Shown here piece after piece: positions 1 to 33,653 of a DNA stretch of 33,653 nucleotides (within the stretch, counting starts at the first letter, position 1; the number at the start of each line of letters is the position of its first letter). Location of the stretch: positions 1 through 33,653 of the forward strand of contig CAYSJK010000001.1 of assembly GCA_964431375.1 (NCBI GenBank). The letters are read 5' to 3'. Origin of the DNA: an uncultured Pirellulales bacterium. Its GTDB lineage: Bacteria > Planctomycetota > Phycisphaerae > Sedimentisphaerales > Anaerobacaceae. The position numbers and the translations under genes are program-made. The notes under the pieces were generated by a model. It was given only the letters and a program-made list of their open reading frames with translations, had not been told where the DNA came from and ran no database searches.

Positions 1-7
1 AAAGGGA

Positions 8-146
8 TATGAAAATGAACATCGATTTTTGGCCCAAAAATCCCAAAGCCAATTTGCTTAGAAATCAGGTGTGCGCATGTTCTCTCATAATAAAGAGTTA
101 TGAAACTGACCTTGATTTTTGGCTCAAAAATCCCAAAGCCAATTTT
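8..146. repeat. Two ~48-nt direct repeats (8-55 and 99-146, ~90-nt period), each carrying the palindrome GATTTTTGG-n-CCAAAAATC
   Basis: Read directly. From GATTTTTGG onward the copies (24-56 vs 114-146) differ at 1 position. The 5' parts (TATGAAAATGAAC vs TATGAAACTGACC) are more diverged and have a 1-nt indel. ATGAA(C/A) words recur through ~159-228. Confidence 0.65.
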
Positions 147-241
147 ACCGGATGCCTAAAATGAACGTAAGCTATTGTTTTACAATGAGCTATGAACAAA
201 AAACTATGAACGATGGAAATGAAAACAAAGACAATTTATCC

Positions 242-298
242 TGAGCTTGTCGAATGGAACAAACCCAAACAAACCCAATTTGTAGTGAGCTTGTCGAA
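242..298. repeat. 13-nt direct repeat TGAGCTTGTCGAA (242-254, 286-298) flanking CAAACCCAA-a-CAAACCCAA (260-278)
   Basis: Exact matches read from the sequence. Lies just 3' of the epimerase stop codon (308-310, minus strand). Confidence 0.6.
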
Positions 299-307
299 CC
301 TAATTAT

Positions 308-1246
308 TTACAGAAGATTCTCGCGGTACCAATCAATGGCTTTTTGCAGGCCTTGGCGAAAAGTCATTTTGGATTTGAAACCGATTATCTTTTGGGCCAG
401 CGTGATATCGGCCAGAGAGTGTTTTACATCACCCGGGCGGGGAGGGTCATATTTCGGCTTGATATTTTTACCCAGCACCTCGTTGATATCGTCAATAACT
501 TCATTAACGGTTACGGCTTCGCCGCAGGCGATATTTATAACCTCGCCGGCAGTCTGCTTGACCCGGGCAGCAAGTAAATTGGCCTCGACGACATTATCAA
601 CGTAGGTGAAATCCCGGCTCTGCAGGCCGTCACCAAAGATGGTCGGCGGCTGGTCTTTCAATATAGCAGTTACAAAAGCCGGTATGGCTGCGGCGTACTG
701 GCTGGTCGGGTCCTGATTAGGCCCGAATACATTGAAATAACGCAGTGAAATCGTCTCCAGGCCGAAAACCTTATAAAATACAGAGCAATAATACTCCCCG
801 ACGAGTTTACCCACTGCGTAAGGCGAGAGGGGCTGAGGAGGCATTGTCTCGACCTTTGGCAGAGTCGGCGTATCGCCGTAAGCCGATGAGCTTGACGCAT
901 ATACAAAGCGTTTTATACCGGCGTCGCGAGCAGCCAGAAGAAGCGTGAAAGTGGCATCAACGCAGTGCTTGTGAGTGGCTGCTGGGTCGTCAACGCTGCG
1001 AGGCACCGATGGCAAGGCCCCCTGGTGCAAAACAACATCGATATCCTTCATCGCTGAATGGGCAACCTGCTCATCACCCATATCGGCCTGGATAAACTCA
1101 AGTTTGTCAATAACAGCATTGAGGTTGCTTTTTTTGCCTGTGAGCAGGTTGTCAACAACCCGGACGAAGCAACCTTGTGAAATGAGTCTTTTGCAGATAT
1201 TTGAACCGATGAATCCGGCTCCGCCGGTTACCAAAAATCTTTCCAT
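308..1246 (-). CDS. NAD-dependent sugar epimerase/dehydratase (extended SDR, UDP-sugar 4-epimerase-like)
   Basis: 312-aa ORF. Rossmann motif GGAGFIGS at the N-terminus, catalytic YxxxK (YAVGK), and length and layout typical of WbpP/TviC/GalE-like enzymes. Last gene of the polysaccharide cluster. Confidence 0.85.
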   Translation of the reverse strand: MERFLVTGGAGFIGSNICKRLISQGCFVRVVDNLLTGKKSNLNAVIDKLEFIQADMGDEQVAHSAMKDIDVVLHQGALPSVPRSVDDPAATHKHCVDATFTLLLAARDAGIKRFVYASSSSAYGDTPTLPKVETMPPQPLSPYAVGKLVGEYYCSVFYKVFGLETISLRYFNVFGPNQDPTSQYAAAIPAFVTAILKDQPPTIFGDGLQSRDFTYVDNVVEANLLAARVKQTAGEVINIACGEAVTVNEVIDDINEVLGKNIKPKYDPPRPGDVKHSLADITLAQKIIGFKSKMTFRQGLQKAIDWYRENLL

Positions 1247-1284
1247 AGAACCATCTCTTACAAAGAAATTTTATATATAGAAAC

Positions 1285-1318
1285 GACCCCATTTGGCAAC
1301 ATATTGCAAAATGGGGTC
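1285..1318 (-). terminator. Long hairpin between the kinase and epimerase genes (possible terminator/attenuator)
   Basis: GACCCCATTT (1285-1294) pairs perfectly with AAATGGGGTC (1309-1318), and further pairing is possible inside. On the minus strand it is followed by GTTTCTATATATAAAATTTC, a weak U-tract. Confidence 0.4.
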
Positions 1319-1346
1319 AGTTCTTCGTATCCGTTGTTGCATGTTA

Positions 1347-3602
1347 CTAAGCTGTGACGGCAGCAGGTTGTACTTTCTGATATTCTTGGTAAGACCTGAA
1401 TTGCTCATCGAAGTAGCCGCCCTTCATAGCCCTCGCAGCAAGAAGCACGCAGCCAGCAATTCGGGCACCTACTTCTCTTAGTTGAGCAATGGTTCTTTGA
1501 GCAGCGCCTCTTCTTGTAGCAGTGGCGTTGAAGACCAGGACTGTTGTATCAGCAAGTTTTGCCAGCACCTTGCTATCACTTACCAGCAGCACAGGTGGGC
1601 TATCAATTATAATATAATCGTAATTTTTACGTTGTTCAGCAAGTAGTTCTTCCATCTGCGCACTGTCGAGCAAATCAACTGGATTGGAAGGCAACGGCCC
1701 TGAATCAATTATGTCCAATCTATCGATACCGCTGGGCCTTATGGCATCTTGGACTTTACACTGTCTCATTAACGCACTACTTAATCCAAAATCAAAACCC
1801 TCAGCTTCATAGCCAAGGCCCGCCTTTGGGAATAGCGTTTGTAAACTCGGACGTCTGAAGTTGGCATCTATTAGCAGTACCTTTTTGTTCTCGCCAACAA
1901 AGGTTACCGCAAGATTGACAGACACAGTTGTTTTTCCATCCCCTGCTGAACCGCTGCTAACAAGCAATACTTTAGACTCAGCAGGACTGGACAGCTTCAA
2001 ACGAGTCCGAAGCTGCTTATAGGATTCACTTATAAGGGAATAAGGTGCCTTGTGAACGATATGACAGGGATCAATTCCACGAACCTGGTCATCTTCGCTT
2101 GTATCGGGAATCATGCTCAAAAGCGGAATACGCAGATATTTGCCTATATCCCTCGGCGTACGCAGAAGGTCATTGAGCACCTCGATGAGGAAGGAAAATC
2201 CGACGCCAAATAAAAAGCCCAATATTGTCCCAACCGGGAAATGTACCCACCACTTTCGAGAAGACACCATTTCCAACGGTACCGGAGCTAAGCCAACACG
2301 CTGGACCTTAGGTGTCCTTGGATCATCGTGTATTATTTTTAATTTCTCAATCTGCTCCTTGATTGAATCAAGCATCTCGATTCTTTCATCTCTTATTTTC
2401 ATCCGCTGTCCAAATTGCACACGGGCTAAATCAAGGTCTCTTTTTTTCGCAGCTATCTCCGCTCGCATCTTTTCCATTGCTGCCAACCTTTCTTGCATCA
2501 CAATCAAAGTGTCCTGTCCGTTTGCGAGATTCGCCCGCCGCGTCAGTTCTGCTATTTCTTGCTTCCTGAGTCGTCTTTTTTCTCTGATTTCGTCTATTAG
2601 CTCTTGCGTTTGGAGCACAACTCTGTGGTTTTCACCGAACTTTGTAAGTCTGCCGGCTAATTGAGCTTCTGCAAATGCAAGCTCCCGAGTTAGCGAAATC
2701 GTAACAGAGTCATTCTCCACTATACTTTCAATCTGCTCGGTAATAGGTCCTGTCGCTAATTCCTCAAGATTTGCAATACTAGCTTGAATTTGTTTTATTG
2801 TCAGAGCAAGCTCGTTTTCTTTAACGCTTAAATCATCCAGCATTAACTCAATTGTATGCCGGAAATAACGCCCTGCAGGCTGTTCGAGGTCGGTTATGCC
2901 CCATGCCGTACGAACTTCACCGAGTCCCCTTTCAGCTGCATCTAATTCCCTTTGAACCCGAGCTCTTTGGTCGTCCAGCTTTGTCATACTCTCAGCAATT
3001 TCTGCTCTCTTTGTACTTCCCTGCGAAGCAACAAACAAATCGACCATCTCATTAACTATAAGTGCGGCCTCCCCAGGCTTGCGACAGGACATCGATACTT
3101 CAATGTAACCAGCATCTCTATGGGCGAAAGCACCAAGATGGTTGTCCAAATCCTTAATGCGTTTTGCCTCATCAGCTTTTCGCGCGAACCACATGGTTTG
3201 CCTAACCTTATCTCTGCCAAGCAATTGTTGCAGGTTACTTTGCTGTTTTATGAGACTAGCCATTGACAAACGGTGACCGTATTGAAGATCCTTTTGCACC
3301 TGAACTGAAGTAATGGTCATAGGGTCTGTCTCTACAGGCGGCAGGACTTCAATGTAGGTTGATGCAGTATATTGTGGGAAATATTGCTTTAAGAGATACC
3401 AGGTTGAACCGCCAATTATAAATCCTAAGCCGGTCAGGACAACGATGAGTAAAACGTGCCGACGCAATATTCCAAAGACTTCTTTCGGCGTTAAGCCGGC
3501 AGCCACAGGTGGTCTCAGCACGGTTTGTCCTCCGTGGGGAGTCCCTGGGACTGCCATCCTATTTATTGCCACTGGTCTTTCTTCTGCCATTTTAATCTCC
3601 AA
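1347..3602 (-). CDS. Polysaccharide chain-length determinant fused to BY-type tyrosine autokinase (Wzc/GumC/EpsF-EpsG-like)
   Basis: 751 aa. Two TM helices bracket a long coiled-coil region. The C-terminal P-loop domain has Walker A GDGKTT, Walker A' LLIDANFRRP, Walker B DYIIIDSPP and a Tyr-containing tail GGYFDEQFRSYQEYQ. Confidence 0.85.
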   Translation of the reverse strand: MEIKMAEERPVAINRMAVPGTPHGGQTVLRPPVAAGLTPKEVFGILRRHVLLIVVLTGLGFIIGGSTWYLLKQYFPQYTASTYIEVLPPVETDPMTITSVQVQKDLQYGHRLSMASLIKQQSNLQQLLGRDKVRQTMWFARKADEAKRIKDLDNHLGAFAHRDAGYIEVSMSCRKPGEAALIVNEMVDLFVASQGSTKRAEIAESMTKLDDQRARVQRELDAAERGLGEVRTAWGITDLEQPAGRYFRHTIELMLDDLSVKENELALTIKQIQASIANLEELATGPITEQIESIVENDSVTISLTRELAFAEAQLAGRLTKFGENHRVVLQTQELIDEIREKRRLRKQEIAELTRRANLANGQDTLIVMQERLAAMEKMRAEIAAKKRDLDLARVQFGQRMKIRDERIEMLDSIKEQIEKLKIIHDDPRTPKVQRVGLAPVPLEMVSSRKWWVHFPVGTILGFLFGVGFSFLIEVLNDLLRTPRDIGKYLRIPLLSMIPDTSEDDQVRGIDPCHIVHKAPYSLISESYKQLRTRLKLSSPAESKVLLVSSGSAGDGKTTVSVNLAVTFVGENKKVLLIDANFRRPSLQTLFPKAGLGYEAEGFDFGLSSALMRQCKVQDAIRPSGIDRLDIIDSGPLPSNPVDLLDSAQMEELLAEQRKNYDYIIIDSPPVLLVSDSKVLAKLADTTVLVFNATATRRGAAQRTIAQLREVGARIAGCVLLAARAMKGGYFDEQFRSYQEYQKVQPAAVTA

Positions 3603-3681
3603 TCAGAATTTACTGTTTACTAACTAATAGCAAACACTGTATTGCATATATATTTTTTCGCGTGATATATTATGCAACATA

Positions 3682-6600
3682 TCACTGCGAGAGGCGTTCA
3701 ATAGCTTCTTTTATCCTTTCTCTTACTCTTTCCGACAATTTATCAGCTCCTATTTCATAGGCTTGCTTATATGCGCTAAGGGCCTGCTCATTTGCTCCAA
3801 GTTTCTCTTTTATCAAACCTAAATGCTCATATACCTCCGCAGGTGCAAGGATTCCACTCTGCTCATACTGTTGTAAGGCAGAAGCCGTAAACTCGGCAGC
3901 TTGGGAAAATTCACCATTTTTATACAGCACATAAGCATAAGTATCCAAAAAGCTTGGATTATTTGGGCTTGCCTCGACTACCTTTTTAATATACCGAAGA
4001 GCATCAGAGAGCCTTTCGTTGTTTTCAGCAAGCATATACGCTAAATTATTTAGAACATTGATATTATTCGGCATTTTAGCTAATAAACTTTCGTAATCTG
4101 CGATACCCTGTTTAAGATAATTATTATCGGAAGTTTTTTCGAAGGCCAGCGTTAAAACCTCCACTTTTTTCACTGTATAATTGACCCCACGGACAGAATC
4201 TGACCCGGCTATTTCGATGCATCTGTTAATATAATTTACAGCCTCATCGTAGTCGGCCTTAATATTGGTAAGATTAAACATGGTCCAGTTAGCAGAAAGC
4301 GAATCAGGATTAGTTACAAGCTTTTCCGTGCAATACCTTGAAACCTCTTCAGGTCCAAGCAGTAAGAACATTTTCAGCAAAATATCAGAGGCTAACGTGT
4401 CATTTATCTCAGCTTTATCAACAGCTTTTCGGCAATATTCTATGGCGACTTTTTCGTCGCCGAGCTTTAGCTTTGCTTCAGCCATTCTATAAAAAGCTAT
4501 AGGTGCGAGTGGACCATCAATATGTTTGCTGCTTTCTTCAAGAACCTTATCCAGCTTCCTTGGTTGCCAGTTACTTGTGTTTAAGGTCCCTGCATTTAAA
4601 ACAAGCGCCTGCAGATATCCATCAAACGCTGTTACATATTCCATATCTAGTTCTTCACTTTCCATATCCTGTCCGGAATGTTCTTGTTGTTTGCGTAGAT
4701 ATGCCTCTTTGTATAATTGCTCACCTTTGTCGAAATAACTCTCAGCTATAGCAAATGCCCCTGCAAGATTATACCAGGACACATTATCAGGAAACTTCTC
4801 CAGGGTATCATCATATAATTTTACCAGTTCTTCTTTTCTGCCAAGTCTTATATAAAGCCGTTGAAGCAGCTCTCTGGCCTCTATAGTAACGCCAGGTAAG
4901 TCAACAATATTTTTAAGTTCGACTATAGCGTCATCTTCGCGACCAGTCTGCAGATAAGCTCTGGCTAAGCTTAGTCTGATGTCGGGCTCATCAGATAGTA
5001 ATTTACTCTTTTTGAGGTCATTAATTGCCTCGTCGAAATTTGCCACCAGAAGATTGATTTGGCCTCTTAGCTGCCAAGCTATCGCATTGTTCTGGTCGCT
5101 CTGAAGAATTCGATTTATCAACTCCATTGCCTTTTCCAGTTGACCCTGTCTCATTAGCAACCACGCCTCAAGCAGCATCGCTCTGGGTTCGTCTGGATGA
5201 TTTTCTTTGAAACCTTGTAATTTGTATTCAGCTTCCTTTATAAGCCCAACTTTAAGGTAAGTCTGAATTTGAACAAGGTGGTTTTCTACATTGTCTTGTA
5301 GTGATAAAAGTTCCTCAGAATATCTCTTTGCGGCCTCTACATCGCGAGTCCTTTCCGCAATGTATAAAAGGCCCTTAACTACACTTTCGTTTTGTGGATC
5401 ACTTTTGTATAACTGCCCTAAAGCATCCTCAGCCTTTTCAAACTGCCCGCTCTTAATATAATGGTCCCACAGCAATACCTGTTCTTCTGATGCTTGCAAT
5501 ATCTTCTCTGCCTCTGCGTCCATCCCCCTGGCGCGATAGTATTCTGCATAGCTATGGAGCAATTCTACGTCATGTGGATTTATTTCCTTGGCTTGCTCAA
5601 AAGACGCAGCTGCAGCATTAAAGAACGATTCCCTCTGCCTCGCATCCGTTTCTTCAAAGGCCAATTTCGTTAATAGTCGTCCAAGATGTATAGCGTTCCG
5701 AACGCCAGGCTTGATTTTTTGTATATTTTGCCGAATTACTATCGCTCTCAACGGCTCTGTATCGCTTATATAATCAGCGTAAAAGTCAAGCAACTGTAGT
5801 TCGTTTGGATTTAATAGCATTGCTCTGTCCAAAGCAATCCTGGTCTCGGTTATTTGCTCGGGCGATATATTATCGCCAAGCTCTTGATTGTGACGATACA
5901 ATGTAACCGCCAATACTTTTGCTATAGTTCCATCCAGAGGATTCAGAGATACGGCTTTTTGAATATCCTCAATAGATGCGTGCTCATTCCCAAGTTTATC
6001 ATTGACATTGCCCCGTATCATATAAGCACGTGAAAATATGGGCCTTTGCTTTATACATTCATCGAGTTTTGCTAATGCGTCTTTATAATCCTCTTTAGCT
6101 ATAGCAAGACGAGCTTCAAAAAGCTGGCCTTGACATCTATCTAAATTTTCACTTTGAGCTGTTTCTACGATTTGCTCTGCCAGTTCCCAATCTTTCAACC
6201 TAACTGCTATATCTAAAAGATAGTCTGCAGCAATTGAATGCATATTAGTTTCTTCCACTCGCTTAAAAACTGACCTGACAGTAGTGCTCTTCTGTGGATT
6301 TTTTATTTTAAGGGCCTTTTTGAATTCAGTAGCAGCTTTTTCCAGTTCGTTATTGCTTCGATAAAATAGTCCAAGGCTGACAGCCCGGAGAGCAGGGTCA
6401 GAGATATTCATTATAACATGCTCTTGTATTTCTTTACGCCTTTGCTGTGAAACCTCTCCAGGCTTTGGTTCCGAAAGTATTTGCTTGAAGACCTTAATTG
6501 CGATATTATCAGGATGATACTGCAGAAATCGGTCAACTAAAGCCTTAGCCTCGCTTATCTGACCATGCGTTATATAATATTCGCAAAGACCGTTAACTGT

Positions 6601-8664
6601 TGTCAGTTGAACATAATTTGGTTCAATTGGCAGCAATTTTAGCACTAATTCTGCCGTAAGGCGCCTATAGTCATCCAGCTCTTTCTCCATTAACTGCACT
6701 GATGCCTTCGGCTCACCTGTCTCCTCTTTTCCAGGCATGATTTCTCCGCCCAAAATAGTGCTTGCGCTTTCTTCCACTTGCTTTTGGCCTATGGCAATTC
6801 TGAGTTGGTTCATCCTCGCCTCTGCCATCGCCAGATTAAGTTCAATTGTATTCGGGTCATCTGGCCGGAGTTTGGCTAATTCTTCTTCAGCCTCGTCGAA
6901 TTGTCTCGCGCCGATATAAGCCCTGACACGAAGAATTCGGCTTCTCTCATTAGGTCCAAAAACCTCCTCGAAAGTATTTATGTTATATATGGCCGCCGTC
7001 CACGCGTTGAACTTCAAAAGGGTATCAGTGTAATCTAAAGTTGCTTCGGGTTTGAACTGAGAAATATTTTCTTTGAGCGCACTTACCAGAAATTCCATGG
7101 CTGCACCAACTTCAGAGGTGTTCATAAAAATCCTTGAAAGAGTATAGGAAAGTTGTGCATCCGTTCTTGCAGATGCTTTAAGTTGCTCGTAGGCTGCATA
7201 TAGCTTTCTGATGGCGAGGTCTCTATTTCCCTTTGCAAGCTCAAGCATTCCCCGCCATTTAACAACCTGTGGTTCTTCACCACTACCGAGAATCTGTTCA
7301 ATTTCATGCACCGCCTGTTCGGCATCTCTTAAGCAAACTGCGGTCTCCGACTCTGTTCTCACCACATTATCCTCAAGTATCTGACCGATATAGCACTGTG
7401 CAAGAAAGGCATATAATGAAGCTCTATTTATTCTATTTGCCCAGTTACGTGGACCACCTTTCTGCTCTGCGTTTGGCAAAGTAAGCGCGTTCTCTGCTAT
7501 TTCTATCGCTTTATCGATATCTGATTTTTGTCCGTAACAAGAAAACTTGCGATAGTACAAGTTGGCCACATTCATTGCGTAAACCACCTTGTTTTGGTCC
7601 AATTTATGTGCCTCTATAGCTGCCTCAGTAGCTTTATCAAGATACTTGTGGCTTAATTGTAGGACCGAATAGAACCGAGAAAGTGTTGAAAACGCCTCTG
7701 CACTCTGGGGGAATTTGTCCACAAGTGATAAAAATTCAGGCTCGAGCTCTTGAATTTGCTCCCTGCCAATTTTCTGTGCAAGTAAAAGTCTCAATGATAA
7801 GAGATTAATATGTGTTTTCGGGTCATTACCAACCTTCTTAACCGCTTGCTCTAAAAGCGCCTTGGCTTGTTCTATTGCTTTGTCTCTTCCCTCAAGGTCA
7901 GCTCTTGAAGCAAGAATCTCTCCCTTTGCAATAGCTGCCTGCGCCAAATACCAATAGGCATCAACGTTGTCTGGTTCAAATTCCTGGACCTTTTTCAAAT
8001 CTTCTATTGCTTGAGTAAACAATTCATCAGGATCGGTCACCGCCCCCATACGTGCCAATTCAAAACAGGCTCGACCCTTAATTAAATACAAATATGTACC
8101 CAAACGCTGCTCGTCAGCCCATATTTTCGGCATTCCAAATACTTCCCATTTGCTAATATTTTCCATAAATAGGTCTGCATCCTTTGCTACCTCTATGAAT
8201 TCTGATGCTTGGTCACGCACCTCCTGCCAAACTTGATTTATACCGCTATCAGCCATTACATAGAAGTAGTTCAATTGGCCAAATCGTGCTTTCGCATTCT
8301 GTGGGTCTATCCTGATTATCTGGTCCCAGCACCCCAGCACATAACGCCATTGGTCAGCTTCCGTATACATATTCATTTGGATATACGTATCCACAAGTTT
8401 GAAAAGGATATCTATTTTGAGTGAGTCAACATTCGCCCGGGTACGCGCCTTATGATAACTGCGCTCAGCCCTCTGGTACTCTTGTATTTTCATATCTTTG
8501 TCTGTTGCCTTATTAGCTGCTTTAATTGCTGCATCGCCTTCTCTTATGAACTTTTCCGGGTCCCGTGTCTGATACAGAACTGCCAAAATGAGAATCACTA
8601 TCACGATGGCAAGAATCGCCGACCCAATAAGTGCTACTTTTTTATTTAATCTCTTCCTAGCCAT
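3682..8664 (-). CDS. Giant membrane-anchored TPR-repeat protein (PrsT-like partner of exosortase loci)
   Basis: The ORF runs 3682-8706. I prefer the ATG at 8664 (MARKRLNKK...) because GGGGAAGGGA lies ~8 nt upstream. One N-terminal TM helix (ALIGSAILAIVIVILILAVLY) is followed by >1600 aa of degenerate TPR-like helical repeats. Its position between EpsI and the chain-length/kinase gene fits PEP-CTERM-type EPS loci. Confidence 0.8.
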   Translation of the reverse strand: MARKRLNKKVALIGSAILAIVIVILILAVLYQTRDPEKFIREGDAAIKAANKATDKDMKIQEYQRAERSYHKARTRANVDSLKIDILFKLVDTYIQMNMYTEADQWRYVLGCWDQIIRIDPQNAKARFGQLNYFYVMADSGINQVWQEVRDQASEFIEVAKDADLFMENISKWEVFGMPKIWADEQRLGTYLYLIKGRACFELARMGAVTDPDELFTQAIEDLKKVQEFEPDNVDAYWYLAQAAIAKGEILASRADLEGRDKAIEQAKALLEQAVKKVGNDPKTHINLLSLRLLLAQKIGREQIQELEPEFLSLVDKFPQSAEAFSTLSRFYSVLQLSHKYLDKATEAAIEAHKLDQNKVVYAMNVANLYYRKFSCYGQKSDIDKAIEIAENALTLPNAEQKGGPRNWANRINRASLYAFLAQCYIGQILEDNVVRTESETAVCLRDAEQAVHEIEQILGSGEEPQVVKWRGMLELAKGNRDLAIRKLYAAYEQLKASARTDAQLSYTLSRIFMNTSEVGAAMEFLVSALKENISQFKPEATLDYTDTLLKFNAWTAAIYNINTFEEVFGPNERSRILRVRAYIGARQFDEAEEELAKLRPDDPNTIELNLAMAEARMNQLRIAIGQKQVEESASTILGGEIMPGKEETGEPKASVQLMEKELDDYRRLTAELVLKLLPIEPNYVQLTTVNGLCEYYITHGQISEAKALVDRFLQYHPDNIAIKVFKQILSEPKPGEVSQQRRKEIQEHVIMNISDPALRAVSLGLFYRSNNELEKAATEFKKALKIKNPQKSTTVRSVFKRVEETNMHSIAADYLLDIAVRLKDWELAEQIVETAQSENLDRCQGQLFEARLAIAKEDYKDALAKLDECIKQRPIFSRAYMIRGNVNDKLGNEHASIEDIQKAVSLNPLDGTIAKVLAVTLYRHNQELGDNISPEQITETRIALDRAMLLNPNELQLLDFYADYISDTEPLRAIVIRQNIQKIKPGVRNAIHLGRLLTKLAFEETDARQRESFFNAAAASFEQAKEINPHDVELLHSYAEYYRARGMDAEAEKILQASEEQVLLWDHYIKSGQFEKAEDALGQLYKSDPQNESVVKGLLYIAERTRDVEAAKRYSEELLSLQDNVENHLVQIQTYLKVGLIKEAEYKLQGFKENHPDEPRAMLLEAWLLMRQGQLEKAMELINRILQSDQNNAIAWQLRGQINLLVANFDEAINDLKKSKLLSDEPDIRLSLARAYLQTGREDDAIVELKNIVDLPGVTIEARELLQRLYIRLGRKEELVKLYDDTLEKFPDNVSWYNLAGAFAIAESYFDKGEQLYKEAYLRKQQEHSGQDMESEELDMEYVTAFDGYLQALVLNAGTLNTSNWQPRKLDKVLEESSKHIDGPLAPIAFYRMAEAKLKLGDEKVAIEYCRKAVDKAEINDTLASDILLKMFLLLGPEEVSRYCTEKLVTNPDSLSANWTMFNLTNIKADYDEAVNYINRCIEIAGSDSVRGVNYTVKKVEVLTLAFEKTSDNNYLKQGIADYESLLAKMPNNINVLNNLAYMLAENNERLSDALRYIKKVVEASPNNPSFLDTYAYVLYKNGEFSQAAEFTASALQQYEQSGILAPAEVYEHLGLIKEKLGANEQALSAYKQAYEIGADKLSERVRERIKEAIERLSQ

Positions 8665-8920
8665 AAATTTTTCCCTTCCCCGGTCCGCCGGGACAAAAAA
8701 CCGCAATTATAAAGACCTTTTTTCCCCATATTTTTGCTCATGATTTATATATCCGGGCGTTATTTTGTAACGTATTGTAGGACCCAATTTTTCCGACGTT
8801 TTGCCCGGTGAGACCTGACAGAATAAGAAACATCCTAAATGCCCTATATTAGGCTCCCACAGGATAAGGGGGTATTTGGAGGTCATGTTATATGCTCTAA
8901 ATCCGCCAAAATACATCAAT

Positions 8921-9682
8921 TTATTCACCACCATCCTCTTTTTTCCAGTCAGGCCAATGCTCTGTTTCCAAAATGGGCAAAATCACGCCTAAAAGCTTTT
9001 GGCCTGCTGAAATGGCTTCTTCTTTGTCTGGCATAACAATGTTTTGATTAAAAGCCAATTCAACTTTACAGAAATACGAATATTTGCCGAAAAGGTTCTT
9101 ATTTAAAGCCATTCTGGCTTCCTCTCTGCTGCCCACATATACCCCATTAACGTTAAAAAAGTAAAAAACAGGGAATTTCAACTCATTATGCCAGAGACCT
9201 GACTCAGCACTGCCAAAAACAATATATTTGCCCTGTATATTTCTTCTGAAACCAGCATTATTGTCTATTTTACATGTTATATTATCCGATGACAAACTTT
9301 GATAGCCGCCTCCTGTGTAGCATTCTTCCGGTGCATGTACCACCATACCTGGAAACTCATAATAAGTAATAAACAAAAGAAATTTCCGCACAACACTGTC
9401 AACCTTTACATCGGTATCCTCCAAAACCCACTGGATGTAATCCTCTGTACCAAGTTCTTTAATAATCTGTCTGTTTTCGATTCCAATTTTCGATATTACT
9501 TTATAATGACTTAAATCCTTTTCATCCAAAAGGTCTAAAGGTTTTTTCAACGGTAAGGGTTCCTTATCTGGAATGACCACGCCTAATATAGGTTTAATAA
9601 TCTCACCTATGGCAAGTACTGCAATACAAATCAAAAAGGCTGGCTGAAGATAAACTCGCATATTGTATCTTTTACCCCTCAT
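8921..9682 (-). CDS. EpsI-family exosortase-associated protein
   Basis: N-terminal TM helix (AFLICIAVLAIGEII). The HxPExC-type motif VHAPEECYTGGGY is characteristic of EpsI. The start overlaps the exosortase stop (minus strand GTGATG: GTG at 9685 or ATG at 9682 against TGA at 9684-9682), suggesting translational coupling. Confidence 0.7.
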   Translation of the reverse strand: MRGKRYNMRVYLQPAFLICIAVLAIGEIIKPILGVVIPDKEPLPLKKPLDLLDEKDLSHYKVISKIGIENRQIIKELGTEDYIQWVLEDTDVKVDSVVRKFLLFITYYEFPGMVVHAPEECYTGGGYQSLSSDNITCKIDNNAGFRRNIQGKYIVFGSAESGLWHNELKFPVFYFFNVNGVYVGSREEARMALNKNLFGKYSYFCKVELAFNQNIVMPDKEEAISAGQKLLGVILPILETEHWPDWKKEDGGE

Positions 9683-10671
9683 CACTCATTATGCTTACGA
9701 ACCACAATATCATCTGTAACTATACGGCTCTCTTCAACAAATAAAGCCGACATAAACCACGCAAGAAAACCATATAAGCCAAACGCTAACGGCAACATCG
9801 CCAGTCCAAGCAAATCGTGATAAATGCCTTGTGTGTATTTTGGATGTAGCAGTACATAAATGAATCCCGTGGATGTCACTCGTATGATGTTGCATAATAT
9901 CGCTATTGGTATTGTGCTTGCCAACAAGACAATACGCTGCCATATAGGCCTATAGTGCAGATACGCCATAGCTACACCCAAGGCTAAAAATGCCATCAGC
10001 AGTCGCATTCCGCTGCAGGCTTCGGCCACATTAAGTGCGGGCTCCATTTTTTGGCCTTTATAAAAAATGTCTATCACAACACCGCTGACCGTAGCTTCCA
10101 TCTGAGGAACCAGGTTCAACAATGCAGTTGCTACTGTAGCCGCAAGCTTTCGCATCGGCATAGTCAGCGAAACATAAAATCTTTGCGGCAATGGTACAGC
10201 AAATACCAGAAAAGCAATCGGAAGCCACGTATATCGGACCAGATGCCAGCCACCCAGAAATAATACAACTGCTCCAAGTGATGCTATCACAAAAATATAG
10301 CGAAAGTATCCATACCCGGATGGACTAACCATGTTGAAAAAATAAAACAAAATCCCACAAATCAAAAAAAACAAACCCAGATAATTCGGCTTAAACTCGT
10401 TATTCTGAACGGAGTTAAGAAGCTCCTCTTTTCTCTGATTAATGAAGTATAAGCTAAAAAGCGGGATTAGAAAACCATGCGACCAGCTGCTGTCCGTAAG
10501 CCATCTGTGGACATTAGCCTCGACCTCATTGCGGAAAAGATAGTAAAATAGCCCCCCTATTATCAAAATCTTAATGTAATTATGCAGTCCAAGCTCACGC
10601 CACCTTTGCTTTTGCAAAGGCGCACTTATTTTGGTTCCTTCTGGTATGGGTGAAGAAGTATTGTCCACCAT
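9682..10671 (-). CDS. Exosortase (EpsH/Xrt family transpeptidase)
   Basis: 329 aa and polytopic (~8 TM helices). Signature residues are present: Cys in NVAEACSGMR, Arg in CNIIRV, and a later His (IYHDLLG). Directly followed by EpsI. Confidence 0.8.
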   Translation of the reverse strand: MVDNTSSPIPEGTKISAPLQKQRWRELGLHNYIKILIIGGLFYYLFRNEVEANVHRWLTDSSWSHGFLIPLFSLYFINQRKEELLNSVQNNEFKPNYLGLFFLICGILFYFFNMVSPSGYGYFRYIFVIASLGAVVLFLGGWHLVRYTWLPIAFLVFAVPLPQRFYVSLTMPMRKLAATVATALLNLVPQMEATVSGVVIDIFYKGQKMEPALNVAEACSGMRLLMAFLALGVAMAYLHYRPIWQRIVLLASTIPIAILCNIIRVTSTGFIYVLLHPKYTQGIYHDLLGLAMLPLAFGLYGFLAWFMSALFVEESRIVTDDIVVRKHNE

Positions 10672-10701
10672 GCTAAGAACAAAAAGCTAAGAATTATGTG
10701 C

Positions 10702-10726
10702 CAAAAACCGTGGAGTTCCACAGTTT
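10702..10726 (-). terminator. Small terminator-like hairpin between the export gene and the exosortase (possible attenuator)
   Basis: Minus strand reads AAAA-CUGUGG-AACU-CCACGG-UUUUU: a 6-bp stem with one G-U pair and a U5 tail. Confidence 0.3.
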
Positions 10727-10801
10727 TACGTTTTCCGCTTTTACCTCTCTTAGAATCAGCGCAGAAGAAATAATCTTCTGGCCATAAGATGACCATAAGA
10801 A

Positions 10802-12802
10802 TTACTGCTTGATTCCCATAAATGTCGTACCATAGTTATAGTCTGCATATGCAAAGTTACGGTCATAAATAAAGCCAAATCCATAGGTAGCCCTAAACGC
10901 ATTTCGCAAAACAGCTCGCCACACCGACGTTGGGTGCGTTCCGACATTGATTAAATCATTGGGCTTGATAAAGAAGTCCGGCTGCTCACCACTGGCAATT
11001 TTATCCAGATCGACCATAACAATTTCTTCTTTATCTTCACCTATCCTCCTGACGACCTCACAGCGCTTTGGCCAAGCCAACGCGTCCAAGCCACCTGCTG
11101 CAGCTATAGCCATTTTCAACGTCATTGGTCGGCCTGTAATATTAATATATCCCTGCCGGTTGACATTACCCATTATACAAAATTCTCCGATGATGTCAAC
11201 AGGAACATGAATGCTGTCACCAGGTTTTATTAAGATATTATATCGTGGGTCTCCAGCGAGGAGCTTATCAGCCGGAATCTTTATAACTCGTGTCGGAGAT
11301 TGCTCAGCCCATTCGAAACCCGGTACCACCAATTCCCCGGGCACCTCAATTGCTCCTCTCGGTTCAATTTCAACTACCCGACGCGGTTCAGGCTGGACAG
11401 GCGGACCAACTTGAATTGGAATCCATTTGCCGTCTTGAAATATCCACTCAATACGCCCCTCTTCTCCTTGCTCCTCTATCCCTTCTGGAACAATTGGCTC
11501 GAAGCTTGGTTCCAGCATGTCCACCTTAACATCTATTGGTTCCTCGATTATCCCCGGCATCTCCGGAGCGGCTGGTTCACCAAATGACCTAAGTGCCTCT
11601 TCTATATCTATCGGTTCCTCGAAGGTCTCCGGAGTAATCGGCTCAGCATATGATTCCGGTGTTTCATCTACATCTATTTGCTCATCAATCCTTTCCTGGC
11701 GAGCCCGACTGGATAATGTTTTCAATATGTCCTGAATACTTACTGGCTTGTCTGTTCTCTCCGAATCAGTAAGCCCTAAGGACGGCTCTGTACTTTCCGT
11801 TTCTTTCCATTGGCTCTCGCGACTGCGTGATGGCTCAACAACATCTGGCCAAGCCATATCAGTGCGCTCCCTCTCCGTTGCCAGCTCTGCAGAAGCTATA
11901 ACTACTTTACTTTCGGGCCATTCATGTTGGGCTAATGGTGTTATAACTTCCAGCAACTCTCTTTCCGGCTCAATCAGGTCCTCCATCCTTGGCTCAATAA
12001 ATTCTGGCTCACTTAGCCGTGGCAAACGTATCTCTTCTATGCCGGTAATCTCCGGCTCAGTAAGCCTTGGCAGAGTAAACGTTGGTTCAGTCAGGTCTGG
12101 CGCAGTAAACCCTGGCTCGATAACTTCAAACTTCATCGGCTCGTCCATTAAGCTCGTCCCTCTGGCATGACGTGAAACATAAATATAGCTTACGTTAAAT
12201 TGCCGGGGACCACGTGCTGTCGCAAGTGCATCGGTCAACCTGAAATCATATCGCGGAATGACATACCGACCAGGAATTTCCACACCGTCACCCAATATTG
12301 AAAAGGTTCGCTGTTGAGAGCCTATCAAAGCTACGGTCACTGATGGATTTCTCAATATGCTCGGTGAAAGGATTTGTCTTATCTCCTCTTCAAGTTGAAT
12401 CTCTGTGGCTCCTGCTGCCTGAATTACACCTACATCCGCTATGGATATCTTTCCGGTTTCGGTAACGACATACTCGTTTATAACTGCGAATCCTTCTTGA
12501 TAAAGCTCAAAAATTGATATCCTTATAACGTCACCGGGATTAAATACGTAATCAGTTTCAACTAACCTGGTATCTTCCGGTCTCGGCTCTTTCGCTCCTT
12601 CCCAGCCTGTCTGTTCTTCCTCTGCAACACCCAACGTATCCAGTATCACATTAACCGCAGGTGTAGGACGAAACCTGCCGATTTGCGTTGGGTCAAAGAA
12701 CTTGTTGCTACAACCGGATGAAATAGCCAGAAGTAAAAGGAAGAATGTACTAAATATGATAAAAAATGCTTTGCCTTTTTTTGAAGTATGTATCCTTTTC
12801 AT
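10802..12802 (-). CDS. Polysaccharide export lipoprotein (Wza/EpsD-like: Poly_export + SLBB) with a large acidic insertion
   Basis: The ORF runs 10802-12826. The start at 12802 (MKRIHTSKKGK...) gives a classical lipoprotein signal ending in the lipobox ISSGC. The N-terminal NPGDVIRISIFE region is Poly_export-like. The C-terminal IKPGDSIHVP and FIKPNDLINV segments are SLBB-like. Confidence 0.8.
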   Translation of the reverse strand: MKRIHTSKKGKAFFIIFSTFFLLLLAISSGCSNKFFDPTQIGRFRPTPAVNVILDTLGVAEEEQTGWEGAKEPRPEDTRLVETDYVFNPGDVIRISIFELYQEGFAVINEYVVTETGKISIADVGVIQAAGATEIQLEEEIRQILSPSILRNPSVTVALIGSQQRTFSILGDGVEIPGRYVIPRYDFRLTDALATARGPRQFNVSYIYVSRHARGTSLMDEPMKFEVIEPGFTAPDLTEPTFTLPRLTEPEITGIEEIRLPRLSEPEFIEPRMEDLIEPERELLEVITPLAQHEWPESKVVIASAELATERERTDMAWPDVVEPSRSRESQWKETESTEPSLGLTDSERTDKPVSIQDILKTLSSRARQERIDEQIDVDETPESYAEPITPETFEEPIDIEEALRSFGEPAAPEMPGIIEEPIDVKVDMLEPSFEPIVPEGIEEQGEEGRIEWIFQDGKWIPIQVGPPVQPEPRRVVEIEPRGAIEVPGELVVPGFEWAEQSPTRVIKIPADKLLAGDPRYNILIKPGDSIHVPVDIIGEFCIMGNVNRQGYINITGRPMTLKMAIAAAGGLDALAWPKRCEVVRRIGEDKEEIVMVDLDKIASGEQPDFFIKPNDLINVGTHPTSVWRAVLRNAFRATYGFGFIYDRNFAYADYNYGTTFMGIKQ

Positions 12803-12839
12803 GGCATTCAAATCCCAAAAAATCATCGAGCATTCAGAG

Positions 12840-12858
12840 TAGCTCTAAATAGCTCTAA
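12840..12858. promoter_or_regulatory. Direct repeat TAGCTCTAA-a-TAGCTCTAA (10-nt period) just upstream of the export gene
   Basis: Exact 9-mers at 12840-12848 and 12850-12858, 14-38 nt upstream of the two candidate start codons. The one-helical-turn spacing suggests a protein-binding site. Confidence 0.3.
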
Positions 12859-13287
12859 TCTGTCAAAATCACGTGTTCACTCGATGAAATTTATCGGTTC
12901 AATATCCTTGCTGCTTAACTTTTTTTAACTGCGATAAAAGCAATATTACAAAGAAATTAAATTCCCCTTTTAATACACCACACAAACAGGTAGTTCCATA
13001 TAGGACGTAGAAAATCAAACAAGTAATTTAAGGTGAAATTTTTAGATTAAACTCGCCGCAACTATTGATTTAAAAAGTAGTTATGCAAACACCCAGCTTT
13101 TACAATATATTTGTTGGGCCGCCTCTTATCACTTAACAAGGACCAATCAATTACTTTATGCTTTTTAGCTAAGGGATTTGCTCGCTTTTGCCGCTTACTT
13201 ATGCCCGATAATTACCCTGATACCAATACAGGCAAAAAACCGGTTTAGAAGAAAATTTGTATGAAAAACAAATAAAAATTCCTTAAT

Positions 13288-14334
13288 TTAAGACTTCTTC
13301 AGTGCCTTTTTTTTGCTCAGAATTGCGAATCCAAGAACTGCAAAAAGCACAACAGCCGCTATGTGTCCAACGATTGTGGTCCCCATTTGGTGCATATAGC
13401 TTTTAACGGATATGCCGAGCTCTGGAAACATTGTGTCAAGGAGTAATCCTGCTCCGAGAGCACATACCATCACCGTCAAAATATACACTATTGCCGTTCG
13501 CCTGCCTAAAACCTTCCAGATTGTTGTAAAGCCGGCGGCATTCGTAGCAGGCCCGGTTATAAGAAATACCAGTGCAGCGCCCGGAGTTAATCCTTTCAAA
13601 ATTAACGCCGCCGCTACTGGAACCGAAGCTGTTGCGCAAACATATATTGGTATGCCCAGAAACATCATCACCACCATTGCAAAAATACCGGTGCCCAACA
13701 GCTCCTCTGCAAGAAAGTCATCCGGTACAACTGCTGAAATAATCGCAGCTATCACCAGCCCAACAAACATAGCTTTACCTATATCACGAGGAAGCGTAAT
13801 GAAACCGAATTTTAATCCTCTAATAATTTTCCTCTTGGTGTCTGAATGCTCGCAACACTCATCCGTACATTTGGCCGATGGTCGGTTTTCATCTTTTGAG
13901 ACTTCACTAAATATATTAACGACGCTTCCACCAACAAAGCCGGTTACCAGAGCAACCACAGGCCTGAAAATCGCAAAGACAGGCCCGAGAAGACTTAAGG
14001 TCACGAAGATACTGTCGACGCCGGTTTGAGGTGTAGACAGCAAAAATGATATTGTTGAACCTTTGCTTGCTCCATGCTTATATAATGACATTGACACCGG
14101 AATAACACCACACGAACACAAGGGAAGCGGAATACCGAAAAGCGACGCCTTTAACAAAGGCCATACCCCCCCGCCGCCAAGATGCCTTTCTACAAACTTC
14201 TGTGAAACCAACACTGAGAGAATCCCGGCTACCAAAAAGCCGAATAAAAGATAAGGGGACATCTCGGCTACCGTATCCCAGAAATCAAACACAGCCTGCT
14301 TCAAATATTCAAATATGATATTGTTCGGCATCAT
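13288..14334 (-). CDS. ArsP_1/COG0701-type permease with vicinal Cys pair
   Basis: 348 aa and polytopic. Has the intramembrane motif GIPLPLCSCGVIP and a Cys-rich central loop, CTDECCEHSD. Confidence 0.75.
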   Translation of the reverse strand: MMPNNIIFEYLKQAVFDFWDTVAEMSPYLLFGFLVAGILSVLVSQKFVERHLGGGGVWPLLKASLFGIPLPLCSCGVIPVSMSLYKHGASKGSTISFLLSTPQTGVDSIFVTLSLLGPVFAIFRPVVALVTGFVGGSVVNIFSEVSKDENRPSAKCTDECCEHSDTKRKIIRGLKFGFITLPRDIGKAMFVGLVIAAIISAVVPDDFLAEELLGTGIFAMVVMMFLGIPIYVCATASVPVAAALILKGLTPGAALVFLITGPATNAAGFTTIWKVLGRRTAIVYILTVMVCALGAGLLLDTMFPELGISVKSYMHQMGTTIVGHIAAVVLFAVLGFAILSKKKALKKS

Positions 14335-14442
14335 TTTTGAACCTGCTTTACGTTCCAGACCTTCAAAATCGTTTCATAAATTATCCAGGCCGTTTTAACA
14401 ACGGTCTTCAATTGTTGATACGCCTGATGTGTTTGACAGGTT

Positions 14443-15300
14443 CTACTTGAAATTGATTTCAGCAAGATTCTGCTGAAAAGCTCCGCGTGCATCCGTTCTA
14501 AAGACTTCTATCTTGGCGGGAACCAAAACGCCACTTTTCTCAACCTCGGTATAGTCATAACCGCGAACTGCCAGGAATTTTTTCTTACCACCGTCGGCAA
14601 ACCAAATTGTATCCACCAAAAAACTTTTCCTGTTCTGATAGAAAATAACCTCAGACCAATACGAATTGGCTGGCTCGTGGCTATCGGCAGTATCGATGGA
14701 TTGGATAGTCCGATGAAACGGATAATACCACAATCCATTCATCTTGACCGGCATATTCACTTTTGTAAAGACAACCGAGTCATCTAAAAAACGCACCGGT
14801 GCTGTTGTTATCATAAGTATTGCTTCTGCAAAATCATGATAAAATCCTGCAATCGGTGAGGTGTCATTTCGCTTGTCTCCGGCCAGTATACTAAAGCGAC
14901 CTTTTGATAATTGCCAGACGAGTTTGCTTAGTGGCTCCCCGGCTGAAATTACAATAGAATCCAACCACGGGTAAATCTCGTAATGATGTTCCGTAAGATA
15001 GAAGCCGCCCCCATGTCTTCTTGTCGAAGACAAGAGTGGGGGCTCGTACAATCTTACTACACAATCGAATTCCAGCCTTTTCGCTTTGGCCCAGCTCTGC
15101 AGGCCTCCAGCCGCTTCGATGGTCTCAGATGCAAAATCCGGAATAACAAAATTAGGGTCCTTCAACCGCTCGTAAACCGCTACCGGCACCTTCTTCCTAT
15201 GTAGCGGCTCACAGCCAACAACAACAGCAGTCATAACAATCAACCAGATTATCCTTGAGACTCGATTGCTCATTTCAACTTTCATTGTATTCGGCTCCAC
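14443..15300 (-). CDS. Hypothetical lipoprotein (unknown family)
   Basis: 285-aa ORF starting 6 nt after the PFOR stop. Signal peptide with lipobox VVVGC. No catalytic motif recognised. Alternative starts are at 15285 and 15273. Confidence 0.55.
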   Translation of the reverse strand: MEPNTMKVEMSNRVSRIIWLIVMTAVVVGCEPLHRKKVPVAVYERLKDPNFVIPDFASETIEAAGGLQSWAKAKRLEFDCVVRLYEPPLLSSTRRHGGGFYLTEHHYEIYPWLDSIVISAGEPLSKLVWQLSKGRFSILAGDKRNDTSPIAGFYHDFAEAILMITTAPVRFLDDSVVFTKVNMPVKMNGLWYYPFHRTIQSIDTADSHEPANSYWSEVIFYQNRKSFLVDTIWFADGGKKKFLAVRGYDYTEVEKSGVLVPAKIEVFRTDARGAFQQNLAEINFK

Positions 15301-15306
15301 ACTTTC

Positions 15307-18300
15307 TTACCGCTCATCACCACACGTCAATTTTGAAAGTTGCTCCATTAAAGCATACCTCCCAGTCGCATCGGCCTTGGCAAGTTTGAGTAATGCAGCC
15401 GCCGCTTCCGGCTTTGATTGCTTTAGACTTCGATAACGATTTTCTCCGTAGGCATATTCTTCGAAATCAAATGTGGGTGGTTTCGAATCAAGCTGTAGCG
15501 GGTTTTTGCCCTGCTCTTTCAGTCGCGGGTCGAATCTGTACAAAGGCCAGTAGCCGCTGGCGACCGCTTGTTTCTGATGTTCGTAGCCGTTTACAAGGTT
15601 GTAACCATGCGCTATACAGTGGGCGTAAGCAATTATAATCGAAGGCCCGGGATATGCCTCTGCCTCGGCAAAGGCCTTGACAGTTTGATTTGTGTTTGCA
15701 CCCATCGCCACCTTGGCAACATAGATATTGCCGTACGTTATAGCCAGCAGCCCCAGGTCCTTTTTAGGCGCAGGTTTACCTGCTGCTGCAAACTTTGCCA
15801 CTGCTGCTCTCGGCGTGGCCTTCGACATCTGTCCGCCTGTATTGGAATACACTTCCGTATCTAAAACGAGCATATTGACATCTACTCCGCTGGCAAGCAC
15901 ATGGTCAAGCCCGCCATATCCGATATCGTAAGCCCATCCGTCACCACCGAGGGCCCAGACCGATTTTCGCACAAGATAATCTGCGATGTCCAGTAACTGC
16001 CTGCATTCCGGGCAGTTGCTTTTCCTGCACTGCTCCTTGAGTTTGCCAACCCTTACCCGCTGTTTTTCAATAGCGCTTTGCTGCGGCTCATTTGCCAACG
16101 TAGCAGTTCTGATTTCTTCTGCCAATTTAGTATCAACACAACCCTGCTCCGCTACCTTGGCCAACAGTTCAAGAGCACGCTCTTTAAATTTATTCACAGT
16201 CAGCCGCATACCCATCGCAAACTCGGCGCTATCCTCAAACAAGCTGTTACTCCAGGTCGGCCCCCTGCTATCTTCTCTTTTCGTATAAGGAGTCGTCGGT
16301 AAATTGCCGCCGTAAATAGACGAGCAGCCGGTCGCATTTCCAATATAGGCCCTGTCTCCGAACAGTTGTGTCAGCAGTTTTACATAAGGCGTTTCTCCGC
16401 AACCTGCACAAGCGCCGGAGTACTCGAATAACGGCTGAATTAACTGACTGCCCTTTACCGTATCGGGCCTGAAAAGTTTCGGGTCTGTATTTGGAATTGA
16501 AAGGAAATATTTATAATTCTCACGTTCCTTCTCTCGAAGCGGCTCCTGCAGTGCCATGTTGATTGCCTTTCGGCCTGTCGGCTTTTTGTTTTCGTCCTTC
16601 TCTTCTGCCGGGCATTTAGCAACGCAGGCCCCACAGCCGGTGCAGTCCTCCGGCGCCACCTGGACGGTAAATTTCATACCGGCATAATCCTTGCCTTTTG
16701 CATCTGCACTTTTGAACGTGTCCGGTGCATCTTTGAGATATTTTTCATCGTATGCTTTCATCCTTATAGCTGCGTGCGGGCAGACCAGAGAACAGGTGCC
16801 GCATTGAATACAAATATCCGGTTCCCAATGCGGTATATTCACAGCAATGTTGCGTTTTTCATATTGGGTTGTGCCGGTCGGAAACTTGCCATCGGCCGGT
16901 ATCTTGCTTACCGGCAGTTTATCACCACGAAACACAATTAGCTCTGCCGTTACATCCTTTACAAAATCAGGAGCATCCTCCGGGACCGGCGGACGCATCT
17001 TTATCTTGCTGGTAACCTTGTCGGGAACTTTAACTTCATAAATCTTTTCCAGTGCTCCGTCAACGGCGGCGTTATTCATTGTTACGATTTTCTCTCCCTT
17101 TTTACCGTAGGTTTTTTTAACAGCATCCTTGACGGCCTTAATTGCGGTATCCTGAGAGATAACATTGCTTATCTTGAAGAAAGCGGTCTGCATAATCACG
17201 TTAATTCTTGGTCCCAGACCGATTTCCTGTGCAAGCGAGATTGCATCAATGATGTAGAACTTCAGCTTCTTTTCAATCATTTGTTTTTGTACTTCCTGCG
17301 GCAAAGTGTCCCAAATCTTATCCGGCCCATGACTGCTGGTTAGTAAAAACGTTCCGCCAGGACGCACCATCGAAAGCATATCATACTTTTCAAGAAAGCT
17401 GGGATTATGACAGGCAACGAAATCGGCCTTGCCTACCAGATACGGCCTGCGAATAAGCTCCGGGCCGAATCGCAGGTGCGATATAGTCATTGCACCGGCT
17501 TTTCTCGAATCATAGACAAAGTAGCCCTGGGCAAAATTATCCGTCTCTTCACCTATAATTTTTATGGAGTTTTTATTTGCACCTACGGTCCCGTCAGCAC
17601 CGAGGCCGTAGAACATACCGGAGAAAAACCTGCCGCCCTCGATATCGAAGGATTCATCGACCTCCAGACTGGTGTTCGTCACGTCATCAATGATACCTAC
17701 GGTAAAACCGTTCTTTGGTCTTGCTGCGTTTAGATTATCAAAAACAGCTTTTACCATAGCAGGCGTGAAATCTTTTGAGCCGAGACCATACCGCCCTCCG
17801 ACTATTACGGGATATTTTTCGAAAGGACTTTCACCCAGTTCCATTGCTTCGCCGACTGCGGTGCGAACATCCAGGTATAACGGCTCGCCGAGAGAACCCG
17901 GTTCTTTCGTCCTGTCCAGAACTGCAATTTTCTTTACACTTTTCGGCAGAGCGGCAATAAAATACTCTCTACTGAAAGGCCTGTAAAGACGCACTTTTAC
18001 TACGCCGACCTTTTCACCTTTAGACGCCAGATATTCTACTGTCTCGTGAGTGGTGTCCGCCGCAGAGCCCATCATAACGATGACCTTCTCCGCATCGTCG
18101 GCACCGACATAATCAAACAGATGATAACTGCGCCCCACGAGCTTTGCGAATTTGTCCATCGTTTCCTGAACAATCCGTGGCGTTGCTAAATAGTATTTAT
18201 TTACCGTCTCTCTCCCCTGGAAATAAACGTCAGGATTCTGTGCGGTACCGCTTATCATAGGCCTGTCCGGTGTCAGTGCCCGGGCTTTATGCCGGGCCAC

Positions 18301-18897
18301 ATGCTCATCATCAATCATCGCACGCATATCATCGAACGTCAGCTCCTCGACTTTCTGGACCTCATGACTCGTTCTGAAACCGTCGAAGAAATGTAAAAAC
18401 GGCACTTGCGAAGCCAGCGTAGCCTGCTGTGCGATTAGCGCAAAATCCATAACCTCCTGAATATTACAGGAGCAAAGCATTCCAAAGCCGGTCTCCCGAC
18501 AGGTCATCACATCGGAATGGTCTCCGAATATCGACAGTGCCTGACACGCCAGCGAACGCGCCGATATATGAAAAACGGTCGGCAGCAGCTCCCCTGCAAT
18601 CTTGTACATATTGGGAATCATCAGCAAAAGTCCCTGCGAAGCCGTAAAAGTAGTCGTCAAAGCGCCGGTCGCCAATGCTCCGTGCACAGCCGCCGCTGCA
18701 CCGGCTTCCGACTGCATCTCTGTTACCGAAGGCAGCGTCCCCCAGATATTTGGCTCACCCTTGGCCGTCCTTTCGTCTGCAATCTCTCCCATAGATGAGC
18801 TGGGAGTAATCGGATATATGGCGATAACTTCATTCGTAGCATGGGCCACATACGCAGCAGCAGTATTACCATCGATTGTAACCATTTTGCGTCTCAT
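15307..18897 (-). CDS. nifJ: Pyruvate:ferredoxin (flavodoxin) oxidoreductase, single-chain type
   Basis: 1196 aa. N-terminus MVTIDGNTAAAYVAH, two ferredoxin-type clusters (CIQCGTCSLVCPHAA and CTGCGACVAKCP), and a TPP-binding region GGDGWAYDIGYGGLDH. GGAAGG lies ~10 nt upstream of the ATG at 18897. Confidence 0.95.
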   Translation of the reverse strand: MRRKMVTIDGNTAAAYVAHATNEVIAIYPITPSSSMGEIADERTAKGEPNIWGTLPSVTEMQSEAGAAAAVHGALATGALTTTFTASQGLLLMIPNMYKIAGELLPTVFHISARSLACQALSIFGDHSDVMTCRETGFGMLCSCNIQEVMDFALIAQQATLASQVPFLHFFDGFRTSHEVQKVEELTFDDMRAMIDDEHVARHKARALTPDRPMISGTAQNPDVYFQGRETVNKYYLATPRIVQETMDKFAKLVGRSYHLFDYVGADDAEKVIVMMGSAADTTHETVEYLASKGEKVGVVKVRLYRPFSREYFIAALPKSVKKIAVLDRTKEPGSLGEPLYLDVRTAVGEAMELGESPFEKYPVIVGGRYGLGSKDFTPAMVKAVFDNLNAARPKNGFTVGIIDDVTNTSLEVDESFDIEGGRFFSGMFYGLGADGTVGANKNSIKIIGEETDNFAQGYFVYDSRKAGAMTISHLRFGPELIRRPYLVGKADFVACHNPSFLEKYDMLSMVRPGGTFLLTSSHGPDKIWDTLPQEVQKQMIEKKLKFYIIDAISLAQEIGLGPRINVIMQTAFFKISNVISQDTAIKAVKDAVKKTYGKKGEKIVTMNNAAVDGALEKIYEVKVPDKVTSKIKMRPPVPEDAPDFVKDVTAELIVFRGDKLPVSKIPADGKFPTGTTQYEKRNIAVNIPHWEPDICIQCGTCSLVCPHAAIRMKAYDEKYLKDAPDTFKSADAKGKDYAGMKFTVQVAPEDCTGCGACVAKCPAEEKDENKKPTGRKAINMALQEPLREKERENYKYFLSIPNTDPKLFRPDTVKGSQLIQPLFEYSGACAGCGETPYVKLLTQLFGDRAYIGNATGCSSIYGGNLPTTPYTKREDSRGPTWSNSLFEDSAEFAMGMRLTVNKFKERALELLAKVAEQGCVDTKLAEEIRTATLANEPQQSAIEKQRVRVGKLKEQCRKSNCPECRQLLDIADYLVRKSVWALGGDGWAYDIGYGGLDHVLASGVDVNMLVLDTEVYSNTGGQMSKATPRAAVAKFAAAGKPAPKKDLGLLAITYGNIYVAKVAMGANTNQTVKAFAEAEAYPGPSIIIAYAHCIAHGYNLVNGYEHQKQAVASGYWPLYRFDPRLKEQGKNPLQLDSKPPTFDFEEYAYGENRYRSLKQSKPEAAAALLKLAKADATGRYALMEQLSKLTCGDER

Positions 18898-19119
18898 AAC
18901 TTAACAACCTTCCATTATTTAAATAAAATCAAATGTTTTTACAGACACCATCAAACTATTGTTGCTTCAGGGAGCTTAACACAATGCCCCCCACATTGCA
19001 AAAAAACCCTTATACCCCTTTTTGACGGATTAAGCAACATAAAATTTAGTCAGAATCGAGCACAAAAGAACTGTTGTAGGTACTTCTGTCCTTGACATAT
19101 CAAGACCAAGGTTCTAAAC

Positions 19120-19134
19120 ACTATATACGATATT
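19120..19134 (+). promoter_or_regulatory. 15-nt motif ACTATATACGATATT, 4 nt before an ATG (second copy at 29570-29584)
   Basis: The identical 15-mer occurs 3 nt before the aroA ATG. The flanks are also similar (TTCT...A.ACTAT and ATATT.T.AT). Function unknown; a promoter or leaderless start is possible. Confidence 0.35.
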
Positions 19135-19278
19135 TTATATGACGATTGATTGGCTCCAATGGTGGAAAAAATTACAGAAATTCGTTGCTTCTTCCGAAAT
19201 TAGGGTTATACTTTTAATGCGGAAACAGTGTTTTTGCAGGAATTTCCGGTCTCGAATAATCTTATAGGACGCCAAAAA

Positions 19279-21612
19279 ATGAAAAACAAGAGCATATACA
19301 GTTATTGTTCGATTTTCTTAGTCATTTTGCTGATTATTTTGGCATTTACTACAAAAACGGTCGCAGAACAGAGGATATTCCATAAGGCGGTAAAAAAGCC
19401 GGTACAATGGTATAAACCTGATGAATTAATCATCAAATTCAGGGCAGATACCCCTGAAAAAACTGTAGAAAAAATCAATCTCAGACACGGCGTTAGCCAC
19501 ATATCCAAAAACCGACGTATTGGCTTTAGAAAGCTAAGGGTGGAAAAAGGAAAAAATATATTTGACCTGGCTGCAGCTTACGCAAAAGACCCAAATGTGG
19601 AGTATGCCAGGCCCAATTATATCTGCCGAGCATATTTTGTCCCAAACGACCAGTTCTACCCTTACCAGTGGAACTTTCAACTGATTAATATGGAGCGGGC
19701 CTGGGATATAGAAACCGCAGACCCCGGTGTTGTAGTGGCCGTCGTTGATACAGGAGTTGCATACGAAAATTACACTGAGAGAATTTTTCGCCGATGGAGA
19801 AAACATTATTACCAGGCTCCGGACCTGGCCCAGACCTCTTTTGTCCCCGGATATGATTTTATTAATGACGATGAGCACCCTAACGATGACGAAGGCCACG
19901 GAACTCATATCACCGGCACTATCGCCCAGAGCACACACAACCAAATCGGTGTCGCAGGGATAGCTTTTAACTGTTCCATAATGCCGGTAAAAGTTATGGA
20001 CAGCAGCGGCTCAGGAACTGTAGATTCCTTGGCTAACGGGATTATCTTTGCAGCCGACAATGGCGCAAAGGTAATTAATATGAGCCTGGGATTCTCATCG
20101 GACATTACACCGGCGGACATTCCAGCGGTTACCGAAGCAGTCCAATACGCATATAACAAAGGCTGCGTTCTTGTGGCCTCTTCAGGAAACGAAGGAATCA
20201 ATATTGTCAGTCTGCCGGCCGCTTATCCGGAGGTAATAGCTGTCGGGGCGGTTCACTCCGGCGATGCCAGAGCAGATTATTCACAATACGGCTCGGACCT
20301 TGAGTTAGTAGCTCCCGGAGGTGATACAGAAAACCGCAACGGCGATGGATATATGGATGGCGTATTGCAAGAGACCTTTGGCAGTGATACAGACGACTGG
20401 GGGTATTGGTTTTATACCGGCACCTCCTGCGCTGCTCCTCATGTGTGTGGAGTAGCGGCACTGCTATTGTCAAATAGCGTAGCAACCACCCCGGACGAAG
20501 TCCGCGAGGCCTTGCGTTCTACAGCCGTTGACAAAGGCCCTGCCGGTTGGGACCAGGAATACGGCTGGGGACGCGTGGATGCCTATGCTGCTCTTCAATG
20601 GACCGCCGGCCCGGTGGATAATCCCCCTACTGTCAGCATAACCTCACCGACAGATGGAGTCACCGTTTCCGGAACCATTACTATAACCGCTGCTGCATCT
20701 GACGATGCAGGTATAGACCGCGTAGATTTCTATTATGATTCTACTTTGATAGGAACAGATACGACCTCTGCCTACAGTGTTAATTGGGATACTACAGCTG
20801 TAGGTGATAGTGCATATACAATTACCGCTGCTGCCGTAGATACGGCTTCTCAAACCGTCACTGATTCAATCAGCGTAATAGTCGAAAATACTAACGACCC
20901 TCCGGTAGCTGACGCCGGACCCGACCAGGAGGCCTTAGCAGGTCAGGCAGTGAGCTTTGACGGTTCCGGTTCTTCCGACCCCGATGGGACTATCGTTAGC
21001 TACAGCTGGGACTTTAATGCCTCAGACGGTATTTCCGAAGATGCTGCCGGCGTAACAGCTTCTCATACTTACTCATCGTCCGGCACATATACGGTTACTC
21101 TAACAGTAACCGACAATGCAGGTGCTACAAATCAGGATACAGCTATCGTAACAGTCAGCGAAGAACCCGCTGAAGTAGAGGTATTCTTTGACAGTTTTGA
21201 AAGCGGTTTGGGTAACTGGACTCAGGATTCTCAAAATGACTGGTTCCGCTCAACCCAGCGAGCTATAGATGGTAGCTGGTCTGCCGAAGTTGATGGCCGG
21301 GCATCAGATGCAACATTAACATCCGAAGATATTGATTTGCAGGGAAAGAAAAATGCTGTTATCACCTTCTCCTGGTTTATTGAGAGAGGGCTTGACCGCG
21401 GAGAATACCTTGCCTTTGATGTATCTACAGACGGTGGAAGTAACTGGACGCAAAAGGCAGAATTGAAAGGAAACGAGGACCCGGAGAACACATGGCACAA
21501 TGTTAGCGTTGACCTGAGTAATATAAGTAGTCTCAAGATTCGATTCAGAGCAAAGATATCCCGTTTTAATGAAGATGCAAACGTTGATATGGTCAAGGTC
21601 GTTGCCTTGTAG
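19279..21612 (+). CDS. Secreted S8 (subtilisin-family) serine peptidase with propeptide, Ig-like, PKD and C-terminal beta-sandwich domains
   Basis: The ORF runs 19228-21612. The ATG at 19279 (MKNKSIYSYCSIFLVILLIILAF) gives a signal peptide. Catalytic motifs are VVAVVDTGV, HGTHITGTIA, SSGNEG and GTSCAAPHVCG. The PKD signature is GQAVSFDGSGSSDPDGTIVSYSWDF...YTVTLTVTDNAG. Confidence 0.9.
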   Translation: MKNKSIYSYCSIFLVILLIILAFTTKTVAEQRIFHKAVKKPVQWYKPDELIIKFRADTPEKTVEKINLRHGVSHISKNRRIGFRKLRVEKGKNIFDLAAAYAKDPNVEYARPNYICRAYFVPNDQFYPYQWNFQLINMERAWDIETADPGVVVAVVDTGVAYENYTERIFRRWRKHYYQAPDLAQTSFVPGYDFINDDEHPNDDEGHGTHITGTIAQSTHNQIGVAGIAFNCSIMPVKVMDSSGSGTVDSLANGIIFAADNGAKVINMSLGFSSDITPADIPAVTEAVQYAYNKGCVLVASSGNEGINIVSLPAAYPEVIAVGAVHSGDARADYSQYGSDLELVAPGGDTENRNGDGYMDGVLQETFGSDTDDWGYWFYTGTSCAAPHVCGVAALLLSNSVATTPDEVREALRSTAVDKGPAGWDQEYGWGRVDAYAALQWTAGPVDNPPTVSITSPTDGVTVSGTITITAAASDDAGIDRVDFYYDSTLIGTDTTSAYSVNWDTTAVGDSAYTITAAAVDTASQTVTDSISVIVENTNDPPVADAGPDQEALAGQAVSFDGSGSSDPDGTIVSYSWDFNASDGISEDAAGVTASHTYSSSGTYTVTLTVTDNAGATNQDTAIVTVSEEPAEVEVFFDSFESGLGNWTQDSQNDWFRSTQRAIDGSWSAEVDGRASDATLTSEDIDLQGKKNAVITFSWFIERGLDRGEYLAFDVSTDGGSNWTQKAELKGNEDPENTWHNVSVDLSNISSLKIRFRAKISRFNEDANVDMVKVVAL

Positions 21613-21628
21613 TGCTTAATATTTGACT

Positions 21629-22102
21629 TCACTGCTCAAGACCGAAGAATTCAAGCCATTGTTTAGTCTCGCTCTCGGTTAGTCCCCGCCGTTTTTCTGC
21701 CGGCTCTCTTGCAGGCCTTTTCCGGCTCAGTTGTTTTTCTAAACCCGCCCAGAAGGCATCGGATTTTACCGAAGTTGCTTTTCTCACCTGTGCTGCCTTT
21801 CGCAACCTGCGGTCACTGCTGACTATTGTCAATCTTTTTGGTGCTGTATTTGCCCTTATCTTGTCTTCGATTACCGTGTCTGCATCGCTGTCTCGGCCGG
21901 CAAACAGGACTTCAAGATTGCTTATATTGTCGAATCCGCTTTTATCCTTTGGCCCCGTTCCGTCAAAGACAATCTCGCCTTTTTCACCGGTTATCTTCAG
22001 GAACTTACCTGTAATCCTGCACAACTGTACATCGCTGATTGACTCGAAGTATTCGGATTTGCGAACTGAATGCAGCAGATTATAACCATCTATGATAATC
22101 AT
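21629..22102 (-). CDS. NYN-domain ribonuclease, YacP/Rae1-like
   Basis: 157 aa. The motifs MIIIDGYNLLH, VFDG, DSDADTVIE and IVSSDRRL match the acidic-residue pattern of YacP-like NYN/PIN nucleases. It starts 12 nt after the hicA stop. Confidence 0.7.
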   Translation of the reverse strand: MIIIDGYNLLHSVRKSEYFESISDVQLCRITGKFLKITGEKGEIVFDGTGPKDKSGFDNISNLEVLFAGRDSDADTVIEDKIRANTAPKRLTIVSSDRRLRKAAQVRKATSVKSDAFWAGLEKQLSRKRPAREPAEKRRGLTESETKQWLEFFGLEQ

Positions 22103-22114
22103 CTCTTAGGTTGT

Positions 22115-22342
22115 TTAGAGCAAATCATTAAACTCTGATACTGATAGGCGGGTTTGTTTTAAGATATGTGACAACGTGGAGCGTTTGATTGGACGATGTG
22201 CCGGAACAATAATTTTGAGCATCTCATTAGGAAGGCGTTTTTGTAATCTGATATGACTGCCTTTCTGACGAATTACTATCCATCCATCTCGCCTAAGGGC
22301 ATTGACGACCTGCTGATAGTTCAAACTTGGAACCTTGCTCAT
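22115..22342 (-). CDS. hicA: HicA-family mRNA interferase toxin (copy 1)
   Basis: 75 aa. Fits the dsRBD-like HicA pattern ...ALRRDGWIVIRQKGSHIRL... with the catalytic GSH His. The start overlaps the hicB stop (ATGA). Confidence 0.85.
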   Translation of the reverse strand: MSKVPSLNYQQVVNALRRDGWIVIRQKGSHIRLQKRLPNEMLKIIVPAHRPIKRSTLSHILKQTRLSVSEFNDLL

Positions 22343-22542
22343 AATGCTATCTCTAATTGCTCAGAATCCGGTGAAAAGCTGGTATCGTCCTCTACAGGTT
22401 CCAAGTAAAGCTCTATCGCTTCACGAATATTTTTCAAAGCTTCCTCGCGTGTGTTCCCTTCGCTTACGCAACCCGGAAGAGAAGGAACAATCGCGGTATA
22501 ACCACCTTCTTCGCTTGGTTCCAAAACAACTCTAAATTTCAT
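22339..22542 (-). CDS. hicB: HicB-family antitoxin, short UPF0150 form (copy 1)
   Basis: 67 aa. MKFRVVLEPSEEGGYTAIVPSLPGCVSEGNTREEALKNIREAIELYLE is typical of the HicB N-terminal fold. There is no room for an RHH/HTH DNA-binding domain. AGAGG lies ~10 nt upstream. Confidence 0.85.
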   Translation of the reverse strand: MKFRVVLEPSEEGGYTAIVPSLPGCVSEGNTREEALKNIREAIELYLEPVEDDTSFSPDSEQLEIAL

Positions 22543-22562
22543 TTTACTATACCTCTAGTGAA

Positions 22563-22591
22563 ATTATAGCAAATTCAGTATACTTTAGCAA
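22563..22591 (-). promoter_or_regulatory. Sigma70-like promoter TTGCTA-N17-TATAAT for hicBA copy 1
   Basis: On the minus strand the -35 is at 22591-22586 and the -10 at 22568-22563, with exactly 17 nt between them. It sits ~20 nt upstream of the hicB ATG. Confidence 0.5.
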
Positions 22592-22701
22592 CCTATTTTG
22601 TATATTTGTGCCTGTAAATCAGAAATTCGCTATGTGTCATTACCGTGTCCGCGAAATATGCTATTAGGAGTCTCGAAACAAAAGCAGCCCAAATTTTGCC
22701 G

Positions 22702-24000
22702 CTATGCTTCGAATCTTATTTCACCGCCGACGATTGTCTTTTCGACCCTGCCTTTGACCTTCCAGCCGTGATAGGGACAGTTTCTGCTTTTTGAGCGGAA
22801 TTGAGTTACATCGATTTCATATTCGGCATCAGGGTCGATGATGGTAACATCTGCCTGCTTACCTACGCCCAGCGTTCCCTTATCGACACCGATTATCTTA
22901 GCCGGCTTTACGGTCATCAGTTCGATAAGGCCGGGCCAGTTGAGAATCCCCGGCTCAATCAATGCCTTGATAAAAAGAGCCAATTCACATTCCAAAGAAG
23001 CTATCCCAAATGGAGCCGCTAAAAACTCCAGCTCCTTTTCACTCTGCAGATGCGGTGCATGGTCGCTTACCAGAGCGTCAATCAGCCCTTCGGCAATCGC
23101 CCGCTTTAATGCTTCAACGTCTCTGACCGTCCGCAGAGGCGGATTGACCTTATAGTTTGTGTCGTATTCGCTACAACTTTGCTCGGTTAGAAGCAGATGA
23201 TGCGGTGTAACCTCGCAGGTAACCGGCAGTGAATCTTTTTTGGCGGCCCTTATCAGCTCAACCGATTCTGCTGTCGATATATGCTGGGCGTGATATCGAG
23301 TATTTATTTTCTTAACGAGCTGAATATCCCGCCAGAGCATTTCCTGCTCTGCGAGCGGGTCCGAACCCGGCAGCCCGAGTATCGCCGAATAATAACCGGA
23401 GTTCATCACTCCATCTCCTGCAATTCTGTCATCCTGACAATGCTGGGCTATAAACACGTCAAACATCGACGAATATTTTAGTGCTCTGAGCATAACCGCA
23501 GGGTCCTGAACCCCCCTGCCGTCATCGGTAAAACCGACAGCTCCCGCCTCTGCCATAAAGCCCATCTCCGCCAGCTCAACTCCCTCAAGGCCCTTTGTTA
23601 TTGCCCCCATTGTATATACGTGGGTCTTTCTTGCCTGCCTTGCCTTTCGATGAATATATTCTACATCGGTTTCATTTTCGATAGGAGGATTTGTATTTGG
23701 CATACAGACCACTGAAGTAAATCCCCCTGCCACCGCAGCCGCTGAGCCGCTTGCTATCGTTTCTTCCTCTTCATCACCCGGCTCGCGAAAGTGAACATGG
23801 ATATCAATTAATCCCGGCGTTACCAATTTGCCGGCAGCATCGATAACTCTTCTTTCCTCTTCTGTCTTCTGTCTTCCGTCTTCTGTCTTCTCACCGACTG
23901 CTGCGATTATGCCATCGACGATAAGCACATCGCACTTTTTATCGATGCCGTTCGCCGGGTCTATTACACGACCGTTTTTTATAAGAAGCTCGTTAGCCAT
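22702..24000 (-). CDS. pyrC: Dihydroorotase
   Basis: 432 aa. Motifs are DIHVHFREPG, HAQHIST, CEVTPHHL and SDHAPH. Typical N-terminus ...LLIKNGRVIDP. Confidence 0.93.
   Translation of the reverse strand: MANELLIKNGRVIDPANGIDKKCDVLIVDGIIAAVGEKTEDGRQKTEEERRVIDAAGKLVTPGLIDIHVHFREPGDEEEETIASGSAAAVAGGFTSVVCMPNTNPPIENETDVEYIHRKARQARKTHVYTMGAITKGLEGVELAEMGFMAEAGAVGFTDDGRGVQDPAVMLRALKYSSMFDVFIAQHCQDDRIAGDGVMNSGYYSAILGLPGSDPLAEQEMLWRDIQLVKKINTRYHAQHISTAESVELIRAAKKDSLPVTCEVTPHHLLLTEQSCSEYDTNYKVNPPLRTVRDVEALKRAIAEGLIDALVSDHAPHLQSEKELEFLAAPFGIASLECELALFIKALIEPGILNWPGLIELMTVKPAKIIGVDKGTLGVGKQADVTIIDPDAEYEIDVTQFRSKSRNCPYHGWKVKGRVEKTIVGGEIRFEA
23858..23892. repeat. Tandem heptamer (TCTTCYG) x4 plus a fifth degenerate copy inside pyrC
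   Basis: TCTTCTG TCTTCTG TCTTCCG TCTTCTG TCTTCTC read directly. On the coding strand it encodes EKTEDGRQKTEE within a variable N-terminal loop. Confidence 0.8.
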
Positions 24001-24013
24001 ATTTCTTTGTTTT

Positions 24014-24052
24014 GAATATCGAATGTTGAATAAGGAATATCCAATGTCGAAT
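24014..24052. repeat. Tandem 18-mers GAATATCGAATGTTGAAT / GAATATCCAATGTCGAAT (21-nt period) in the pyrC 5' region
   Basis: Two mismatches between the copies. Located 14-52 nt upstream of the pyrC ATG (minus strand). Confidence 0.6.
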
Positions 24053-24154
24053 TAACTCGTTTTCCTTCGTCATTTATTATCCAAAGCTTCTCGTAGTAGC
24101 AGCACTCTCTCTATTTCTATTGTGGCCATAGCTTTTGACTCCTTTCGAGCTGCC

Positions 24155-24367
24155 TCAGAGCAGTTTCTTGAATTTCTCAACTGTCATCCCTGCGTCCTTG
24201 ATGATTCCACCCATTGTGAACGCGTTGATTGGATTTGCACGAGGAATAACGATAATTCGCTCGCCCTCGGTCATTGAGATATGCTTACCTTTGCGAACTA
24301 CCCAAAAGCCCGCTTTTTCGAAGGCCCTGACAGCACGGCGGTGGGACACACCTGGAAGTTTTGGCAT
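24155..24367 (-). CDS. hicA: HicA-family toxin (copy 2, GKH variant)
   Basis: 70 aa. MPKLPGVSHRRAVRAFEKAGFWVVRKGKHISM...IPRANPINAFTMGGIIKDAGMTVEKFKKLL matches the YcfA/HicA-like family. It starts 2 nt after the hicB stop. Confidence 0.8.
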   Translation of the reverse strand: MPKLPGVSHRRAVRAFEKAGFWVVRKGKHISMTEGERIIVIPRANPINAFTMGGIIKDAGMTVEKFKKLL

Positions 24368-24369
24368 GA

Positions 24370-24567
24370 CTACACCGGCACCTCAACCAGACGAGTGACC
24401 TTATCTTTCAACAGTTCCTCGACCGTTGCCAGATATGTCTCTATAGCGTCCTTTATGCTTTCGAGTGCTTCTCCTTCGGTCGCACCCTGGGACCAGCATC
24501 CCGGCAACCCAGGACACCAGACAGCATAACCCTCGTCAGTTTTCTCAAGCTTAACTCTGTACTTCAT
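24370..24567 (-). CDS. hicB: HicB-family antitoxin, short UPF0150 form (copy 2)
   Basis: The ORF runs 24370-24588. The ATG at 24567 (MKYRVKLEKTDEGYAVWCPGLPGCWSQGATEGEALESIKDAIETYL) has AGGAG 6 nt upstream. Confidence 0.8.
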   Translation of the reverse strand: MKYRVKLEKTDEGYAVWCPGLPGCWSQGATEGEALESIKDAIETYLATVEELLKDKVTRLVEVPV

Positions 24568-24613
24568 TAGGTACTCCTGCACAGCCATTTGAATTACTCA
24601 GTTTGACTAAATT

Positions 24614-24642
24614 ATTATACTATAAATATAATCAATAATCAA
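24614..24642 (-). promoter_or_regulatory. Sigma70-like promoter TTGATT-N17-TATAAT for hicBA copy 2
   Basis: On the minus strand the -35 is at 24642-24637, overlapping the pyrB TGA stop. The -10 is at 24619-24614 and the spacer is 17 nt. Confidence 0.45.
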
Positions 24643-25598
24643 TCCTTTTGTGCTGCCGCCTGGTTGACCAGAAACAGCACCGCCATTCTCACAGCCAGAC
24701 CGTTGGTTACCTGGTCAAGGATAACGCTGTTTGTCCCGTCTGCCACTTCACTTTCCATCTCCAGTCCTCTGTTGATTGGCCCGGGGTGCATAACCAAAAT
24801 ATTGGGTTTTGCCCTTTTCATACGCTCCACCGTCAGCCCGAAGTAGTGGGAATACTCCCGTATCGAAGGAAAAGGATTGCCGCCTAACCGTTCGAACTGA
24901 ATCCGAAGCATATTTATCACATCAACCTTTTCGATAACCTCGTCAAGCGAATAGCTTACACTGACCGGCAGCTGGTTTACCTGTGCCGGGATAAGCGTGG
25001 GCGGGCCGACAAATATGACCTCGGCACCGAGTTTTGTCATCGCCCACATATCGCTGCGGGCAACTCGCGAGTGCGCAATATCACCGACAATCGCTACCTT
25101 CAAACCTTCGAGAGTTCCCTTGATTTTGCGAATCGTATAGACATCCAGAAGCCCCTGCGTGGGGTGCTCACAGAATCCGTCACCGGCATTGACCACGCAG
25201 GCATTGATATTTCTGCTCAAAAGCTTCGCTGCACCGCCGGCATTATGGCGAATTACAATAATATCAATCCCCATCGCTTCCAGGTTCCTCGCTGTATCCA
25301 ACAGCGTTTCGCCTTTGCTGACGGAGCTGGCTTTTTTCGTGAATTCTATGACATCCGCACTTAATCGGTTTGCCGCAAGTGCAAAGCTGTTGCGCGTGCG
25401 GGTACTGTCCTCGAAGAATAAGTTTACAACGACTTTGCCTCGCAAAGGCGGTGCTTTCTTTACAGACCGTGTGCTTATCTGTTCAAAGCCCTTGGCTGTG
25501 TCAAGAATATATGTAATCTCCTCGGCGCTTAACTCTCGAAGCCCGAGCAAATGTTTTCGATGCCACTTAAACTGTTTGTTTTTTCTTATTAACGCCAT
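24639..25598 (-). CDS. pyrB: Aspartate carbamoyltransferase catalytic subunit
   Basis: 319 aa. Motifs are STRTRNSF, HPTQGLLD and HPGPINRG. Confidence 0.95.
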   Translation of the reverse strand: MALIRKNKQFKWHRKHLLGLRELSAEEITYILDTAKGFEQISTRSVKKAPPLRGKVVVNLFFEDSTRTRNSFALAANRLSADVIEFTKKASSVSKGETLLDTARNLEAMGIDIIVIRHNAGGAAKLLSRNINACVVNAGDGFCEHPTQGLLDVYTIRKIKGTLEGLKVAIVGDIAHSRVARSDMWAMTKLGAEVIFVGPPTLIPAQVNQLPVSVSYSLDEVIEKVDVINMLRIQFERLGGNPFPSIREYSHYFGLTVERMKRAKPNILVMHPGPINRGLEMESEVADGTNSVILDQVTNGLAVRMAVLFLVNQAAAQKD

Positions 25599-25601
25599 AG
25601 T

Positions 25602-25628
25602 GTCGAATCTCTCATCACGCTATTCGAC
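25602..25628 (-). promoter_or_regulatory. Hairpin enclosing the pyrB ribosome-binding region
   Basis: Minus-strand RNA reads GUCGAAU-AGCGUGAUGAGAG-AUUCGAC, followed by ACU AUG. The 7-bp stem is perfect. The loop holds the purine-rich GAUGAGAG. Confidence 0.4.
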
Positions 25629-25647
25629 GTTCAAAACCCGACATTTA

Positions 25648-26175
25648 TTATTCGATAGTAACCTCTTCTTTACCATCAGACTCAGTGAGAAAAACCTGCA
25701 CTAACTGCTCAGGTTTTGCGTCAGCTTTATAGCCGACGTAGTCGGCCTGTATCGGAAATTCTCTGCCGGCCCTGTCAACAAGGACCGCCAATTTTATAGC
25801 TTTGGGTCTGCCTAAATCTATAAGGGCGTCCATTGCTGCGCGTGCAGACCGACCGGTATGCAACACGTCATCAACTAAAATAATGATTTTACCATCTACA
25901 TCGAAGCCGATTTCAGTAGTCCGTACCTGTGGCTGGGCGGCTCCCTGCGGCGAGTTCAAATCGTCACGATAAAGCGTAATATCCAGGGTCCCGCAGGGAA
26001 CTTCTTTACCTAATTTCTTCGATAATCGGCCGGACAACCTCTGGGCGAGAACCTCTCCCCTGCTGCGGATACCGATTATGGCAATATCCAATCCGGATGG
26101 TATTTCTGATACAATACGACCTGCCAAATCGTCCAGAATCTCGTCGATTTGCTTAGATTTTAGGATTACTTTCAT
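25648..26175 (-). CDS. pyrR: PyrR: bifunctional pyrimidine operon regulator / uracil phosphoribosyltransferase
   Basis: The ORF extends to 26193 (TTG). The ATG at 26175 gives MKVILKSKQIDEILDDLAGRIVSEI. The PRPP-binding motif is IILVDDVLHTGRS. Confidence 0.9.
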   Translation of the reverse strand: MKVILKSKQIDEILDDLAGRIVSEIPSGLDIAIIGIRSRGEVLAQRLSGRLSKKLGKEVPCGTLDITLYRDDLNSPQGAAQPQVRTTEIGFDVDGKIIILVDDVLHTGRSARAAMDALIDLGRPKAIKLAVLVDRAGREFPIQADYVGYKADAKPEQLVQVFLTESDGKEEVTIE

Positions 26176-26220
26176 ATTTGCAGCAAACCTCAAGTCAAAT
26201 AAAACCGAAATATTGCTCAG

Positions 26221-26249
26221 AGTATAGCAGTTAAGACCTATAAACGCAA
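26221..26249 (-). promoter_or_regulatory. Sigma70-like promoter TTGCGT-N17-TATACT for the pyr operon
   Basis: On the minus strand the -35 is at 26249-26244 and the -10 at 26226-26221. This leaves only a ~40-nt leader before the pyrR ATG. Confidence 0.5.
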
Positions 26250-26430
26250 GATTTCTAAATTAGTTTTTCAGTGGCTGGCTTTCAGCAATAAAAAACGATA
26301 TTTTTCTTGCGAAAAACAGCCGGATAATCTTCTTGATAATTGGGTGTTTTTTTGCTATTATATAAGTAAGAATTCGGGGCGATTTTGTTTTTTTGGCCTT
26401 TGCTCCGACCTCCGGAATTGGAGTTATCGG

Positions 26431-28170
26431 ATGATACAACTTGCTAAAAAAATAACCGGTTTGTTGCTAACAGCTTCTCTGGTGGCTATGTTAGCTCTTA
26501 ACAGCGCCATTGCCGCAAACGAAGGTCAACAACTGCAACCTCAAGGCCTTAATCACGCTGGAATTTACCCCTTAAAACAGATTAATCCTGCTTTGACTGG
26601 CTCAGGCGTCGGATTCGCTGTTATTTGCCGAAGCATTACTTATGTTGACGGTGAACCACAAAACGATTACCGACCGAACATCGGCCATCAATGCTTTGGT
26701 GCCGCGAGGTTTAGCTTCCACGACCGCGGTGAGCTGCCCGCAGGCGTTTCACCACATTCGACAGCTATCTGCTCCATATTGTTCGGTGAAGACCCCACTG
26801 CTTTTAACTCGCAGCTGGGAAAATTCTACTATCAAGGTGTTGCACCAAACGCTCAGGTCGATGTTTACGAATTTTGGCATTTTTTGGTCAGTAATGTACT
26901 CACTTACTCCCCGCCTGATGCTGATATTGTTGTCGCCGGCATTGGCAGCCAGTCCCAGGACTGGTGGACAAGGGGCATTGAATCATTGGCAGAACACCAC
27001 GGCCTTATTATCGTGGCCGGCATCGGTAACGGCTTAAATGCCAACGACCCGGTCCTTTATCCAGCCGCCGGAGCAAATGTTATTGGAGTCGGGGTGCTCG
27101 CTTCGGTAGATACTGAAAATCTTGCAACTAATCTGGCACATTTTGCTCTGGCCTATCCGGAGCATTCGAGTCTCGGCCCGACTGCAGATGGACGATGCAA
27201 GCCTGACATCGTTGCTCCCGGCAACCTGCTGGCCGCCGATGCAAACGACAAAAATCGATATGAACCGACTGGCGATTGGTCGAGCTTCTCAACGCCAACC
27301 GTAGCCGGAGCAATCGGGCTGCTTGTTCAAAAAGCCAAACAGGACCCAAATCTCAGTTCCGCTGTTTCGCCAGAGGGTGGAAACTGTGTTGTTAAATCTA
27401 TTCTTCTCAATTCTGCAACGAAACTGCCCTTCTGGCATAAAGGTCAACTCCCCATCGACGACGACCATCTGGTACCGCTTGACTATATTCAGGGTGCAGG
27501 TATGTTAAATGCTGTCGGTGCATATGAAAATCTAATCGCCGGCCAAAACGCTCCTGGCGTTTGTCCGACAACCGGCTGGGATTTAAACCAGCTGGACGAA
27601 AGCGAGACCCTGCAAAACATCTACAAAATCTCACTCAAAGAACCAGCTAATAAAATCATCACTGTCACGGCTGCCTGGAACAAACACTACAGCAGCTCTT
27701 ATCCTTTTGAGCCGTTACCGGATAAAGACATTGATGTTCGGCTTGAACTGTGGGCTGTTGACCTTGATGACCCAAACAACGATTATCTGCTCGATTACAG
27801 TGACAGCAGCGTTGACAATGTCGAGCATATTTATGCTGCCACGGATGCTAACTACTCCAACTACGAAATTGTCCTTTCTATCAATGACGTTAATCAACAG
27901 GAAGAATCGGCCGAATCCCAGCGATACGGATTAGCCTGGAACATCAGCCATAAACAGGACAACGACTCTATCTTTTGGTATGACTTAAACGCCGACGGCA
28001 TTGTTAACGAATCAGACCTTATTACGCTATTCAACAACTTGCTGGCCAACACTAAATCAACTAAAAATTATATGTTCGGAGACATCAATACTAACGGCGA
28101 AATTGATATCAACGATATACAAATCCTTATGAACCACAGCAACCTCAAAGCCGAATGGCACACCGAATAG
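26431..28170 (+). CDS. S8 peptidase-like secreted protein with C-terminal dockerin-type repeats and a non-canonical Asp motif
   Basis: The ORF runs 26344-28170. The ATG at 26431 has GGAG 7 nt upstream and gives the signal peptide MIQLAKKITGLLLTASLVAMLALNSAIA. S8-like blocks are HSTAICSIL (His), GVAPNAQV, VAGIGNG (Asn), KPDIVAPG and WSSFSTPTVAGAIGLL (Ser). The expected V-D-T-G block reads FAVICRS. The tail has DLNADGIVNESD and DINTNGEIDIND, a dockerin/EF-hand-like pair. Confidence 0.8.
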   Translation: MIQLAKKITGLLLTASLVAMLALNSAIAANEGQQLQPQGLNHAGIYPLKQINPALTGSGVGFAVICRSITYVDGEPQNDYRPNIGHQCFGAARFSFHDRGELPAGVSPHSTAICSILFGEDPTAFNSQLGKFYYQGVAPNAQVDVYEFWHFLVSNVLTYSPPDADIVVAGIGSQSQDWWTRGIESLAEHHGLIIVAGIGNGLNANDPVLYPAAGANVIGVGVLASVDTENLATNLAHFALAYPEHSSLGPTADGRCKPDIVAPGNLLAADANDKNRYEPTGDWSSFSTPTVAGAIGLLVQKAKQDPNLSSAVSPEGGNCVVKSILLNSATKLPFWHKGQLPIDDDHLVPLDYIQGAGMLNAVGAYENLIAGQNAPGVCPTTGWDLNQLDESETLQNIYKISLKEPANKIITVTAAWNKHYSSSYPFEPLPDKDIDVRLELWAVDLDDPNNDYLLDYSDSSVDNVEHIYAATDANYSNYEIVLSINDVNQQEESAESQRYGLAWNISHKQDNDSIFWYDLNADGIVNESDLITLFNNLLANTKSTKNYMFGDINTNGEIDINDIQILMNHSNLKAEWHTE

Positions 28171-28453
28171 CACATTCATAAATGTCTTGTTGTTTGCAGT
28201 TTCGAAAATCTTCCGCTCAATTGCCATAGCCGTTAATTTAGGTAATTTATGAGATGTGTCCTATAATCCATATTGATTTATCCCATTTTTGGGCAATTTA
28301 CGCCCTCTAATATAGGCACCCCGCACAATTTTTTAACGATTTTTTTCTTCTCGCATGCCTGGCAAAATCCGCGTTTTTCTTCCATTAATAAGGATTAATT
28401 AGAATTCAGCCGCCATTTAATCCCCTTTTTCTACATAATTTTTTATTTTTTTC

Positions 28454-28482
28454 TTGAAATTTCTCCATGAATCAAGTATAAT
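28454..28482 (+). promoter_or_regulatory. Sigma70-like promoter TTGAAA-N17-TATAAT
   Basis: The -35 is at 28454-28459 and the -10 at 28477-28482. This implies a ~180-nt leader before the ATG at 28672. Confidence 0.5.
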
Positions 28483-28671
28483 TCAAAAAATTAAGGAGGA
28501 GTGGTGGTAAGGCTTTTGCTACGTCTTATATCAAGCTTTCCCCCTCAAAAAAAGGATTGCACTTCTAAGTTTAAGCACGGATGACAAATATACTAATGCG
28601 CGCGAAGGAAAGGATTTATCCTGAAATGTAGTTTATCGCGAGAGATAAGGTACCTATTAAGGAGATAAGCT

Positions 28672-29421
28672 ATGCAACAGCATGAAGAGAATAACTCGTT
28701 AGTAAACCAGACGATATCAAAACTCCTTGATTTTGAAAGCGGGCCGGTGACCAAAGTAAAAGAAAACAAATCCCCGGAGCTGCTCGACGTCCTTCCTGCA
28801 GACTTTCCATGCTTTGCTGACACTCCTGAAAATACCGAAGGTCAAATCCAGGAGAATTGGCACCAGCACGAAAACGAAGCCTTGGGAAAACATATTCCCT
28901 CACGCAAAGGCCAGATATTTGTCGTTGCTGCGGGCGTATTTCTGCTCCTGGCTGTCTGTGTCTCGATCGGAAATAAGCTGCCGCTTCCTCTGGGTTTCGA
29001 AGCGGTAAAATCAACTTACGGCAACGTGTTTTACATATGCATGTTGGTGTTTGCCGGATTTGTCTTGAGTCTCACTACTTGGCTACACTGGACAAAAAAG
29101 CTCACCAGGACCGCAAATATAGTCGTTATTATCGCAGTTGTATTGTCAATATTATTACCAATCCTGACAGTAGGGCCGGGAAGTGAAAATAATGAGATAG
29201 GAGGAATAAGCAGAACTCTCTCGGGCTTTCCTCTCACTTCAAAGGCGCCTGTCTACGAACCGATAACTGGCATCATCTACAGCGAAGACAGACCAGCTGC
29301 CATAATCGGCTCCAGAATCGTTCACGAGGGAGATACCACTCACGGAATTAAAATCTTCAAAATCCACAAGGACAAGGTTGAATTTGAAGCAAACGGAAAA
29401 AGGTGGATACAAGGGCTATAA
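28672..29421 (+). CDS. Membrane protein of unknown function (3 TM helices) with a C-terminal PilP/GspB-like beta motif
   Basis: AAGGAG lies 7 nt upstream. The N-terminus is acidic, followed by three hydrophobic helices. The C-terminal ITGIIYSEDRPAAIIGSRIVHEGDTTHGIKIFKIHKDKVEF resembles the short beta domain at the end of T2SS/T4P accessory proteins. That is an eye-level similarity only. Confidence 0.55.
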   Translation: MQQHEENNSLVNQTISKLLDFESGPVTKVKENKSPELLDVLPADFPCFADTPENTEGQIQENWHQHENEALGKHIPSRKGQIFVVAAGVFLLLAVCVSIGNKLPLPLGFEAVKSTYGNVFYICMLVFAGFVLSLTTWLHWTKKLTRTANIVVIIAVVLSILLPILTVGPGSENNEIGGISRTLSGFPLTSKAPVYEPITGIIYSEDRPAAIIGSRIVHEGDTTHGIKIFKIHKDKVEFEANGKRWIQGL

Positions 29422-29569
29422 AAAACGCAAAAGCCCTGTTTAGAAACAAATATCACCTGCTGCTTACATAGTCTCAACAACACAATCACGTTATAAAAAC
29501 CGCCAAATTATTCTTTCAATTCCACTGCTTTTCTGCTAAAAATATTACTCGAAACACGAATTCTGCAAT

Positions 29570-29584
29570 ACTATATACGATATT
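29570..29584 (+). promoter_or_regulatory. Second copy of ACTATATACGATATT, 3 nt before the aroA ATG
   Basis: Exact match to 19120-19134. No Shine-Dalgarno sequence lies between the motif and the ATG. Confidence 0.35.
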
Positions 29585-29587
29585 ATT

Positions 29588-30889
29588 ATGAAGCTGATTG
29601 TAAAAAAATCCCGGCTTACAGGTACGGTAGTGATTCCTGCTTCCAAGTCACATACCATTCGTGCCGTTGCGCTCGGCTCTTTAGCTGCCGGCCAAAGTCT
29701 CATCCGTAATCCGCTGTCCTCTTCAGACACCCAGGCGGCATTGGCCGCTTACCGGGCCCTCGGCGCTCGAATTGACACATCCGACTCCAAACTCTGGAAG
29801 GTAAACGGTACTGCCGGAAATATTTCTGCTCCATCTGAAATTATCGATGTGGGTAACTCCGGCACAACACTGCGTATCGCAATGGGTTCCGCCGCTCTGG
29901 CTTCCGTTGGCCAAACCATCGCATTTACCGGTGATGAGCAAATCCGGACCCGACCTGTCGGGCCTTTGATGAACTGCCTCGTTGATTTAGGAGCAAAATG
30001 CAAATCTCTTAACAACAATGGCAAAGCCCCCCTCAAAGTAACCGGCAAACTGACAGGCGGACATACTACCATTGCTGCATCTACCAGCCAGTATCTTTCC
30101 AGCCTGCTTCTGTGCACACCCCTGGCCAAAAAAGATACTGAGATAGATGTTACCCTGCTAAACGAGCCCGGTTACGTACAAATGACACTCGACTGGCTCG
30201 ATAAACAAAAAATAAAATATGAGAACCAAAAGTTCCGAAAATTCAAAATAAAAGGCAATCAAAGCTACAATTGCTTTGATGATACAATTTGTGCCGATTT
30301 CTCCAGTGCGACCTTCTTTCTCTGCGCTGCTGCATTATGTGCAGATGAGGTAACCTTGCTCGGCCTGGATTTCTCAGATAGCCAGCCGGATAAAGCCGTA
30401 GTCGATTACTTAAAAGCGATGGGAGCCGATATAACCACCGAATCGAATTCGGTAACGGTCAAATCCGCCCCGCTCAAAGGCGTTGAGATAGATTTGAACC
30501 AAACTCCGGACGCCCTGCCGGCAATGGCTGTTACAGCAGCTTTTGCCGAAGGCACTACACGTCTTGTTAATGTTCCTCAGGCACGAAGCAAGGAGACCGA
30601 CAGAATCAAATGTATGGCCGAGGAGCTTAAAAAAATGGCAGTAGCCGTTGAAGAGCTGCCCGATGGACTTATAGTACATGGCAGCTTACAAGTCACGAGT
30701 CACGAGCAACGAGCGACGAATTATCTGGACGGCAGAAGTGACCATCGAATTGTGATGGCTTTGTCGTTAGCCGGTTTGGCTATTGACGGCGGGTGTTGCA
30801 TCGATACTGCTGAAGCGATTAGTGTAACATTCCCTGAGTACGTAAATTTGATGAGAACCATCGGCGCAAATATGAAATTAACCGCTTAA
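29588..30889 (+). CDS. aroA: 3-phosphoshikimate 1-carboxyvinyltransferase (EPSP synthase)
   Basis: 433 aa. Motifs are IPASKSHTIRA, GNSGTTLR, RPVGPL, and SDHRIVMALSLAGL near the C-terminus. Confidence 0.93.
   Translation: MKLIVKKSRLTGTVVIPASKSHTIRAVALGSLAAGQSLIRNPLSSSDTQAALAAYRALGARIDTSDSKLWKVNGTAGNISAPSEIIDVGNSGTTLRIAMGSAALASVGQTIAFTGDEQIRTRPVGPLMNCLVDLGAKCKSLNNNGKAPLKVTGKLTGGHTTIAASTSQYLSSLLLCTPLAKKDTEIDVTLLNEPGYVQMTLDWLDKQKIKYENQKFRKFKIKGNQSYNCFDDTICADFSSATFFLCAAALCADEVTLLGLDFSDSQPDKAVVDYLKAMGADITTESNSVTVKSAPLKGVEIDLNQTPDALPAMAVTAAFAEGTTRLVNVPQARSKETDRIKCMAEELKKMAVAVEELPDGLIVHGSLQVTSHEQRATNYLDGRSDHRIVMALSLAGLAIDGGCCIDTAEAISVTFPEYVNLMRTIGANMKLTA
30692..30719. repeat. Tandem heptamer GTCACGA GTCACGA GCAACGA GCGACGA inside aroA
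   Basis: Read directly. It encodes VTSHEQRAT, which appears to be extra sequence between the conserved DGL-I-G and DHR blocks. Confidence 0.75.
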
Positions 30890-30914
30890 TGTAGGGTGGG
30901 GCTTGCCCCACCAA
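30890..30914. repeat. REP-like hairpin element TGTAGGGTGGGGCTTGCCCCACCAA (copy 1)
   Basis: The stem pairs GGTGGGG with CCCCACC around the loop CTTG. It lies immediately after the aroA TAA. There is no T-tract, so it is a poor intrinsic terminator. Confidence 0.6.
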
Positions 30915-31124
30915 TTCCACTGCAGGGGGTTTCCTTTTGTATTTTGAAAATTCGAATTTCTTTGCCTGTCCCCGAATGTTTTGGTCGGGGATCTCGGATT
31001 TAGGATTTCGTGCTTCGGATTTATTCGATTTATCGAAATCCCCTTTGCATTTTCCGCCACATAAACTATAATTACTAACCGTACCAGCGGAGACCGACAA
31101 CCGAGTCTAATTATTCGTAAATAA

Positions 31125-31152
31125 AATGTAGGGTGGGCTTGTAGCCCACCAA
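31125..31152. repeat. REP-like hairpin element AATGTAGGGTGGGCTTGTAGCCCACCAA (copy 2)
   Basis: It shares the AATGTAGGGTGGG and CCCACCAA flanks with copy 1. The stem pairs GGTGGGCT with AGCCCACC. It is in direct orientation, 235 nt from copy 1. Confidence 0.6.
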
Positions 31153-31218
31153 AATATAAATTTCTAACAAAAATTGTCGTATAGCTCTGCCCCTGGCCCC
31201 AAGGGCACAGGTATTATT

Positions 31219-32019
31219 ATGTTATCCATGATAGCAAAATATCCATTATTTAATTTAGTTTCAGACATTACTTGTCCCTTTGAGGTTGGAGAAGGAATAT
31301 ATATCTCTACCAATGACATCGATGTTGAAGCTATTGAATCATACAACATGTCAACCGAGGACAAGGAACATTTATTAGAACCATCCTTCTGTTTGGTAAT
31401 TGATAAAAACAAACACAAACCTGAAGTTGCTTCCATAACATTCATAATATCTGCTAGGCTGATTAAGAGGTCGAAAGTATTTATACGTTATAGAGTTGAT
31501 AATTATAGCGAGTTAATAAAAATACGTGATGATTATCCCTTTGTCACATCTTCAGAAGCAACAGAAATGATTACTCCTTCAGAATTTCAGCGATTATGCA
31601 AATTATTTTCGGCATTGAATTTCTTTAAAAAGATCAATACCAGAACATCAAATTCAGTTTACTTCCTGAGCATGGCCTATAGATCGAGAAAATGGATGGA
31701 ATCTTTGTTATTTCTTGTTTGTGCCCTTGAAACCTTAACTTCAGCATCTGAACGGGAAAGAAATGTCAAGAGTAAGTTTACCGATAGGATTCATCATTTT
31801 ATTGGATACAACAAAGATGAGCTAGCATTGATTTATAATATCAGGTCTGAACTTGTTCATGGAAGATATCAATGGGAATCCGGAGAGAAAAATCTTCGAT
31901 TGAATCGTATTGCTGAAGAGGCATGTAGAAAAGTATTTGGAAAAATTCTCCTTGAAACAAACTATAGTGAATTATTCAAAGATGATAATAAAAGACTCGA
32001 TATGTTTGAAAATGGATAA
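31219..32019 (+). CDS. HEPN-like protein (Rx4H motif), otherwise uncharacterised
   Basis: The ORF runs 31174(TTG)-32019, with the first ATG at 31219. The C-terminal helical region has LLFLVCALETLTS, then ~45 aa later IYNIRSELVHGRY (R-x4-H, codons 31843-31860). The N-terminal ~140 aa have no motif I recognise. AT-rich codon usage. Confidence 0.5.
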   Translation: MLSMIAKYPLFNLVSDITCPFEVGEGIYISTNDIDVEAIESYNMSTEDKEHLLEPSFCLVIDKNKHKPEVASITFIISARLIKRSKVFIRYRVDNYSELIKIRDDYPFVTSSEATEMITPSEFQRLCKLFSALNFFKKINTRTSNSVYFLSMAYRSRKWMESLLFLVCALETLTSASERERNVKSKFTDRIHHFIGYNKDELALIYNIRSELVHGRYQWESGEKNLRLNRIAEEACRKVFGKILLETNYSELFKDDNKRLDMFENG

Positions 32020-32147
32020 CATCCAGATAGAGAGGGACGGCCTGATGGCTGTCGGTTATCCGCGGCGTTAGGCACAATAATAGCTTATGGGAAATTCCAT
32101 GTAAGATATACAATAGAACTGCTTTGAATAATCAGAAATGGAGATAA

Positions 32148-32738
32148 ATGAAGCAATTTATAGCAATACTATTACTTATTCCTGTTATTCTTTTTGTTTT
32201 TTTTGCATTTAGAGAATCAAAAAAACAAAACAAGGAAGATAAAATTGTTATAGCAGAAGAAAAAAAAGAAACGGGGAATAGATTCTTTCAAGTGGGATTA
32301 ATAATAGAAGCAGAAAATGAGACCCTAAAAGAACAAATCAAGGTTTCTTTTAGTAAAGATTTAGAGAAACTTACTGATGTCGATGTTGAAGTAAATGGAA
32401 ATAAAGAAATCTTCGTAGGAAGAAATTTATTTATTATACGTTTTAGTATTGAAGAAATTAAACCAACTAATGAATTATTGTCAACTGTAATATTTACTAA
32501 AATGGGTAATGGTAGTGATTTAGATTTTTCTCTTTCCGATTACAGAGATTCGGAACAACTTGATACGTTACTATCTGAAAAGGAGTTCTATATTGATTAT
32601 TGTGTTAGATATTTTGACATAAATACTATAGATGTTTTTACCAAGAACATATCTGAAGTCTTAAATGAAAGTATATTAGAACCCAAGAGAGAAGACTTTA
32701 GGAGAGCAATAGAAATACTCAGAAAAAGAATGAAATAA
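32148..32738 (+). CDS. Membrane-anchored hypothetical protein (single N-terminal TM helix)
   Basis: GGAG lies 4 nt upstream of the ATG. MKQFIAILLLIPVILFVFFAF is followed by a Lys/Glu-rich soluble region. No recognisable domain. Very AT-rich. Confidence 0.5.
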   Translation: MKQFIAILLLIPVILFVFFAFRESKKQNKEDKIVIAEEKKETGNRFFQVGLIIEAENETLKEQIKVSFSKDLEKLTDVDVEVNGNKEIFVGRNLFIIRFSIEEIKPTNELLSTVIFTKMGNGSDLDFSLSDYRDSEQLDTLLSEKEFYIDYCVRYFDINTIDVFTKNISEVLNESILEPKREDFRRAIEILRKRMK

Positions 32739-32766
32739 AGAAAAAGCGAATTATTAAATCAAAACC

Positions 32767-32808
32767 AAAAAAAATTCTCCCCAGCTTCGCATAACTCTAA
32801 GAGAATTA
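32767..32808 (-). terminator. Terminator-like hairpin with U8 tail on the minus strand
   Basis: AATTCTC (32774-32780) pairs with GAGAATT (32802-32808). The 21-nt loop is large. On the minus strand the stem is followed directly by TTTTTTTT (32775-32768). It could also end the plus-strand islet genes, but weakly. Confidence 0.3.
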
Positions 32809-32859
32809 AGGGTCTCCGTGACCTTTTTGAGTTATAATGGTCAACGCAAGATTGTAATC

Positions 32860-32915
32860 CCTGCGGGAGCAGGGACAGAAATCGAATTCGGTTAGCCCCG
32901 TGTTTCACGCGGGGA
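32860..32915 (+). other. Two adjacent GC hairpins (CCCTGC-GGGA-GCAGGG and CCCCGTG-TTTCA-CGCGGGG)
   Basis: Read directly. The second, with its flanks (GGTTAGCCCCGTGTTTCACGCGGGGATTAAACG), resembles a type I-E CRISPR repeat in shape and 3' handle. It is solitary. Confidence 0.4.
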
Positions 32916-33295
32916 TTAAACGCTTTGTAAAAACAGAAATCAATCATTAAAGAGATACCCTTATGCAACGGTTTGTCCGTAAACCTCGATGTCTTTGTGC
33001 ACGATTGTCTATAACCAATTCTCTAATCCTCCAATTTTACGAACTTTTAACTTTAGTCATTTTAGCTCACTTTTAACTCCTCCCTCTGTGGCTTATATTT
33101 TTGAATTTTGGACATTTGAATTTTGATATTGTTTCGAATTTCGAGCTTAGCATTTCGAGTTTATACGAGATACGCTTCACGCTTCATCCATCCACATTCT
33201 TGTTTTCAGAAAGAAACCGTGGGGACGAGGTACGAATAAAATCCGTGGTTAGAATACAGTCAGCTTAAAAAGTAAGTCAGCTTATCTGACTTTGC

Positions 33296-33534
33296 CTGCC
33301 CTGCGTAGTTGAACAACGAAGCGGGGTGGTCGAAGGCAACATTCTATGACAAAGCTGGCTTTGGGAGTAGAATTTGCCGAGAACACCAAGCTGACTGAAT
33401 TCCTCTGTGTTCTCTGCTTGTCCCGCCAAAGCCTTGGCGACGGCGGATGAGCTCTCCATAAGGAGTCCCAAGGACTGTGGTTAAAATTCTTTGTGCTGGA
33501 GCCTGTCCCGCCATAGCTTTAGCGAAGGCGGATG
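33296..33534. repeat. Three members of a structured repeat family (outer GC stem / 3x3 internal loop / short inner stem)
   Basis: The units are at 33299-33326 (CCCTGC GTA GTTG AA CAAC GAA GCGGGG), 33419-33449 and 33504-33534. The last two are 31-nt copies differing at 4 positions. Confidence 0.6.
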
Positions 33535-33551
33535 CCTTCGTGGCTGAATAT

Positions 33552-33576
33552 CTCTGTGTACTCTGTGTTCTCTGTG
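33552..33576. repeat. 9-nt-period tandem CTCTGTG(nn) x3; a shorter copy at 33403-33416
   Basis: CTCTGTG occurs at 33552, 33561 and 33570. CTCTGTGTTCTCTG occurs at 33403-33416 next to the preceding hairpin unit. Confidence 0.6.
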
Positions 33577-33609
33577 GCAAAAAAAAATGATAAAAAAGCC
33601 GATTTCTGC

Positions 33610-33637
33610 TTGAAAAACCAGCCATATCTGGTATAAT
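33610..33637 (+). promoter_or_regulatory. Sigma70-like promoter TTGAAA-N16-TATAAT pointing out of the window
   Basis: The -35 is at 33610-33615 and the -10 at 33632-33637. No gene start is visible before the window ends. Confidence 0.4.
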
Positions 33638-33653
33638 ACCGAATGTGTTCAGG

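Follow-up and report, generated by a model that had tools for sequence, protein, structure and literature searches.

Between the shikimate-pathway genes aroA and aroC of this genome lies an AT-rich islet with two open reading frames, ORF1 and ORF2, and the question it raises is whether these genes work together or merely came to lie side by side, and what ORF1 encodes. The initial annotation took them for one toxin or defence module of an undescribed kind, acquired horizontally, with a HEPN RNase as the effector and a membrane protein as its sensor, anchor or immunity partner. From the analysis of the window (the whole stretch of DNA that was analysed, 33,653 nt) and of homologous loci, we favour on balance a different explanation for the locus as a whole, namely that ORF1 is a stranded single-gene integron cassette encoding a self-contained sensor-plus-HEPN effector, to which ORF2 is unrelated.

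The insert between aroA and aroC

Both genes are present as first described. ORF2 (positions 32148 to 32738, plus strand) encodes 196 amino acids and has, as claimed, one N-terminal transmembrane helix, seen as a hydrophobic helix, and a GGAG 5 nt before its ATG. ORF1 had been placed at 31219-32019, within an open reading frame listed as 31174-32019; the frame exists, but its start had to be moved to the family-conserved ATG at 31228 (MIAKYPLF...), the ATG at 31219 spanning the cassette junction described below, so that ORF1 occupies positions 31228 to 32019 of the plus strand and encodes a protein of 263 amino acids with two domains.

The abrupt change in composition noticed at the outset is real: the GC content of the islet is 0.317, against 0.450 ± 0.029 in equal-sized segments elsewhere in the window (minimum 0.394), and GC3 is 0.28 in ORF1 and 0.18 in ORF2, with the 17 other genes ranging from 0.35 to 0.56. 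Horizontal acquisition is likewise borne out by the distance between aroA and aroC, which measures 3,441 nt in this genome versus 29 nt in relatives (aroA and aroC are adjacent in L044). Every contig with an identical aroA carries the islet, and no islet-free variant of the population was found among them. We conclude that the islet is foreign DNA, and the 3.4-kb insert carrying the ORF1 cassette probably sits in a Planctomycetota chromosome.

Neither the window nor the 3 kb past its end encodes an integrase or a transposase, and the initial annotation was right on this point as far as genes are concerned; the signature of mobility, however, had been overlooked in the form of an attC site and cassette junctions. 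A search for transposon-type inverted repeats around the islet returned only pairs at chance level. The hairpin said to precede the islet as a REP-like element exists as a stable 8-bp hairpin at 31132-31150 (-9.3 kcal/mol, z = -3.4, no strand assigned), upstream of the cassette, but we rejected its REP identity because no other copy occurs in the window; a terminator-like pattern is matched there on the minus strand, and the hairpin probably belongs to the aroA-distal spacer as a terminator-like element, outside the cassette. At the other end of the AT-rich stretch, the proposed hairpin cluster was recovered as two folds at 32858-32875 (z = -2.3) and 32896-32914 (z = -2.65), again with no strand assigned. 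One promoter-like site, TTTGCA-17-TATAAT at 31044-31072, lies upstream of ORF1; we dropped the claim of an ORF1 promoter since such sites are as frequent in shuffled sequence.

ORF1 as the cargo of an integron gene cassette

Integron integrases move cassettes by recombination at the G↓TT of attC. Directly after ORF1 and on the gene strand lies a 60-nt attC (positions 32014 to 32073, plus strand), whose R'' box, GGATAAC at 32014-32020, overlaps the ORF1 stop codon and whose R' box, GTTAGGC, is found at 32067-32073. It was detected with a covariance model trained on 28 attC sites, all from other loci and none from the window, at 28.6 bits and E = 5e-4 (32.4 bits and E = 1.9e-5 with filters off), and is the sole significant match to this model in the 33.6 kb window. 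Across 28 sources the model gave 35 matches, all 35 on the strand of the homologue. The structure of the model was set by hand because RNAalifold predicted no consensus structure on the MAFFT alignment of the attC sites; checked against slid controls, the hand-set structure paired 67.6% of cells, compared with 47% or less in the controls. At the 5' end, the cassette begins at an R'-type core, G↓TTATCC (31221 to 31227, plus strand), its initial 6 nt, TTATCC, being complementary to GGATAA in its own R'' box (32014-32019). A candidate attC upstream of ORF1, at 31161-31227, gave no score when folded and scanned with the attC model. Between its two ends the cassette holds a single compact ORF with almost no 5' leader and no room for a second gene.

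The loci of ORF1 homologues carry the same marks. Of 25 loci that could be assessed, 14 have GTTATC no more than 45 nt upstream of the homologue (1.4% by chance), the end motif coincides with the stop of the homologue in 16 of 30 loci (0.6% by chance), and the TTATCC and GGATAA pair flanks homologues in 11 loci. Homology to five loci (L037, L039, L001, L038 and L013) begins at 31207-31228, around the 5' border of the cassette, and we count these borders in favour of a cassette because they coincide with cassette ends. In L008, the ORF1 homologue is the third of at least six cassettes that follow a divergent Phage_int_SAM_4 integrase fragment (E = 2.8e-20), itself cut by a DDE transposase (IS), and each of four successive cassettes there begins with 6 nt that pair with its own R'' box. 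Homologues also reside in the cassette arrays of L015, L016, L024, L025 and L010; no attC was detectable at the closest homologues (L037-L039). Cassette arrays from several phyla contain this gene, flanked by these same end motifs, and we conclude with high confidence that a single-gene integron cassette carries ORF1 as its cargo. As a separate observation on these arrays, the interior of the attC matches whichever array holds the gene, while the gene keeps its own R''/R' core; if real, this split between interior and core bears on how attC sites are made or homogenised.

The ORF1 cassette resembles those of integrons, and of the integrase-less lone attC sites and attC clusters that IntegronFinder terms SALIN and CALIN, in its compact ORF and short 5' leader, in the complementarity of its 5' G↓TTRRRY junction to its own R'' box, in the position of its attC and in that the gene recurs in arrays of several cassettes, one of which includes an integrase gene. 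Unlike an integron or CALIN, the window copy has no integrase, no attI and one detectable attC, and sits between two shikimate-pathway genes. Such loci are recognised by an integrase with attI or by two or more close attC sites; the window and its 3-kb continuation encode no integrase, and with attC detected once in the window the locus is a lone attC at most by IntegronFinder's definitions. For these reasons we regard the window copy as a cassette stranded outside any integron rather than part of a working one. Integrase-mediated recombination would have left TTATCC at its 5' end and its own attC (GGATAAC...GTTAGGC) at its 3' end.

ORF2 and the integrity of the islet

Two readings would give the islet another history. 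The palindrome after ORF1 might be a plain transcription terminator, the islet having come by a route unrelated to integrons, which would agree with the lack of an integrase and of a second detectable attC in the window and with a fold z-score of only -2.1 for 32014-32073; no T-run follows the palindrome, however, the site matches an attC model trained elsewhere, and homologues in true arrays have the same GGATAAC and TTATCC ends, so that we consider this reading extremely improbable. Scarcely more credible is the two-gene module of the initial annotation. ORF1 and ORF2 are AT-rich neighbours read in the same direction, each of the four contigs of this population contains both, and ORF2 has a good ribosome-binding site of its own, but ORF2 has a single homologue (P0087) among 5.8 billion proteins searched, against 85 or more for ORF1. 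The genes 3' of ORF1 homologues of 84-89% identity (L037, L038, L039 and L001) are unrelated to ORF2 and to one another, and homology to other contigs breaks exactly between ORF1 and ORF2. Conversely, in L036, where homology covers 32003-32755 only and the attC of the ORF1 cassette is conserved, ORF2 stands behind this attC with ORF1 reduced to ~27 nt of its 3' end. The attC between both genes marks a cassette boundary, and the expected co-occurrence of homologues was not borne out, as no neighbour is conserved across 30 loci and no neighbour cluster is common to independent loci. We conclude, with the same confidence as for the cassette itself, that ORF2 is not the partner of ORF1, and the idea of a two-gene module is not supported.

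ORF2 (dN/dS of 0.52, on 29 differences) is instead an unrelated orphan, and perhaps a neighbouring second cassette. Downstream of it, at 32789-32837 on the plus strand, GCATAAC ... GTTATAA with a 7-bp stem (ATAACTC/GAGTTAT) may represent a degenerate attC of such a cassette; GCATAAC fits six of the seven positions of the complement expected from a TTAGGC cassette start. The fold of this stretch is weak (z = -1.65), and it has no match to the attC model even at E <= 10. Two candidate attC sites after ORF2 gave no score when folded and scanned, and we do not claim them as such.

The C-terminal domain of ORF1 and its possible function

ORF1 belongs to a family that comprises, at E <= 1e-3, 376 representative clusters (50% identity) and is present in at least five phyla, with homologues in metagenome bins of Planctomycetota, Omnitrophota, Desulfobacterota and Bacteroidota. 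Its dN/dS lies between 0.20 and 0.31. None of 85 homologues has a Pfam domain, and neither ORF1 nor ORF2 has a significant match in Pfam, PADLOC, NCBIfam, PHROGs or PDB sequences; a PADLOC match to PDC-S17 (E = 0.005, 14 bits) was taken as noise. The AlphaFold2 model of ORF1 (pLDDT 93) gave nothing at E <= 1e-3 when the whole protein was searched with Foldseek against PDB and BFVD. Its N-terminal domain (31228 to 31566, plus strand), of ~115 amino acids and beta-rich in the secondary structure of the model, was unrecognisable to the initial annotation and remained so in searches of Pfam, PADLOC, NCBIfam, PHROGs and PDB. More distant relatives keep the C-terminal domain with the N-terminal region exchanged for other, longer ones, and we propose that the N-terminal domain serves as a sensor or regulatory domain.

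The C-terminal domain (31567 to 32016, plus strand; pLDDT of the domain model 95.7) is helical and HEPN-like. The R-x4-H motif on which the HEPN claim was founded is present as R209-x4-H214 in IRSELVHGRY (R209 codon at 31843-31845, H214 codon at 31858-31860, R-S-x-L-V-H spanning 31843-31860), and it is invariant in 38 homologues of 46-86% identity, far beyond chance, together with S210, L212, G215, R216, T172 and the glutamate E171 (codon at 31729-31731). Among 110 distant relatives (14-26% identity), H214 is still invariant and E171, Y206, R209, S210 and G215 are at least 90% conserved. The model comprises helices at residues 141-155, 159-174 (with E171), 199-213 (R209 to V213) and 222-245, with an insert at 183-195, and places the motif at the end of helix 3, with H214 in the following loop and the invariant glutamate in helix 2, a position for the motif that agrees with the description of HEPN domains (PMC3710099). 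Whether the whole protein or the isolated domain is searched, a HEPN protein ranks first among the structural matches, with Foldseek E-values of 0.38 or worse: 2hsb heads the matches of the domain (probability 0.98, TM 0.49/0.56, rmsd 4.5 Å, E = 0.38), 4nqf and 7ae6 are among its weaker ones, and the weak matches of the whole protein include the HEPN entries Csm6 6tug and 5yjc, 1wol and 7ae6. The best PDB profile match, Ec4ApeA (9hxm), is sub-threshold at E = 0.078, with both motifs aligned collinearly. No HEPN model passes the threshold in Pfam, PADLOC or NCBIfam, and the PDB sequence search gave no significant HEPN match either. The HEPN claim is thus favoured by motif conservation and by weak structural matches, though not by any significant profile match, and we consider it likely that the C-terminal domain has a HEPN fold.

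Among described systems, ORF1 most invites comparison with ApeA, a single-protein HEPN anti-phage system that forms ring-shaped oligomers, is activated by deoxydinucleotides and cuts tRNA anticodon loops (10.64898/2026.01.26.701840). Like ApeA, ORF1 is a single gene with an N-terminal beta-rich and a C-terminal HEPN(-like) domain, the ALExL and LYxxR[SN]xIVH motifs are collinear in both, and no PDB sequence matches it better than ApeA. That match falls short of significance, however, PADLOC gives no ApeA match, the N-terminal domain is ~115 amino acids long compared to ~300 for ApeA_NTD1, and the insert between helices 2 and 3 measures ~30 amino acids in ORF1 and ~110 in ApeA. ApeA_NTD1 and HEPN_Apea past threshold, which would mark a member of ApeA, were not found; HEPN_Apea appears sub-threshold and in distant relatives only (two of 110, best E = 0.045). 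HEPN-bearing single-gene cassettes are themselves known, so that the islet is not an undescribed kind of module as first claimed: an 'integron cassette HEPN' family has been described (PDB 3jrt; PMC3710099), the chromosomal integron of Vibrio cholerae contains the HEPN cassettes Esos and Taranis (10.1101/2024.07.02.601686), and an AbiU2-type integron cassette has been reported (10.64898/2026.03.17.712381), their products conferring phage resistance or being predicted RNase toxins (PMC3710099; 10.1101/2024.07.02.601686; 10.64898/2026.03.17.712381). ORF1 shares with them a single HEPN-type gene carried as a cassette, but is not detectably related to them in sequence (neither the PDB sequence matches nor the top 50 Foldseek matches include 3jrt) and differs in its N-terminal domain and its non-Vibrio hosts. 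With HEPN-MNT and other two-gene HEPN toxin-antitoxin systems it has in common an R-x4-H helical domain and a weak structural similarity to the HEPN toxin 7ae6, whereas it lacks a conserved adjacent antitoxin, is twice the size of the toxins of these systems and has an extra domain of its own.

By analogy with ApeA and AbiJ-type proteins, ORF1 would act as a self-contained effector without a partner gene, in which two HEPN domains would pair to form a composite R-x4-H active site, the N-terminal domain would hold back the enzyme until infection or stress provides a cue, and the activated enzyme would cut tRNA or another RNA and thereby stop growth. The defence islands anticipated for homologues were found in part: some adjoin type I restriction-modification and AbiEi/AbiEii genes, but most contexts are merely cassette arrays or housekeeping genes, and for this reason the defence role is argued from analogy. 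On these grounds ORF1 might well be a defence or abortive-infection RNase, a role that we put forward tentatively. More speculatively, ORF1 may found an unannotated and widespread family of single-protein immune RNases whose members join a small, novel sensor at the N-terminus to a reduced HEPN domain of ApeA-like type, and which spreads between phyla by cassette.

Two alternatives to a defence RNase have to be weighed. Were the enzyme instead to serve the mobile element, as a stress-dormancy or addiction toxin that stabilises arrays, or to process RNA outside any conflict, this would suit the several homologues found among housekeeping genes, the earlier proposal of dormancy-inducing RNases in integron cassettes (made in 2013; PMC3710099) and the presence of toxin-antitoxin-like cassettes in the same arrays (L024, L021 and L010; by eye, from translations); the lack of a conserved antitoxin partner speaks against an element-serving toxin, and defence is the better match for a sensor-plus-HEPN architecture and for neighbourhoods with restriction-modification/Abi genes, which makes this alternative unlikely. 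It is less likely still that the C-terminal domain is a non-catalytic helical bundle with a conserved Arg/His surface for binding, for example a MauJ-like protein. Every HEPN match is below significance, and in three distant relatives Pfam MauJ beats any HEPN model (best E = 1.6e-5), but conservation peaks at E, R, S and H, precisely the positions by which HEPN active sites are defined, the structural matches of whole protein and isolated domain are headed by HEPN proteins, and MauJ may itself be HEPN-like. Of the toxin-antitoxin-type cassettes, assigned by eye, those of L024 and L021 hold VapBC-like and RelE-like pairs, respectively, and that of L010 an MNT-like gene.

For predictions of defence genes through guilt by association, the islet is a caution, since what looks like an islet of two genes can turn out to be two independent cassettes. 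Single-gene defence systems, HEPN ones included, are known to be stored in integron cassettes, and cassettes outside Vibrio and clinical plasmids are a largely unexplored store of compact defence genes, to which ORF1 adds a single-gene candidate of 263 amino acids with clear predicted catalytic residues, from a family unannotated in the libraries searched. Stranded between aroA and aroC, the copy described here illustrates how cassette DNA can persist in a Planctomycetota-like genome with no integron around it.

Cassette architecture of ORF1

Both ORFs that the initial annotation assigned to the AT-rich islet (31153-32760) lie on the + strand: ORF1, listed at 31174-32019, and ORF2 at 32148-32738 (196 aa), which has the claimed GGAG 5 nt ahead of its ATG and a hydrophobic N-terminal helix. 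The abrupt shift in composition is equally clear, GC being 0.317 in the islet and 0.450 +/- 0.029 elsewhere in windows of 1,608 nt (lowest such window outside the islet, 0.394). Among 17 other genes GC3 ranges over 0.35-0.56; in ORF1 it is 0.28 and in ORF2 0.18. ORF1 had been started at ATG 31219, whereas the protein start M-x-x-x-Y-P-L of 38 aligned homologues matches ATG 31228 (MIAKYPLF). ATG 31219 straddles the G|TT recombination junction; the conserved ATG sits 1 nt past TTATCC and has no Shine-Dalgarno sequence within the cassette.

Sequence evidence argues strongly that ORF1 is an integron gene cassette. Its homologues sit in runs of compact, unrelated, co-directional ORFs whose spacers of 50-140 nt are occupied by repeats. 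They carry G|TTATC[C/A] a few nt ahead of the start codon and [G/C/A/T]GATAAC at or just past the stop codon, followed by an imperfect palindrome ending in GTTRRRY. At one array contig, L008, the first six bases of each of four successive cassettes pair with the cassette's own R'' box, following the integron chain rule (G|TTAGGG with CCCTAAC, G|TTATCC with GGATAAC, G|TTGGGT with ACCCAAC and G|TTAAGT with ACTTAAC). Across 30 non-redundant loci, GATAAC occurs at the stop in 16 (0.6% by chance) and GTTATC upstream in 14 of the 25 that could be assessed (1.4% by chance), the two occurring together in 11. A covariance model of 17 attC sites, all from other loci, with a structure set by hand and checked with slid controls (67.6% of cells paired versus at most 47%), detected new intergenic attC sites in the arrays, all 35 of its hits lying on the homologue's strand, and matched 32014-32073 of the window at 28.6 bits (E = 5e-4). 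With a second model of 28 sites, the window left out and filters off, this attC scored 32.4 bits (E = 1.9e-5) and was the only significant match in the window. BLASTN homology to five loci (L037, L039, L038, L001 and L013) begins at 31207-31228 and ends at 32001-32035, in agreement with the cassette ends. One gene fills the cassette, leaving no space for another.

Upstream of the L008 array, on the opposite strand, a Phage_int_SAM_4 gene fragment (E = 2.8e-20) is truncated by a DDE transposase, as would suit an integron integrase gene disrupted by an IS. The divergent integrase-like gene divided by the transposase gene spans L008:3442-5999, with a possible C-terminal integrase fragment at 3442-3741. 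The attC interior 3' of the ORF1 homologue matches the attC of unrelated neighbour cassettes in the same array (L008, L016): the L008 sites at 7940-8007 and 8796-8862 are 94% identical, and AACAACTCAA is common to those of L016:1671-5191. Unlike the interior, the GGATAAC/TTATCC core travels with the ORF1-type gene across arrays and phyla, which suggests that interiors are homogenised or replaced at array level. An 82-nt unit in two perfect tandem copies (L015:5053-5216) ends another cassette-array contig.

ORF2 and the aroA-aroC insertion

The two islet genes had been read as a two-gene module, and ORF2 is very unlikely to be a partner of ORF1. The module does not exist as a unit: at L037, L038, L039 and L001 the genes 3' of the ORF1 homologue show no relation to ORF2 or to one another, no neighbour cluster is common to independent loci, and the sole ORF2 homologue among 5.8 billion sequences is P0087 (90% identity), on a 791-bp contig. 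On this contig (L036), the only other one with ORF2, a conserved attC (26.4 bits) precedes the ORF2 homologue; L036:1-110 retains this attC together with some 27 nt of the ORF1 3' end, and the sequence further upstream differs. ORF1 appears to have been deleted or replaced there. The dN/dS of ORF2 is 0.52, from only 29 differences. Whether ORF2 is itself a second cassette is evenly balanced: it begins directly past G|TTAGGC and a GCATAAC...GTTATAA palindrome lies 50 nt past its stop, but this palindrome receives no attC score.

The window cassette is stranded outside any integron. As claimed, no integrase or transposase occurs in the window, nor in the 3 kb beyond its end, and the candidate attC sites at 31161-31227, 32789-32837 and 32843-32897 are weak folds undetected by the attC model. 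The flanking hairpins do fold, but the one at 31132-31150 is not REP-like because it occurs only once in the window. The host is probably a Sedimentisphaerales-like Planctomycetota bacterium, to judge from the names that its closest EPSP synthases bear. In one relative (L044) aroA and aroC are separated by 29 nt, in the closest one (L043) by a single spermine-synthase/TPR gene and in this genome by 3,441 nt of AT-rich DNA (GC 0.369; window 30890-33653, continued at L040:2197-5637); the islet was therefore inserted into a housekeeping locus at a point that varies between genomes, consistent with its proposed acquisition. Two 34-nt GC-rich repeat copies 85 nt apart, with CTCTGTGTTCTCTG motifs, lie at 33392-33574, and window 1-55 matches L040:5252-5306 at 91%; these dispersed repeats coincide with contig ends.

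The nearest homologues (L037-L039, 84-89% identity) retain GGATAAC, have no detectable attC and look like former cassettes, now domesticated. Just 5' of the old cassette boundary, the closest two of them, L037 (~2770-2800) and L039 (~820-850), carry a near-consensus promoter (TTGACA, 17 nt, TAAAAT/TAAATT), which the window copy lacks.

The ORF1 family and its C-terminal domain

A word-indexed search recovered 85 related proteins of about 263 aa, none with a Pfam domain or informative name, and an exhaustive profile search recovered 376 representative clusters at E <= 1e-3. By record title, members come from Planctomycetota, Omnitrophota, Desulfosarcinaceae, Bacteroidota, Pirellulales and Desulfobia bins. 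ORF1 dN/dS against five relatives is 0.20-0.31, and ORF1 is therefore under purifying selection. The predicted R-x4-H motif is exact (IRSELVHGRY; R209, 31843-31845; H214, 31858-31860), and E171, T172, R209, S210, L212, H214, G215 and R216 are among the residues invariant across 38 homologues. In 110 relatives at only 14-26% identity, H214 is invariant and E171, Y206, R209, S210 and G215 are each at least 90% conserved. More distant relatives have longer, differing N-terminal regions before the kept C-terminal domain.

This domain likely adopts a HEPN fold. The AlphaFold2 models are of high confidence (pLDDT 93 for the whole protein, 95.7 for residues 117-266). The predicted helices, 141-155, 159-174 (containing E171), an inserted 183-195, 199-213 (R209 to V213, H214 opening the next loop) and 222-245, follow exactly the order described for HEPN, with an acidic residue in helix 2 and a variable insert between helices 2 and 3 (Anantharaman et al., 2013; PMC3710099). 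HEPN proteins prevail among the meaningful Foldseek matches, none with a significant E-value: 2hsb first (probability 0.98, TM 0.49/0.56, rmsd 4.5 A over 123 columns), then 4nqf and 7ae6, for the domain; 2hsb, Csm6 (6tug, 5yjc), 1wol and 7ae6 among those for the whole protein. The best PDB match of the superfamily profile is Ec4ApeA (9hxm, E = 0.078), aligning ALEaL with ALESL and LYdiRSdIVHG with LYLLRNTIVHN. Pfam HEPN_Apea is touched by 2 of the 110 relatives (E = 0.045). None of the curated HEPN models reached its threshold.

MauJ, methylamine utilisation protein J, is touched by three of the 110 (best E = 1.6e-5) and may be an unrecognised HEPN-like protein; its weak matches to distant relatives of the domain cover residues 298-344 of P0229 and 293-333 of P0209.

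Possible role and relation to described cassettes

The ORF1 protein has two domains and, by likeness to ApeA and AbiJ-type proteins, could be a self-contained sensor-plus-effector, in which HEPN domains would pair to form the active site, the N-terminal domain would gate it, and the triggered enzyme would cleave RNA and arrest growth. A role in defence or abortive infection is a tentative assignment, slightly short of an even chance; its chief rival is the dormancy or addiction role put forward in 2013. Some homologues adjoin type I restriction-modification and AbiEi/AbiEii genes, and experiments have shown integron cassettes to be home to numerous single-gene defence systems, HEPN ones among them. 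The surroundings of non-cassette homologues at L002:1-5980 and L004:1-5700 and 8290-9751, with type I/IIG restriction-modification genes, a SEC-C protein and an AbiEi/AbiEii pair, are a defence-island-like context.

HEPN genes in cassettes have been described as the 3jrt family (PMC3710099), Esos and Taranis (10.1101/2024.07.02.601686) and an AbiU2-type cassette (10.64898/2026.03.17.712381). The ORF1 family has no detectable relation to these, possesses its own N-terminal domain and lives in environmental phyla; rather than being a new kind of system, it adds to the described HEPN cassettes.
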